From: Candidatus Izemoplasmatales bacterium
GTDB lineage: Bacteria > Bacillota_I > Bacilli_A > Izemoplasmatales > Hujiaoplasmataceae
DNA: 64,000 nucleotides
Reading direction: 5' to 3'
Assembly (NCBI GenBank): GCA_050949045.1
Contig: JBMNEZ010000001.1
Coordinates: 32,001 to 96,000 of the forward strand
Below are positions 1-64,000 of the stretch, piece after piece. Position 1 is the first letter of the stretch. Each line of letters starts with the position of its first letter. The notes below the pieces were generated by a model. The model saw nothing but the letters and a program-made list of their open reading frames with translations. It did not search any database and was not told where the DNA came from. A program made the position numbers and the translations under genes.

Positions 1-59
1 TTATCGCCTTTTTTCTGCTAAATTGACAAATGATGCAAAGATAAGGAAAATGAAATCAG

Positions 60-300
60 AGAAAAAAAATGACACTTAAAGAAAAGATAAAAATATTCTA
101 AAAACACCTATAAAGGCTATACAAAATTAAAGAAAAGCAAACAAGCTGATTTCTGTAATGAGCATGCCACAGAAATTATTTTATTTGAGAATGCAAGAAA
201 ACATGGAACTAGCACAGGTAAAAAAGAACGAGTCAGACCTATAAAATTTAGCTGGAATATCATATAGTAATAACAACATTTGCATAATAGAGGGCTGATT
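60..300 (+). pseudogene. Fragment resembling the C-terminal region of a MobA/MobL-type relaxase
   Basis: Short broken frame YTKLKKSKQADFCNEHATEIILFENARKH resembles, from memory, clostridial mobilisation-protein tails; AT-rich and no intact ORF. Confidence 0.3.
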
Positions 301-399
301 GATATAAAAAGACAGTAATAATTTATGAATCAATTCATCACAAAAATACAGAAAAAGTAATAAATTATCTTTCCGGACAACTATCAATTAAATTTTTAA

Positions 400-665
400 A
401 ATTACAGGATATAAAAACTTTAGAACCAAAAGAATTTGATTTGATTATTCTTGCATCGGGAACTTATAATAATGAACTTCATGCAGGGATACTTAAATGG
501 TTAAAAAGTGCAGACATTAAGGATAAAGAAATAGGAATATTATATACCTGTGGTTTTAGGTATATGGATTATTCAAAAAAAATAAGAAAGTATATTATAG
601 ATAATGGCGCAAATTATATTAGGAGTTGTTGATGTCGAGGATATGACACCTATGGTTTCTTCTCT
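400..665 (+). pseudogene. Flavodoxin-family fragment with in-frame TGA
   Basis: DLIILASGTY...LYTCG...SC*CRGYDTYGFF: the flavodoxin-like motif continues after TGA 630-632; start and C-terminus are missing. Confidence 0.6.
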
Positions 666-669
666 AAGA

Positions 670-1027
670 AAGATAAAAAAACAACTGTTTTCGGCGATAT
701 CAATGAAACTCCTTTCGTAAGATAACTTTTATAATCGCTCAATCTCAACTTTCAGTTTCATATTTTCTTTTCAAACCATTCAATTGTAGTTTCAAGGTTT
801 AATATGCCAACGGGCCTCCTTTTTCTTGTCTCATTTCTTCCCAATCTGACTTTTTAAATCGTCCTTGTCATTTTATCAATAAGCGCGCAGTCGCATAACT
901 ATAAATGAGGATGCTACATTGTATTTTGTAGCACAAGCTCCAATTGAGATATACTTACTCCAATGACCTTCATGATTTTCAATTTTTCGGTATCGGTATA
1001 CAAAAGAAATGCTTTCTTATCTTCCAT
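670..1027 (-). mobile_element. Decayed IS3/IS150-family transposase orfA remnant
   Basis: Frameshifted pieces YTDTEKLKIMK / SIGACATKYNVASSFIVMRLRAY (HTH-like) / KENMKLKVEIERL*K / SYLTKGV (coiled-coil tail), with several stops. Confidence 0.55.
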
Positions 1028-1044
1028 AGAATATATTCGTCTTT

Positions 1045-1080
1045 ACTTAATAACTATAACAAACTTAATAACTATATCAA
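1045..1080. repeat. 18-bp tandem duplication ACTTAATAACTATA(A/T)CAA x2
   Basis: Read directly: 1045-1062 and 1063-1080. Confidence 0.85.
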
Positions 1081-1120
1081 AAAAAGCAGACTGTGTTAAT
1101 CCATTTAACACGTCTGCTTT
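1079..1120 (-). terminator. Strong hairpin, terminator-like on the minus strand
   Basis: AAAGCAGAC-TGTGTTAA-loop-TTAACAC-GTCTGCTTT preceded by an A-run (U-tail on the minus strand). Confidence 0.55.
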
Positions 1121-1242
1121 CGATCGCAAGATTTATCAGCACTCCTTTGGAAAACGATTTCAAAAAACTTTATTTTTATCGGGTTTATGATATAATATGA
1201 TAGTCTATATATTGAAGAGAAACGAGAGGAGTTTTTATCTAC

Positions 1243-3315
1243 ATGAAAGAGTACCTTGCGGAACAAATCAAGAACATCATTATTCTTGGCCATCTCGGCA
1301 GCGGAAAAACTTCATTGGCCGAAGCTTTGGCCTTCGTATCGGGTACGATCGAAAAGAAAGGCGAAGTCGAAAAGAAAAACACAATCTCCGACTTTACCGT
1401 TGAGGAACAGACCAGGCAAAACTCGCTTTCAACAAGCGTGATCCCGGTTCAGTTCAAGGATGCCAAATTCAACTTTCTCGACGCTCCCGGCGCTGATGAA
1501 ATGATTGGCGACGTTAGATACGCTTTTCAAGCCGCTTCCGGTGCGGTTTTGGTTCTCGATGCAACCAAAGGCATCGAAGTCGGCGCCGAGAAGATGTGGA
1601 AAGAAATCAAAAAACACAATCTTCCCGCGATCATTTATATCAATAAGATGGACAAGGAAAATGTTAAATTCGACGACATCCTTGATGCAATCAAAGATAG
1701 ATTCGGAAAAGAAGCTTTGCCTTTCTGCGTTCCCATCGGCAAAAGCGGGGAATTCGTCGGTTTTGCGAATGTCGTCGATTTGAAAGCCAGGCTCTACGAC
1801 GGCAATGCCTGCAAAGACGCTGAGATTTCCCCAGACATAATGGCGAAAGTCCAGGATGTCAGACAAGAACTTGTCGAAACCGTTGCCGGGGCTGATGAGG
1901 TGCTTCTCGAAAAATACTTTGGCGGCGAGGAACTGACGATTGATGAAATCAAACAAGGGTTGAAACAGGCTGTCATTTCTGGGGAAACTGTTCCGATCAT
2001 GGTTGGCTCTTCATTGAAAAACATCGGTCCGCTAATGTTGTTAGAAATGATCAACTTGTATTTTCCGTTCGTCAGTGAATTGGGGCCTAACAAAGGGCAT
2101 AAGCCGGGGACGGATGAGGAGGTATTGCGCAAAACAGCGGATTTCGAGCCTTTCTCTGCTTACGTTTTCAAAACGATCATTGATCCCTTTGTGGGAACGA
2201 TCAATTTATTAAATGTCCGTTCCGGCCAACTGAAAAAAGACCAGGAAGTCTATGTCTCCGCCAATGGGGATGTCGAAAAAGTCGGTCAAGTGTTCTTTTT
2301 GCTCGGGAAGACTCAAGTTTCATGTGACGTTGTTCATGCCGGTGATATCTGCGCCATCGCCAAAACCGATGGAGTAGTCACCGGTTCAACAATATCGGAC
2401 AAGAAGGCGCCGATCGTTTATCCTTTAACAGAAACGCCAAGCCCAACGATGTATATCGCAATCAAACCAAAAAACAAAGCCGATGAGGATAAACTTTCCA
2501 ACTCGCTTGCCAAACTCCGTCTCGAGGATCCCACTTTTGAGATCGTCCGCAACAAAGAAACCAGCCAGATGCTAATCGGCGGCCAAGGTATGATCCATCT
2601 TGGATACATCACCGACAAAATGAAAAACATGTTCAAAGTCGATGTCGAAACCGAGGACCAACAAGTTGTTTACCGCGAGACCATCAAGGCCACTGCGACG
2701 GCCGAAGGCAGATATGTCAAGCAGTCCGGCGGATCGGGATATTACGGTGTTGTCGTGATGCGCTTCGAACCCTTGCCCGACAAGGATTATGAATTCGCTG
2801 AAGAAGTTTTCGGCGGCGCCGTCCCCAAGAATTTCTTTCCCGCAGTTGACAAAGGATTACAGGAAACTTTGGAGCACGGCGTGCTCGCCGGGTTTCCGGT
2901 GATCGGTGTCAAAGGTGTTCTCTTCGATGGCAAATATCATCCTGTAGACTCCAACGAACTAGCTTTCAGAATGGCTGCGTCGATCGCTTTTAAAGAAGCA
3001 TGCAAAACGGCAAAGCCGACGATTCTTGAACCGATCCATAAAATCGTCGTCACAGTCAAAGACGAATACATGGGCGATGTTTTAGGCGATGTGAACAAAC
3101 GGCGTGGCCGCGTCCTCGGTATGGAACCAGCCGATAGCGGATACCAGAAAATCGTAGCGGAAGTTCCGGAAGCGGAAATAACCAAATACACGATTGATCT
3201 CAAGGCTATGACCCAGGGATCGGGAACGTTCACACGCGAATTTCTCCGTTACGAGGAAGTTCCCGGGAACCTGATTCCCAAGATTATCGAAGAGCACAAG
3301 AAAGCAAGCAACTAA
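1243..3315 (+). CDS. fusA: Elongation factor G paralogue (EF-G II type)
   Basis: 690 aa; GHLGSGKTS, DAPG, NKMD, YRETI, KQSGG; RGITI replaced by RQNSL; outside the str operon; RBS GAGGAG. Confidence 0.9.
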   Translation: MKEYLAEQIKNIIILGHLGSGKTSLAEALAFVSGTIEKKGEVEKKNTISDFTVEEQTRQNSLSTSVIPVQFKDAKFNFLDAPGADEMIGDVRYAFQAASGAVLVLDATKGIEVGAEKMWKEIKKHNLPAIIYINKMDKENVKFDDILDAIKDRFGKEALPFCVPIGKSGEFVGFANVVDLKARLYDGNACKDAEISPDIMAKVQDVRQELVETVAGADEVLLEKYFGGEELTIDEIKQGLKQAVISGETVPIMVGSSLKNIGPLMLLEMINLYFPFVSELGPNKGHKPGTDEEVLRKTADFEPFSAYVFKTIIDPFVGTINLLNVRSGQLKKDQEVYVSANGDVEKVGQVFFLLGKTQVSCDVVHAGDICAIAKTDGVVTGSTISDKKAPIVYPLTETPSPTMYIAIKPKNKADEDKLSNSLAKLRLEDPTFEIVRNKETSQMLIGGQGMIHLGYITDKMKNMFKVDVETEDQQVVYRETIKATATAEGRYVKQSGGSGYYGVVVMRFEPLPDKDYEFAEEVFGGAVPKNFFPAVDKGLQETLEHGVLAGFPVIGVKGVLFDGKYHPVDSNELAFRMAASIAFKEACKTAKPTILEPIHKIVVTVKDEYMGDVLGDVNKRRGRVLGMEPADSGYQKIVAEVPEAEITKYTIDLKAMTQGSGTFTREFLRYEEVPGNLIPKIIEEHKKASN

Positions 3316-3331
3316 GAGAATTTACATTCTT

Positions 3332-3360
3332 GGCCGCGATTTGATCGTGGCCGTTTTTTT
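3332..3360 (+). terminator. Intrinsic terminator
   Basis: GGCCGCGAT-TTG-ATCGTGGCC followed by a T-run. Confidence 0.8.
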
Positions 3361-3484
3361 CTAATTCTGAGTTTTTCATGAAAATCAATCTTAGCTTGCT
3401 TGATATGCCAGTAGTCATTTGTTGGTCTGTTATGTATTACATAGTGATTGACAATACTTTGCTTAGTAATAAGGAGTATTTAAT

Positions 3485-4333
3485 ATGGAAAAAATCGGTC
3501 TTTTGATTGACAGCACGACCCTGACAAGACCCGAGTTGCTGGACTATGATTTCATCAAGGTCGCCCAACTCAAAGTGATGATCGATGACAAGCAATACAA
3601 GGAGAAAGACCTTCCCACCGACATTATGTATGAATATCTCCGTTCCGGAAAAAAGATGACAACCAGCCAACCCGCTCCCGGGGAAATACTTGAACTATAC
3701 AATGATTATTACAACAAAGGCTATACCAACGTTTTGGTTGTCACCCTTTCGGAAAAACTCAGCGGTACTTTTCAATCTGCCCTGATTGCCAAAACGATGT
3801 TTGACAAGCCGATGGAGTTAAGCATTCACGCACCAATGGTGGCATCATTTGGAGTGGCCAACGGTGTGAAAGTGATCGCCGAGGCAATCAAAGCGGGAAA
3901 GCCTTTCACTGAAATCGTGGATCTCTATCACCGTTTTTTTAAGAACGCAGAAGTAATGTTTACGCTTTCCAATCTTATGCATTTGTTTCGCGGCGGCAGA
4001 CTGAGCCGGATTCAGGCGTTGATCGGAACCGTTCTAAGGATCAAACCCATTATAAGAATGATCGATGGAAAACTCCATCTGGTAAAGAGAGAGCGTACCA
4101 ACAATGCTTGTTACGAATTTTTTATGGAAATCATAAAAGATTATTCCCAAAAGTTCGCAACCGTCTATCTTGACATCATTGATCTCAACCAGAACGAATG
4201 GTCACAAAAGATAAGGACAGAAGTTAAGGCAAAGTATCCTAACATCAAAATCCACATGACCGATTTTGTCAGTCCGGTTTTCCTTGTACATCTTGGCGAT
4301 CGGGGATTTGGAATCGCGATTGCAGGTATTTGA
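3485..4333 (+). CDS. DegV/FakB family fatty-acid-binding protein
   Basis: IDST, TTSQPAPG, LSEKLSGTFQSA, GGRL, IKPII, VHLG motifs. Confidence 0.92.
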   Translation: MEKIGLLIDSTTLTRPELLDYDFIKVAQLKVMIDDKQYKEKDLPTDIMYEYLRSGKKMTTSQPAPGEILELYNDYYNKGYTNVLVVTLSEKLSGTFQSALIAKTMFDKPMELSIHAPMVASFGVANGVKVIAEAIKAGKPFTEIVDLYHRFFKNAEVMFTLSNLMHLFRGGRLSRIQALIGTVLRIKPIIRMIDGKLHLVKRERTNNACYEFFMEIIKDYSQKFATVYLDIIDLNQNEWSQKIRTEVKAKYPNIKIHMTDFVSPVFLVHLGDRGFGIAIAGI

Positions 4334-4339
4334 ATTCTT

Positions 4340-4376
4340 TAACGCCACCGGCGATAAAACGCCGGAGGCGTTATTT
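4340..4376 (+). terminator. Hairpin/terminator after the DegV gene
   Basis: TAACGCC-A-CCGGCG-loop-CGCCGG-A-GGCGTTA. Confidence 0.65.
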
Positions 4377-4404
4377 ACCCTCTTCTTGATGAGCGAAATA
4401 GCGC

Positions 4405-4433
4405 TTGACTTTTAGGGGGGTATTTAGTAAACT
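4405..4433 (+). promoter_or_regulatory. Sigma-70 promoter of the tRNA operon
   Basis: TTGACT-17 bp-TAAACT. Confidence 0.7.
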
Positions 4434-4455
4434 TAATGTTGCGAAAAAGCTTGAT

Positions 4456-4532
4456 GGCGATTGTGGCGAAGTGGTTAACGCATCGGATTGTGGCTCCGAC
4501 ACTCGTGGGTTCGATTCCCATCAATCGCCCCA
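4456..4532 (+). tRNA. tRNA-His (GTG)
   Basis: Cloverleaf with G-1, anticodon loop TTGTGGC, GGTTCGATTC, encoded CCA. Confidence 0.96.
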
Positions 4533-4540
4533 TCTTATAC

Positions 4541-4615
4541 TGGGCTATGGCCAAGAGGTTAAGGCATCGGACTTTGACTCCGAGATCGGTAGTTCAAATC
4601 TACCTAGCCCAGCCA
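4541..4615 (+). tRNA. tRNA-Gln (TTG)
   Basis: TGGGCTA/TAGCCCA acceptor stem, anticodon loop CTTTGAC, encoded CCA. Confidence 0.96.
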
Positions 4616-4623
4616 TTTTTTTT

Positions 4624-4699
4624 GACCCGCTAGCTCAGCAGGAAGAGCATTTGACTTTTAATCAAAGGGTCGGGCGTTCGAATCGCCTGCGGGTCACCA
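4624..4699 (+). tRNA. tRNA-Lys (TTT)
   Basis: GACCCGC/GCGGGTC acceptor stem, anticodon loop CTTTTAA, encoded CCA. Confidence 0.96.
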
Positions 4700-4712
4700 T
4701 TGCATTTTTTGT

Positions 4713-4796
4713 GCGGGTGTGGCGGAATTGGCAGACGCGCTAGACTTAGGATCTAGTTCTTAATGAGTGCAGGTTCAAGTCCTGTCACCCGCACCA
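4713..4796 (+). tRNA. tRNA-Leu (TAG)
   Basis: GCGGGTG/CACCCGC acceptor stem, anticodon loop CTTAGGA, long variable arm, encoded CCA. Confidence 0.96.
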
Positions 4797-4805
4797 AACA
4801 ACGAT

Positions 4806-4850
4806 AATTTGAACTGCTCTCCCATTGAGAAGATTTAGTTCAAATTTTTT
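4806..4850 (+). terminator. Hairpin after the tRNA cluster
   Basis: AATTTGAACT...AGTTCAAATT followed by a T-run. Confidence 0.55.
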
Positions 4851-4985
4851 ATTTCGGTTTCAAAAAAAAAGACACCCGTTTTTCGTCTGTTGTTTTGGTA
4901 ATAGTCAGTGTTTTTGTTGAGAGAAACTCAAGCATTTAGTAGTTATAAGATAAATTCAGGATTTTGGTTTTTATATATATATTTA

Positions 4986-5030
4986 TAAAAAGCCGCCATG
5001 ACTCCTATTGAGTCAATATGGCGGCTCTTT
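4986..5030 (-). terminator. Terminator of the NCS2 permease gene
   Basis: AGCCGCCAT-GACTC-loop-GAGTC-AATATGGCGGCT with an A-run on the left. Confidence 0.75.
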
Positions 5031-5077
5031 ATACGGTATAGTATTAAGGGGAGTAATACTTAAACTACTCCATTGAT

Positions 5078-6424
5078 TTACAAAATAGCAAGAAGCACAA
5101 AGTTAAGTATGAACATTAATGTGCACACCCAAAGGATTGGATGGATGTCTTTTATTTGGCGCTTGCAGATCTTTGTGATTACATAGAATATAAAGCCCGC
5201 CGCAATACCATAGGAGATACTATAGCACAGAGCCATAAATACGCCGGCAAAGAATGCGGGTATAGCTTCTGAAAGTTCAGACCAATCGATCTCTTTGAAG
5301 GAAGACAACATCATGATTCCGACAATGACCAATGCGGGAGCCGTAGCCGCAGCCGGAATCGCGCTGATAAATGTTGCAAAAAACGCACTTATTGCGAAGC
5401 ATATTGCAACAACAACACTGGTGAGACCGGTACGTCCGCCAACGGCAATGCCGGCGGCGCTCTCTACATAAGTGGTTGTGTTGGAGGTGCCGAAGATAGC
5501 GCCGATAGAGGTTGCCGTAGCGTCCGCAAATAGAGCTTTATCCATTTTTGATTTGAAGCCGGCGCTACTTATCATCGCCTTTTCGTCTTCATCGCTGAAG
5601 ATGCCTGTGCGACGGCCGGTTCCAATGAAGGTTCCAATTGTATCGAATGTGTCAGACATACTGAAGGCAAAAATCGTGATAAGGACAAGAGGGATCTTGC
5701 TGGCATCAAGGAACAAGGATCCGATGCCTTTCTTTGTGAATATAGCACCGAAAGTTGTAGGAAGAGCTGCACATGCGTCGGTAAAACTGATCGTGTCTGT
5801 TGTTGCGGTAAGCCCCATGGGAATGCCGATAAGCGCCGTAATGATTATGCTAATAAGTATCGCACCCTTGATTTTCAGAAGATTGAGCACAACTATCAAC
5901 ACCAAACCGATAAGAAATAACCACAAAACGGGAAGGTTAAGGGTTGCAAGCGCCGGCACTCCGGCATCAAAATTAATGATGCCGACATTGAGGAGCCCGA
6001 TATAGGCAATGAAGATGCCAATGCCTCCGCCGATGGCGTTCTGCAGGCTGCGCGGAATGGCTTGTATGATGTATTTGCGGAGCTTGGTAACGGTTATGAC
6101 AATATTTATTATGCCGCAGATAAACACCATTGACAAAGCCTGTTGCCATGTAAATTGCAGTGCAAAGCATACGGTATAGACGAAAAATGCGTTAAGCCCC
6201 ATTCCGGGAGCCTGAGCATAGGGTACATTTGCCACGAGCCCCATTACAAGAGTTCCGATGATTGAGGCAATTATCGTAGCAAGAAATACAGCACCCCATT
6301 CCATACCAGCTTGACTGAGAATAGACGGATTGACAACGATGATGTATGCCATAGCAAAGAATGTTGTCAAGCCGGCCATGATCTCAGTAGAAACTTTTGT
6401 GCCATTTTGTTTTAGATTGAACAT
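5078..6424 (-). CDS. NCS2/AzgA-type guanine/hypoxanthine permease
   Basis: TEIMAGLTTFFAMAYIIVVNP, APGMGLNAFF, YVESAAGI motifs; likely start MFNLK at 6424 with RBS AAAGGAG. Confidence 0.92.
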   Translation of the reverse strand: MFNLKQNGTKVSTEIMAGLTTFFAMAYIIVVNPSILSQAGMEWGAVFLATIIASIIGTLVMGLVANVPYAQAPGMGLNAFFVYTVCFALQFTWQQALSMVFICGIINIVITVTKLRKYIIQAIPRSLQNAIGGGIGIFIAYIGLLNVGIINFDAGVPALATLNLPVLWLFLIGLVLIVVLNLLKIKGAILISIIITALIGIPMGLTATTDTISFTDACAALPTTFGAIFTKKGIGSLFLDASKIPLVLITIFAFSMSDTFDTIGTFIGTGRRTGIFSDEDEKAMISSAGFKSKMDKALFADATATSIGAIFGTSNTTTYVESAAGIAVGGRTGLTSVVVAICFAISAFFATFISAIPAAATAPALVIVGIMMLSSFKEIDWSELSEAIPAFFAGVFMALCYSISYGIAAGFIFYVITKICKRQIKDIHPILWVCTLMFILNFVLLAIL

Positions 6425-7177
6425 TTTTCTTTCTCCTTTTTTATTATCCATATTGTCGATAGCAGTGTGATGAGAAGGACAAAACGCAAATAATACAATA
6501 AAATTGTGTAACATTACCTTTATTATATTTTGATATTTAGGCAAAACAACTATCCAGTAGTGCTCAGAACCACATTGAGCCCATAAGCAGACTGAAAATA
6601 CTATTTAATTATGACAGATTCTTAGTTTTTATTCAATATATTTTTTATGTTTTCAAAGAATAATATCTTAATTTCGAATTCCATTATGGTTACCAACTTC
6701 CATTTTTCGATTTTATATTTTTTTACTACTGGCTATATAGAAAATGTAAATAGATTTTCTGAGTGTTTTTGTTACATCAATACAATCCGAATCAAACCTT
6801 ATTAATTGAAGATGAGCCTGATTATTTGTTTATTTCGAGGGGATTTGAGCATATCCATTTTCACAATGGCGTGATCAAGCATTATGAGTTTCTTAGGTGT
6901 TTCTATTCGCATCACTTTTCGCGTCAAATGAAAATGCAGACATCGAGCAAGCAAAGGCTTGTCGGTGTCTGCAGGATGTCTTATGTTTTATATTGTTGTG
7001 CTTATAGGACAATAAGAGGATAAGTGGTTATCAAATTTTATAGAATAAGGCGTTTGATACCTTTGTTATACAAACAATTTGTTTACACTATACTAAGGCA
7101 ATATGATCTTATTGTCAGCGGAGTAGGCAGAATATTTTCCCGGATCGTCAAATGCAACGCTTAAAAAGCAACCGGAG

Positions 7178-10100
7178 TCAAGATACCACGCCGTTCTTTT
7201 TAAGGAATTCTTCTAGTGCTTCTGGCGACAGAGGCCTCGAAAAATAAAACCCTTGTATTTCATGACAACCTATCTTTCTCATACAATCCAGTTGTTCCTT
7301 TGTTTCCACGCCTTCGGCTGTGATATCCGCCATGAGAGCTCTAGCCAATGAAACAATCGTTTTTGCTATAACTACTTTTTTTTTCTTTTAAAATGATATC
7401 GTCTATGATGCTTTTATCTATTTTTATTCTGTTAAAAGGTACCAACTCCAACCGATGCAATGATGAATACCCCTTGCCAAAATCATCTATGGCAATATTT
7501 ATCCCCGCTTCTTTCAACTTAGACAGTTTTTCAATTGTATCCGAAAAATTATTGGACAGCATACTTTCTGTAATTTCCAGCTCAATATATTTCGGATCTA
7601 CCTGGCTTTTCTTTATTAGTTGTAAAACTTTAGAAATAAAATCTTCACTTTGGAATTGTACAACCGATAGATTTACGGAAAAGCGAAGAGGAAAAAAGCC
7701 CTTTGAAACAAGCTTGTTATGCTCTTGGATTGCTTGTTCTAGTACCCAGAGCCCCACATCATGAATCAATCCCGTTTGCTCGAGTATGGGGATAAATATA
7801 TTCGGTGACACTTTTACGTTGTCGGCCGTTGTCCATCTAAGCAAAGCCTCAACTCCGACAACTTTTCCCGTGCTACAGCTGACTTGAGGTTGATATTCTA
7901 GAGAAAATTCTTCATTCTGCAATGAATGGAAAAGCTTATTTGTGAGTAAAGTATTTTCCGCAATCCGCTTTTTTAGTTGTTCTGAACAGAAAACGATCCT
8001 ATTTTCAGAGAGTTTCGCTTCATAACTTGCTAAATCGGCATTTTTCAAAAGAGTATCCACATCTTTTCCGTCATCCGGATAAATGGATATGCCTACATTA
8101 ACAGTAACAAATAATGATTCTATCCCTTCCTTGGGAAGTATGGGATTGGAAAAAGCATCAACGATTTTATTCGCACATTCCTCTATTTGCTCGGTAGTTT
8201 CCGCAAAAGGCATAACAACAATAAATTTTCCTTCACCGATCCTTGATAGATGGCACTCTTCTTTCATCAGGTTTTCAAGAATCGTTGCCGATTTTATTGC
8301 TATATGTTCTCCTATGCTATGACCGAAAGTATCATTAATCATTCTTAGGTTGTCCAGTTCAATATCAAAAACAACCAATTTATCTGATTCTTTTCGATTA
8401 TATATATTTTCCTCCAAGATTTTTTTGAGCATATTTCTGTTTGCCAATTTAGTAGATTCATCGAAATAAGCAAATTGATACAGCTTTTCTTCGTATAAAG
8501 ATTTTTTCTTTGTGTCTCCCAATATATTTGTAATAATTTTCAAAAAGTGTAATCGATTTTCTGTGAATTTTTTATCACTTCGGTCTAGGTATTCAATGAC
8601 AAAAAAACCATCTGTTCTTTCATCGACTATTATTGGCAGCGCAAAGAAAGAATTGATTCCTCTCGACAGGAAAAAGTTTCTTTGGTACCCAGCTTCATCA
8701 AGGGGAAGGCTTGTGACATCTTCACAGAGTATAGGTGAGTTTTGCGTTATCAGGGATTTAACTTCGGGAAAGTCAGCTGTCTTAAACGTCGTTTCTGGAT
8801 AAAAAGGAAATGATTGATTATCAAGATCTTTCACATATGTATTAAGAATAATTGCGTTTTCATAATCTGCGCTGAATTCAAATAAGTATGCGCTGTCAAA
8901 ATTAAGTATTTCGGCAGACATTTTAAACATTTCATCGATTTTTTCTTTAGTATTTTCACTGCTAACCGAAATAAAGTTGGTTGAAATCTTTTCAAGCGTT
9001 TGTTGTTCTTTTGAAAATCTTTGGTATCCTCGAAACTTTGAAGAATATTCATTTTTCAAATATATCACAGCGAAATAAGAAAGTACAATAATAAAAATCC
9101 TTTTTAAATACTGAGCGGCATTGATGGTGGCAGAAACTTCAGGATAAATAATTGAAAGAACAACTTGAGTTATTAGGGTAACGGCTAAAAATATTAAAGT
9201 ATGGTTTTTGTTATCCAAAACAATAGAATGCAGAAGAAATATTATATATACCGCCCAGACTGTTGTTGCTGCTGTATTAGCATCTTTAATTATGAAAAAA
9301 GTCATGCCAACTACGCTTGTTACAAGGAAGATGGCGTTCTGGATTGTATGATTTTTTGATATATGCGGTATGAATCTTAAAAATATACCACAAATCAAGA
9401 TAGCAAAGGCAAGTAAAAGTTCATATGCTAATTTTCCTCTTGCAAGGAAAAACCCTGAATAAAATGATCCTGCGGAACCGATTATAAATATCGCCGCTGC
9501 CGTTTCGAACAAACGCAATCGACTTTCTTCTGGTATAATGTCGGAATCAGGAGATAAGAATTCTATTTTTTCTCTTTCAATAAGAAAACCGAACTTTTTC
9601 AATATGATAAACAATAATACTGTAGGAAGGATCAAAAACAAAATTGCAAGTTGAGGGATCGGCGTTAATCCAAAAACACCGGGCAAAACACCGGGCAAAA
9701 TGTCCGTTATCGATCCCGCTATAAAAGGAAGTAACACAGATAATAAGAAATATGTTCCTAATAGTTTTAAAGGAGTATGAGGTTCAATTTTTTTCCACCA
9801 GCGAAAAAGTAATATAATAGTAATCACTGAATATATAATATCGTAAATGTTAAGCCAAATTTGACCAATATTTATAGGAAGCACATTTATCCAGCCGAAT
9901 TCGCTTTGCACCATTTCATATTGTTTTTCTGCAAGAATTCCTAAAGGCGCAAACAGAATCACATTTATAAAAACAGGTAAATAAAGTATTATGAGTTTTA
10001 TTCGCTTATTTAAACGTTTTTCAGTATTTGTTAGAATCAGTACAAAGTGGAGTAAAAGGCTGTGAAAAAAGCCCCAGCCGAAAACAGACATGCATCTCCA

Positions 10101-10298
10101 AAAAGCACTCGATTCCGCCGTTGGTGCGGAGTTTGAAATAGCATATGAAAATGACCAAATTGCCATTGAACTCGTTACTAATAAAAACAGCCTATTGATC
10201 CTGCTTTTTTTGTTAGAAGTTATCATATATGCGCCAAAAATCATGTAAAAACAACCGCAAAGATAATATAAAGTTGATAAGAGTAAACTATATCTCAT
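7178..10298 (-). pseudogene. Membrane sensor-GAF-degenerate GGDEF-EAL c-di-GMP phosphodiesterase, frameshifted near the 3' end
   Basis: Multi-TM N-terminus, GAF-like region, RIGEGKF in place of GGDEF, EALLRW, DDFGKGYSS; the ORF stops at 7341 but AEGVE...QGFYFSRP continues in another frame to TGA at 7178 after an A9 tract. Confidence 0.88.
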
Positions 10299-10692
10299 AA
10301 TTTTCCCCCTAAAAACAAGAGTGCAAATCTCTGTTTATTATAGCAACTTTCTGATTTTTCAAATATGGATTATAATATTATTGTATTTTGTATTTTATTA
10401 GATTTTGGAGTTTCACATATATTCTAACACTTAACATCACTATTTATTTGATGTCAATGGGTTTTTAATTTGCATCATTGGAGGATATAGTATAAGTGCA
10501 CTGAAATTTGAATAAGTTTATTTGCTCGCGTCTAAAAAACGTATCGCTATTTTTACCTCGGTCTTTGAGTTCAGACATTCTGTCAACGTCACTTTTATAG
10601 AGCTATTTTAATATCATCACTTTTTGCTTTGGGAACATGGTGATACTTATGATATGGTTGATGACAACATAATTACTAGGTAAAAAAAACAA

Positions 10693-10965
10693 TCATTCTG
10701 GAGAGAATATCCTGTTCTTTTTTTCCTCTTCAAGTTGGAGTTTCAGTTCTTTTTTATATTTTGGAATTGGATCATACCCGCCTTTTGAAAAGGGGTTGCA
10801 CCTGAGCAAACGCCAAATCGTGAGTAATGAAGCATAAAAAAAATTATAGTTTTCATATGCATCCAAAGCATAATTCGAGCAAGTGGGCTTATATTTGCAT
10901 GAGGGCGCTCTGAAGGCATGCTGCTTTTGATATGATTTGATTAGTTTGATCATCAGTTTTTTCAT
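10693..10965 (-). CDS. yidD: Membrane protein insertion efficiency factor YidD
   Basis: CKYKPTCSNYA...RLLRCNPFSKGGYDP; start uncertain. Confidence 0.9.
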   Translation of the reverse strand: MKKLMIKLIKSYQKQHAFRAPSCKYKPTCSNYALDAYENYNFFYASLLTIWRLLRCNPFSKGGYDPIPKYKKELKLQLEEEKKNRIFSPE

Positions 10966-11227
10966 CAAATTCACCATCTTTATTTTATCAGTTTCGACCA
11001 ATTATTACAAGCAGGCAAACAGATGGGGATGGTTTTGTTATAATTACAATAGATTACTGTTTGTGTATTAACGGAATGTATGGTAAAATGATAAACCGGT
11101 GATAGAATAAGGAATAACAATGGCTCCTAATGGCACTTTCATCATTAACAGAGAAAAGAATCATTTCAATATACATCGATCGCATAAACAACAAATTTGA
11201 TTAAAGGATAAGGAAGGATAACTGACA

Positions 11228-12418
11228 ATGTCAAAAATCATGGCGATCAACGCCGGCAGTTCTTCACTAAAATTCCAATTGCTCGAGATGCCGGAGGAAA
11301 AAGTAATCACCAGTGGGCTAGTGGAACGGATCGGACTTAAGAATTCCGTCTTTATGATCAAGGTCAATGGCGAGAAAATTGAAGAAATCGTCGCCATCCA
11401 AAACCACAATGTCGCTGTCAAGATGTTGCTTGATAAACTGATCTCCCTTGGAATTCTCCGATCATTCGCTGAAATCGAAGGTGTCGGTCACCGTATTCTC
11501 CACGGTGCCAGTATGCTCACCGATTCCTGCATCATCACGGAGAAGGAAATAGCCATTATTGAAAGTATTGTCGATCTCGGCCCTTTGCATCTCATACCGA
11601 ACCTGACCGGAATCAAAGCGTTCAAGGAAATATTGCCTGATGTTAAACAGGTTGGCGTATTCGATACGGCCTTTCATCAGACCATGCCGGAAGAAGCTTT
11701 TCTTTATGCGACTCCCTTTGATTGGTATGAGCGGTTTCAGGTTCGCAAGTACGGATTTCATGGAACCTCGCATAAGTATGTTTCGGAAATGACCGCAAAA
11801 CTGATGGGCAAAAAGCCGGAAGATATCAACGTCATCGTTTGTCATCTCGGCAACGGTTCTTCGATCTGTGCTGTGAAGCAGGGCAAATCGGTAGATACGT
11901 CGATGGGGTTTACCCCGCTTGAGGGGATTCCGATGGGAACCAGGTCGGGAAACATCGACCCTGCGGTCATCGAATATATGATGGAAAAGAAGCAGAAATC
12001 TGCTAAAGAAATCATCAATATTCTCAACAAGCAGTCCGGTTATCTTGGTGTTTCCGGAATCTCTTTCGATTCCAGAGATCTTGTGCGTGAAGCCGCGAAT
12101 GGCAATCATCGGGCAGAACTTGCGATCCAGATCCAGGCCAAACGAATCGCCGACTATATCGCCAGCTATTATGTTTATATGGGCGGAGCCGACGCCATCA
12201 CTTTCACTGCCGGCATCGGCGAAAACGCGCCGTCGACCAGGGCAAATGTCATCGACCGCATCAGTGTTCTCGGAGTGAAACTCGATCCGGAAAAAAACGA
12301 ATGCCGAGGCACAACTGCCGAAATTTCAACTCCGGATTCCAAAATCAAGGTTTATGTCATTCCGACCAACGAAGAAGTCATGATTGCTCGCGATACGATG
12401 AGGCTCTGTCATCAATAA
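11228..12418 (+). CDS. ackA: Acetate kinase
   Basis: INAGSSSLK, GHRILHG, FDTAFH, KYGFHGTSH, HLGNG, PTNEE. Confidence 0.97.
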   Translation: MSKIMAINAGSSSLKFQLLEMPEEKVITSGLVERIGLKNSVFMIKVNGEKIEEIVAIQNHNVAVKMLLDKLISLGILRSFAEIEGVGHRILHGASMLTDSCIITEKEIAIIESIVDLGPLHLIPNLTGIKAFKEILPDVKQVGVFDTAFHQTMPEEAFLYATPFDWYERFQVRKYGFHGTSHKYVSEMTAKLMGKKPEDINVIVCHLGNGSSICAVKQGKSVDTSMGFTPLEGIPMGTRSGNIDPAVIEYMMEKKQKSAKEIINILNKQSGYLGVSGISFDSRDLVREAANGNHRAELAIQIQAKRIADYIASYYVYMGGADAITFTAGIGENAPSTRANVIDRISVLGVKLDPEKNECRGTTAEISTPDSKIKVYVIPTNEEVMIARDTMRLCHQ

Positions 12419-12429
12419 ATTCAAGAACC

Positions 12430-12473
12430 AAGAGCCCCTCCAGCGTAGTATTTACGAAGGAGGGGCTTTTTTT
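12430..12473 (+). terminator. Intrinsic terminator after ackA
   Basis: AGCCCCTCC...GGAGGGGCT followed by a T-run. Confidence 0.8.
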
Positions 12474-13772
12474 ATGGAAAGACTGATGCTTTGTTTATTT
12501 GCTTTCTTTGCCGTTGCTCAATCTAAAGACGGATCAACCTTGATCCCCCGTGGCGTTCTCGAAATAGGAGATGTCAGGTACGAATACGGAATGGATACCG
12601 CCGATCCCAAAGGTGGAAATGGTTATTTGACGATCAGAGACGGAGACATTACGCGCTGGGTTGTCTTTGACGAAGGAGCGAAGGAAGAGGTCGTTTATGT
12701 AGCCGATCTTGGAATCAATAGGATCGGTGTAGTGATTGAATGCTATATTAAAGACAGTGATAGTAACGGTTTTAAACGAAAAAATTCGCTTATCAAATTG
12801 ATCGATAGATGGGGAAATCAACTCATCTCAACCAGCATGACGAAAGAAATTATCGGAATCGGGAATTATGATTATCTAATTGCCATTGAAACCAGCCAGA
12901 AAATTGAATACTATGATCATGAATTATGGAAACACGACTTTGTTTCTCCCGATGGGGAATACATAGACACCTTCTCATATCAACATCAGGGTGTAGCCTA
13001 TGTCAATGGCATCCAAGTAGAAAAGATCGACCTTGATTATCCCGGGTATTACGATATTAGGATCGAAGGGAAAAATCATCTGTTTCAATACGCCATCGTT
13101 TTGCATTCGGATCCGGAATCGCTCCCTTTGAGCGGATCATCAACGGAAAAAGTTATGATCAGTACCAAAGGCGACTTATTTTTAAACGGTGAGCCGATCA
13201 CATCGGGAACCTTGGTTTCCGAACCGGGAAATTATGATTTGGTCGTTGCCGGAGCGAACGGATATCGACTGAACAGGTTGTTTACGATTGATGCGGTCAT
13301 TGATAACGTTGACAACGGCCAGTCGTTAATGCCGCCGCTTAAAATCAAAGCGAGCGGTTCTGACCAGACGCTTAATGGCAAACCTTATCACGGCGAGGAT
13401 GTTTACGATGCGGGAACATATTTGTTCGCTGTCCACGGCCAGGGAGATTATCTCCTCGAGAGAAGTTTCACGATCCTGCCGGTTGTCGAAGGGGTTGCCA
13501 ATGATGAAACCTACCTTGAAAAGGTCAATATCAATCTCAATTGTTATGCATTGTTGAATGGCGAGGCGATTCCAAAGAACTATCTGATCGACAAACCGGG
13601 GTCATATGTGTTGGTTCTGTACTTAAATGATATGCCTTATGAAACCATCGCTTTTACCGTCACTGCACCCTCCGAAACAGAAGAAGCCAACTGGTTTCTG
13701 GATAATATCTGGCTGTTTGTGTTTGCGGCCATGGGCGCCCTCGGGTTGGCATTGATTTTCAAAAAGCGATAA
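12474..13772 (+). CDS. Hypothetical surface protein with repeated beta-rich domains and a C-terminal membrane anchor
   Basis: N-terminal signal-like segment; about four repeats of LNG..(P/A)GxY.L...FTI; C-terminal TM ending KKR. Confidence 0.7.
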   Translation: MERLMLCLFAFFAVAQSKDGSTLIPRGVLEIGDVRYEYGMDTADPKGGNGYLTIRDGDITRWVVFDEGAKEEVVYVADLGINRIGVVIECYIKDSDSNGFKRKNSLIKLIDRWGNQLISTSMTKEIIGIGNYDYLIAIETSQKIEYYDHELWKHDFVSPDGEYIDTFSYQHQGVAYVNGIQVEKIDLDYPGYYDIRIEGKNHLFQYAIVLHSDPESLPLSGSSTEKVMISTKGDLFLNGEPITSGTLVSEPGNYDLVVAGANGYRLNRLFTIDAVIDNVDNGQSLMPPLKIKASGSDQTLNGKPYHGEDVYDAGTYLFAVHGQGDYLLERSFTILPVVEGVANDETYLEKVNINLNCYALLNGEAIPKNYLIDKPGSYVLVLYLNDMPYETIAFTVTAPSETEEANWFLDNIWLFVFAAMGALGLALIFKKR

Positions 13773-13822
13773 TTACTTTTTATGTCCTTTGAATCGTGAT
13801 ATAATCAAATCGGTGATTTCAT

Positions 13823-16800
13823 TTGCTCGATTTCGATTTGTTTATCCAAACCGGATACTCGTTCAACGGCAGCATCATCGGCATCGACAAAATCGTTGAC
13901 TTAGCCCATGAACGCGGATTCAAAACCTTGGGGATTGCCGACAATAACCGGCTATATGGCGTCCTCAAGTTTTATAATGCCTGCAAGGCGAAAAACATCA
14001 ATCCGGTCATTGGCATGCACGTCGTAATCGATGTTTCCGAGACAAAGATCGCAGGGGTTCTTTTTGCGGCGACAAATGCCGGTTATCACAACTTGATCCA
14101 AATTAGTTCGCGTCTAGAAGATGCGGACTCCTTTCTAATGCTTGAAACGCTTAGAATGTATCGCAAAGGCTTGATTCTTATCATGAGGACCGATGCCTAT
14201 GATCTCCAAAAGCTAATCACAGCCAATGATTGGGAGAAGTTTAAGAAAACGCTAGCAGTTATCAAAGACAATGTCGACAAATCGTATCTTGGGATCGATC
14301 TCGCTGATTTTTCCACCGAAACGATTGCTGGTCCCGCTCTGCGGGATCGATCCGATCTTATCGCCATCAACCGGGTCCTTTATTATGACAAAAGCGACCA
14401 ACGCGCCTCGAAAGTGCTTCGGGAATTGCTTGTCGGAGAGTACGCCGGGGAAGCGGGCATCTTTGAAGGATCCGAAGCCATCAACGACTTCAAGACAACA
14501 AGCGAATTAGATAGGCTTTATGCCGATTATCCAAACATCGTCAAAACCACGAAAGACATGATTGCCGCTATTGATGTCAAATTAGAGTATAACGAACTGC
14601 TTTTGCCCAAATACCCGCTTGCGGGTGATTATTCGGCCAAGGAGTATCTGGGAGCTCTAGCTCGAAAAGGCCTTGAAAAGCGTTTGAAAGCGAACCCTTA
14701 TCGCTTGAAGCAGGAAGCAGAATACCAAAAAAGACTCCGCTTCGAACTTGACGTGATCTGTTCGATGGGTTATGAGGATTATTTCTTAATCGTCTGGGAT
14801 TTCGTTCTTTATGCCAAACAAAACGGCATTTTAGTTGGGCCCGGCCGAGGATCCGCCGCGGGCTCGCTCGTTTCCTATGTTCTTGGGATCGTCGATGTCG
14901 ATCCGTTGGAACATGATCTGTACTTTGAACGTTTTCTTAATCTGGAAAGAATCACAATGCCGGATATCGATATGGATTTTCCCGATGACAAGCGGGACCA
15001 AGTCATCGAGTATGTGGCAAACAAATATGGAAAAAACCATGTAGTGAATATCATCACCTTCGGTACCTATCAGGGTAAAAGCGCTCTTCGGGACGTTTCG
15101 CGGATTTTGGGAATAAAACCGATGATCGTCGATGAAGTGACTAAATATGTGGGGGAAACGCAAAACTCGATAGCCGAATTCATCAAGGAGTTTCCTATAA
15201 AGTACAACAACCTAATGGAAATACCCGAAGTGAAGGAACTTTTCGAAATCGCCATGAAGATCGTCGATCAACCTCGGCATATTTCTACCCACGCTGCGGG
15301 TATTATCATCTCCGACCGTGAGATAACCGATCTTGTCCCCGTTCAAAAAGGCCTTCTCAATCTGTATCAGACTCAGTTCGAAGCCTCAGACCTGGAAAAG
15401 ATCGGCTTATTGAAAATCGACTTTCTCGGGATCAGAAACCTGACCGTCATTGCCAAGGCCGTCGATTTGATCAGGGAAAAGAAAAACGAGAACATCGATA
15501 TCTACAAGATACCTTTCAATGATCAGCCGACTTTCAAACTGTTACAAGAGGCGAGGACTCTGGGAATCTTTCAACTTGAATCACAAGGAATGATCAATCT
15601 TGTCAAAAAAATGAAAATCGCGAGTTTCACTGATGTCGCGACCTGTATCGCTTTGTTCCGCCCTGGGCCAATGGAAAATATTCCTCAGTTTCTAAGAAGG
15701 CGGAACAAAGTCGAGAAAGTCACTTATCTCCACCCCGATCTGGAACCGATCCTCGATTATACCGAAGGCATCATTGTCTATCAGGAACAGATCATGCAGA
15801 TCGCGAATGTCTTCGCTGGTTATTCTCTTGGAGAGGCCGATGTTTTGAGACGGGCAGTCAGCAAGAAAAATGAGAAAATCCTCATTGAGGAGCGCGAACG
15901 TTTTGTTTCAAAATGTCTTGAAAGGAACCACTCCGCGGCCCTCAGCAACCAAATATATGATTATATAGTCAAATTCGCCAATTATGGCTTTAACAAGTCG
16001 CACGCGGTCGCCTATGCGGTTGTTGCCTATTGGATGGCTTATCTAAAAGCCAATTATCCCGGATACTTTATGACCGCCCTTATGGATTTTGCCCTTGGCA
16101 GCCAAAGTGCAACTCTCGACTACCTCAAGGAATGCCGGAAAATGGATATCAAGATTTTGCCGCCCCGGATCAACCGTTCCGGCAAATCCTACCGTGTCGA
16201 GAAAAACGCCCTGAGATATCCCTATCTGGGAATTAGAAACATCGGAAACGTGGTCGCAGAAAAGATCGAAGCGATTCAAAACGAAGGGGAAGTAACCGGA
16301 TTGGTCGATTTTCTTTCAAGGGGCAGGGATCTGAATGTCAAAGTCATCGAATCACTGATCATGGCCGGCGTTTTCGACGAATTCGGCGAGACGAAACAGA
16401 CATTGATCGAGAACTACAAGCAGATCATTCTCAGTCTTAATCTAGGGCAGAACTTGCATGATGTCGGTTTTGTGTTTCGTAAATATCCCGAATACGAAAA
16501 CAATTATCTGGCACAGAAAGAAAAGGAACTGCTCGGCTTCAATCTGAGTTATCATCCGCTTAACGACTATTTGCCGATCTTGGAGTCGAGGAAAATCAGA
16601 CGGCTGTCGGATGCTTATCTGGAAATCGGCAGGGAAACCGATTTTGGAGCGTTCTTGACGCGAGTAAAGACAATCAGGACCAAGGATCAGCAGGAAATGA
16701 GTTTTTTGGAGTTTCAGGATCAAAACCGGGAAATCGAAGCTGTCCTTTTCCCGCGCGTACACACCATATATAAAAATATCATTATCCAAAACACCGCTTG

Positions 16801-16885
16801 GATTGTTTCCGGAACCGTTGAAGAAAGAAACGGCAAGATCCAAGTTATCGTTATTAAACTCGAGAAAATCGGAGGCGAGAACTAA
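13823..16885 (+). CDS. dnaE: DNA polymerase III alpha subunit (DnaE)
   Basis: GPGRGSAAGSLV, PDIDMDF, HAAG, KIDFLG, YGFNKSHA. Confidence 0.97.
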   Translation: MLDFDLFIQTGYSFNGSIIGIDKIVDLAHERGFKTLGIADNNRLYGVLKFYNACKAKNINPVIGMHVVIDVSETKIAGVLFAATNAGYHNLIQISSRLEDADSFLMLETLRMYRKGLILIMRTDAYDLQKLITANDWEKFKKTLAVIKDNVDKSYLGIDLADFSTETIAGPALRDRSDLIAINRVLYYDKSDQRASKVLRELLVGEYAGEAGIFEGSEAINDFKTTSELDRLYADYPNIVKTTKDMIAAIDVKLEYNELLLPKYPLAGDYSAKEYLGALARKGLEKRLKANPYRLKQEAEYQKRLRFELDVICSMGYEDYFLIVWDFVLYAKQNGILVGPGRGSAAGSLVSYVLGIVDVDPLEHDLYFERFLNLERITMPDIDMDFPDDKRDQVIEYVANKYGKNHVVNIITFGTYQGKSALRDVSRILGIKPMIVDEVTKYVGETQNSIAEFIKEFPIKYNNLMEIPEVKELFEIAMKIVDQPRHISTHAAGIIISDREITDLVPVQKGLLNLYQTQFEASDLEKIGLLKIDFLGIRNLTVIAKAVDLIREKKNENIDIYKIPFNDQPTFKLLQEARTLGIFQLESQGMINLVKKMKIASFTDVATCIALFRPGPMENIPQFLRRRNKVEKVTYLHPDLEPILDYTEGIIVYQEQIMQIANVFAGYSLGEADVLRRAVSKKNEKILIEERERFVSKCLERNHSAALSNQIYDYIVKFANYGFNKSHAVAYAVVAYWMAYLKANYPGYFMTALMDFALGSQSATLDYLKECRKMDIKILPPRINRSGKSYRVEKNALRYPYLGIRNIGNVVAEKIEAIQNEGEVTGLVDFLSRGRDLNVKVIESLIMAGVFDEFGETKQTLIENYKQIILSLNLGQNLHDVGFVFRKYPEYENNYLAQKEKELLGFNLSYHPLNDYLPILESRKIRRLSDAYLEIGRETDFGAFLTRVKTIRTKDQQEMSFLEFQDQNREIEAVLFPRVHTIYKNIIIQNTAWIVSGTVEERNGKIQVIVIKLEKIGGEN

Positions 16886-17838
16886 TGCAAAGAATCAGCG
16901 TTTTAACTTCAGGAGGGGACGCTCCCGGCATGAATGCCGTCATCAGGGCGGTCGTTAGGACGGGCATCCATTACGGAATGGAGGTTTATGCCGTCTATGA
17001 AGGTTTTAAAGGCCTTGTCGAGGGCAAGATCAAAAAAATGGAGCGTAGCGATGTCAGCCAGATCATCAATCGCGGCGGGACCATCATCGGCTCCTCGAGA
17101 CTCAGGGATTTTGTCAAACCTGAAGTCCAAGACATCGCCGTCAAAAACCTTCGGGACCTATCGATCGGAGGGCTTGTGACGATCGGAGGCGATGGAACTT
17201 ATCGCGGGGCGATGGATTTGACCAGCAAAGGTATCCCGTGCATCGCCATCCCGGGGACAATCGATAATGATGTCGCCTCGACCGAATATACGATCGGTTT
17301 CTTCACTGCCCTTGATACCGCCATTGACGCGATCGACAAACTCAGGGACACATCTTTTTCCCATCAGCGTTGTACCGTTGTCGAAGTAATGGGACGAAAT
17401 TGTGGCGATCTCGCCATTTTTGCGGGAATCGCCTGTGGCGCTGAAATCGTTATTACCAAGGATACGGGATTCGACCATGCCGCGGTTTTAAAGAAAGTCC
17501 GCAAGGCAAATTTGATGGGCAAGAGTCACTTGGTGATCGTTGTCGCCGAAAACATCACCGATGTCTTCAAACTGGCCAAGGATGTGGAGGACAACACGAC
17601 CTATGAAGCCAGAGCCAGCGTTCTTGGGTATATCCAAAGGGGCGGAACCCCTTCGGCATTCGACCGGATCCTCGCAAGTAAAATGGGGGCGTATGCCGTC
17701 GAATTGCTTCGGCAGGGCTTAGGCGGCAAGGCGCTTTTCGCCAATAGCCTTACGGTCGGTCATTGTGATATTTTTGATGCTTTGAAGCAAAAACTGAAAT
17801 CAAGCGATCTCTATGATTATCTGCCAAAACTAAATTGA
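16885..17838 (+). CDS. pfkA: ATP-dependent 6-phosphofructokinase
   Basis: TSGGDAPGMN, GGDGT, PGTIDND, EVMGR, LGYIQRGG; TAATG overlap with dnaE. Confidence 0.97.
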   Translation: MQRISVLTSGGDAPGMNAVIRAVVRTGIHYGMEVYAVYEGFKGLVEGKIKKMERSDVSQIINRGGTIIGSSRLRDFVKPEVQDIAVKNLRDLSIGGLVTIGGDGTYRGAMDLTSKGIPCIAIPGTIDNDVASTEYTIGFFTALDTAIDAIDKLRDTSFSHQRCTVVEVMGRNCGDLAIFAGIACGAEIVITKDTGFDHAAVLKKVRKANLMGKSHLVIVVAENITDVFKLAKDVEDNTTYEARASVLGYIQRGGTPSAFDRILASKMGAYAVELLRQGLGGKALFANSLTVGHCDIFDALKQKLKSSDLYDYLPKLN

Positions 17839-17839
17839 G

Positions 17840-17864
17840 AAAAAGCTCCGATTCCGGAGCTTTT
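17840..17864. terminator. Bidirectional terminator
   Basis: AAAAAGCTCCG-ATTC-CGGAGCTTTTT between convergent genes. Confidence 0.85.
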
Positions 17865-19496
17865 TCATGAATGATGGAAAACAACGGGCAGAGATTCACC
17901 GTAGACGACGATCAGATAATGATCTCGATAGGTCGTGACGACGGCGCGTTTGTATAGTTCAACAAGCTGGTATTCCCGATTGGTTTCATAGAATTTGCGG
18001 AGGATCTCGTTTCTGTTGGGGAGCCGTCGCCACCATAGTTTGGGTTTTTGTTTATGATAGAGAAGATAATCGAGTTTAAGCAATGACAAGTTCTCGCCGG
18101 AGATTTCGGGATAAGCATGTTCAATGAACATATTGAAACGTTCGAACACATCCATCAATTGATAACCGCCGAAAGCATAACCGGATTCCTTCCAATAGTT
18201 GCCAAGCGCGAGGAATAAACTAAATGGGGAAGCGACATTGTCGATCACAAACCGGATTGCTCTATTCATGAAGCCTTTGTTATAATGAACATTCAACATT
18301 CTTTCAACCAAAACGATCTTTTGCATGTCGATCGCGGAAAGCCATTTGGATGAATAAATTTCATAGGGAGGGTCGGCGTTATAAACATAGCCGTGCCGTT
18401 TTGCCTCGTCCCTCAGCGAGGTGCCCCGCAATAATTTGAGGACACCGAGTTGGAGTTCTTTTGGAAACAGTCTGATGCTTTTGTTAAACGTGGTCTCGAA
18501 ACTGACAATGTCTTCTTGGGGCAAGCCGGCAATCAAATCGAGATGAAGGTCGATAACGTCTTTTTCCTGGATGTATTTGATCGTTTGAAACAAACGGGGG
18601 ATATCCTGATGCCGATTGACCAAGGCATTGGTTTCGGGGTTGGTCGATTGGATGCCGATTTCAAAACGGATCCGATTCCTGGGAGCACGGCTGTTGATTT
18701 TGTCGATGAAATCCTGTGAAAGGATATCGCCGGTAATCTCGAATTGGAAACTTACATCTTTAATATCAAGATCAATGATGTGATCGATAATCTTTTCGGC
18801 AAGGGTCTCTTTAACGTTGAAAGTGCGGTCAAGGAACTTGAAGGTTCTGGCTCCGACCGAGAGCAAATAATCGATTGAGTCGATGACCCGTGAAACAGGG
18901 AAGTAACGGATCTTGTTGTCAAGGGATGCTAGGCAATAGGAACAATGGAAGGGGCAACCACGTGAAAGTTCAAGATACTGGATTTTATGGGGGATGTCAT
19001 CTATGAACTCTTCGAGCCGGTAAGGGTCTTTAAGTGAAGACAGATCAGCGATCAGTTCTTTCTTGGTTGCGATGGTTTTTCCTTTTTCGCGGTAGATGAG
19101 ATTCGGAATCCGATTGATATCGCCGCCTTCTTTGAGAAAACGGAGCAGCTTATTGAAGGTGATTTCTCCTTCTCCAGAGATGATATAGTCGACCGGATTT
19201 TCCCTTATGTATTCCTCATAATCATAGCTGACCTCAGGACCGCCCCAGACGATGATGGTTTTCATTATGTCCTTGATGGCTTTGGTCAGTTTTTTGACGA
19301 TCATGACATTCCAGATATAGACGCTGAAACCGATGACCTCAGGCCGGAGCGAAACAATGGATTCCATAATCTGTTGTGTCCGGTCATTGATCGTGAATTC
19401 TTTTATGGTAACGGGAAAATCACAGTTTGCCTTAAGCAGACGAACCGCGAGATTAGTGTGGATGTACTTGGCATCAAGAGCAATAAGCAAGACCAC
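17865..19496 (-). CDS. B12-binding radical SAM protein (DUF4080-type)
   Basis: KYIHTNLA, GGPEVS, SRGCPFHCSYC (CxxxCxxC). Confidence 0.9.
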   Translation of the reverse strand: MVLLIALDAKYIHTNLAVRLLKANCDFPVTIKEFTINDRTQQIMESIVSLRPEVIGFSVYIWNVMIVKKLTKAIKDIMKTIIVWGGPEVSYDYEEYIRENPVDYIISGEGEITFNKLLRFLKEGGDINRIPNLIYREKGKTIATKKELIADLSSLKDPYRLEEFIDDIPHKIQYLELSRGCPFHCSYCLASLDNKIRYFPVSRVIDSIDYLLSVGARTFKFLDRTFNVKETLAEKIIDHIIDLDIKDVSFQFEITGDILSQDFIDKINSRAPRNRIRFEIGIQSTNPETNALVNRHQDIPRLFQTIKYIQEKDVIDLHLDLIAGLPQEDIVSFETTFNKSIRLFPKELQLGVLKLLRGTSLRDEAKRHGYVYNADPPYEIYSSKWLSAIDMQKIVLVERMLNVHYNKGFMNRAIRFVIDNVASPFSLFLALGNYWKESGYAFGGYQLMDVFERFNMFIEHAYPEISGENLSLLKLDYLLYHKQKPKLWWRRLPNRNEILRKFYETNREYQLVELYKRAVVTTYRDHYLIVVYGESLPVVFHHS

Positions 19497-19585
19497 TGAT
19501 TATCACCATCACTATTGTAACAGAAACCGATTTTCTAGCCAATGCCGGATAAGGAATATGATATACTATTTAACAGGTGATTAAA

Positions 19586-21547
19586 GTGCGGCGTTTTGAA
19601 GTCGTCTCTGATTATTTTCCGACCGGCGATCAACCGAAAGCGATCCAAAAACTCACGGAAAACCTGAACCGGGGCATGCGGGAGCAGGTGCTTTTGGGCG
19701 CGACGGGGACCGGCAAGACTTTCACCATCAGCAAGCTCATCGAAAACGTGCAAAGACCGGTTCTTGTGCTCGCCCACAACAAGACTCTCGCCGGTCAACT
19801 CTACAACGAGTTCAAGACGCTTTTTCCAAACAACCGCGTTGAGTATTTTATCTCCTATTACGACTATTACCAGCCTGAAGCCTATGTTCCCGGAGCCGAT
19901 TTATATATCGAGAAAGACGCCAGGATCAATGATGAGATCGATGAGATGCGCCATGCGGCGACATCTTCGTTGCTTGAAAGGCGGGACGTCATCGTCGTTG
20001 CGTCCGTATCATGCATTTACGGGATCGGCGATCCCGAGGAGTATCAAAAAGGAATGGTGACGCTCAGAGTCGGCGAAGACTCCGGAAGAGACAACCTGAT
20101 CAGGAAACTGGTGACGATCCTCTACGAGCGCAACGACATTGATTTCACCCGTGGCAGTTTCCGGGTCAAAGGCGACATCGTTGAGATTCTGCCTCCAAAT
20201 GAGAACAACATCGCTTTCCGGGTTGAATTTGAATTCGACACGATTCGTCGGATCCGCACTTTCAATATCGTCACCGGTGAAATTGTCCAGGAATTCCAAT
20301 TGGTTTCCTTGTTTCCGGCATCCCATTTTCTGACGGATCGCAATAAACTTGAAGAGGCACTTAAAAGGATCAAATCCGAACTTGAAGAAAGAATTGCCTA
20401 TTTCAAAGAAAAAGGCCAGTTGCTGGAAGCGGAGAGAATCGAACAACGCACGAACTATGATATCGAGATGTTACGGGAGATAGGTTTCTGTAACGGCATT
20501 GAGAACTACTCCAGGCATCTTTCCCTCCGCGGCCCGGGTGAGACTCCTTCGGTATTGATCGATTTCTTTCCTGATGATTTCCTGCTTGTAATCGACGAAT
20601 CTCATGTCACTATCCCCCAAGTCAGGGGCATGTATAACGGCGACCGCTCAAGAAAGCAGACGCTCGTCGACTATGGTTTTCGCCTGCCTTCGGCGCTTGA
20701 CAACCGCCCGCTTAATTTTTCCGAGTTTCAAAGAAAGATTAATCAGGTGGTCTATGTTTCGGCGATGCCGGGAGACTATGAGATGAAACGTGCCGATGAT
20801 ATTGTCGAACAGATCATCAGACCGACCGGCCTTTTGGACCCGGTCGTTGAAGTCAAGCCTTCAGAAGGGCAGATCGATGATCTGCTTGGCGAGATCGAAC
20901 AGACGCTTGCTAGGAAGGAAAGAGTTTTGATCACAACGCTCACGATCAAGATGAGCGAAGATTTGACCAAGTATCTCCAGAGCCTGGGATACAAGGTCGC
21001 ATATCTCCACTCTGAGATCAAGGCTCTGGAACGTTTGGAGATCATCCGCCGCCTGAGGCTGGGAGAATACGACATCCTCGTCGGCATCAATTTGCTTCGC
21101 GAGGGTCTTGACCTTCCCGAAGTTTCACTGATTGCGATTCTCGACGCTGACAAGGAAGGGTTCCTGAGAAGCGAAAGGTCTTTGATCCAGACGATTGGAA
21201 GGGCCGCACGGAATCAAAATGGCAAAGTTGTGATGTATGCGCAATCAATGACCGACTCCATGGAAAAAGCGATTCGAGAAACAAACCGCCGTCGTTCGAT
21301 CCAGGCTGCTTTCAACGAAGATAATAATATCATTCCGAAAACGATCTTGAAGCCGATCTACGATTCGATTTCGATCAAGGGCGAGGCTCAAGAAAAAGTC
21401 AACAGTTTCGAAGGCTTATCAAAAACTGAGATCAAGAACAATATCTCGATTCTGGAGAGCCAGATGTATTTGGCAGCGAAAAACCTTGATTTTGAAAGGG
21501 CAGCTGAACTCAGAGACATCATCTTCGAGATGAAGAGGCGCTTATGA
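19586..21547 (+). CDS. uvrB: Excinuclease ABC subunit B
   Basis: [23 protein letters not shown]-terminal UVR domain FERAAELRD; likely GTG start with RBS AGGTGA. Confidence 0.97.
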
Positions 21548-21987
21548 AAAAAACCGTGTCATTATCTGTTTCTCTGATTCTTACAATCCTGGTTTTCTCA
21601 TTCTCCCTGGTTTCGGGAGAATCATCGGGAAACCAAAGCCTTGTCATTGCGGAGGCAATCAAGCGGTTCATTGACAGTTTGTTTCCGGATTGGGAACTGT
21701 CGTTATCGCTGATCCATCAGATTGTCCGCAAGGGCGCCCATGTGGCGGAATACACCTTATTGGGAATGAGTTGGCTGTTTACATTCAGCCTTTTTGGTTT
21801 AAAAAAAGCTTTCTTTCCTTTGCTTGGATTGTTGGTTGCCCTCGCTGACGAAGGTATCCAGTTTCTGGCTGATGAAAGAGGACCAAGCTTGTTTGACGCT
21901 TTGGTGTTCGATTTTCCCGGTTTCATGCTTGGGGGCATCATCGTTTTTCTCTTCATCAAGGCCAAAAAGAACAAAGTTGCCACGTAG
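21544..21987 (+). CDS. VanZ family membrane protein
   Basis: [18 protein letters not shown]...RGPS..D. Confidence 0.85.
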
Positions 21988-22228
21988 TGGCGGTTTGCTT
22001 TGACAAGCTATATTGATCGTGACATACAATAGAATAGTTAATCGAAGCGGCGCCTACGCAAGGGTTAAAAAAATTAAATAAACGCTTCTGATCGGATAAT
22101 GACTAATTTAATGTTTTGGATTATGAACAAACACTATCCAATGATAATTCAACATCCCCAGCAAACAGTTTTTTTCCTTTAAACCTCTCGATTTCGCTTT
22201 TTTTGTGCTATAATATATTTAAAGATAA

Positions 22229-22317
22229 GCGACGAGAGGACTCATTAGTCCCAAGTGATTATCGAGTCCGACGTTGCCAGTTTAGGGACCGGGACCATCA
22301 GCTCGGCCCTTTGTTTT
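22229..22317 (+). ncRNA. Candidate structured leader RNA or sRNA (unassigned)
   Basis: GC-rich nested stems after an extended -10 (TGCTATAAT 22206-22214), ending in a hairpin plus U-rich tail. Confidence 0.45.
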
Positions 22318-22343
22318 AAAATAGCAAGGGGAATTATCGGTAA

Positions 22344-23696
22344 ATGAATGAAAAAAATCACAAGTTCATCGCCGAAGCTGTTGATCTGACTCATGATGCC
22401 CTCGGAGTTGTTAAACTCGAGGATGGCTATACCGTATTCGTCAAAGATTTATTAAAAGGCGAAACGGCAGAAATCGAGATCACCGCGAGGAAGAAAAACT
22501 ATGGTTTTGGAAAAGTCATCCAAAAACTTACCAAAAGCCCTTTTCGCGTAATTCCAAAATGCAAGCATTTCTATGATTGCGGCGGATGCGGCCTGATGCA
22601 TATGGATTACGACTTGCAACTCAGTTTCAAAAAGTACAGGGTCGAAACAACTCTCAAAAGAAACGGCCTCATGGATGTTCAAGTCAACGACATGATTGGC
22701 ATGCCAAACCCCTACAACTACCGAAACAAAGTTGAAATCAAGTTCGTTCAAGGCGAGAAAGGACTTGAGGCAGGGTTCTTTCAAACCAAATCACACCGCC
22801 TGGTGAACCTTGAGGAATGCCATATCATCAGCAAAAAAACCTTCGATGTCATCACGCTTTTCAAAAACATTTGTAATGAGTTAGGGATCAAGGCTTTTAA
22901 TCCGGAGACAAAGAAAGGCTATTTAAAATCTGCCTTGATTCGCGAGTCGTTTTTAAACAAGGAAATCGTCATTCTTCTCAATGTTGCCAAAGAGCCGCTC
23001 CCCCAAGAAGAGCTCCTAATATCCAAACTGCAAAACCGGATACCGGAAATCGTGGGCATCGCCACATCGATCGCCACCGACGAGTCGTCAATGTCCAATG
23101 ATCCGATCAGAACCATTTATGGTAAACAATGGATTAGCGAAACATTAAATGGCGTTCATTATGAAATTGGACTTCGCTCGTTTTTTCAGACCAACACATT
23201 TCAAGCCGAGAAACTCATTAAAATCGCTTTAGATCTTGCGGACATCAACCGGAAGTCACGAGTTATCGACACTTATTGCGGCATCGGCGCTATCGCCTTG
23301 AACGCCGCTAAAAAAGCGAACAAGGTTTTCGGTATCGAAATTTTGAGAAGCGCTGTCCAAGACGCTAAAAGAAATGCCAGCTTAAACAACATCAATAATG
23401 CTTTCTTTGAGGTTGGCGATGTCGACAATGTTCTCTTGAAGTGGAAAAAATTTAATTTCGACATCATTTTCATTGATCCGCCCAGACGCGGCTGTTCAAA
23501 AGGCTTAATTAAGACTCTCCTTGAAATCAAAGCGCCAAAAATCGTTTACATTTCTTGTGATCAGGCTACTCTTTGCCGTGATTTGGTTCAGTTTGTCGAG
23601 AACGGTTATGAAATAAAAGAAATCACCCCAGTTGATATGTTTCCGCAGACTGTTCACATTGAAAGTGTCACATTGCTTTCTTTAAAAACGTCTTAA
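22344..23696 (+). CDS. rlmD: 23S rRNA m5U methyltransferase RlmD/RlmCD (copy 1)
   Basis: TRAM domain, C..CGGC, SFFQTN, DPPR, YISC, DMFPQT.HIE. Confidence 0.93.
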   Translation: MNEKNHKFIAEAVDLTHDALGVVKLEDGYTVFVKDLLKGETAEIEITARKKNYGFGKVIQKLTKSPFRVIPKCKHFYDCGGCGLMHMDYDLQLSFKKYRVETTLKRNGLMDVQVNDMIGMPNPYNYRNKVEIKFVQGEKGLEAGFFQTKSHRLVNLEECHIISKKTFDVITLFKNICNELGIKAFNPETKKGYLKSALIRESFLNKEIVILLNVAKEPLPQEELLISKLQNRIPEIVGIATSIATDESSMSNDPIRTIYGKQWISETLNGVHYEIGLRSFFQTNTFQAEKLIKIALDLADINRKSRVIDTYCGIGAIALNAAKKANKVFGIEILRSAVQDAKRNASLNNINNAFFEVGDVDNVLLKWKKFNFDIIFIDPPRRGCSKGLIKTLLEIKAPKIVYISCDQATLCRDLVQFVENGYEIKEITPVDMFPQTVHIESVTLLSLKTS

Positions 23697-23892
23697 CAAA
23701 GTCATTCATACAATAGGACAAGAAGCATTTAACCCCTTAATATTCAAGGTTATATACTTCTTTTTTTGTTGTATAACTTTTTGTGATGGTTTTCTATAAT
23801 TTTAATAACATCTTTTTTAGTGTTTACCACATTTGTAATAAATCGATGTTGTTGATAAGACGCTGATTAAATCAGAGAAATCACATTCAAGA

Positions 23893-24354
23893 TCATGATT
23901 TATTTTTTCCTGAAAGAACCAGTTCCCCAACTGAGTATTCGACAACAAGCAGTTCATCCTCAATTAGCCCAAGAATGAACTGTGATTCTATTATTGTTGA
24001 TTGACTCGTTAGAACCCTGACATATTCGTCTTTTTTCTCAATCAAAGCCCATTCACTTGATTGAACAAAATATCCCAGCGCAATATCGTGTGTGTTGTCA
24101 ACTGATAGTGGTTGAGACGCTCGTACTTCAACAAAGAATTTTTCCTCAAGAGAGGTGATCACGCTACCTGGTGTGTCAGTGTTAACATACAGAGTACAAT
24201 GGTCTGAATCGGTCATATGGCCATTACAGTGCTCGCCATACTGTTCATATGCGTTATAAATATCAAAATATGAAAACGGGGCCGTTTCCTGCTTACATGA
24301 GATCAGCAAAAACGTCGAAACTATCAAAAGAGTAATTCCACAAAGTTTTCTCAT
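23893..24354 (-). CDS. Hypothetical lipoprotein
   Basis: MRK plus hydrophobic core plus lipobox-like LISC; RBS AAGGAG. Confidence 0.7.
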   Translation of the reverse strand: MRKLCGITLLIVSTFLLISCKQETAPFSYFDIYNAYEQYGEHCNGHMTDSDHCTLYVNTDTPGSVITSLEEKFFVEVRASQPLSVDNTHDIALGYFVQSSEWALIEKKDEYVRVLTSQSTIIESQFILGLIEDELLVVEYSVGELVLSGKNKS

Positions 24355-25037
24355 TCCTACGCTCCTTTATGTTATTAAAGAAGAATCGATTAAGACGAGT
24401 CATTGGTAGTTCTCATTTCATTGTCTATTATCATTGCGACCTAGCGCAGCAACAATACAAACTCATCGAAACTCATATATAACTCTGTGGACAATATATT
24501 TATTGGAATCTTTCCATTATCAAAGATCAGTTCGATAGTTAATTTAACAGAATTTTCCTCAACTTTCTTTAGATGAGATAAAAATCCAATCTGATGAAGT
24601 TATTATGGTCTGTGTCGAATGCGGAAACGATGAAGAAGTAAATTATATTCATTTCTGAGATATCTATGTTCAAACAAACCTTTTTCTATCACAGCACTAT
24701 GTGTGGGGATAAGCCCAAAATGTTGATTTCTGACTGGCAGAGAATGGCTTAGATATCATGCATGTTAAAAACAGCCTCATTGGTTTCACTTAATTGATAT
24801 GATAATTCCTTAAAATGCTTTCATACTCGGCGAATACTACTTTTTGACCGGCAAATTCCGATTTCATCGGTTTAAACGGGTTTTTGATTATCATGAACGA
24901 TTACCAAAACATTCATTTGCGTAAATTGTTTGTGAGGCGATGGTAAATTTGCGGTAAATTCGCAATTGTTAACTGAAACTATATGGACTGATTTCCCCAT
25001 TTTCATAGTAAAATAGTATTGAATGGGTGGTGATGAT

Positions 25038-25820
25038 GTGAATCCAATACTCCAAGTCAAAGAAATATCAAAAACATTTCGTCTGTCAAGGAAACAGCAA
25101 AAAATTGAAGGAACCAAAGAAAAAGTCAAAGTAGCCCTTAACAAACTTTCTTTCACAGCATACGAAGGGGAGATATACGGATTGTTGGGGCCGAACGGGG
25201 CGGGAAAGACAACCGCTTTGAGGTGCATATCGACATTGATCAAACCTGATTCGGGCGAGATCTACCTGAACGGCTACTCTGTGACCAGGGAAGAGGAACA
25301 AGTAAGAGGTCAAATCGGGTTCTTGACAAGCGATTTGAAACTCGAAGAGTTCTTCACTCCCAATTATTTATTCGATTATTTCGCCAAGTTACACGGTGTG
25401 GACTTGGAGACAACCCAAGCTAGGAAAGCCTTCTTATTTGAAAAGTTCGGGATCGATAAGTTCGCAGAAGTCAAAGTCGGTGAGCTATCGAATGGTATGC
25501 GGCAGAAGGTCCAAATCTCAGTGGCGCTGGTCCATGATCCCAAAATCATCATTTTTGATGAGCCGACAAACGGGCTTGACATCCTGACAGCCAAGATCGT
25601 GACCGACTATCTGAAAGAGCTGAGAAACAGTGGTAAGACGATTATTATTTCAACCCACATCTTCAGCCTTGCGGAAAGATTATGCGATCGGGTCGGCATC
25701 ATTATCGACGGAGAACTGAAATATGAATCCAAACTTAATGATTCGACTAGAAAAGAAGCCAACCTAGAGGCGTTGCTTTTCCAACTTGTCGAAGATAGTG
25801 AGGCGATAAAAAATGCGTAA
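25038..25820 (+). CDS. ABC exporter ATP-binding subunit (NatA-like)
   Basis: GPNGAGKTT, LSNGMRQK, FDEPTNGLD. Confidence 0.92.
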   Translation: MNPILQVKEISKTFRLSRKQQKIEGTKEKVKVALNKLSFTAYEGEIYGLLGPNGAGKTTALRCISTLIKPDSGEIYLNGYSVTREEEQVRGQIGFLTSDLKLEEFFTPNYLFDYFAKLHGVDLETTQARKAFLFEKFGIDKFAEVKVGELSNGMRQKVQISVALVHDPKIIIFDEPTNGLDILTAKIVTDYLKELRNSGKTIIISTHIFSLAERLCDRVGIIIDGELKYESKLNDSTRKEANLEALLFQLVEDSEAIKNA

Positions 25821-26985
25821 CATCCTTACAATCTTCAAAAAAGAATGGGATCGGGTTATTAAAGACAAGCGATTAGTTTTTTCGGTGATATTGTTGCCGG
25901 GATTGATGATCTATATTCTCTATTTTTTTATCGGTTCCGGGTTGACCTCGTTATACAGCGAGTTGGATGAACGCATTGCGATGGTCAATGCACCCCAAGG
26001 GTTTGTGTCTTTTGTGGAGACAATTACCGAAACAGAAGCGTTGGAATATTCCGAGATTAATGAAACTGACATCGAGGCTTATAAAGAAAAAATAGACAAT
26101 GGCGATTGGGAGTTGGTGCTTGTTTTCCCCAGCGATTTTTCCGATCAGGTAGCCGCTAAGGAAAAGCCTACGGTGAATTTGTATTACAACATCAACGAGA
26201 TTGCCTCAAGTCAGATCTACGACTATTATTCGGGATATCTTGAATTTTACCAACAACAACTCGCCTACGAGATATATGGTGAAATCAAGGCTTTCGAACA
26301 GGCGGCCGATTCCCTTCCCGTAGATCAGGAACAGGCGACCGGAATGATGGTGTCGATGCTATTGCCAATGCTAGTATTGATGTTCCTGTTTAGTGGCGCG
26401 ATGTCGATTGGGCCGGAAGCGATTACCGGAGAGAAGGAAAGGGGAACAATCGCAACCTTGTTGGTCACACCGGTCAAGCGCAACCAGATCGCCTTGGGGA
26501 AGATTTTGGGGCTTGGGGTCTTGTCGCTCATCTCCGCTTGCTCATCCTTTATTGGCGTTTTGTTGTCCATGCCTAAACTGTTCGCGATTGAAGACATTGA
26601 CATATCTATATATTCAGTTACCGATTACTTACAAATTTTGTTGATTCTTTTCTCGACGGTGTTTGTCATTGTCGGCATTATTTCGGTCATCTCCGCCTTT
26701 GCGAAGAACATGAAAGAAGCGGGAACCTTGATTGTGCCTGTTTACTTGCTGACGATTATCATCGGGGTTACTTCGATGTTCAGGCAAGGAGCAGTATCCA
26801 ATCCCTTCTTATATCTCATCCCTCTTTATAACTCGAATCAAACCATGATCGCCATTTTCACTTTTGATCCGTTATCGTGGCTATACACGCTTATCAGTGT
26901 TATAGCAAACATCGTCTATCTCATATTGCTTGTGATTTTGCTCAACAAGATGTTCAACAGCGAAAAGATCATGTTCAGTAAATAG
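25813..26985 (+). CDS. ABC-2 permease (NatB-like)
   Basis: IFKKEW, GEKERGTIATLL, multiple TM segments. Confidence 0.9.
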   Translation: MRNILTIFKKEWDRVIKDKRLVFSVILLPGLMIYILYFFIGSGLTSLYSELDERIAMVNAPQGFVSFVETITETEALEYSEINETDIEAYKEKIDNGDWELVLVFPSDFSDQVAAKEKPTVNLYYNINEIASSQIYDYYSGYLEFYQQQLAYEIYGEIKAFEQAADSLPVDQEQATGMMVSMLLPMLVLMFLFSGAMSIGPEAITGEKERGTIATLLVTPVKRNQIALGKILGLGVLSLISACSSFIGVLLSMPKLFAIEDIDISIYSVTDYLQILLILFSTVFVIVGIISVISAFAKNMKEAGTLIVPVYLLTIIIGVTSMFRQGAVSNPFLYLIPLYNSNQTMIAIFTFDPLSWLYTLISVIANIVYLILLVILLNKMFNSEKIMFSK

Positions 26986-27013
26986 TTTTTCATTGTAATA
27001 TATTCGAAATACT

Positions 27014-27090
27014 ACAGGAGTTTCACGTGTTGCGATTGATTTTGTTTTTGCAAAATCAATATCCTTCATCGGCGAACTCCTGTTTTTTTT
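27014..27090 (+). terminator. Long nested hairpin with U-tail
   Basis: ACAGGAGTT...AACTCCTGT enclosing ATTGATTTTG/CAAAATCAAT, followed by a T-run. Confidence 0.6.
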
Positions 27091-27227
27091 GGATTGAGGA
27101 TGGGAGGAGTATGTCATAATAATGCTAAAGGGGGAAAACGCAGTAACCAAAAGGGTTTCAGAGTTTCCACAAAGTTTGAAATTTTAAAAAATACTGCTCA
27201 ATCGTTATGTTTTGTAATCGGTGCCAT

Positions 27228-27324
27228 AAAGTGATATTGATTATGGACTATTACAGATGGCATGCGATTGAATAATTTTAAGTGACATAAGTGTCACTTC
27301 GTGGTACAATAATGTCACTTTGGA
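27228..27324 (+). promoter_or_regulatory. Promoter overlapped by (A/G)TGTCACTT operator-like boxes
   Basis: -35 GTGACA 27282-27287, 17 bp, TACAAT 27305-27310; boxes at 27280-27288 (inverted), 27291-27299, 27312-27324 and a variant at 27228-27237. Confidence 0.7.
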
Positions 27325-27340
27325 AAGAGGTAATAAGACA

Positions 27341-28675
27341 ATGAATCTAGGAAAAGAAACTGAAACTCTTGAATTTAAAAAATCAACGAGTGAGATAAAA
27401 ACTGCTATGATTTCCATAGCGTCTATATTAAATAAGCACGGTATCGGTACATTGTATTTCGGGGTCAAGCCCAACGGTGATGTTGTTGGGCAAAATGTGT
27501 CGGAATCGTCTTTAAGAGATGTTTCTAGAGCGGTTTATGAAGACATCAAGCCGCAGATATACCCTGCCATTGAAGAAATTTTGATGGAGGGGAAGCAATT
27601 GATAAAGGTTGAATTCAGCGGTGATAGCAAACCATACTCCGCAGCGGGCAGATACTATTTGAGAACTGCAGATGAAGATAAAGAGGTGAGCCCCGAAGAA
27701 TTAAAAACTTTTTTTGAGGCAAACAAATACCGCACAAAATGGGAAAGTGGCAAATCCGACACTTTATCAAAACAAGTTGACAAGCTTGCAGTAAAGTCGT
27801 TTTGGCAAAAAGCGATAAACGCCGGAAGATTACCCGAAGGCAGGTATACCACGCAGATTATCTTAAAAAGATTCGGTCTTGTTAAAGATGAGCATTTGAC
27901 AAATGCCGGTGAAGTTCTCTTTGGCGATACAAGGTCCGTTTCTCTAAAAGTCGGTATATTTGCAACGGACGAAAAATTGACAATTCTTGATATGAAATTA
28001 TATGAGGACAATATTTATAATCTGTTGAAGACGGCTGAAGATTACATATTTAAGAATATACGATGGAAAGTTGAAATTATTGAATCGGAAAGAAGTGAGA
28101 TTCCTGAAATACCGACTGCAGTGATAAGAGAGGTTTTGGCAAACAGTTTTGCACACGCAATGTATGGAAGCAGGACAAGTCATGAGATATGTATTCATCC
28201 AAGTATGATAACTATATATAGTCCGGGAGATTATGCCAGTAGATACAAACCGGAAGAATATATTAAAGGCAATGTAGAGTCTGAGATAAGAAATGCGACA
28301 ATTTCAAAAATTCTGTACTTGAGCAAATACATAGAGCAGTTCGGCAGCGGTTTCAAGAGAATAGATAGCCTATGTAAAGATTCCGAAATCAAATATTCTT
28401 ACGAAAACAAAGATAATGGATTTAAATTTATAATATATCGACCACAGATTCAAAGTGACATTTTAGATGTCACTTTGGATGTCACTTTGAACGGAACAGA
28501 GAAAGCGGTTTATGCTATTTTAAAACAAAAATCGGATTCTTCAAGAGAAGAAATAGCTGATAAGATTTCTAAAACTGTAAGAACGGTTCAAAGAGCACTC
28601 AATTCTCTTGTAGAGAAGGGTTATATCAGACGAGTCGGCTCTAAACAGAATCCGGTATGGGAAGTGTTGAAATAG
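27341..28675 (+). CDS. AlbA_2 (Schlafen-like) + HATPase_c_4 + C-terminal winged-HTH protein
   Basis: ETETLEFKKS, GTLYFGV, REVLANSFAH, RNATI, IEQFGSGF, and HTH SREEIADKISKTVRTVQRAL...RVGS. Confidence 0.88.
   Translation: MNLGKETETLEFKKSTSEIKTAMISIASILNKHGIGTLYFGVKPNGDVVGQNVSESSLRDVSRAVYEDIKPQIYPAIEEILMEGKQLIKVEFSGDSKPYSAAGRYYLRTADEDKEVSPEELKTFFEANKYRTKWESGKSDTLSKQVDKLAVKSFWQKAINAGRLPEGRYTTQIILKRFGLVKDEHLTNAGEVLFGDTRSVSLKVGIFATDEKLTILDMKLYEDNIYNLLKTAEDYIFKNIRWKVEIIESERSEIPEIPTAVIREVLANSFAHAMYGSRTSHEICIHPSMITIYSPGDYASRYKPEEYIKGNVESEIRNATISKILYLSKYIEQFGSGFKRIDSLCKDSEIKYSYENKDNGFKFIIYRPQIQSDILDVTLDVTLNGTEKAVYAILKQKSDSSREEIADKISKTVRTVQRALNSLVEKGYIRRVGSKQNPVWEVLK
28451..28489. repeat. Intragenic 11-bp repeat ATGTCACTTTG (one inverted plus two direct copies, 12-bp period)
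   Basis: CAAAGTGACAT 28451-28461, ATGTCACTTTG 28467-28477 and 28479-28489; encodes QSDILDVTLDVTL. Confidence 0.9.
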
Positions 28676-28715
28676 AGATATCTGATTAAATTTCGAGTTG
28701 AAAAGGAGATATTAT

Positions 28716-29561
28716 TTGACTTTAGAAAAAGTTATTTCAGAACTGAATTATGTAAAAGATGTGGAGCAAGCGGTTTTTCAAAAAATCAGCAGAAATAAAA
28801 AAGCAATTGAAGAAATTGCAAAAACCGCATATCAGGGAGATAATTTTGATTTTGCATTACTTAAGTGTATGCCCTTAACTCGTTTATCTGTTGTCACCTA
28901 CCTTTTGATTAGTAAATATGATGAATACAGTACAAAAGGAATTCCGGACAGGATTATTTTTGACACATTTGAAGATGTTTCTCTACGAGCTAATTTATAT
29001 TATAAAAAAACAGGCAAGGCGGGCATTTCAAAAGATGATGTTATTTGGTTCCGACACATTATGAATGTTTCGATATTCAAAATAGGTTCTCTGCAATTTC
29101 AGCCATTTGAGATGATATATTTGGATGAAGATACGATTGGTGAGTCTTATATGTCATTTACGAAAGAGCAGAAAGAGTCTTTGCCAAACGGTTCACCCGT
29201 TATTAACTGCCATATTCAACGAGGTGTAGATTTAAATCCGAAATCAATTGAATTATCTTTTCAAAAAGCAAAAGTTTTTTTCTCGGAAATTTATCCAAAA
29301 CAAGAGTATAAAGCTTTTCTGTGATATAGTTGGATGCTATATCCGCCCATGTTGGAAAAGCTATCCGAAAAATCAAATATTAAGCAGTTTGCTGATAAGT
29401 TCGCTATTATTGGAGATTGTCCTGATCCGGAGCAGGCAACAGAATTTATTTTGGGCTATAACAAGAGAAAAGTAATTCCTGAAAATACGAGTTCTCTTCA
29501 AAAAATGGCATTCGAACATCCGGAATGGCTGGGCTTTGCGTGTGGAATTATTTGGATATAG
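28716..29561 (+). pseudogene. Acyltransferase-domain (GNAT-like C-terminal, DUF5596-type) gene split by one in-frame TGA
   Basis: FKIGSLQF, INCHI, AFL*YSWMLYP, SNIKQF, TSSLQ; both ORFs are in the same frame, TGA 29322-29324. Confidence 0.8.
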
Positions 29562-29865
29562 ATTTTAGTCTGTTGTACCTGAACTTAAGAGGACCCTTGA
29601 TGTCAGACAAACGCTATACTTGGGAAAGGTTGATTTTACCGGGTTTTATTAATATAAAAACAGCTAAAAACAGGGCTTTATTTTCGACTTCTTCGCAGGG
29701 ACAATAGTTTTTTTGTTATCAGTGTTTTTTAAGAAGGCAAAGGGCAAGATGTCTAAAGCGCTTTTGAGTACTTTAGTTTGTCAAAGCGGTGTGTTTTATT
29801 GTATGTCAATCCAAAAAATGGTATCATATTCATAAACAAAACAGTATCAGAAGCGAGATGGGACA

Positions 29866-30546
29866 ATGGTTTTGATCGAAGCAAAGAAAGTCGAAAAGGA
29901 ATACATTACCCAAGCTGGATCGATCCGGGTTTTAAAGAACATCAACCTATGTGTCAAAAACGGGGAGTTTGTCGGCATCGTCGGACCTTCCGGTTCGGGA
30001 AAGTCAACTCTATTATATGTGCTCAGTGGTCTGGAAAAGGCCACCTCCGGCGAAGTTATACTGTTTGGAAAATCAACCGCAGAGATGAATGATGCTGACA
30101 TGAACGCGATCCGCAAATCAAAGATCGGTTTTGTATTCCAGTTCTATAACCTCTTGCCCAACTTGACTGTTCTTGAGAATGTTGAGTTGCCACTGGTAAT
30201 TGCCAGGCAAACCGATTTGTCCAAAGCGATCGAAGCTTTGAAAATGGTCAATCTTGATAAGCATTTAACATTGTATCCCGCCCAACTCTCGGGAGGCATG
30301 CAACAAAGAGTGGCCATCGCCAGAGCGATGGTCACGAACCCCAAAATCCTATTCGCGGATGAACCGACTGGGAATCTTGATTACCAAAGCAGTATTGAAA
30401 TCATCGAGATTCTCAAGAACTTGAATCAGAAACAGCAGACGACGATTGTGCTGGTGACCCACAATCTCGAGCATATGGCTTACTGCTCACGAAAAATAGA
30501 AATCATTGATGGAAATATCGGCGAAGATGAAAGAACTAGGTTTTAA
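29866..30546 (+). CDS. ABC transporter ATP-binding protein (LolD/MacB type)
   Basis: [31 protein letters not shown]. Confidence 0.93.
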
Positions 30547-32977
30547 AGTTAGGTTCGCCTGGAAAAATATAATAAGAAACCTAGGAAACTCACTTTCTGT
30601 TTTTTTATCATTGGTTTTAACGATGATGTTGTTGGTTATCATATTCAATATGAGACTTTGTTTTGAAAGAACATATTATTATCAAGATAAAGAGAAATAC
30701 GGCGAAATTGATATCGTCATTACTTATGACGAGAATGCGACGGCAAGACTAGTCAACAGGCGGAAACTAATCAACAACTACCTTGACGACATCAAATCAC
30801 CACTTGTCTTTTTCAACTTGTTTGTGCTTGCGGGAACCAATGAAGAGACTTTCTACGTCGAGTTGATGTCTGCTTCCAAGGTTGATATGGAATTATTGAT
30901 TGGTGAAGACTTTACCAGTCTGGGATCACAGGAAGTGATTATCACTGAATCACTTGCCAAACAGCAAAGCCTTGGAGAAAATGCGCAATTAACTATCATG
31001 ATGCTTGGAAAGGAGTATATTTACACAATTGTTCAAATTGTTCCCGACAAAGGATTATTTTCCGGCGACACTGTTTTTGTCGATAAAAATACACTGATCA
31101 GCGATTTCTATGGGTTGAGCGGTCTCAATAATCTCGGGAACACGATCTATGTAGATGTAATCAATGAAACTGAAATCGATGCGGTTTTTGAGCAAATCAA
31201 AATTGACGAAGAATATCAAGACTATTTGATAATGAAAACGGTCAATGAAGAAATCAATCGCAATAGAGCAACGTATAACAGCACAATCATGATTGGAATC
31301 ACCGCTTTGGTTTTGATTGCGCTTGCGATGGTGGTCCATTCGCTGTTTCCGCTGATGTCACGGAAAGTAAACAAACAGTATGCTTTGATTCGGATTTTCG
31401 GAGGAGAAGATCAATTTGTCTTTTCTGTATGGATTATTGAGATTTTGATTCTAGCCATCATTGCTGGAATCCTAGGGACTGGTTTCGCTTTTCTCGTCGC
31501 CAACTTCAGTTCCCGCAGTTATGGCGTGAAAACAATCATCCATCTTGGATGGTGGCAGACTCTAGTTGCCCTTCTTTTGGTAGTTTCGCTCTTGATTGTA
31601 GAAGCCTGGGCGCGGTTCTCTCATATCAAGAAACAAGGGGTCATCTCATTGTCGAGCGATATTAGATATCAGAGAGTAAAACCACGACTTTGGTTTTTCC
31701 TTGTCTTGGCTGCTTTTTGTGCGATAACGATGGTCGCGAAACCTTTCAGTTATCCTGTCAATGCTCTGATCATAATCATTTCATGCATTATCGCATCATT
31801 TCTCGGCATTACGATTTTACTCTATGAGACTCCGAGATTGTCCCCGAAAAGGAAGCCGTCTCTTTTTGCTCGCTTCAATCTCAAGTATTTACGCGATAAT
31901 CGCTATATCCATCATTCTCTTGAAATCCTCTATGCCTGTCTGTTGGTGATCGTAACCGCTCTTTCAATCAGATCCCACATCATCCAAGAAACTGCGACTT
32001 TCAAGGAACAACTAAACTTTGACTATGCGATCACCAACATCTTTGATTACGACGACGAGTTGATCACTCAATTAGAAACCGTTTTTCCGGTTGACCACAC
32101 AGCCAGCATGAGTTTCAGCAGCGAGGCACTCTTTGATCTTGGCGGCAGCGAATTAAAGTTGTTCAGCTTTTGTATGATGATGCCTTATACCGCTTTTGTC
32201 GATAGTTTTGCCTTTACAACCAAGGTGAAGCCAACTCAGGAATTGCTGGCTTCAAAGGCCCCTTTTGCCTTGTTGCCGACTGATTACCGTTATACGCATC
32301 TTCTTGATGTCGGCGATACTATCTATTTGCATACGGATACTGAATATGGCATCATTTCTCTTGAGGTTGGCGGTTTTTTTGATGTTAGCTATCCTAATAT
32401 TATCTACACTAATCTCTCTGAAGTTGACGAATATGCATCTTTGTTTCCGATGAACACCGTCATCGTCAATTCAGATCGGGATCTTTTGGCCGATTTGGCC
32501 ACCACTTATGGTGAAGAAATGTATTATATCGTTCCAATTGATGATTTGATCAATTACTATGGTTCAATGTATCAAACCGCGGCCGATCTTGCGCTTGCCA
32601 TGGTCGGCGTCGTAATTGCCAGTTTCATGATCGTAATCATTAACAACACGTTGCTTGTGTTCCAAACCATTAAGGGGGACTATGCTAAACTGAGAGTTAT
32701 GGGAGCCGGATTCAAAAACTTATTTGGGTCGTTAGCCAAGGAGGTCTTGATCTCGCTTGCGGTGATCATGATATTCTTCATTCCATCGATCATGGTTTTC
32801 ACAAAAGCCCTTCCCAAACTGATGCTCTTTTTCAACTATCATCGAGAGATCATCCCAAAAATCGGTACGATCATTTTGGGAATCGCCCTTGTAACGATTG
32901 CGTTCTCAGCCAGTTATCTTATCTATGCCCACAAAGTAAAGAGACTTGATTTGATTGCGGAAATCAAGTATGAATAA
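30527..32977 (+). CDS. FtsX-like ABC permease
   Basis: Two FtsX-type TM blocks with large extracytoplasmic loops; overlaps the ATPase gene. Confidence 0.85.
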   Translation: MKELGFKVRFAWKNIIRNLGNSLSVFLSLVLTMMLLVIIFNMRLCFERTYYYQDKEKYGEIDIVITYDENATARLVNRRKLINNYLDDIKSPLVFFNLFVLAGTNEETFYVELMSASKVDMELLIGEDFTSLGSQEVIITESLAKQQSLGENAQLTIMMLGKEYIYTIVQIVPDKGLFSGDTVFVDKNTLISDFYGLSGLNNLGNTIYVDVINETEIDAVFEQIKIDEEYQDYLIMKTVNEEINRNRATYNSTIMIGITALVLIALAMVVHSLFPLMSRKVNKQYALIRIFGGEDQFVFSVWIIEILILAIIAGILGTGFAFLVANFSSRSYGVKTIIHLGWWQTLVALLLVVSLLIVEAWARFSHIKKQGVISLSSDIRYQRVKPRLWFFLVLAAFCAITMVAKPFSYPVNALIIIISCIIASFLGITILLYETPRLSPKRKPSLFARFNLKYLRDNRYIHHSLEILYACLLVIVTALSIRSHIIQETATFKEQLNFDYAITNIFDYDDELITQLETVFPVDHTASMSFSSEALFDLGGSELKLFSFCMMMPYTAFVDSFAFTTKVKPTQELLASKAPFALLPTDYRYTHLLDVGDTIYLHTDTEYGIISLEVGGFFDVSYPNIIYTNLSEVDEYASLFPMNTVIVNSDRDLLADLATTYGEEMYYIVPIDDLINYYGSMYQTAADLALAMVGVVIASFMIVIINNTLLVFQTIKGDYAKLRVMGAGFKNLFGSLAKEVLISLAVIMIFFIPSIMVFTKALPKLMLFFNYHREIIPKIGTIILGIALVTIAFSASYLIYAHKVKRLDLIAEIKYE

Positions 32978-33019
32978 CTAAGGAGTCATAACTTAAACGA
33001 GAGAGAGTTTTGTAAGAGC

Positions 33020-33260
33020 CGCAAATAATTTTAAAAATTTATTTGACTTTGGTTTTTGATCTCATCTTCATTTTTACGCTCTTTATGATTGATTGTTCTT
33101 TCCGGAATGCCATGCTTTTTTGCTAAATATGCATATGATTTACCATCGCATACTTTTTCAAAAATACCCATTTATTTAAACTCTTTTATGTGTTTTTTTA
33201 ATGTTTTGCTATGTTTAGCAATTAAAAAACACCTCCCATATTTTAGACATATATGAAGGT
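33020..33260 (-). mobile_element. Decayed IS3-family orfA remnant
   Basis: RBS GGGAGGTG, then broken frames AKHSKTLKKHIKEF / DGKSYAYLAKKHGIPERTI (HTH-like). Confidence 0.5.
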
Positions 33261-33302
33261 GTTTAAAAATAATTTGATAATTTCGCTTACGGTTATGAAA
33301 AG

Positions 33303-33354
33303 TGATACTGTACCTCTTAATATATAAAAGTCTTTAAATGGGGTTCATTCTACA
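33303..33354. mobile_element. 52-bp segment bounded by IS3-like terminal inverted repeats (TG...CA)
   Basis: Left TGATACTGTACCTCTTAA; right, read on the minus strand, TGTAGAATGAACCCCATTTA. Confidence 0.45.
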
Positions 33355-33368
33355 GCCGGAGGCGCTTT

Positions 33369-34244
33369 TTATACATCCACACCGAGAACACTCTTGATAA
33401 GCATGCCGATAAGAAAGGAAATCGCTGAAACCGAGAGGCTGATGATTGTCATTTGAAGAAATCGTTTCCGGAAAGGAAGCCCCTTGGCAACCGAAATGTA
33501 AAAATTGAAAAAGAAGATGATCAGGATGACGGTTCCAAGCATAACCCCAAGTGCAACGAAATGGTTTTCAATAACCAGATAGGGGAGCACCAGCAACGCG
33601 ACAGTCATAATGTAGGCGATCCCGGTATATAGAGCGGATTTGAGAGCATTTGGGTTGTTTTCAGCTTTTGCGCTCAGGTATTCGCTGGCCGCCATCGACA
33701 TACTCGCTGCGATGCCCGTGATTAAGCCGGACAAACTGATCAAAGCAGTGTTTGCGATAGCAAACGTCAAGCCGGCAAGCGTTCCGGATAATTCAACCAA
33801 GGCATCGTTCAAACCAAGAACCATCGAACCGACATAATTCAGCCTTTCTTCGTCGAGCATCGCAATTAGTTCGTGTTCGTGTTCGTCTTCCTCAAGCGCG
33901 ATGCGATTGGCTTCCTCGACATATTCGCCGATCATTTCATAGTTTTTCTTGGCTTTGCTTTCTCCTCTTTCCATAATTTTGAGAGCAAAGGTATAGCCAA
34001 AGATGATTGAAAGCAGATTGTAAAAGAATATCATCAACCGGTTGGGACGGGCGGGTTTGCCAAGATATTTTTGCCAGATGTCATGATGGGCCTTTTCTTG
34101 GGAGGCGATTCGGATCAGGATTTCCCGATTGTTTGGATTCTTGACGCGTTTGGCAATTTTGTTGTACACATGATATTCGGTTATTTCGTTTTTTTGAAGG
34201 GTTTTGATGGCTTTCTGAATATGGATAGGAATATTATTGCTCAT
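33369..34244 (-). CDS. Rubrerythrin-like + VIT1/CCC1 iron exporter (MbfA-like)
   Basis: ExxH motifs (EKAH, EDEH), VLGLNDALVE, SMAASEYLS. Confidence 0.9.
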   Translation of the reverse strand: MSNNIPIHIQKAIKTLQKNEITEYHVYNKIAKRVKNPNNREILIRIASQEKAHHDIWQKYLGKPARPNRLMIFFYNLLSIIFGYTFALKIMERGESKAKKNYEMIGEYVEEANRIALEEDEHEHELIAMLDEERLNYVGSMVLGLNDALVELSGTLAGLTFAIANTALISLSGLITGIAASMSMAASEYLSAKAENNPNALKSALYTGIAYIMTVALLVLPYLVIENHFVALGVMLGTVILIIFFFNFYISVAKGLPFRKRFLQMTIISLSVSAISFLIGMLIKSVLGVDV

Positions 34245-34530
34245 GTTCTCCTCCTTAAATCAAATCTATGATATCACAAACCGGAAGAAAACCAGTATTA
34301 ACGAACGCATTTATGCCAAAAACGCACATGATGATAAACTTATCATAAAAAGCAGATTTATTTGATTTGACAATATGAAATAATCGGAATGCATTTCGTT
34401 GAGGTAACGTCATTCAGACAGATGCTGTTTTGCGGCGATATTTACGATTTAACCAACATTGTTTTCTTTGTCTGTGGCAAAATTCACGTAATGAGAGTAT
34501 AATTATTTTTGGATAAGGAGGGTATCAACT

Positions 34531-35550
34531 ATGCAAAACCGGATCACAAAATCTCAGCCTCTTCTCAATGACAAAGGCGGTCTAGCAAATCCCGGATACG
34601 CAACCTACCCATTTTTCGTCTATGATCGCAAAGCGATCAAGGCTTCGGTGTGGCGAATCAAGGAATGGGACTACTATTGCACGATCGGTGACGGGTTCGG
34701 TTTTTCCTGTGTCATCGCCGATCTCGGCTACAGCGCCATGGTCACAGCTACCTTTTTGGATTTCGAGACAGGCATAAACTATAAAAAGACCAAATTGCTT
34801 TGGTTTGTCTTCGGCAAAATGAATATGCCATCCTCGTCTCTTGAAGGAAATGTCTCATACCATGGGGGTGGCTTTGATTTTGATTTTGTGAGAAATGATA
34901 ACGAAAGGCTTATCAAAATCAAAATCAAGAAATTTCATCAGGGAACCGATTTGATTTGTGACTTGAAAATGAGAGATATGAAAGACGATTCGCTTGTGAT
35001 AGCGACTCCATGGAAAGAGAACCCTCTTGCTTTTTATTACAATCAAAAAATCAATTGTATGCCGACAGAAGGGAATGTGGTCTTTAATGGAAAAGAATAT
35101 CGTTTTTTTGACACAAAAGACTTTTCCGTTCTCGACTGGGGAAGAGGAGTCTGGACATACAAAAACACTTGGTATTGGGCCAGCGTGTCCGGTCTTGCGG
35201 ATGGTCTCCGTTTCGGGTTGAATCTCGGATACGGCTTCGGGGACACGAGCGCAGCCACGGAAAACATCATTTTTTTTGATGGCGTCGCTCATAAACTTGA
35301 CCAAGTCAAATTCGAGATCCAGGAACCCGATTTCATGAAGCCATGGCGTTTTACCGACAATGAAGGACGGTTGGAAGTCGTCATGGAACCTTTGTTAGAC
35401 CGTCAGGACACAATGAATCTGGGGATCATCAAAAACCTCGGACACCAAGTGTTCGGTAAAATGTCGGGTTATTTTATCTTGGATGACGCGAGGAAAATCA
35501 AATTCAAAGATGTTATCGGTTTTGCCGAGAAAATTACGAACCACTATTAG
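34531..35550 (+). CDS. DUF2804 family protein
   Basis: RIKEWDYY, FYYNQKIN, LDWGRGVW, HQVFG, GFAE. Confidence 0.8.
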   Translation: MQNRITKSQPLLNDKGGLANPGYATYPFFVYDRKAIKASVWRIKEWDYYCTIGDGFGFSCVIADLGYSAMVTATFLDFETGINYKKTKLLWFVFGKMNMPSSSLEGNVSYHGGGFDFDFVRNDNERLIKIKIKKFHQGTDLICDLKMRDMKDDSLVIATPWKENPLAFYYNQKINCMPTEGNVVFNGKEYRFFDTKDFSVLDWGRGVWTYKNTWYWASVSGLADGLRFGLNLGYGFGDTSAATENIIFFDGVAHKLDQVKFEIQEPDFMKPWRFTDNEGRLEVVMEPLLDRQDTMNLGIIKNLGHQVFGKMSGYFILDDARKIKFKDVIGFAEKITNHY

Positions 35551-35559
35551 GAGGGCATT

Positions 35560-35874
35560 ATGACGGACAAAGAGATTTATGAATTGCTATTGAAAGAAGA
35601 TGCTTTTGATAACATTGAGCTTACAGATGACGACGGAAAGGTCTTTGAACTCGAGCAGATCGGAACCATCCCCATGCATGGAGTGGTATATGCGATTCTG
35701 AGTCTTCTTAAAATCAATGGTGAGTTAGTAGACGAAGAAGACCAAGGCCTCGTGATGCTCGAACTGGACTACGACGAAGAAAGCGATGAGTATTATGTAT
35801 CCACGATTGAGGATGATGAGTTATTCGATGAAGTAATCGAGGAATTTGAAAAATTGCCCGAATTCGATAACTGA
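35560..35874 (+). CDS. DUF1292-like acidic protein
   Basis: IELTDDDGKVFE...IEDDELFDEV. Confidence 0.7.
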   Translation: MTDKEIYELLLKEDAFDNIELTDDDGKVFELEQIGTIPMHGVVYAILSLLKINGELVDEEDQGLVMLELDYDEESDEYYVSTIEDDELFDEVIEEFEKLPEFDN

Positions 35875-35958
35875 AAATGACCTGTATATTTTTTTGTGTT
35901 TTTATGGTATCATAGCAGTATCGTTTTTAGAAATTGATAAGGAGGTTTTGAAATTACG

Positions 35959-36336
35959 ATGAACATTTATTATTGCAAGCACTGTAAGCGAATATGCTAT
36001 ACATATCCAGTTGACAGCACATTGGTCTGTTGTGGCGATGAAATGACCTTGTTACAGCCGAAAACCACTGAACAAGGCAACGAAAAACACTTGCCAGTTG
36101 TTGAAAGAGTGGCCCCCAATCAAATCCAGGTCATGATTGGCAGCGTCGCCCACCCGATGATTCCCGAACACTATATTCAATGGATTTTCATCGCTCAGGA
36201 TACTTCTTACCAGATCAAGACGTTAAAACCCGAAGAAGAGCCCAAAGCGCTCTTTTACATCAATCCTAAAGAAGACATCAAAGTATACGAGTTTTGTAAT
36301 CTTCACGGTCTCTGGATGACAGAAGTCAGAAAATAA
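35959..36336 (+). CDS. Desulfoferrodoxin / superoxide reductase
   Basis: CxxC...CCG, EKHLP, HPM..EHYIQWI, CNLHGLW. Confidence 0.93.
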   Translation: MNIYYCKHCKRICYTYPVDSTLVCCGDEMTLLQPKTTEQGNEKHLPVVERVAPNQIQVMIGSVAHPMIPEHYIQWIFIAQDTSYQIKTLKPEEEPKALFYINPKEDIKVYEFCNLHGLWMTEVRK

Positions 36337-36351
36337 TGTTATGTTATTCAT

Positions 36352-36380
36352 AAAATTGAATCCCCGGATTCAATTTTTTT
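36352..36380 (+). terminator. Intrinsic terminator
   Basis: AAAATTGAATCC-CC-GGATTCAATTTTTT. Confidence 0.7.
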
Positions 36381-36436
36381 GCCAGAATCAAAAAGCGGAT
36401 AGTTATGCTGTAAAAAATTAGGCAGGGAGTGAAACG

Positions 36437-37276
36437 ATGTCGTTTATTGAAGCAATCAAGTATTTGATTTTGGGACTGGTTCAGGGCATAACCGAAGTAT
36501 TGCCGATATCTTCCAGCGGACATGTCGAATTGATGCAGGAAATTATCGGAGTTGGTGCTTCCGAAGGCTTGTTGTTCCTTGTTTTGGTCAATACAGGATC
36601 ACTGATCACACTAATGTTCGTGTTCCGCAAACAGATTATTGCGATTATCAAAGACTTTGTTCTCTTCGTATTTAATAAAGAAACACGAGATAAGACAAGG
36701 CCGAATTTTTTGTTCGGTGTTAAACTGATAATTGCAAGCATCCCTGCTGCTATCATTGGCTTTTTTTTCCAAGACATTTTTGACAATATGCTTGTTGAGT
36801 ATGGAACACTGGTTTCAGGAATTGGCCTGCTTTTCACTGGAACCGTGCTGATCTTCATCAACTACAACCGGTTTCGAAGCGGTTATACTGACCTCAATTT
36901 TATCGATTGCATCTGGATGGGAATTGCTCAGGCGATCGCCTTGTTTCCGGGAATATCGCGTTCGGGAATGACAGCAGGCACCGGAATCAAACGAGGAGTA
37001 GGAGTCAAAACAGCAATTGAGTTTTCTTTTATGATGTACATTCCGGCATCGATCGGGGCTTTACTTTTACAAATCTACAAAGGCTTCAAAGAAGGTTATG
37101 CAGTTCCTTCTGTTCATCATTATTATTACTATATTATTGCATTTTTCAGCGCCGTTGTCGCGACATTCATCTCTTTCAAAATGGTGTTTCACATTTTCCA
37201 AAGGGGAAGATTGAACTATTTTGGTTTCTATTGTCTGGCAATCGGCATCTTGTCAATTGCACTTTTCATTGTCTGA
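36437..37276 (+). CDS. uppP: Undecaprenyl-diphosphate phosphatase (BacA)
   Basis: QGITEVLPISSSGH, PGISRSG. Confidence 0.93.
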   Translation: MSFIEAIKYLILGLVQGITEVLPISSSGHVELMQEIIGVGASEGLLFLVLVNTGSLITLMFVFRKQIIAIIKDFVLFVFNKETRDKTRPNFLFGVKLIIASIPAAIIGFFFQDIFDNMLVEYGTLVSGIGLLFTGTVLIFINYNRFRSGYTDLNFIDCIWMGIAQAIALFPGISRSGMTAGTGIKRGVGVKTAIEFSFMMYIPASIGALLLQIYKGFKEGYAVPSVHHYYYYIIAFFSAVVATFISFKMVFHIFQRGRLNYFGFYCLAIGILSIALFIV

Positions 37277-37384
37277 TGAAAGGTGTCTGAGCGACAATTT
37301 GATGATAGGGTTTGAGTTTGCCGGCGATTTAAGGTAGAATAGAATGAGCCAATTCTAACAACTGCTACCAAGGAGGAAAGGAAT

Positions 37385-38125
37385 ATGGATGAAAACGTCA
37401 AGCAAGAACAAGTCATTGAAGAAGGAATAACACTGCAAGACCTTTTAAGAATAATTTGGAACAACATAATTTTGATCAGTCTCGTCACCTTGTGGGTGAC
37501 TGTCTTCGGTATTATCTATACATTTGTTATTGTTGAACCGAAGTACACCGCCGAGACCGCGGTTATGGTCCAAGTCGATTGGTCGGAGTCCGGCACCAGC
37601 GAACAATCAGCTATCAGTATCGCCAACGCCTTGATGACGACTTACAAGGATTTTGTCATATCGAAATTGGTCTTGGACAGCGTTATCGAGGATGTGGAAG
37701 ATATTGGGGATCTGTCAACCAAAAAACTCAAGAAGATGATCTCCATTTCAAGCACAACCGGAGCTTACATGATTTACATTTCCGTCGAACATTCGAATCC
37801 AGCATTAGCCAAGACAATTGCCGACAAAATTGTTGAAAACTCGATTTCGATCGCCGATGACGAAGAGCAAGGGTTTTTGTTTCTCCAAAACAAGCTTAAG
37901 TTGGTTTATCCGGCCGAACTGCCGGTTGAGCCCAGCTCTCCCAACAAGGTTTTGAATATTGTTATCAGCGCTCTTCTAGGCGGCATTCTTTCGTTGGGGA
38001 TCGTTTTTCTCAAAGAACTCTTCAATAATAAATACCTAACCAAGGAAGATCTTGAAAAACATCTAAATCTTCGTGTTCTCGCTACTGTTCCGGGAACAAT
38101 CAAAGAAAGAAAGCTGGTGGAGTAG
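37385..38125 (+). CDS. Wzz/CpsC chain-length determinant
   Basis: ITLQDLLRII, P.YTA, P..PSSPN and two TM segments. Confidence 0.88.
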   Translation: MDENVKQEQVIEEGITLQDLLRIIWNNIILISLVTLWVTVFGIIYTFVIVEPKYTAETAVMVQVDWSESGTSEQSAISIANALMTTYKDFVISKLVLDSVIEDVEDIGDLSTKKLKKMISISSTTGAYMIYISVEHSNPALAKTIADKIVENSISIADDEEQGFLFLQNKLKLVYPAELPVEPSSPNKVLNIVISALLGGILSLGIVFLKELFNNKYLTKEDLEKHLNLRVLATVPGTIKERKLVE

Positions 38126-38797
38126 ATGGATTTCTTCGAATATCGCAACGTTGTCATTGAAACGCCTAATTCTCTCGAAGCAGAAGCTTACCGCAAACTT
38201 GAACTGAATATCCAAATGATGTCGATCGACAAAAAGACACAGGTCATCCAATGCACGTCGGCGATTCCGGAAGACGGCAAGACAACAACTTCGATCAATC
38301 TCGCTGCCGTATACTCAGAAAAAGGGAAGAAGGTAATTATCCTCGATTTTGACATGCGTCGGCCCAAAATCCATCGGGCTTTTCACAAGCCCAACGACAA
38401 AGGGTTTTATGATTACATCAATGAAGATGTGCCATGGCGCGACCTTGTGATCCATGATGAGAGCAACATTGATCTCATACTCACCGGGAGGCATATTTCT
38501 TTCCCCCATATCGTGCTTGAATCACATAAGACCAAAAATTTGATCAACGAACTTAGGCAGGAATATGATTACATCATTATTGACTCGCCGCCGGTCTTGT
38601 CGGTGACGGACGCCATCATCATCAGTACTTTAGTTGATGGCGTAATCTATGTCGTAGCTTACAAAAAAACAAAGAAAGAAGATGCCAAACAAGGCCTGAT
38701 TCAGCTCCAGAAGAATAACGCTCGCGTTCTCGGAAGCGTATTTGCCAATGTCGATGTCCGCAAAAGCAGGACGGGCTATTACGGATATTATTACTGA
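38126..38797 (+). CDS. CpsD/CapB bacterial tyrosine kinase
   Basis: EAYR, Walker A PEDGKTT, DFDMRRP, DSPP, C-terminal tyrosine cluster GYYGYYY. Confidence 0.92.
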   Translation: MDFFEYRNVVIETPNSLEAEAYRKLELNIQMMSIDKKTQVIQCTSAIPEDGKTTTSINLAAVYSEKGKKVIILDFDMRRPKIHRAFHKPNDKGFYDYINEDVPWRDLVIHDESNIDLILTGRHISFPHIVLESHKTKNLINELRQEYDYIIIDSPPVLSVTDAIIISTLVDGVIYVVAYKKTKKEDAKQGLIQLQKNNARVLGSVFANVDVRKSRTGYYGYYY

Positions 38798-38818
38798 TTT
38801 TTGATAAGGAATCTATTC

Positions 38819-39511
38819 ATGGTTGATATTCATTCTCACGCATTGCCTTTTGTCGATGATGGAGCCAAATCGATGAGTGATGCCTTGGCAATGATCGAAA
38901 GAGCCATCGCCTGCGGCGTGACCGATTTGTTCTTGACGCCACACTACAGGCCTTATCAAGATTTTTTGGCCACCCCCCAGAGAATCCGAGCCCTTTTTGC
39001 AAAAGTCGTCAGCCAGGTTCAGAATCGGAATCTAAATATTAGACTTCATTTAGGGAACGAGATCTTTTATTCTATTGAGGTTATCGATCTATTAAGGAAA
39101 GACAAAGTCCTCAAAATGGGAAACAGCGACATGGTTTTGATCGAGTTTGCGACCGGCGACGACCATGAGACTATAATTGAGGCCGTACATAATTTGGTTT
39201 CCCTCAAACTCAGACCGATTATCGCCCACGTCGAGCGCTACGAAAAACTCAGAAATCATGAATATTACTCGGGGCTTAAGCGAATGGGGGCTTTGATCCA
39301 AGTTAACGCGGGAGCGGTTCTAGGACATTATGGGAAGCCACTGCAAAAGCGCGTATGCCTGCTTATAAAACACAAACTGGTAGATTTCATTGCTTCCGAT
39401 GCCCATGACGAATTCGGAAGTTGTCTTAAGGACGCAAGATTGTTTGTTGAGAAGAAATTCGGCTTTCAGACTGCCGAATCTCTTCTCAATAACAAAAGTA
39501 TCTTGATATAA
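38819..39511 (+). CDS. CpsB/CapC PHP-family tyrosine phosphatase
   Basis: DIHSH, DDG, TPH, AHVERY, ASDAH. Confidence 0.92.
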   Translation: MVDIHSHALPFVDDGAKSMSDALAMIERAIACGVTDLFLTPHYRPYQDFLATPQRIRALFAKVVSQVQNRNLNIRLHLGNEIFYSIEVIDLLRKDKVLKMGNSDMVLIEFATGDDHETIIEAVHNLVSLKLRPIIAHVERYEKLRNHEYYSGLKRMGALIQVNAGAVLGHYGKPLQKRVCLLIKHKLVDFIASDAHDEFGSCLKDARLFVEKKFGFQTAESLLNNKSILI

Positions 39512-39720
39512 TTTAAATTATCAACCATTAAGCGATTATTGTATTATCACAACAATCAGAGTTGTCACTTCTCTTTCTGCGTATTTTTCTTTGAATATGG
39601 ATTATCTCTCGCCGCGGTGCTCTTCCGTGTTGCCCTTGAAAATATGTGGGTAGCAACCTTTACAGATGCAATATAAAGGCTTGACTAAGTCTTTTATTTT
39701 TCAGAAAGAGTGATGAAATT

Positions 39721-40410
39721 ATGAAGAATACTTATGTTTTAATTGCGGACGATGAATACAGGATTCGCAAGTTGCTTTCAGAATTCCTTATACGGGAAGG
39801 ATATAAAGTGATCGAAGCAGCTGACGGCGAAGAAACAATCAACATTCTTTTCAACACTAAAACCAAGATTAATTTGGTTATTCTCGATGTTATGATGCCA
39901 AAATACGACGGCTGGTTTGTCCTTGAGAGAATTCGCGAATTTTCAACGATTCCTGTTATCATGCTTATGGCCAGAAACGATGATAATGATCAATTAAGGG
40001 GATTTAAACTTGGTGCCAATGATTATGTGACAAAGCCTTTTTCTCCAAGTGTTCTGATGGATCGCGTCAACAGCATCCTTAAAAAGGATCGAAACTATGA
40101 CGATGATATCGTATTTGGGGTTATCAGGATTTCTTTGAAATCAAGGGAAGTATTCATCGAAGATTTGAAGATCGAATTAACTCCGAAGGAATTTGAGTTG
40201 TTAAAGTATTTTATTGAAAACAAGGGAGTCGCGCTCTCGCGTGATAAGATCCTCAATGCCGTTTGGAATTATGATTACTTTGGTGATTTGCGCACTGTTG
40301 ATACGCATATCAAACAACTAAGATCAAAGCTAGGGTTTTTTGGTTACTACATATCTACGGTAAGAAAGATCGGCTATCGTCTAGACATTGAAAATGAAAT
40401 TGTCGAGTAG
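39721..40410 (+). CDS. OmpR-family response regulator
   Basis: ADDE, LDVMMP, DYVTKPF, wHTH LTPKEFELL...RTVDTHIKQLR. Confidence 0.9.
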   Translation: MKNTYVLIADDEYRIRKLLSEFLIREGYKVIEAADGEETINILFNTKTKINLVILDVMMPKYDGWFVLERIREFSTIPVIMLMARNDDNDQLRGFKLGANDYVTKPFSPSVLMDRVNSILKKDRNYDDDIVFGVIRISLKSREVFIEDLKIELTPKEFELLKYFIENKGVALSRDKILNAVWNYDYFGDLRTVDTHIKQLRSKLGFFGYYISTVRKIGYRLDIENEIVE

Positions 40411-40860
40411 GGAGAAATCATTCTTATTTGTTTATAGATTGCTCTAACTTCTCATCATTTTGAATAATTTCTTTTTGGAGTGCGATTCTCTCATGGTTGG
40501 GAAAGGCTCACTCGTTGGGATTTTTCCGATTCGAAACAGCCTATCATGCCCATAGAGGGTATTGCCTAATTTCATTGCGGATTTGATTTACTACTTTGAC
40601 TATAAAAATCATCGAATTTCGATTGATATTGATTATGTTAAATGGCTAAAACTGGCTATTTACAACAATGGAGTCTCTATCCGCAAATCGGAGATGTGTT
40701 GAATTTAGAATAACTACTATACTAGATAAAGCATGAACAAAAAGTTACGATGGCGGGGCTTGCACTCAATGTTTCCCAGATTGTCCCTGAAAACAATGGA
40801 TTCATTTTTGGGTTTTCAAATCAATATTAGGATGTAGAGTATTCTTTATCATTGTCCAAT
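40394..40860 (+). pseudogene. Decayed sensor histidine kinase
   Basis: ATG overlaps the regulator's end; degraded HATPase boxes LAIYNNGVSI / YYTLDKA*TKSYDG / GLALNVS with stops and frameshifts. Confidence 0.65.
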
Positions 40861-41007
40861 GATCATTATTGTGCAACCAAGAACATCCCAAATAAAATGT
40901 TGGGTATTCGCCCTTTTTAGGTACTATATCTTTCTAATATCCTTGTATTTTTTGGGCTGTTATGATAAAATCCATTTATAATGTAATGTTTTATTCGGGG
41001 GACAGCT

Positions 41008-42882
41008 ATGAATAGGGGAAAAAATCTGTTTATCGGTGAACGAATGAAAAGCATCAGGGTCCTACAATTCATGTTTGTGGATGCCGTTGGAATAGCGCTA
41101 ACTTACTTGCTTGCCATCCTTGTTCTCAAATTTTCTGGGGTCCCAGGATTTGAATACAAGACAGCTTTGATGATTCTCCCTATTGTAATTGTCTTCAAAA
41201 TCGTCGCGTTCTACTTTATGAATTTGTATAAAATTGTACTTGACAATGTCGGCTTGGATGAGGTCATTCAGGTATTTCTTGCCGTTTTTGCGACAAACGC
41301 CGTTATTGTTATCGTCTTTTTGATCATTCCTGATCTGCAGTTCATTCCAGAAATACATATGATTTACACGACTGTTTTTGAAGCGCTAATCTTGTCTGTA
41401 CCAAGGCTTATTAAGCGTTTCCTAAACGTTCTTTTTTTGAAAAAATACAAAATTGGTGGCAAGCGTACATTGCTTGTCGGTGCCGGCGCCGGTGGAAAAC
41501 TGGTATTGAATGAAATCAGAAACAACCCGCAACTGCTTAATGTGCCGATCGCTTTTGTCGACGATGATCCGATGAAGATTGGCAAGTTGATGTCAGGATA
41601 CAAGATCTACGGTCCAATCGAGGAAATACCGAAACTTATCGATTCTCTCACAATTGAAGAAGTAATCATCTCTATTGCCAACATTGATTCCGCACGTTTC
41701 CAAGAGATTATCAAAATCATTGCCCAGAAGCCTGTCAAGATCAAAAGGCTACCGAAGTTTAAAGACTTAAAAAAAGAAGCTCCAAAAACGCTCTTAGAAG
41801 TCAATGTCGAAGATCTGCTTTCCCGAAATGTCGTTGAACTTGATGACGAGGGTATTAGAAAATTTATTGCTGGAAAACGGATCATGATAACCGGTGCGGG
41901 CGGCTCAATCGGGTCTGAACTTGTCCGGCAGATAGTTGAATTTGAACCGGCGGAACTGATTCTGCTAGACATCTACGAAAACAGCATCTATGATCTGCAG
42001 CAGGAACTGAAGTATAATATGACGCTCCCGGAAATGAAGAAAGTCCCCTTTCATGTGATCATCGGTTCTGTTTACAATATTGAGAGGATGGAAACGATTT
42101 TCAATGAGTATGAACCCGAGTTGATTTTTCACGCCGCCGCCTATAAACATGTGCCTTTGATGGAGGAATCCGCTGTCGAGGCTGTCAGGACAAATATCAT
42201 CGGAACTTATAACATTTGTAAACTGGCTGACAAATGTCAAGTTTCCAAAATGATTCTCGTTTCCAGCGACAAGGCTGTACGACCGACCAACATTATGGGC
42301 GCTACAAAACGATTTGCCGAGATGATCATGCAGCACTTCGCTTCGATATCAAACACAAAATATTGTGCTGTTAGGTTTGGAAATGTTCTCGACAGCAACG
42401 GATCGGTCGTCCCGCTTTTCAAGAAACAGATCGAACACGGTGGCCCCTTGACGGTTACCGATAGGAACATCATCCGCTATTTCATGACGATTCCCGAAGC
42501 TGTCGGCCTGATTCTCCAAGCAGCGACTTTCGCAGATGGCGGAGAGATCTTCATTCTCGACATGGGCGAACCAGTCAGAATAATTGATCTTGCGGAAAAG
42601 ATGATCATGCTGGCAGGATACAGACCGTATATTGATATTGATATTGAAATTATCGGGCTGAGACCAGGAGAAAAGTTGTTTGAGGAATTATTGCTCGACA
42701 CCGAAGGCGAAAACATCAAAACCGCAAATAAAAAGATTTTCATCGATTCCCTGAAAGGCGATAAGGAACTGGAAGCCGAGATCAAACAGATCTCTGAGAC
42801 ATTCGAGAAACTTGAAAATCAGGAAATCAAGGAGCTTATCCAACGATTCGTTCCCACATATCAACCTAAAAATAGGCGTTGA
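41008..42882 (+). CDS. Nucleoside-diphosphate sugar epimerase/dehydratase (CapD/PglF type)
   Basis: N-terminal TMs, GAGAGG, TGAGGSIGSEL, HAAAYKHVP, SSDKAV, RFGNVL, GLRPGEKL. Confidence 0.94.
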   Translation: MNRGKNLFIGERMKSIRVLQFMFVDAVGIALTYLLAILVLKFSGVPGFEYKTALMILPIVIVFKIVAFYFMNLYKIVLDNVGLDEVIQVFLAVFATNAVIVIVFLIIPDLQFIPEIHMIYTTVFEALILSVPRLIKRFLNVLFLKKYKIGGKRTLLVGAGAGGKLVLNEIRNNPQLLNVPIAFVDDDPMKIGKLMSGYKIYGPIEEIPKLIDSLTIEEVIISIANIDSARFQEIIKIIAQKPVKIKRLPKFKDLKKEAPKTLLEVNVEDLLSRNVVELDDEGIRKFIAGKRIMITGAGGSIGSELVRQIVEFEPAELILLDIYENSIYDLQQELKYNMTLPEMKKVPFHVIIGSVYNIERMETIFNEYEPELIFHAAAYKHVPLMEESAVEAVRTNIIGTYNICKLADKCQVSKMILVSSDKAVRPTNIMGATKRFAEMIMQHFASISNTKYCAVRFGNVLDSNGSVVPLFKKQIEHGGPLTVTDRNIIRYFMTIPEAVGLILQAATFADGGEIFILDMGEPVRIIDLAEKMIMLAGYRPYIDIDIEIIGLRPGEKLFEELLLDTEGENIKTANKKIFIDSLKGDKELEAEIKQISETFEKLENQEIKELIQRFVPTYQPKNRR

Positions 42883-42899
42883 GACACGCCTTTTTTATT
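42868..42899 (+). terminator. Intrinsic terminator
   Basis: AGGCGT-loop-ACGCCT followed by a T-run. Confidence 0.65.
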
Positions 42900-43043
42900 A
42901 AATCATTAAGAATACCGAAGGAAGGTTGCCGGTATCTTTTATTGGAGACTTTATCTGCATCTGGGTCTATGATACAATAATAATAGATCCATCTTGATTA
43001 GTATTTTTGAGTGTTGTTCAATCCGGATCTTGGGAGTGATAGA

Positions 43044-44405
43044 ATGTTTGCTTTGACAGTCGGTAGCAAGATCAGACTGGAAATCAGGAAACAGGGTATC
43101 AACGGCGAAGGGATCGGTTATTTCAACAAACTCGCAATCTTTGTCCCCGGGACAATTTTGAAAGAGGTTGTTCTCTGCGAGATTGTGGAACTGAAGGAAA
43201 GATACGCTATAGCCAGGATCGATGAGATTGAACGGATTTCCACCAAAAGAATAGAACCGCCGTGCAAGTTCTATGACCGGTGTGGCGGGTGTCAGATGCA
43301 GCATATCAAATATGAAGAACAACTGAAAATCAAGCAGAGTGTTCTCCGCCAGGCGCTTGCACGCTACACCGATCTCAATCTGAATGAAACAGAAATTCGC
43401 AGAACTATCGGTATGAAAGACTCTTACCATTACCGGAATAAGTCCCAAATGCCGTTCAAACAAACCAACTTCGGTCTTGCGCTAGGGTTTTTTCGCCCAA
43501 ATACCAACCATTTTGTTTATGTGGATGACTGTATCGTCCAAGACGAAATGGTCAACCGCATCAATAGTGAAACGCTCTCGATTCTTCGCAAACACCAGCT
43601 CAGTGCTGTCGATGGCGATCCCGAGAACGGGATTCTCTACAATCTAGTCGTCAGGCATTTCGCCTCCACCAAAAGCGCGAGCGTCACCTTTATCATTAAA
43701 AGGTACGATCCCAAACTGGAACTTGTGGCGAAAGACCTTATGAAGCGCAACAGCGTTATCAAATCGGTGACATATTCAGTCAATAAAAAAAGAAACCCCA
43801 TGGTTTTTGGTTCCTCAGTCGAATTAATTGCGGGCGACACCCATATTATTGATAAGTTTGGAGACTATGAGGTGAGGCTTTCACCCGATGTTTTTCATCA
43901 GTTGAATTCATCGCTAATGCAGATACTTTATGACGAGATTATCAAGGCGGCCGATCTCCAAGGCGGAGAAACCGTGATCGACTGCTACTCAGGAATCGGG
44001 CTTACTTCCATGCTCTTTGCCGCTAAGGCGAAGGAGGTCATCGGTATTGATTACGCAAAATCATCGATCGCTGATGCGACCGCAAATATTGAGGCCAATC
44101 AAATCGAAAACGTCAGATTCATTGCCAAGCATGTTGAAAGCGTGTTGCCCGAACTGCTTTCCGGAGGAGAGAAAATTGATTTAATTTTACTTGATCCCCC
44201 GAGAATGGGCCTTGACGACAGAGTTATCAATGCATTGTTGAAAAACAAAGCGAAAAAAGTAATCTATGTTTCTTGTAATCCCTCGACTCTTGCCAAAAAT
44301 CTTAAGCATCTTCTCAAAGGCTATACAATCGAGTATATTCAACCGCTCGATATGTTTCCCCATACGGCAAGTGTCGAGAGCATCACTTTGTTGAAAGCTA
44401 GATAA
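43044..44405 (+). CDS. rlmD: 23S rRNA m5U methyltransferase RlmD/RlmCD (copy 2)
   Basis: TRAM domain, CGGCQ, FHQLN, DPPR, YVSCNP, DMFPHT..VE; ATG 43044 with RBS GGGAG. Confidence 0.92.
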   Translation: MFALTVGSKIRLEIRKQGINGEGIGYFNKLAIFVPGTILKEVVLCEIVELKERYAIARIDEIERISTKRIEPPCKFYDRCGGCQMQHIKYEEQLKIKQSVLRQALARYTDLNLNETEIRRTIGMKDSYHYRNKSQMPFKQTNFGLALGFFRPNTNHFVYVDDCIVQDEMVNRINSETLSILRKHQLSAVDGDPENGILYNLVVRHFASTKSASVTFIIKRYDPKLELVAKDLMKRNSVIKSVTYSVNKKRNPMVFGSSVELIAGDTHIIDKFGDYEVRLSPDVFHQLNSSLMQILYDEIIKAADLQGGETVIDCYSGIGLTSMLFAAKAKEVIGIDYAKSSIADATANIEANQIENVRFIAKHVESVLPELLSGGEKIDLILLDPPRMGLDDRVINALLKNKAKKVIYVSCNPSTLAKNLKHLLKGYTIEYIQPLDMFPHTASVESITLLKAR

Positions 44406-44736
44406 AACTCGCTCCATTACACAGCAGTTTAATTTTGAAAACAAATTGCTCTTTTCGATACCACACATTTCTATGGTACAGATGCATTGATAGAACAAAT
44501 GTGGTATAATAAAAAAGGCTGGAAAAGCGCGACATCATAACACTTGCGTTAATGACGTGATTCAGAATATAATAAGTTACTGTGGAAGAATCGGTTAACC
44601 ACGAATTTATAAAATGACTGATTAACTCCTTGAATATGAATTCTCTGATGGCAGTTGGGAACATAGTTGAACAGATTTAAAAAATGGTTTAAAACGACTA
44701 TATATTAAAAACAATTAAATATTATAGGAGAGGCCA

Positions 44737-46404
44737 ATGAAAACTGATCTCGAAATTGCTCAAGAGAACAAAATGGAACCGATTGAGACAATTGCCGCCA
44801 AACTTGGCATCAATAGCGAGCAGCTTGAACATTATGGAAGATACAAGGCAAAGATAATTATTGACGATGACTTTATCTTGAGCCATCCTGTAAAGGGAAA
44901 ACTGGTATTGGTGACAGCGATCACCCCAACCTCGGCAGGAGAAGGCAAATCGACAACGACGATTGGCCTTGGAGACGCTCTTAATCGTCTTGGTTATCAA
45001 ACTACCGTTTGTATTCGTGAGCCGTCTTTGGGACCGGTGATGGGGGTTAAAGGCGGAGCCGCGGGCGGTGGCTACTCCCAAGCGGTGCCTATGGAGGATA
45101 TCAATCTTCATTTCACCGGCGACATCCATGCCGTCACTACCGCCAACAATTTGATCAGTGCGGTGATCGACAATCACCTTTTCCAAGGAAACGATCTCAA
45201 GATTGACAAGGACAAGATCGTCTGGAAACGGGCGATGGATATGAATGACCGCGCGTTGAGAAAGATTGAAGTCGGCTTATCTAGCAAAAAGGAAACGCCC
45301 CGACCGGATGGATTTGATATTTCCGTTGCTTCCGAAGTGATGGCTGTCCTTTGCCTATCCAAAAACATCAATGAATTGAAATCGAGAATAGCGAGGATGA
45401 TCGTCGCCTATGATCAGAACGATTTTCCAATTAGTGTCGGCGATCTCAAAGTTCAAGGGGCGGTCGCTACGCTGCTCAAAGACGCGATCAAACCCAATCT
45501 TGTCCAAACGCTTGAGCATAATCCGGCATTGATTCACGGTGGCCCCTTTGCGAATATCGCCCATGGATGCAATTCGGTGATTGCGACCGACTTTGCTCTC
45601 AGAACGAGTGACTACGTCATCACCGAAGCGGGATTCGGCGCTGACCTTGGTATGGAAAAATTTATTGACATCAAAACCAGAGTCTTGCAAAAGATGCCTT
45701 CTGCGATTGTTCTTGTCGCCAGCATCAGGGCTTTGAAAGCACATGGAGGCGTTTTGAAAGAGAATCTGGGGAACGAAAATCTTGAAGCCCTCAAACATGG
45801 GTTGGGCAATTTGGAAAAACATATCGAAAATATCGGTTATTTTGACATCCCCTTTGTGGTCGCTCTCAATCGTTTTCCTTCGGACACCGATGCCGAAATC
45901 AACTGCCTGCTTGACTGGGCAAAAGCCAATCGGCATGAGATTGCGTTATCAGAGGTATTTCAGAAGGGTTCGGCTGGCGGTTTGGACCTTGGAAAAGCTG
46001 TGCTTCGGCTCATAAATCAGAAAACAAAGAAACCGGGCAAAACATTATATCCTTTGGAAATGACAATAAAAGAGAAGATCGAATTGATCGCATCAAAATT
46101 ATACGGGGCCAAAGAAGTAGTTTATTCGGATAAAGCGCGTGATCAGATCGTTAAAGCTACCGCAACCGGATGGGGAGCGCTCCCTATCTGTATGGCAAAG
46201 ACGCCTTTATCCTTGTCGGATAATCCGAAACTGCTTGGTCGACCGCGCGATTTCACAATCACGATCAGGGAGATCAAACCATCGCTTGGTGCCGGGTTCA
46301 TCGTTGCGCTGACGGGAGACGTCATGACGATGCCGGGTCTTCCAAAAAAAGGAGCTTTTGAAAATGTGGACGTAATCAATAACAAGATCATCGGCCTATT
46401 TTAG
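44737..46404 (+). CDS. fhs: Formate--tetrahydrofolate ligase
   Basis: TPTSAGEGKST, GVKGGAAGGGY, HGGPFANIAHG, TEAGFGADLG, MTMPGLP. Confidence 0.97.
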   Translation: MKTDLEIAQENKMEPIETIAAKLGINSEQLEHYGRYKAKIIIDDDFILSHPVKGKLVLVTAITPTSAGEGKSTTTIGLGDALNRLGYQTTVCIREPSLGPVMGVKGGAAGGGYSQAVPMEDINLHFTGDIHAVTTANNLISAVIDNHLFQGNDLKIDKDKIVWKRAMDMNDRALRKIEVGLSSKKETPRPDGFDISVASEVMAVLCLSKNINELKSRIARMIVAYDQNDFPISVGDLKVQGAVATLLKDAIKPNLVQTLEHNPALIHGGPFANIAHGCNSVIATDFALRTSDYVITEAGFGADLGMEKFIDIKTRVLQKMPSAIVLVASIRALKAHGGVLKENLGNENLEALKHGLGNLEKHIENIGYFDIPFVVALNRFPSDTDAEINCLLDWAKANRHEIALSEVFQKGSAGGLDLGKAVLRLINQKTKKPGKTLYPLEMTIKEKIELIASKLYGAKEVVYSDKARDQIVKATATGWGALPICMAKTPLSLSDNPKLLGRPRDFTITIREIKPSLGAGFIVALTGDVMTMPGLPKKGAFENVDVINNKIIGLF

Positions 46405-46413
46405 GAGGATAAT

Positions 46414-46842
46414 ATGAAACAAAAAACAAAAACATTGACTCAGAAACTTCGCGATCTCGGGATCAAAATCATGGAAAAAACAAAAGCAGGCTTTAGTAAA
46501 GTGAAAGCCGGGATCGAGAATACCCTGCTTGAGGATAATCTACGAAAAAGATTCAACCTGGTGAATCCCTACAAGTTCCAAATCATCAAAGACAAAGAAG
46601 TTCGAAACACGATCATCGATGAATTATTTTACCGGCATGCCAAGCGTTATGATGAAGACGATCTCTTTGTCTTCTATGGATCCATTGAGCAGAATGACCT
46701 GCAAAAAGGCTATTATGTGAGAGATCTAAGCGCCAATGCTGATTATGAGATCAAAGAGATCATGGAGGTCCAGATTCCAATCGAGTACCAGGGCAAGAAT
46801 TATGATGTGACTTGCACCGCTACTGTTTGTGAATTGGTATGA
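46414..46842 (+). CDS. Hypothetical protein
   Basis: RBS AGGAGG, operonic spacing, host-like codon use. Confidence 0.75.
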   Translation: MKQKTKTLTQKLRDLGIKIMEKTKAGFSKVKAGIENTLLEDNLRKRFNLVNPYKFQIIKDKEVRNTIIDELFYRHAKRYDEDDLFVFYGSIEQNDLQKGYYVRDLSANADYEIKEIMEVQIPIEYQGKNYDVTCTATVCELV

Positions 46843-46846
46843 TGTC

Positions 46847-47434
46847 ATGACTCTTAAACAACAGTTTATCGATATTTATAATGAAAAGATCACCCGCCAG
46901 GGCGCCAATGAACTTTTGAAGTATCTGCTTTCGGATCAATCCGACTTTTTTGAAGCCCCGGCTTCGACAAGATATCACCTCGCTCGTCCCGGGGGGCTTT
47001 TGGAACATTCGCTCAACGTCTATCGCTGTCTCAAGGATTATCTTTCGCGAGACATCGTCAAAAACACCTTCCAGTTAAATCCCAGCGAAGAGACAATCGC
47101 GATCGTTGCCTTGCTTCACGATCTGTGCAAGATCAATGTCTACCAGAAATCTTTTCGGAATGTCAAGGATAGCCAGGGCAAGTGGTCTCAAGTCCTGGCT
47201 TTTGATTATCAGGATAAACTGCCTTATGGCCACGGTGAAAAATCGGTGTACATCATTTCCGGCTTCATGAAACTGACCCGTGAAGAGGCATTTGCAATCA
47301 GATATCATATGGGGTTTTCCAACACAGAAGATATAAACAACGTCGGTAAGGCGTTCCAAATGTTTCCGCTTGCTTTGGCTTTATCGACGGCAGATATGGA
47401 GGCAACCTATTTTCTTGAAGCTGACAGCGAATGA
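46847..47434 (+). CDS. HD-domain phosphohydrolase
   Basis: APASTRYH, GGLLEHS, LLHDLCK, GHGEKS, HMG. Confidence 0.88.
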   Translation: MTLKQQFIDIYNEKITRQGANELLKYLLSDQSDFFEAPASTRYHLARPGGLLEHSLNVYRCLKDYLSRDIVKNTFQLNPSEETIAIVALLHDLCKINVYQKSFRNVKDSQGKWSQVLAFDYQDKLPYGHGEKSVYIISGFMKLTREEAFAIRYHMGFSNTEDINNVGKAFQMFPLALALSTADMEATYFLEADSE

Positions 47435-47535
47435 TTTTCCAATCAAAATCAGAAACTTCTCCGCTGAAGTTTCTTTTTTTTGATATCGATAGCGGTGAAC
47501 TATATGATATAATAGCCAACGCTTGAGGTGATATT

Positions 47536-48942
47536 TTGGCCAAGATTTTTGATCTTACGGAAGGATCGATTTTCAAGAAACTGTTTCTGATCGCATTACC
47601 GGTCCTGCTTTCATCAATTTCTCAGATGGCTTACAATTTAACCGATATGTTTTGGGTCGGCCGCGTTGATGAAATCGGTCTTATTGAACATGAGGCGATT
47701 TCTGCAATCGGAACAGCTGGGTATATCGTCTGGTTTGCTTTTGGGGTAATCTTGATCGGAAGGATTGGCACTAGTGTCAAAGTCTCTCACGCCGCAGGCG
47801 CAAAAGATTATCAAGCACTTGAACGTTATGCCTTGAACGGGATACTTTGGCAATTGGGAATTGGGGTTATTATCTCGTTGTTAGTCTTCATCCTCAAAAA
47901 GCCGCTCATTGCCATTTTTGCGATTTCATCGATCGCTGTCGTCAATTATGCTACGGAATATCTCGCCGTTGTCGGCGGACTTTTAGTTTTTCAATTCGTC
48001 ACGAGCGGCTTCATGGCAATCAACGAAGGGATCGGAAAGACCAAGACCAACTTTCTGATTACGATTATCGGACTTTGCGCCAATATGATTTTGGACCCGA
48101 TCATGATTTTGGGTATGAAACTTGGAGTTCTGGGCGCGGCGATTGCGACTGTAATCGCCCAAATGCTCACAATGCTCGCTTTCTTGTTTGTTTTTCTCAA
48201 ATCAAAAGAAAAACTCTTTCATTTTCACATAAAGGAGCTCAAGCCTGTTGTCATCAAGGAAATTGTTAGGATCGGTTTTCCCGCAGGTATTCAGAGCATG
48301 ATTTTCACGATGATCTCGATCTACATCGCTAGGTTGGTGTTCGGCTTTGGCGAATACGTCATGGCTGCCCAGAGGATTGGCACTCAAGTTGAGCAACTCA
48401 CATGGATGATCGGCGGCGGCTTCCAAACTGCTCTCACAGTCTACATCGGTCAAAACTTTGGCGCCAAGCAATTCTCACGGGTACGGCGGGGCGTTGGCGC
48501 AATGTCAGGGCTTTTAATACCGTATTCAGGGATGATCGCCTTGATGCTTTTGTTTCTTGCGCAAGCATTTATGGGACTTTTTGTCGATGATCCAATCACC
48601 CAAGGATATGGTGTCCGATATCTCAAGATTATCAGTTTTGCCCAGGTTTTCATGATGATGGAAACGATTGGTGCCGGCTTTTTCAACGGTATCGGCAGAA
48701 CCGAGATTCCTTCTGCGGTTGGAATTTTTGGCAATCTGATCAGGATTCCGCTTGCATATCTGTTAATGTCAAGTCTTAATGAGGAAGGTATCTGGTGGTC
48801 ATTGAACTTGTCTGATGTTTTCAAAGGCGTTTTTCTATTTTTCGGGGCGCTTTTCTTAATGAGAAATCTAGAAAAATTGAAGCCAAAAAAGCATAAGCCA
48901 GCTGCACTCTTGTCGGAGGAACAAGGCGAGACGACAACATGA
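47536..48942 (+). CDS. MATE family efflux transporter
   Basis: DLTEGSI, YNLTD, NMILDP...GAAIAT, GQNFGA. Confidence 0.93.
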   Translation: MAKIFDLTEGSIFKKLFLIALPVLLSSISQMAYNLTDMFWVGRVDEIGLIEHEAISAIGTAGYIVWFAFGVILIGRIGTSVKVSHAAGAKDYQALERYALNGILWQLGIGVIISLLVFILKKPLIAIFAISSIAVVNYATEYLAVVGGLLVFQFVTSGFMAINEGIGKTKTNFLITIIGLCANMILDPIMILGMKLGVLGAAIATVIAQMLTMLAFLFVFLKSKEKLFHFHIKELKPVVIKEIVRIGFPAGIQSMIFTMISIYIARLVFGFGEYVMAAQRIGTQVEQLTWMIGGGFQTALTVYIGQNFGAKQFSRVRRGVGAMSGLLIPYSGMIALMLLFLAQAFMGLFVDDPITQGYGVRYLKIISFAQVFMMMETIGAGFFNGIGRTEIPSAVGIFGNLIRIPLAYLLMSSLNEEGIWWSLNLSDVFKGVFLFFGALFLMRNLEKLKPKKHKPAALLSEEQGETTT

Positions 48943-49030
48943 TTTATCTGACCACTATTGTGGTTTGCGATTTGATTCCCGCATTTTTATGATACAATGA
49001 AATCAACATCAGGAAAGGAAGAACGTTGAC

Positions 49031-49972
49031 ATGAGTTGGTATGGATATGTTCTGATTATGGTTTTGGTTTTGATATTGTTGTTTGTCGCCATTGTCGGCT
49101 ATATCGGTGCGTATCGGCTTTTCCATCCTGCTCATGGAGATCTCGAATATACTAGAAGAAGAGAACAGGAACGCAGTCCGGGACTGATGGATATTTATGA
49201 TAATTGGAATGTCAAAAAATATACGATCAAATCCAGGCATGGATATGATTTGGCAGTATATCAAGTCAAACCCGAGTTAGAAAGCAACCGTTTCGTTGTT
49301 CTTGCCCACGGGTATGGCTATACCCATCACGGTGTTGTCAAATACGCTAAGATGATGCTCGCACTCGGATTCAATGTCGTTATGTTTGATGAACGTTTCC
49401 ATGGGCAGTCCGGTGGTACTTTTTGTAGTATGGGCTACTATGAGAAGGATGATGTCTATGATCTCGTGTCCGCTATCATCGAACGTTACGGAAAGGACAT
49501 CATCATCGGAACTTATGGAGAATCAATGGGTGGGGCCGCAGTCATTCTCGAACAGGCAATCGACAAGCGGATTCATTTCGTCATTACCGACTGTACTTTT
49601 TTTGATTTGACAGAGTTGATGCTTTATCAAGTAAAAAAGGCGATTGGTTTGATGCCACAGCCGTTTGTTTTCTTTACTAACTTATTTTTTAAAATCAGGA
49701 CCGGTGTCTGGTTGAAGGATATTTCACCAATCAAAAACGTCGTTGAACCTAATTGCCCGATGCTGTTTGTCCACGGCGAAGAAGATGAGGTTATCCCGCC
49801 CGAACATTCAAAAAAGCTATACGAATCTTGTAAAGGCAAAAAAGCAATCTATATTGCTGGAAACCATGCTCGCCATACGGATTCCGCAAGATACAACGAG
49901 GATGAGTATTTGATCAAATTGAGATCTTTTTTCAAGGAGACAGTCTGTCTCTCGGACAGGAGCACCATATGA
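49031..49972 (+). CDS. Membrane-anchored alpha/beta hydrolase
   Basis: N-terminal TM, HGY, GESMGG nucleophile elbow, HG..D, His. Confidence 0.9.
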   Translation: MSWYGYVLIMVLVLILLFVAIVGYIGAYRLFHPAHGDLEYTRRREQERSPGLMDIYDNWNVKKYTIKSRHGYDLAVYQVKPELESNRFVVLAHGYGYTHHGVVKYAKMMLALGFNVVMFDERFHGQSGGTFCSMGYYEKDDVYDLVSAIIERYGKDIIIGTYGESMGGAAVILEQAIDKRIHFVITDCTFFDLTELMLYQVKKAIGLMPQPFVFFTNLFFKIRTGVWLKDISPIKNVVEPNCPMLFVHGEEDEVIPPEHSKKLYESCKGKKAIYIAGNHARHTDSARYNEDEYLIKLRSFFKETVCLSDRSTI

Positions 49973-51408
49973 CTTACGATGTGATCATCATCGGCGCCGG
50001 CGTAATTGGCACCAACATTGCCAGAGAACTGGCAAAATATCAACTTGATATCGCTGTGTTGGAGATGAATCTTGACGTCTGCGAAGGTACTTCCAAAGCA
50101 AACTCGGGGATCGTTCACAGCGGTTACGATGCCAAGTTTGGAAGCCTCAAAGCAAAATACAATGTCATCGGCAACAGATTGATGGAACCGCTGTGTAAAG
50201 AATTGGCTGTCACTTTCAAACATAACGGTTCTTTGGTGTTGGCTTTTTCTCCCTCTGAGAGTGAGACTCTTAGAGCACTTCTTGAACAAGGGCGGAAAAA
50301 CGGAGTTGTCGGACTCAAGATCCTTGAGCGCGAACAGGTACTGGAAATGGAACCGAATGTCAGCAACAATGTGTATCAGGCGCTCTATGCCCCATCTAGC
50401 GGAATAGTTGATCCGTTCGAATTGACCTTGGCAGCTGCGGAGGTCGCAGCCTTAAACGGGGTCAATTTCCATTTTGGTACCAAAGTCGAGAATATTGAAA
50501 AAAAGGACTGTCAATTCCAAATCACGACTAACCGTGGGCAGTTTTACTCCCGTATTGTCATTAATGCGGCAGGTGTTTACGCTGACGACATCAATAACTT
50601 GCTCAGCGAATATCGCTATTCGATACGGCCCCGGAAAGGCGAATATTGCCTTTTTGACAAACAGGTCGGCAATTATGTGAAGTCGACTCTCTTTCAACTT
50701 CCGACGGAAAAAGGCAAGGGCGTGCTCGTCACCCCAACCGCCGAAGGTAATCTATTGATTGGGCCAAACTCCGAAGATATCGATGACAAGAATGATACTT
50801 CAACTTCGGCAGAAGGTATTAAGGACATTATCGCGAAGGCGAAAATCAGCGTGGCAAACATCCCGCTTCCCTACCTCATCACCGGTTTCGCTGGACTCAG
50901 AGCTAGTGAAAAAAATGGGGATTTTGTTATCGGTGAAGCAAAAGATGTTCCCGGGTTCTTCAATGCTTTGGGCATCGAATCTCCGGGTTTGACTGCGGCG
51001 CCGGCGATCGCGATCGAAATCGCCGAGCAGGTTAGTAGAAGTTTAAAGGCGAAATTTCGTGAAGGTTATGTCTCTAGTCGAGACAAAGCCGTCCATTTCG
51101 AATCACTCTCCATTGAGGGCAAGAAAGAATTATTTCAAAAGGACAAAAACTATGGCAAGGTCATCTGTCGCTGCGAACTTGTCACGCTTGCGGAGATTCT
51201 CGATTCGATCAGAAGACCATTGGGAGCGAGAACCGTTGATGGAGTCAAGCGGCGGACCAGAGCCGGAAGCGGCCGCTGCCAAGGCGGGTTTTGTTCGCCG
51301 AGAATCGTTGAAATTCTGGCAAAAGAACTTGGAAAGGATTTGCGGGAAATAGTCAAATCCAGCGAAAAATCAACATATTTGATCGGTCTTGACAAGGAGT
51401 TGCTTTAA
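49969..51408 (+). CDS. FAD-dependent oxidoreductase with BFD-like [2Fe-2S] tail (GlpA/LhgO-like)
   Basis: GAGVIG, TSKANSGIVH, CRCE...RCQGGFC. Confidence 0.88.
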   Translation: MTYDVIIIGAGVIGTNIARELAKYQLDIAVLEMNLDVCEGTSKANSGIVHSGYDAKFGSLKAKYNVIGNRLMEPLCKELAVTFKHNGSLVLAFSPSESETLRALLEQGRKNGVVGLKILEREQVLEMEPNVSNNVYQALYAPSSGIVDPFELTLAAAEVAALNGVNFHFGTKVENIEKKDCQFQITTNRGQFYSRIVINAAGVYADDINNLLSEYRYSIRPRKGEYCLFDKQVGNYVKSTLFQLPTEKGKGVLVTPTAEGNLLIGPNSEDIDDKNDTSTSAEGIKDIIAKAKISVANIPLPYLITGFAGLRASEKNGDFVIGEAKDVPGFFNALGIESPGLTAAPAIAIEIAEQVSRSLKAKFREGYVSSRDKAVHFESLSIEGKKELFQKDKNYGKVICRCELVTLAEILDSIRRPLGARTVDGVKRRTRAGSGRCQGGFCSPRIVEILAKELGKDLREIVKSSEKSTYLIGLDKELL

Positions 51409-51417
51409 GGAGGGCTC

Positions 51418-52677
51418 ATGGATAACAAGGAGATTGTGATCATAGGCGGCGGGCCGGCGGGATTGGCCGCAGCCATCAGCGCGGCGGAGTCGGGCATAAA
51501 GGATATTGTTATTCTTGAACGCGAGAATGCTCTCGGCGGCATCCTCAATCAATGTATCCATAACGGTTTCGGTCTGCATCGGTTCAAGGAAGAATTGACG
51601 GGCCCGGAATATGCCAGCCGGGACATCGACAAAGTCATCGAACTCGGTATCGACTATCGACTCGAGACCATGGTGATCGATGTCACAAGCGATAAACGCG
51701 TGATTGCCATAAATGAGAAAGACGGTATCATTGATATCAAAGCTAAAGCCATTGTTTTGGCGATGGGCTGCAGGGAACGTCCCCGGGGTGCTTTGAACAT
51801 TCCAGGGCATCGACCAGCGGGAATCTATTCTGCCGGCACAGCCCAAAAATATGTCAATATCGACGGCTATCTGCCCGGCAGAGAGATTGTCATCCTTGGC
51901 TCCGGTGATATCGGTTTGATCATGGCAAGGAGGCTGACATTGGAAGGTGCGCACGTCAAAATGGTATGCGAAATCCTTCCGTATTCCGGAGGGTTGAAAC
52001 GCAATATTGTCCAATGCCTCAATGATTATGACATTCCGCTCCGGTTGAGTCACACGGTGACGAAAATCCATGGGAAGGACCGGATTGAAGCCGTTACGAT
52101 CGCCGAGGTCAACAAGGATTTAAAGCCCATCAGGGAAACCGAGGAAATTGTCGCTTGCGATACTCTGTTATTGTCTGTCGGTTTGATTCCCGAGAATGAA
52201 TTGTCAATAAAAGCCGGTGTCGAGATCAACCCCAAGACCCAGGGGCCTCTGGTCGACAGCCACCTTGAAACTTCCATACCGGGCATCTATGCTTGCGGCA
52301 ATGTCCTGCATGTCCATGATTTGGTCGATTATGTCAGTGAAGAAGCAGCCATGGCAGGCAAACATGCCGCAAATCATGTGAAAAACATGGATAGGAACAA
52401 TCGTAAATATGCCGTTATGGCAGGTAGCGGCGTCAGGTATACCGTTCCTTCTTGGATCAACGATGATTCCGAGAATAACCTGACGGTCGTTAGATTCCGG
52501 GTTGACAACGTTTACAAGGACCGTTTTGTATCGGTTTGGTTTGATGGGGAAAGATTATATCATAAGTCAAGGCGGATACTGACTCCCGGAGAAATGGAAC
52601 AAGTTCTCCTTCCAAACAAATGGATCGTTGACAGACCAAACCTGGAGAAGATCGTGATTTCACTCGAGGAGGATTGA
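51418..52677 (+). CDS. FAD/NAD(P)-dependent pyridine nucleotide-disulfide oxidoreductase
   Basis: GGGPAG, GGILNQCIH, MGCRER, GSGDIG, CGNVLHVHD. Confidence 0.9.
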   Translation: MDNKEIVIIGGGPAGLAAAISAAESGIKDIVILERENALGGILNQCIHNGFGLHRFKEELTGPEYASRDIDKVIELGIDYRLETMVIDVTSDKRVIAINEKDGIIDIKAKAIVLAMGCRERPRGALNIPGHRPAGIYSAGTAQKYVNIDGYLPGREIVILGSGDIGLIMARRLTLEGAHVKMVCEILPYSGGLKRNIVQCLNDYDIPLRLSHTVTKIHGKDRIEAVTIAEVNKDLKPIRETEEIVACDTLLLSVGLIPENELSIKAGVEINPKTQGPLVDSHLETSIPGIYACGNVLHVHDLVDYVSEEAAMAGKHAANHVKNMDRNNRKYAVMAGSGVRYTVPSWINDDSENNLTVVRFRVDNVYKDRFVSVWFDGERLYHKSRRILTPGEMEQVLLPNKWIVDRPNLEKIVISLEED

Positions 52678-52682
52678 TGTAG

Positions 52683-53054
52683 ATGCGATACAAGCAACAA
52701 ATTATCTGTATCAACTGCCCTATGGGCTGCCAGATGGAAGTCGTCGTCGAAGACGGCGAAATCAAAAGCATCGAAAACTATAGTTGCCAAAGAGGCGTTG
52801 AGTATGCCAAAAAGGAAATCACGAATCCCAAGCGGACGATCACTTCGATTCTCCCAGTAGTTGGTGGCGACCTCTCTATGGTGTCTGTCAAGACGAGTGC
52901 CGACATTCCCAAGGATAAAATCAGCGCCTGTATGCGGGTTATGAAGGATCTAAGTGTTAATGCTCCGATTATGATCGGTGACGTGATCGTCAAAAATATC
53001 TGTGATACCGGCATTGATATCATCGCCACCAAAAAAGTGGAAAAGAAAGAATGA
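52683..53054 (+). CDS. DUF1667 family Fe-S protein
   Basis: CINCPMGC...C.RG..YA..E...P.R. Confidence 0.85.
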   Translation: MRYKQQIICINCPMGCQMEVVVEDGEIKSIENYSCQRGVEYAKKEITNPKRTITSILPVVGGDLSMVSVKTSADIPKDKISACMRVMKDLSVNAPIMIGDVIVKNICDTGIDIIATKKVEKKE

Positions 53055-53500
53055 AAGAATACATCGTGCTCACACGATTGAGGAAAATGGCGTTTGAAGT
53101 CAATCGGGGTCAAATCATCAAACTGTCATTTACTGACCGACCCCAGACATCGGCTTTGTTTCCTGTTTGTGTCAATATGGCGGTCAAAGAAATCGACCAA
53201 TATCTTAACCGAGAGATAACCGTATTTTCCATTCCTTACCGATTGAACGCACGTGGCTTTCAATTGCAAGTTTTGCGGGCTTTGCTTGAGATTGGCTATG
53301 GACAATTGATAACTTATAAAGAATTGGCAATCAAAACCGGTTTTCCCCTGTCATGGCGAGCCACCGCTATGGCTTGCAAGCATAATCCTCTGCCATTGAT
53401 AATTCCATGCCACCGTGTCGTTCGCAGCGACGGAACGATCGGTGGGTATGCCGGAGGGACGGCAATCAAACATCAATTAATTGAACTTGAAAAGAGATGA
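53051..53500 (+). CDS. ogt: Methylated-DNA--protein-cysteine methyltransferase
   Basis: IPCHRV active site, GGYAGG. Confidence 0.9.
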   Translation: MKEYIVLTRLRKMAFEVNRGQIIKLSFTDRPQTSALFPVCVNMAVKEIDQYLNREITVFSIPYRLNARGFQLQVLRALLEIGYGQLITYKELAIKTGFPLSWRATAMACKHNPLPLIIPCHRVVRSDGTIGGYAGGTAIKHQLIELEKR

Positions 53501-53532
53501 ACGCCATGGCGTCATCTTTTTTTGAAATTATC

Positions 53533-53621
53533 TTGACATCCGGAAATTGTGGTTATATAATGTTATGCAAGGCTAACAAATACCTTATATTTTTTACCTT
53601 AAATGTTAGCCTAAGCTAACA
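53533..53621 (+). promoter_or_regulatory. feo promoter with two DtxR/MntR-type palindromes
   Basis: TTGACA 53533-17 bp-TATAAT 53556; TGTTATGCAAGGCTAACA 53561-53578 and TGTTAGCCTAAGCTAACA 53604-53621. Confidence 0.8.
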
Positions 53622-53634
53622 AAGGAGGAAGAAC

Positions 53635-53871
53635 ATGACTTTAAAGGATGTTTTACCAGGCGAAAGATGTCGAATTAAAAATATTTACGTAAACAATCTC
53701 AGAAAACGAATCATCGACATGGGACTCACTACCAATACCGAGATATTGGTAAAAAAGATGGCGCCTCTCGGCGATCCGATGGAAATTTTTGTCAGAGGCT
53801 ATTTGTTAACGCTCAGGAAAGCGGAAGCCCAGATGATTGAAGTCGAGAAACTTGGCGAGGCAAACAAATGA
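53635..53871 (+). CDS. feoA: Ferrous iron transport protein A
   Basis: RIIDMGL, APLGDP, LRKAEA. Confidence 0.95.
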   Translation: MTLKDVLPGERCRIKNIYVNNLRKRIIDMGLTTNTEILVKKMAPLGDPMEIFVRGYLLTLRKAEAQMIEVEKLGEANK

Positions 53872-56078
53872 TAAAAATCGCTCTCGTCGGGAATCCCAAT
53901 AGCGGAAAGACGACTTTGTTCAACGAACTCACTGGTTCAAACCAATTCGTAGGGAATTGGCCAGGAGTAACGGTTGAGAAGAAATCGGGTAAAATGAAGT
54001 ATCAAGATTTTGAGGCAGAAGTGGTCGATCTGCCGGGAATCTATTCGCTTTCGACCATATCTTTAGAAGAAGAGATAGCGGCTCGATTTGTGATTGATAA
54101 GAAAATGGATCTCATCATCAATATTGTCGATGCCTCAAGTCTCGAACGAAATCTTTATTTGACGTATCAATTGCTTGATTCGGATATTCCGATCGTGATT
54201 GCACTTAACTGCATGGATATCGTGGCCAAAAAACTTGAGCGGATTGATGTCGGAGTCCTCGAGAAAGAACTGGGTGTGCCGGTAATTCCGATCACCGCCA
54301 GCAAGAAAACTGGGATCGACGATCTGCTCAGGTTTCTTTCCGGTTATGACTATTCAAAACAGAAGCGCGAGCATCGTTATGAAGAAATCATTGAAACGAG
54401 CATCCAGAAATTCACTAAGTTATTAGGCGACCGCTTTTTAGCGATCAGATTTTTTGAAGATGGGCTTAAGGCCCTTGAATCTTTGAAATTGACATCCGAA
54501 ACCAAAACCAGGTTAATTGAGACCTACCAACAGGAAGTCAAAAGGCATGGCAGCATCGACTTTGATATGGTCCTTCCCAACAGCAGGTACGAGACGATTC
54601 TTAAGGTCTGTAAGAAAATACTGACAAAAAACAGGTTGGATGCTGTTTCAAGCACTGAGAAAATCGACAAGATTATGACCCACAAGTGGTTAGGGCTCCC
54701 CCTCTTTGGCATCATTATGTTTCTGGTTTTTTATTTGGCTTTCGGGCCTCTTGGAACTTGGATCACCACTTGGTTCGTCAAGGGGATCGAGTGGTTGTTC
54801 TCGCTCATCGAAGGATTGACCGCGAATCTGGGAATGAAGCCCTGGGCTTCAAGTCTAATCAATAACGGCGTCTTTGGCGGCTTGGCAGCCGTGATCGGTT
54901 TTTTGCCGCAACTTGCGATTCTCTTCTTTTTCATGGCCATTCTTGAGGATTCTGGGTATATGGCCAGAGCAGCTTTCATTATGGATCGTCTACTGAAAAA
55001 ATTCGGTCTTTCCGGAAAATCATTCATCCCGATGATGATCGGTTTTGGTTGTAGCGTGCCGGCGATGGCCGCAACGAGAACACTTGACAAGGATGAGGAT
55101 CGTAAGATGACAATGATGGTCATCCCGTTCATGTCATGTGGCGCAAAAGCACCGATATATGGTGTGTTTGCCGGTGCACTGTTTTTTTCTGCCAGTTACA
55201 TAGTGGTATTCTCGATGTATATTCTCGGAATCGTCGTTGCCGTTTTGTCAGCTATTATTTTTAAAAAGACGATTTTAAAAGGCGCGAGCGCGAACTACAT
55301 CATGGAGTTACCGGAATACCGGATGCCAACACTCAAAAACACTTTTTTGCATACCTGGGAAAGGGTCAAAGGCTTCTTGTTAAAGGCGGGAACGATACTT
55401 CTAGGCGCTTTCATCATCATTTGGTTCTTGAGTTACTTTGGTTTTGTTGACGGGACTTTCAGGCTGTTGGCCGATGAAGAAATCGAAAATAGCATTCTCG
55501 GTATCATTGGGAAGTTTCTGTTGCCCTTATTCCGGCCAATCGGCTTCCCCGATTGGCAGGCGACTGTCGCGATGCTGACAGGTTTTGTTGCCAAGGAATC
55601 GGTTGTCGGCACGCTCGGTATTCTTTACGATGTAGCTGGCAATGTGATAGATAATGGTTCGCTTCTCTACGAACCGATTCGTCTGGCTTTTTCTCCGGTT
55701 CAAGCATATGCATTCATGGTTTTTGCACTTCTGTCGACTCCATGCATCGCAGCTATCGCCGCCATGAAAAAGGAGTTTAACTCTTGGAAGTGGGCCGCTT
55801 TTGCAATCGTGTACGAATTTGTTGTCGCTTACCTCGTTGCTCTACTAATATATCAGATAGGCTCGCTTGAGCCAGGTGTCGTTTTGTCGATTGCCTTGGG
55901 CATCGTCGCTGTCATTATCGTCATCCTCTTTATTCGCAAGTATATCTCAAAACGTGGGTTGATCAATGGCAGTTGCGGATCCTGTCCAGTAAGAGACGAT
56001 TGTAACTTACCCAAAAAAGATGAGTTTCTCTCAAACATTGATCAAAAGAAAGAAGATGATCCCAATCAACGAAACTAA
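53868..56078 (+). CDS. feoB: Ferrous iron transport protein B with Cys-rich tail
   Basis: GNPNSGKT, VGNWPGVT, DLPG, GFGCSVP, AKE; tail CGSCPVRDDC. Confidence 0.96.
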   Translation: MIKIALVGNPNSGKTTLFNELTGSNQFVGNWPGVTVEKKSGKMKYQDFEAEVVDLPGIYSLSTISLEEEIAARFVIDKKMDLIINIVDASSLERNLYLTYQLLDSDIPIVIALNCMDIVAKKLERIDVGVLEKELGVPVIPITASKKTGIDDLLRFLSGYDYSKQKREHRYEEIIETSIQKFTKLLGDRFLAIRFFEDGLKALESLKLTSETKTRLIETYQQEVKRHGSIDFDMVLPNSRYETILKVCKKILTKNRLDAVSSTEKIDKIMTHKWLGLPLFGIIMFLVFYLAFGPLGTWITTWFVKGIEWLFSLIEGLTANLGMKPWASSLINNGVFGGLAAVIGFLPQLAILFFFMAILEDSGYMARAAFIMDRLLKKFGLSGKSFIPMMIGFGCSVPAMAATRTLDKDEDRKMTMMVIPFMSCGAKAPIYGVFAGALFFSASYIVVFSMYILGIVVAVLSAIIFKKTILKGASANYIMELPEYRMPTLKNTFLHTWERVKGFLLKAGTILLGAFIIIWFLSYFGFVDGTFRLLADEEIENSILGIIGKFLLPLFRPIGFPDWQATVAMLTGFVAKESVVGTLGILYDVAGNVIDNGSLLYEPIRLAFSPVQAYAFMVFALLSTPCIAAIAAMKKEFNSWKWAAFAIVYEFVVAYLVALLIYQIGSLEPGVVLSIALGIVAVIIVILFIRKYISKRGLINGSCGSCPVRDDCNLPKKDEFLSNIDQKKEDDPNQRN

Positions 56079-56466
56079 CCGCTTCAGCGAATCTCTTGAA
56101 GACTATCTTGAGGCAATCTACGTTCTTGGCGGCAAGAATGTGCGTTCGATCGCTATCGCCAAACGTTTGCACGTTTCCCGTGCCAGCGTTAACCGAGCGG
56201 TGAATACACTTGCGGAAAAGAAGTTGTTAATTAAAGAACCCTACGGCGGTGTATTTTTGACGGAGACTGGCTTCAAAGCCGCAAAAGCTGTACAGAATAA
56301 ACACCAGATATTGAAACGTTTTTTGATCGAAGTTCTCGGAGTTGAGGAAAACATCGCAAACAAGGAAGCTTGCGGCATCGAGCATAATATCTCTGATGAT
56401 ACTGCCCAGAAAATCGACAGATTGATCAAAAATCTTCTTCAAAAAAATCAAGCTCCTGATGATTAG
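56056..56466 (+). CDS. DtxR/MntR-family metal-dependent regulator
   Basis: SLEDYLEAI, HTH, EACGIEH. Confidence 0.92.
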   Translation: MIPINETNRFSESLEDYLEAIYVLGGKNVRSIAIAKRLHVSRASVNRAVNTLAEKKLLIKEPYGGVFLTETGFKAAKAVQNKHQILKRFLIEVLGVEENIANKEACGIEHNISDDTAQKIDRLIKNLLQKNQAPDD

Positions 56467-56566
56467 GAGCTTTTTTGTTTGAACCTGAAGACTGGAATCT
56501 TTGTAAATATTGGACGATTCTTGCCGGAGCGATATGGTATAATTTAGATAACAGAGGTGTGATCCG

Positions 56567-57874
56567 GTGGAAGGAAAAATCAATGTCATTGGTGCTGGAC
56601 TCGCCGGCGTCGAAGCCAGTCTCCAACTTGCTAATAGAAATATCAAGGTTGATCTCTTTGAGATGAAACCTCATCAGAAGACTCCTGCGCACGTGATGGA
56701 CACTTTCGCTGAACTCGTTTGTTCAAACTCACTGAGAAGTGACTCTTTGGATAATGCGGCCGGCTTGCTGAAGGCGGAGTTGCGACTTTTGGAATCGGAA
56801 GTGATCAAAGCCGCCGATGAAACAAGAATCCCAGCCGGCACCGCGCTTGCCGTCGACAGAGAGTTATTTTCTCAAATTCTGACAACTAAGGTCTTAAATA
56901 ATCCGTATATTCAAGTCCATCACGAGGAGGTGCTCGCCATCCCTGAAACAGGCATAACGATCATCGCCACAGGGCCTCTGACAAGCCCGAGATTTCATGA
57001 GGCCCTCGAAAAAGAATTCGGGGAATTTCTTTATTTCTTTGATGCTGTTGCGCCGATCATTGCCTTCGACTCAATCGATATGGAAATCGCCTACTTTAAA
57101 AACCGCTATGACAAAGGCGAGGGGATGTATCTCAATTGCCCGCTCTCCAAAGAACAGTACGACAGGTTTCACGCTGAACTAGTAAATGCTCAATGCGTTC
57201 CGCTGAAAGAATATGAAATGCGTGTTTTCGAAGGCTGCTTGCCAATTGAGGAAATGGCCAAAAGAGGATATAAAACACTTGCCTACGGACCGCTAAAACC
57301 AATGGGTCTGCAAAGGCTGGGCTATCCCAAAGCCTATGCTATTGTCCAACTTCGTCAGGACAATAAGGCAGCTAGTCTTTACAATTTGGTCGGGTTTCAA
57401 ACCCGCTTGACTTTCCCCGAACAGAGGCGGATCATCAGAATGATTCCTGGACTCGGCAACGCGAATATCGTCCGTTATGGAGTTATGCATCGCAACACTT
57501 TTGTCAACGCCCCGGCATTGCTTAGGGAAACTTATCAGTTGAAGAATCGGGATAATTTGTTTCTAGCAGGCCAGATTTCTGGAGTAGAGGGTTATGTCGA
57601 GAGTATTGCCTCCGGTTTGGTCGCTGGCATCAATGCCGCTCGTCTCTTTCGTGGATCGGATACGCTTGTCTTTCCCGAAGAAACGATGATTGGTGCTCAG
57701 GCAAGATACCTTGCTAATGCGGATCGGGAAAACTTCCAACCGATGAATGTTAATTTTGGACTCATGCGTCCGAGTGCGGACATTCCTCATAAAAAGCAAA
57801 ACAAAGCCCTGATTTCTTGTAGGAGCATTGACAACTTGAACCGTTTCATCGAGGTGAATCTACTTGACCAATAA
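56567..57874 (+). CDS. trmFO: tRNA m5U54 methyltransferase TrmFO
   Basis: GAGLAG.EA, AELVCSNS, FFDA, GVMHRNT, GVEGYVES. Confidence 0.96.
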   Translation: MEGKINVIGAGLAGVEASLQLANRNIKVDLFEMKPHQKTPAHVMDTFAELVCSNSLRSDSLDNAAGLLKAELRLLESEVIKAADETRIPAGTALAVDRELFSQILTTKVLNNPYIQVHHEEVLAIPETGITIIATGPLTSPRFHEALEKEFGEFLYFFDAVAPIIAFDSIDMEIAYFKNRYDKGEGMYLNCPLSKEQYDRFHAELVNAQCVPLKEYEMRVFEGCLPIEEMAKRGYKTLAYGPLKPMGLQRLGYPKAYAIVQLRQDNKAASLYNLVGFQTRLTFPEQRRIIRMIPGLGNANIVRYGVMHRNTFVNAPALLRETYQLKNRDNLFLAGQISGVEGYVESIASGLVAGINAARLFRGSDTLVFPEETMIGAQARYLANADRENFQPMNVNFGLMRPSADIPHKKQNKALISCRSIDNLNRFIEVNLLDQ

Positions 57875-58772
57875 GGAAATTATTGAAAAGTTTCGCGATT
57901 ATCTCGCGAATGAACGCAACTATTCACCGAATACGGTGAAAGCCTATTTGAATGATGTTGGCACCTTGACCGCCTTTTTGGCGAAAGAGGATCTTGGCAG
58001 TCTGTTTCTGTTAACTGACAGGATCGCTCGTTTCTATCTCAGCACGCTCCATGAGCATTATGATCCGAAATCGATCCAGCGAAAGCTTTCAAGCGTCAGA
58101 AGCATGTACAAGTTGCTGGTCGATGAGTACCTGATCGATAACAATCCCTTTTGGAATCTGACACCTCCAAAAGCCAAAAAACCGCTTCCGAAATTTGTCT
58201 ATGAAGAAGAAATGGCTGATTTTTTAGGAAGGATTGACACTTCTACCCCCAACGGCATTCGCAACGCCTCCATGTTTGAACTTCTTTACGGATGCGGTCT
58301 CAGGGTTTCCGAAATCACCAACATTAAAATTACCGACATCGATTTCTTCAATAAGACAATTCTCGTTCACGGCAAAGGAAACAAAGACCGGTATCTACCG
58401 GTCCATGATCTTGCCATTGAAAAACTCAAAACTTACCTAAAGGAAGTTCGACCGTTGTTTCGAAGCAGGACAAGCTCTATCGATAAATCCGATTTGTATC
58501 TGAACTTCAAAGGCGGTCGCCTGACCGACAGAGGTGTCAGGGATATCCTCGACAAAGAACTTGACCGTCAAGCGACCAACAAAAAAATGTCACCGCATGC
58601 TTTCCGCCATTCTTTTGCGACTCATCTTCTCAACAACGGAGCCGATCTGAGAACCGTCCAAGAGTTGCTTGGTCACAAAAGCTTAGCCACGACTCAAATT
58701 TATACCAAGGTTTCAAAGGAAAGATTGAGAGATGTGTATTTGAGCGCGCATCCGCGGGCAAAGAGAAAATGA
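57864..58772 (+). CDS. xerC: Chromosomal tyrosine recombinase (XerC/CodV type)
   Basis: GLRVSE, GKGNK.R, HAFRHSFATH, LGH, TQIY; directly follows trmFO. Confidence 0.9.
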   Translation: MTNKEIIEKFRDYLANERNYSPNTVKAYLNDVGTLTAFLAKEDLGSLFLLTDRIARFYLSTLHEHYDPKSIQRKLSSVRSMYKLLVDEYLIDNNPFWNLTPPKAKKPLPKFVYEEEMADFLGRIDTSTPNGIRNASMFELLYGCGLRVSEITNIKITDIDFFNKTILVHGKGNKDRYLPVHDLAIEKLKTYLKEVRPLFRSRTSSIDKSDLYLNFKGGRLTDRGVRDILDKELDRQATNKKMSPHAFRHSFATHLLNNGADLRTVQELLGHKSLATTQIYTKVSKERLRDVYLSAHPRAKRK

Positions 58773-59251
58773 TAAACATCCAGATCATCGCTATCGGCTC
58801 AATCAAGGAGAAATATCTAAAAGAAGGGATCAGCGAATATCAAAAAAGACTGATCCCGTATGCTAAAATTGACGTAATTGAAATTAAAGAGGAAAAATTA
58901 CCGGATGTTCCTTCGCCTGCAGAAATCCGGAATGCTCTTGTTGCGGAAGCAAAACGAATTAAAGACAAGTTGTCGGATGATGCTTATACTATCGCTCTAG
59001 CGATCGAGGGAGAAACAATATCGAGCGAAATGTTTTCATCATTGATCGCCGATATTCAGAACTATCACCGCGGAAAAGTGGTTTTCATCATCGGCGGCTC
59101 TTATGGGTTGGCAGAAGAAATAAAACAGCTTGCGCAGAAACAACTTTCTTTCTCGCGGGTGACGTTTCCCCATCAACTGATGCGACTGATTTTCTTTGAA
59201 CAGCTCTACCGCGCTTTCATGATTATGAGTGGAAAAAAATATCACAAATAA
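58769..59251 (+). CDS. rlmH: 23S rRNA m3Psi1915 methyltransferase
   Basis: FIIGGSYG, TFPHQLMR..EQLYRA, YHK end. Confidence 0.96.
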   Translation: MINIQIIAIGSIKEKYLKEGISEYQKRLIPYAKIDVIEIKEEKLPDVPSPAEIRNALVAEAKRIKDKLSDDAYTIALAIEGETISSEMFSSLIADIQNYHRGKVVFIIGGSYGLAEEIKQLAQKQLSFSRVTFPHQLMRLIFFEQLYRAFMIMSGKKYHK

Positions 59252-59280
59252 AAAGCGAGTCGCTGTCAGCGGCTCGCTTT
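59250..59280. terminator. Shared terminator between rlmH and pepT
   Basis: AAAGCGAGTCGCTG-T-CAGCGGCTCGCTTT. Confidence 0.75.
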
Positions 59281-60498
59281 CATCATAGTGATTTTCTCAA
59301 TGATTTTTTTGATAATCTCCACGCATTGATCCATTTCCTGGATCGAGGCATATTCATAAGGTCCATGGTAATTGTAGCCGCCCGTTCCCAGATTTGGACA
59401 GGGCAGGCCCATATAGGTCAGCCTTGCGCCATCGGTTCCGCCCCTGATCGGTTCGACGATCGGCGTGATCCCGAGTTCTTTAATCGAGGCGATCGCGATA
59501 TCGATGATTTCCTGTTTGCCATCAAGTTTTTCCCGCATATTAAAGTAGGAATCCGTGATTTCCATAAAAATCGTGTTTTCTCCATATTTGCGATTCAAGA
59601 ATTGGGCAATAGCCAGAAAATCGGCCTTTTGTTTTTCAAATAAACGATAATCATGATTACGGATGATGTAATTCACCACCGTCTTTTCAACGTTACCCTC
59701 AAGATGGTGAAGGTGATTGAACCCCTCATATTTTTCGGTGGTTTGCGGTTTCATGTACGCTGGCAACATGTTCTCAAACTCATAGGCGAGCAAGATCGAG
59801 TTGACCATTTTACCTTTGGCGTCTCCCGGATGGACCGATTTGCCATTGATGGTGATTTTCGCGGAAGCGGCGTTGAAGTTCTCATAGGCGATCTCTCCGG
59901 CAGCCGACCCGTCAAGAGTATAGGCGAAGTCCGCTCCGATAGCTTCTATATCAAGGAATTTGGTTCCGTTTCCGACTTCCTCATCCGGAGTAAAGACGAT
60001 GACGATCTCCCCATGTTTGAAGCCGGGATTGTTTTGAATATATTCGGCGAGAGTCATGATTTCGGCGATTCCTGCTTTGTCGTCAGCGCCAAGGAGCGTT
60101 GTGCCGTCGGTGACGATCAAATCCTCTTTGATATGAGTTTTTAACGAAGGGAAAACTTCCGGACTGAGGATGATGCCCAACTCCGGATTCAAGACGATGT
60201 CCTTGCCATCATAATCATAGATAATCCGCGGTTTGACATTTTTCCCGCTCGCATCCGGCGACGTGTCCATATGCGCTATTAATGCCACAGTTGGAACCTT
60301 GTATTTGATGTTGGCAGGTATTTTGCAGATTACATAGCCAAAATTGTCGAGAACTGGATCCAGGCCCATTGCGGTCAATTCATGCTTTAAAAGTCTGGCA
60401 AACTCGAGTTGTGTTGGCGTTGAAGGGTATGTCTCTTGATCGTGAAGTGAAGCAGTATCATACTTGACATAATTGATCAATCTTTCGTAAGCTCTCAT
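59266..60498 (-). CDS. pepT: Peptidase T
   Basis: AHMDT, LGADDKAG, PDEE, IRGGTDG, HG..E. Confidence 0.96.
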   Translation of the reverse strand: MRAYERLINYVKYDTASLHDQETYPSTPTQLEFARLLKHELTAMGLDPVLDNFGYVICKIPANIKYKVPTVALIAHMDTSPDASGKNVKPRIIYDYDGKDIVLNPELGIILSPEVFPSLKTHIKEDLIVTDGTTLLGADDKAGIAEIMTLAEYIQNNPGFKHGEIVIVFTPDEEVGNGTKFLDIEAIGADFAYTLDGSAAGEIAYENFNAASAKITINGKSVHPGDAKGKMVNSILLAYEFENMLPAYMKPQTTEKYEGFNHLHHLEGNVEKTVVNYIIRNHDYRLFEKQKADFLAIAQFLNRKYGENTIFMEITDSYFNMREKLDGKQEIIDIAIASIKELGITPIVEPIRGGTDGARLTYMGLPCPNLGTGGYNYHGPYEYASIQEMDQCVEIIKKIIEKITMMKASR

Positions 60499-60906
60499 GG
60501 TCTCACCTCTCAGCCATAATTATATGGTATTACAAACAAAAAACCAATCAATTTGGCTATTATTAATTACCGCATCTGTTTTTTTAGAGAACAATGTGAA
60601 ATATAAATCGTTATTCTGGTAATCATGGAAATCGTCTATTCAATCGGGGCCGGATATTCGACCGGAGATATCTTTTCAATCTGAGGATGCAATATATGTC
60701 CTTGTATTTTAGGAAAAGCTGAGTTTGTCGGATGACGCTTTCGAAAAGCCCTGTAAGAAACTTTTTTATTGATGATTATGATATAATTTAAATGTGATTA
60801 ATTATAAAAATGCTTAAACTCCGTTTCGGCAAGTAAGGAGCAAGGAATAAATCAGCAACATAAGGATCAAAGTGGAAATCAGAAACAATTTTGTGGAGGA
60901 ACACTG

Positions 60907-61593
60907 ATGAAACACTGCGACAAATGCCAAGTAGATATCAATACGAACCAAGAGTATTGTCCCTTGTGCCACCAGACGCTTTAGGGAGAGAACGATCCCG
61001 ATTTCATAGAGCTCTATCCCGAATACGTGCCTTTGCGACAGGAAGTGCTACCGCTGACGAAGAAGGTTCTCTTTTTTTTGACGATTGTCTCGATTCTGAC
61101 GCTCATCGTTATCAATGTGTTGACATGGAAAAACAATGAGAACATCTGGAGCCTGATCCCAATCGGTTCGATACTCTATTTTTGGCTGATTGTTCGTTAC
61201 GGGGTTCTTTCGAAACAGAATATCGCCTTCAAGTTTTTTCTTTTAACAACGGGACTTGTGTTGATCCTCAATCTCATTGACCGCGTTCATGGAGTAGAGG
61301 AAACCCGTGGTTGGGCACTGGACTATGTCACTCCGCTCGCTTTTCTTGCGTGCAACCTGGCGATCTCGGTGATCATCTGGGTTAGAAAAATCAACTATCG
61401 CGATTATATTTTCTATTTGATCACTATCAAGGTTTTCTCGTTGATCCCGATCATTCTCGCCTTGACGGGCATTATCAAGGTCATCTGGCCGGCGGTAGCG
61501 GCATTCGGAGCGGCAATTTTCATTTTGCTTTTCATCATTTTCTTTTTTCCCCGCTCCATCAAGGATGAGATTAAGAAAAGGTTCCATTTATAA
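60907..61593 (+). pseudogene. Zinc-ribbon membrane protein (DUF6320-like) with in-frame TAG at codon 26
   Basis: RBS GGAGG, MKHCDKC...YCPLCHQTL*GEND... continues in frame into ORF 61027-61593 ending KKRFHL. Confidence 0.8.
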
Positions 61594-61611
61594 AAGGAAA
61601 AACGATGGGTT

Positions 61612-62280
61612 TCATCGTTTTTTCATTATGTTTAGGAAAGGAAAATTGTTTTTCTCAAACACTTTTCCTTCGAGGTAGGCCAAGGGATGTTCTCGTTCGA
61701 TATCGGAAAACTCGAGCCGCATCGACACTAGGGCTTGGTGGTTGAGGTTGTATCTTCGATTTAGACTCTTGTTTCCATAAAGCGGATCGCCAAGAAGCGG
61801 ATGGTTAAAATGGGCCATCACCGCCCTGATCTGGTGAAATCTGCCGGTGACAAGTTCGATTTCGACTAGGGATAGTTCCTGATTCTCTTCGATGACTCGG
61901 TATTTAGTGATGGTTTCCCGGCTGCCTTTGATCTTTTCACTCGCCGTTCTTACAAGAGCGCTCTCTTCATCCTTTAACAAATAACAGCGATAAGTCCCTT
62001 CAGTTTCGGGAAAATACCCGCTGACGATCGCCTGGTAGTATTTTTTGATCTTGTTATGACGCTGGAAGATCGAAAGGAGAGACAGGGAATTCTTGGTTTT
62101 TCCTAAAAGAACAAGACCTTGAGTCTGATAATCAAGCCTTGTCACGACGCCGTATTCATGATGACCGATGGCCGACAAGAGGTCTTTCTGTTTAAGCCTA
62201 GAAGCCGGATGGATCAAGAGATTGACCGGTTTGTCGACGATTAGGATTTGGTCGTCCTCGTAGATAATGGCAATATTCAT
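61612..62280 (-). CDS. RluA-family pseudouridine synthase
   Basis: DKP, RLDYQTQG, TGRFHQIR, GDPLYG. Confidence 0.92.
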   Translation of the reverse strand: MNIAIIYEDDQILIVDKPVNLLIHPASRLKQKDLLSAIGHHEYGVVTRLDYQTQGLVLLGKTKNSLSLLSIFQRHNKIKKYYQAIVSGYFPETEGTYRCYLLKDEESALVRTASEKIKGSRETITKYRVIEENQELSLVEIELVTGRFHQIRAVMAHFNHPLLGDPLYGNKSLNRRYNLNHQALVSMRLEFSDIEREHPLAYLEGKVFEKNNFPFLNIMKKR

Positions 62281-62405
62281 ATAGACACTTCCCGTCACTC
62301 GGTATTATACATTATCTTCGCCGAATTTTTAATCTGTTTTCAAGAACACGTTTGAGGTGAGCTGCGCCCGTGATATAATTGAAATAATAATGGAGGATTT
62401 AAGCA

Positions 62406-62969
62406 ATGCTGATACTGCTCGGCCCCAGCGCTTCGGGCAAGACCGAGACCGCTAAAATCATGATCAATCGTTATCCCATTTCCCGGGTGGTGACCTGTAC
62501 GACCAGACCCATGAGGGTCAATGAGATCGACAGTTTCGACTATCATTTTTTGACTGAGACGGACTTTATGCAAAAAAAAGCTCAGGGATATTTTGCCGAA
62601 ACCGCAATTTACAACGGCTATCTTTATGGCACACCGTTGAACGAGCTTCGCGATGACAAACTGATTATTCTCGAACCGCAAGGATTGAAATCCTTTCTTG
62701 CGCTTGCGGTCTGCGACATTGTCGCCATCTACTTCAAGACTCAGGAACAATGTCGAATCGAGCGAATGCGTTCACGCAAGGACAACGAGGAGGACATTAA
62801 AAAGAGAATCGAACGGGATCGGATCGACTTCAACTATGAGCAGATCGAAGGACTTGATTTGATCGTTGACACGACAAATATCCCCCTCGCGGATCTTGCC
62901 GATCTCGTCTATTACAACTATACGATGATCCTGGCCAACAAAAAACTTTTGACCAGGACGGGAAAATGA
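62406..62969 (+). CDS. gmk: Guanylate kinase
   Basis: GPSASGKT, TTRPMR..E...DYHF, YGT. Confidence 0.88.
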   Translation: MLILLGPSASGKTETAKIMINRYPISRVVTCTTRPMRVNEIDSFDYHFLTETDFMQKKAQGYFAETAIYNGYLYGTPLNELRDDKLIILEPQGLKSFLALAVCDIVAIYFKTQEQCRIERMRSRKDNEEDIKKRIERDRIDFNYEQIEGLDLIVDTTNIPLADLADLVYYNYTMILANKKLLTRTGK

Positions 62970-62979
62970 GGTATTGTCA

Positions 62980-63450
62980 ATGGCTGATTTTCTGATTCGC
63001 CCTGCTAGGGAAGACGAAAGCGGTCTAGTGCTCGATTTTATCAAGCAAATAGCCGCTTATGAAAAGTTGTCCCATTTGGTTGAAGCCACCGAACATAAGA
63101 TTCATGAATCTCTGTTTGTCAACCATGATGCGAAGGCAATCATCGCTTTTGAAAACGATATTCCGGTCGGCTTTGCCCTCTATTACTATAATTTTTCCAC
63201 ATTCAAAGGCAAAAAAGGGCTCTATTTGGAAGACTTGTTCGTCAAAGAGGAACATCGTCACAAGGGTTATGGAAAAGCATTGATCACCTATTTGATCAGG
63301 CAGGCCAGTATTGAAAAGGTGGGACGGATGGAGTGGACTTGCCTTGACTGGAATCAAACGGCAGCTCAATTTTATCTGTCGCTGGGGGCGAAACCGATGG
63401 ACGGCTGGACCATATTCCGTTTGGACGAGAAAGACCTCGGGCAACTTTGA
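62980..63450 (+). CDS. GNAT N-acetyltransferase (spermidine/diamine acetyltransferase-like)
   Basis: FSTFKG..GLYLEDLFV, R.KGYG, LDWN..A..FY. Confidence 0.9.
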   Translation: MADFLIRPAREDESGLVLDFIKQIAAYEKLSHLVEATEHKIHESLFVNHDAKAIIAFENDIPVGFALYYYNFSTFKGKKGLYLEDLFVKEEHRHKGYGKALITYLIRQASIEKVGRMEWTCLDWNQTAAQFYLSLGAKPMDGWTIFRLDEKDLGQL

Positions 63451-63520
63451 GCATATCGATGGAGTTAGTCATTATTTTTTGATAAAATAAATTCGACAAA
63501 CAAATACGGAGGAAACAAAT

Positions 63521-63832
63521 ATGCCAACAAAAATAACTAATGCCAATTTCAAAACCGAGGTTCTCGACTCCAGCGTTCCGGTAATCGTCGATTTTTGGGC
63601 CGCTTGGTGCCGTCCCTGCATGATGCTGGGACCGATCATCGAAGATATCGCCAAGGACCTCAAGGGCGTCGTCAAAGTCGGAAAGGTCAATGTTGATGAG
63701 GAAGGTCAATTAGCCGATCAGTTCCGGATATCCACCATTCCCACGATTATTCTTTTTAAGAACGGCCAAGTCGACAAGCAGGTCGTCGGACTGATGCGCA
63801 AAGAGGATCTTTTAAAGGCATTCGGTCTTTGA
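63521..63832 (+). CDS. trxA: Thioredoxin
   Basis: DFWAAWCRPC, IPT. Confidence 0.94.
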   Translation: MPTKITNANFKTEVLDSSVPVIVDFWAAWCRPCMMLGPIIEDIAKDLKGVVKVGKVNVDEEGQLADQFRISTIPTIILFKNGQVDKQVVGLMRKEDLLKAFGL

Positions 63833-63833
63833 G

Positions 63834-64000
63834 ATGCGTGATGTAATCGTCATCGGCGGCGGACCCGCAGGTGTGTCCGCCGCCATTTACTTGAAAAGAT
63901 TCAAACTAGATGTGGCCATCCTCATGAAAGACATGGGGACCCTCGCAAACACTGACCATATCGAAAACTATTATGGGATTGTCGAACCGATAAAGGGATC
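63834..64000 (+). CDS. Thioredoxin reductase-like flavoprotein (5' part, runs off the window)
   Basis: MRDVIVIGGGPAGVSAAIYL...IENYYG directly after trxA. Confidence 0.85.
   Translation, partial: MRDVIVIGGGPAGVSAAIYLKRFKLDVAILMKDMGTLANTDHIENYYGIVEPIKG

Follow-up and report, generated by a model that had tools for sequence, protein, structure and literature searches.

Schlafen domains take part in antiviral immunity from bacteria to humans and, by the count of a 2026 preprint, their commonest prokaryotic form is a Schlafen-ATPase with a helix-turn-helix (HTH) tail; small proteins are the main home of the SLFN_AlbA_2 and GHKL supra-domain, whose C-terminal tails contain an HTH in >90% of cases (bioRxiv 10.64898/2026.05.29.728809). 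The passages of that preprint dealing with HTH and repeats mention neither linker repeats nor promoter sites, both of which are present at the gene described here. In domain order, the protein encoded by this gene is identical to the 'Schlatpase'-HTH proteins (COG2865; PDB 3LMM; SLFN_AlbA_2, PF13749 GHKL ATPase and HTH).

Iteron plasmid Rep systems, which have iterons plus an inverted repeat at the promoter, and centromere-binding autoregulators such as ParR-parC use winged-helix or related proteins that bind tandem repeats and repress their own promoter through the same word. They resemble the present locus in that direct and inverted layouts coexist and specificities diversify between relatives, but there the repeats are non-coding and are bound by proteins of replication or partition, whereas here the repeats are coding and the protein is a Schlafen-ATPase. 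Auxiliary operators within coding DNA are represented by lac O2 in lacZ and gal OI in galE, which are similar to the arrangement proposed below in placing a second operator downstream in a coding region, with looping via an oligomeric repressor possible. However, these are single sites in the gene of a regulated enzyme, whereas the copies studied here are in-frame tandem units that encode a linker in the putative regulator's own gene, and we know of no description of co-variation across a family for operators of the lac O2 and gal OI type. In lambdoid phages the iterons differ together with the O type; those of lambda fall between two domains of O, whose DNA-binding domain is N-terminal, in contrast to the C-terminal domain of the present protein. 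A second preprint describes four iterons of the lambda ori inside the O gene, bound by O (bioRxiv 10.1101/2025.04.02.646746), and the likeness lies in short direct repeats within the coding sequence of the binder itself, a role that is putative in our case. The lambda iterons constitute a replication origin rather than an operator and are not known to be mirrored at the promoter, whereas the unit studied here also covers its own promoter, has a strict 12-bp in-frame period and gives no sign of a replication function; no replication genes were seen at the locus, which is a chromosomal cassette. Of these systems, the O-gene iterons of lambda and lac O2 come nearest to the present case. A search of the openly accessible literature found no description of linker-encoded repeats that match the gene's own promoter.

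Repeated sites in the promoter and the linker

The gene lies at positions 27341..28675 (+ strand, ATG start at 27341) of the window, by which we mean the whole 64-kb stretch of DNA analysed. Its 444-aa product comprises an N-terminal SLFN_AlbA_2 domain (residues 6-116; PF04326, E = 1.9e-18), a GHKL-type HATPase_c_4 domain (residues 283-362; PF13749, E = 1.2e-9), a disordered linker (residues ~367-384) and a winged HTH (residues 385-444). The HTH_36, HTH_24 and TrmB profiles all scored above their cut-offs over residues 382-436, and the predicted model of the HTH has three helices and a two-strand wing (385-442); domain search and model place the HTH coding region at 28493..28672 (+), with the recognition helix at about residues 413-425 (TVRTVQRALNSLV). 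The AlbA_2/Schlafen-ATPase-HTH identity proposed in the earlier note is thus borne out by matches to PF04326, PF13749 and the HTH profiles. In Foldseek searches the N-domain resembles those of SLFN11, 12, 13, 14 and 5, histidine-kinase catalytic domains are among the fold matches of the protein, and 3LMM is its top structural match (E = 2.5e-20; by profile, E = 2.5e-11). No named defence or regulator family scored above cut-off in PADLOC or NCBIfam. The linker (residues 371-381) is the sole segment of the predicted structure with pLDDT < 50, so its peptide is probably under little structural constraint.

The predicted promoter of the gene consists of a -35 hexamer GTGACA (27282-27287, +) and a -10 hexamer TACAAT with an upstream TG (27305..27310, +), separated by a 17-bp spacer, and reaches 10/12 consensus matches. 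Sites of the TGTCACTT type at 27280, 27292 and 27313 cover the predicted -35, spacer and +1, and further ones lie in the linker (28451-28489). Iteron 1, AAGTGACAT (reverse complement of ATGTCACTT; 27280..27288, -), is inverted and contains the -35 hexamer; iteron 2, GTGTCACTT (27291..27299, +), lies in the spacer and forms with iteron 1 the palindrome AAGTGACA-N4-TGTCACTT; iteron 3, ATGTCACTTTGGA (27312..27324, +), directly follows the -10 at about +1, and its 13 nt are identical to a linker copy. A degenerate distal copy, AAAGTGATAT (27228..27237, -), is a weak variant that is better in relatives, where it reads AAAGTGACAC.

Within the coding sequence of the interdomain linker (28451-28489, residues 371-383) the unit is repeated in tandem, with an inverted copy, CAAAGTGACATT (28451..28462, -), encoding QSDI from Q371, and two direct copies of GATGTCACTTTG (28466..28477 and 28478..28489, both +) encoding DVTL from D376 and D380, so that the frame reads Q371-S-D-I-L-D-V-T-L-D-V-T-L383. 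Since the 12-bp unit GATGTCACTTTG and its reverse complement both read in frame, as DVTL and QSDI, respectively, the linker peptide QSDI-L-DVTL-DVTL is the DNA array itself. The earlier note had described the three promoter sites and the variant at 27228-27237, the three intragenic copies (one inverted, two direct) with their frame-preserving 12-bp period and DVTL-DVTL before the HTH, and a 13-bp identity between promoter and CDS; all of these were found, the 13-mer common to both places being ATGTCACTTTGGA. A contingency locus of the phase-variable simple-repeat kind was rejected, because a 12-bp unit keeps the frame whatever its copy number. The linker is unlikely to contain a promoter of its own, as GTGACA is there without an acceptable -10 on the + strand and the antisense match reaches only 9/12. 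An Rfam search over 26500-30200 returned nothing meaningful.

In the window, TGTCACTT occurs 8 times against 1.66 expected, a number reached in 0/100 shuffles, and 6/8 occurrences fall within this gene and its promoter. The exact 11-mer ATGTCACTTTG, present inside the gene at 28451-28461 (-), 28467-28477 and 28479-28489, has 6 occurrences in the 1.36-Mb genome, 4 of them at this locus, and no second cluster of the unit was found anywhere in the genome, as expected for a dedicated autoregulator. A single shared 13-mer is not extreme, given that 6/313 ORFs of 350-600 aa in the genome share at least 13 nt with their own 200-bp upstream region, so the case rests on the triplication at both places together with the comparative data. 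This background is what could be said for a chance resemblance in AT-rich DNA, an explanation to which we attach negligible probability, as the motif is triplicated at both sites, is kept in relatives, and the pattern recurs with other units; the comparative sequence data below already refute it.

Constraint on the units in close relatives

The three-site promoter layout is retained in 11/11 full-length relatives, which come from several phyla and share 76-96% identity. For three of the four relatives that diverge most, the DNA homology starts at about the first iteron (L016, L020-L022, ~27280-27281; L019 at 27268), and L019 has substitutions in the iteron 1 site (27280-27288). No orthologues were found in the same taxonomic family, where 1/70 genomes gave a match at E <= 1e-20, with 27% identity.

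Among 12 close relatives, the linker DVTLDVTL has the fewest synonymous differences of 434 eight-codon windows (0.059 vs a gene mean of 0.32), and shows no codon variation at 4- and 6-fold degenerate sites. Close relatives differ in copy number, having one unit at the least and four or more at the most in proteins 440-480 aa long, and QSDI-type and DVTL-type copies are mixed in varying numbers across homologues, one of which (P0088) has three copies, all in one orientation. Q-SD is paired with VT-L in 85 proteins and I-SD with VT-Y in 17, with only 3 crosses (117/121 proteins having both), and the codon pairs CAA/TTG and ATA/TAT are reverse complements, matching the Q/L and I/Y pairing. It is the DNA word rather than the peptide that is conserved, as copies flip orientation and the word stays.

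These observations bear on a protein-level reading, in which slippage-born tetrapeptides are kept as an adjustable flexible spacer and the upstream copies are unrelated or remnants of partial duplication. The predicted disorder, the variable copy number and protein length, and the repeat linkers without upstream copies of a distant subfamily (see below) would suit it, but we consider it very unlikely in view of the fixed codons at degenerate sites, the orientation flips that change the peptide from DVTL to QSDI while keeping the DNA, and the matches to at least 11 upstream units, confined to the repeats without flanking homology.

The frozen synonymous sites would also be expected if, in this lineage, the inverted and direct linker copies folded into a stable mRNA hairpin, with a role in mRNA decay or in ribosome pausing between domains, the likeness to the promoter being secondary. 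The segment 28440-28500 indeed folds at -19.2 kcal/mol (z = -3.79; 0/200 shuffles as good), and its arms remain complementary through the pairing of Q with L and of I with Y. However, in L047, L061, L067, L068, L074, L075 and L086 the linker has direct repeats only, so no such hairpin is possible there, P0088 also has all of its copies in one orientation, and the upstream copies lie mostly 5' of the predicted transcription start and are thus mostly not in the RNA, which makes an RNA element an improbable explanation.

Matching of linker and upstream units across the family

We compared the linker with its own 200-bp upstream region in 43 complete homologue loci (23-100% identity), scoring a match when the shared word was longer than in any background window of the same locus. 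This was the case in 16/43 loci, comprising 14/23 with period-12 repeat linkers vs 2/20 without (Fisher p = 0.0012, kin not being independent). The matches are limited to the repeat units, and involve at least 11 different ones: ATGTCGTAAAT, ATAGAGTGACA, ATGTATCGATAA, ATGATACAATAA, AATGATAGAATA, TGATACTTTAAA, AATGATAAGATA, AATGGCGAAATA, AATGGCACATTA, TGTCCATATA and ATGTCACTTCT. Homologues with different linker repeats therefore carry their own unit upstream, and this result, together with the frozen synonymous sites and the orientation switches, supports the proposals of the earlier note that the tetrapeptides arise secondarily from an array that matters as DNA and mirrors the upstream motif, and that HTH and target are inherited together.

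The background was not exceeded in 9/23 repeat-linker loci. L044, L045, L050 and L051 have the same unit upstream, with a shared word of 10-11 nt that only ties with the background, the upstream copies of L048 and L071 are degenerate, and no upstream copies of the linker unit were found in L008, L047 and L063. Conversely, L036, L052 and L077 have upstream repeats and lack linker copies, which are, to judge from these loci, dispensable in some lineages. In a distant subfamily, which includes the genome's own paralogues (paralogue B), repeat linkers are common and an upstream match was obtained in 1/10 loci (L095), so linker repeats can exist for other reasons, and linker-promoter matching, as seen in these loci, is not universal in the family. 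For L008 and L009, the paralogues in the genome itself, the 300-bp upstream regions contain no linker word of at least 9 nt, and their units form clusters nowhere else in this genome. A search of 401 genomes from the order of genome G590 yielded no DNA for VTY-type variants, and L082 (VTS type) took their place in the promoter co-variation test.

The upstream unit overlaps the region -35..+5 of the best sigma-70-like promoter, as predicted, in 15/24 loci, for which the units were picked by eye because automatic choice was noisy in AT-rich linkers. In most of the remaining loci the upstream units end just 5' of the predicted -35, and such a placement, seen in L037, L040 and L064, would also fit activation. 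The orientation of the upstream array relative to the linker array varies by lineage, being the same, opposite or mixed.

The units also correspond to the recognition helix, with RT[VI]QR accompanying GTGACA, SSRS[VI]QR accompanying GTCGTA, SEK[ST]VQR accompanying GTCCA, and ITIYRH-like helices accompanying GATAAG, although this correspondence is confounded by kinship, because N-terminal and HTH identities correlate (r = 0.77). In the upstream-only loci the unit class fits the same or a similar helix, with the exact unit in L077 and a shared core in L036 and L052. Overall, the compared loci show both arrays to be real and under DNA-level constraint, and to co-vary from one family member to another as well as with the recognition helix.

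Proposed circuit, recombination and the surrounding cassette

We favour, with moderate confidence, a circuit in which binding of the HTH to the 12-bp iterons represses the gene's own promoter and the in-frame copies serve as a second operator. The C-terminal winged HTH would recognise the 12-bp iteron, here (A/G)ATGTCACTTTG, and protein bound at the three promoter iterons would shut off its own transcription, autorepression being proposed because these cover the -35, spacer and +1. The three linker copies, 1.15 kb downstream, would act as the second operator, making repression stronger through looping or, as a roadblock, by stopping RNA polymerase, both of which the earlier note had suggested, and would keep the target physically joined to the domain reading it. 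Binding by the HTH and autorepression are inferred, with indirect support from the correspondence between unit class and recognition helix, and so is whatever function the intragenic copies may have. A family-wide rule by which the 12-bp word in the linker is the word over the promoter would allow the DNA target of each member to be predicted from sequence alone and would provide at least 11 natural helix-to-site pairs for the study of winged-helix specificity. It would also represent a rare case of a peptide sequence dictated by a putative DNA-binding site for the same protein, explain the odd tetrapeptide repeats of this Schlatpase-HTH subfamily, and account for its frequent HTH-only remnants as crossover products.

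A further role of the linker iterons, which we regard as rather unlikely, would be that of a cis-capture device. With coupled transcription and translation the HTH would be made within ~200 bp of its own sites, so that each gene copy would capture the first protein molecules made from it and, by looping, pass them on to its promoter, 1.15 kb upstream. If true, a potentially toxic Schlafen-ATPase would be shut off at once, copy by copy, on entry of the cassette into a naive cell. As HTH and target are <100 bp apart, they could move and diversify together, giving mutually insulated specificities among paralogues, such as those of genome G079, where several gene copies each have different units, and the rule would then hold generally for the most frequent Schlafen architecture of prokaryotes.

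The arrays are also sites of recombination. Four loci are exact crossover products uniting a promoter copy with a linker copy: L028 and L029 have the +1 copy fused to the first direct linker copy (alignments overlapping by 13 nt), and L030 and L032 have the spacer copy fused to the last linker copy (overlap of 8 nt); L028 sits 4 kb from a full-length copy on the same contig. P0162, a short fusion-type protein, is recorded on 16 contigs, P0219, P0220, P0224 and P0227 are HTH-only forms beginning right at the repeats, and one metagenome contig, with 88% likeness and possibly from another organism, joins 27234 to 28478. Contigs from RNA libraries cover parts of the gene, which does not prove transcription. 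Such deletions arise because direct repeats flank most of the gene, and represent a cost of the arrangement.

These products would be accommodated if gene conversion kept the arrays alike and the intragenic copies had no regulatory role, the arrays being crossover points for deleting or exchanging the Schlafen-ATPase part and leaving or re-using a promoter-iteron-HTH module. In L060, L061, L067, L068, L074, L075 and L076, 21-40 nt are identical between the arrays, which fits recent conversion, and L053 and L060 share 61% identity in the N-terminal part and 32% in the HTH, with different units. As a full explanation this is doubtful, as deletion destroys the gene, the array orientations differ by lineage with no single rearrangement outcome conserved, and conversion alone leaves the core-promoter placement, the match with helix classes and the upstream-only arrays unexplained. 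Recombination is, however, compatible with the autoregulatory circuit, as the mechanism of co-variation.

The gene belongs to a 2.6-kb cassette, which we describe as context outside the circuit. Homology to other loci begins at its left junction (27106..27200, +), which in tandem arrays at other loci directly follows the right-junction sequence (29569..29700, +, with homology in those arrays and in a second cassette). An integron gene cassette was rejected, as the junctions lack the folding of an attC-type structured site, being no more stable than shuffled sequence (z = +1.22), and the 17 ORFs in 20 kb of the L100 array include no recombinase domain that could indicate a nearby integron integrase. 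The ends of the second cassette, which lies in the same genome, are similar. The neighbouring gene of the cassette (28698..29561, +), a NAT_N/GNAT_C acyltransferase, is split into frames of 208 aa and 75 aa, and is intact in L100, with 287 aa.

Paired arrays at the promoter and in the linker

The gene (ATG 27341 to stop 28675, + strand) encodes a protein of 444 aa, in which the Pfam domains SLFN_AlbA_2 (residues 6-116), HATPase_c_4 (283-362) and winged HTH (382-436) all score above the cut-off. In an AlphaFold2 model with 44 homologues as input (mean pLDDT 86.3), residues 371-381, within a coil at 367-384, are the sole segment with pLDDT <50, and the coil is followed by a winged helix of three helices and two strands (385-442). 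Among solved structures the uncharacterised 3LMM is the closest relative, and next come the N-domains of Schlafen proteins and the ATPase domains of histidine kinases. The SLFN_AlbA_2 and HATPase_c_4 pair was named 'Schlatpase' in a 2026 preprint, which describes such proteins as mostly small, with HTH accounting for >90% of their tails (bioRxiv 10.64898/2026.05.29.728809).

An earlier note proposed that this gene encodes copies of its own operator-like motif, and a sequence check recovered all the sites that it listed. At the promoter these are AAGTGACAT (27280-27288), which includes the -35 hexamer GTGACA, GTGTCACTT (27291-27299), within the 17-bp spacer, and ATGTCACTTTGGA (27312-27324), immediately 3' of the TG-extended -10 TACAAT, while the linker preceding the HTH holds CAAAGTGACAT (28451-28461) and two copies of ATGTCACTTTG (28467-28477 and 28479-28489). 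There are 8 copies of TGTCACTT in the window against 1.66 expected, a number reached in 0/100 shuffles, and four of the six copies of the linker 11-mer in the 1.36-Mb genome lie at the gene and its promoter. Words of at least 13 nt common to an ORF and its own upstream DNA were found in 6 of 313 similar-size ORFs of the window genome; one shared 13-mer, taken alone, is not rare, and independent evidence was therefore sought. Three further ORFs of this genome (G000:C1 326028-327198 (-), 835928-837632 (+) and 1180447-1181950 (+); 0-based coordinates along whichever strand was scanned, for '-' the reverse complement) have 16-19 nt in common with the 200 bp directly upstream of them, and may represent low-complexity matches or additional cases.

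The word GAT GTC ACT TTG encodes D-V-T-L and its reverse complement, CAA AGT GAC ATC, encodes Q-S-D-I in frame, so that the linker QSDI-L-DVTL-DVTL is spelled by one 12-bp word, present once inverted and twice in direct orientation. Among the subfamily proteins (n=121, 72-100% identity) the copy layouts vary (two inverted and one direct; two and two; three inverted and zero direct; four direct), and x-SD and VT-x elements occur together in 117, with the pairings Q-SD/VT-L (85), I-SD/VT-Y (17), crosses (3) and other (12). CAA is the reverse complement of TTG, as ATA is of TAT, so the peptide changes without loss of symmetry at the DNA level; the I/Y proteins may all belong to one clade and thus may reflect a single event. 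Across 12 sequences, synonymous difference is lower in the eight DVTLDVTL codons than in any other of the 434 windows (0.059 vs 0.32 overall), and the AGT, GAC, GAT, GTC and ACT codons of the linker are invariant. That the linker copies act instead as an RNA hairpin is very improbable: such a structure fits the window lineage (-19.2 kcal/mol, z = -3.79), but it does not fit direct-repeat-only lineages and leaves the untranscribed upstream copies unexplained.

A single scan across species-representative genomes yielded 25 loci, 11 of them full length at 76-96% identity, labelled as several phyla and mostly from digester metagenomes. Since the relatives carry the labels of several phyla and no orthologue was found in 70 genomes of the window's own family, the gene is mobile. 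All 11 retain the linker copies and the promoter layout of three sites, with 1-2 substitutions in two promoter sites of L019. In loci L020-L022 a T precedes AGTGACA in promoter and linker alike, changing the linker Q to H, and L082 has the linker unit GATGTCACTTCT and, at its promoter, two copies of ATGTCACTTCT plus one inverted copy. DNA homology to the window begins at 27280-27281, the first iteron, in L016 and L020-L022, and at 27268 in L019; in all five it ends a few to ~20 bases from the stop codon.

Linker units and upstream DNA across the family

Homologues at 29-62% identity came from searches of 399 + 399 genomes, sampled from the class and phylum of the window, and from 401 genomes around G590. 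The test set comprised 43 complete loci with at least 150 bp upstream each (23-100% identity), including the window gene and two distant relatives, the own-genome paralogue L008 and the same-family homologue L010. A period-12 linker repeat is present in 23 of the 43. The longest word common to the linker and the own 200-bp upstream was longer than in any background window of that locus in 14/23 repeat-linker loci vs 2/20 without a repeat (Fisher p = 0.0012, kin not being independent), which bears out the boldest testable prediction of the earlier note, that upstream DNA matches the own linker unit across lineages with different units. Among the remaining repeat-linker loci, L044, L045, L050 and L051 tie with background on their own unit (10-11 nt), the copies of L048 and L071 are degenerate, and no upstream copies of the unit were found in L008, L047 and L063.

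The shared words are the repeat units themselves and differ by lineage: ATGTCGTAAAT in L037, L040 and L064; AAGTGACATTTG in L038; ATAGAGTGACA in L042, L044 and L046; TGTCCATATA in L050 and L051; ATGTATCGATAA in L053; ATGATACAATAA in L058; AATGATAGAATA in L059; TGATACTTTAAA in L060; AATGATAAGATA in L061, L067, L068, L075 and L076, with identical runs of 26-40 nt; AATGGCGAAATA in L045 and L074; and AATGGCACATTA in L086. Depending on the lineage, upstream and linker arrays have the same, opposite or mixed orientation, and L036, L052 and L077 carry 12-bp-period repeats upstream, with linker copies absent or decayed. Unit class tracks the recognition helix across lineages with units, and these three loci conform, an agreement confounded by kinship (N-terminal vs HTH identity r = 0.77, 946 pairs). 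An upstream unit overlaps the -35..+5 stretch of the best-scoring predicted promoter in 15/24 loci, and several units themselves include a -35-like GTGACA or a TG-extended -10-like TGATANAAT.

We consider it somewhat probable that the winged HTH recognises the 12-bp iteron, that the promoter array would confer negative autoregulation and that the in-frame linker array would be a second operator. This interpretation, as put forward in the earlier note, is supported in part: constraint at the DNA level, co-variation and array positions stand as observations, and we infer the subsequent steps, in which the array would be bound by the HTH and expression repressed. After lambda O, the next-closest known systems are the auxiliary operators that lie in coding DNA, such as lac O2, and autoregulators of the iteron or centromere type. 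The likeness to lambda O is that iterons lie inside the binder's own gene, the origin iterons sitting within the O gene and being bound by O (bioRxiv 10.1101/2025.04.02.646746). None of these systems is known to join linker-encoding in-frame repeats, a mirror array at the promoter and family-wide co-variation, and a description of such an arrangement was not found in full-text literature searches.

The own-genome distant paralogues and their subfamily also have repeat linkers, with an upstream match in one of 10 loci (L095) and no cluster of the paralogues' units elsewhere in the genome. In two loci of this subfamily from TGA=Trp genomes, L096 and L097, several GTGGTAGAA / CTACCAC repeats occur in the 200 bp upstream and were not found in the linkers, possibly constituting an operator of another type. 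In each of the homologues from G496, G506 and G550 (L065, L066, L070) and from G282 and G335 (L096, L097), 2-6 TGA codons lie in frame, as would fit TGA=Trp lineages in the class of the window genome.

Recombination between the arrays

In L028 and L029 the +1 copy runs directly into the first of the direct copies in the linker, and the two alignments overlap by the shared 13 nt. In L030 and L032 the fusion is between the spacer copy and the last copy of the linker, and the overlap is 8 nt. In all four, 1.15 kb is lost and promoter, repeats and HTH are retained; a full-length copy lies 4 kb downstream of L028. Many short proteins of the collection are HTH-only forms, some of which start M-DVTL, and the promoter-linker fusion type is found on 16 contigs. 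The promoter and linker arrays therefore do cross over. That the arrays are a recombination by-product or device seems unlikely as an alternative account; for a pair of operator arrays, crossover is a cost of the design and a likely route of co-variation.

Two other rearrangements were seen. In the 93-aa protein P0205 the first 23 residues are joined in frame straight to an NVTLDVTL linker and HTH, the left end of the deletion being unlike that of the promoter-linker fusions. At L018:3577-3665 a second cluster, CCAAAGTGACAAAAATGTCACTTTGAATGTCACTTTGAA, right after the stop of a 5'-truncated gene copy, has the appearance of linker copies joined to a promoter-type palindrome, and is followed by a diverged HTH remnant.

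The surrounding cassette

Together with a NAT_N/GNAT_C acyltransferase gene, split into 208-aa and 75-aa frames (28698-29324 and 29334-29561), the gene makes up a cassette of 2.6 kb (27106-29700) with a conserved junction of ~215 bp as its boundary (portions at 27106-27200 and 29569-29700). The same acyltransferase is one 287-aa frame in L100:13814-14677. Genome G591 has at least six junctions over 13.6 kb of one- or two-gene cassettes beside luxS and smpB (L100:3755-17385), with DUF4143 ATPases, NUDIX, nucleotidyltransferase, GNATs and a homologue of the window gene as cargo, and no recombinase was found within 20 kb. The junction lacks an attC-like fold and is not hairpin-like (z = +1.22); it contains a promoter-like site, TTGACC-N18-(TG)TCATAAT. 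The cassette array is integron-like, without integron hallmarks. A second cassette of the window genome, with similar ends (G000:C1:258499-260917), encodes an ATPase of 426 aa that contains a P-loop motif and, on visual inspection of its N-terminus, resembles the AAA_14/DUF4143 cargo found in G591.
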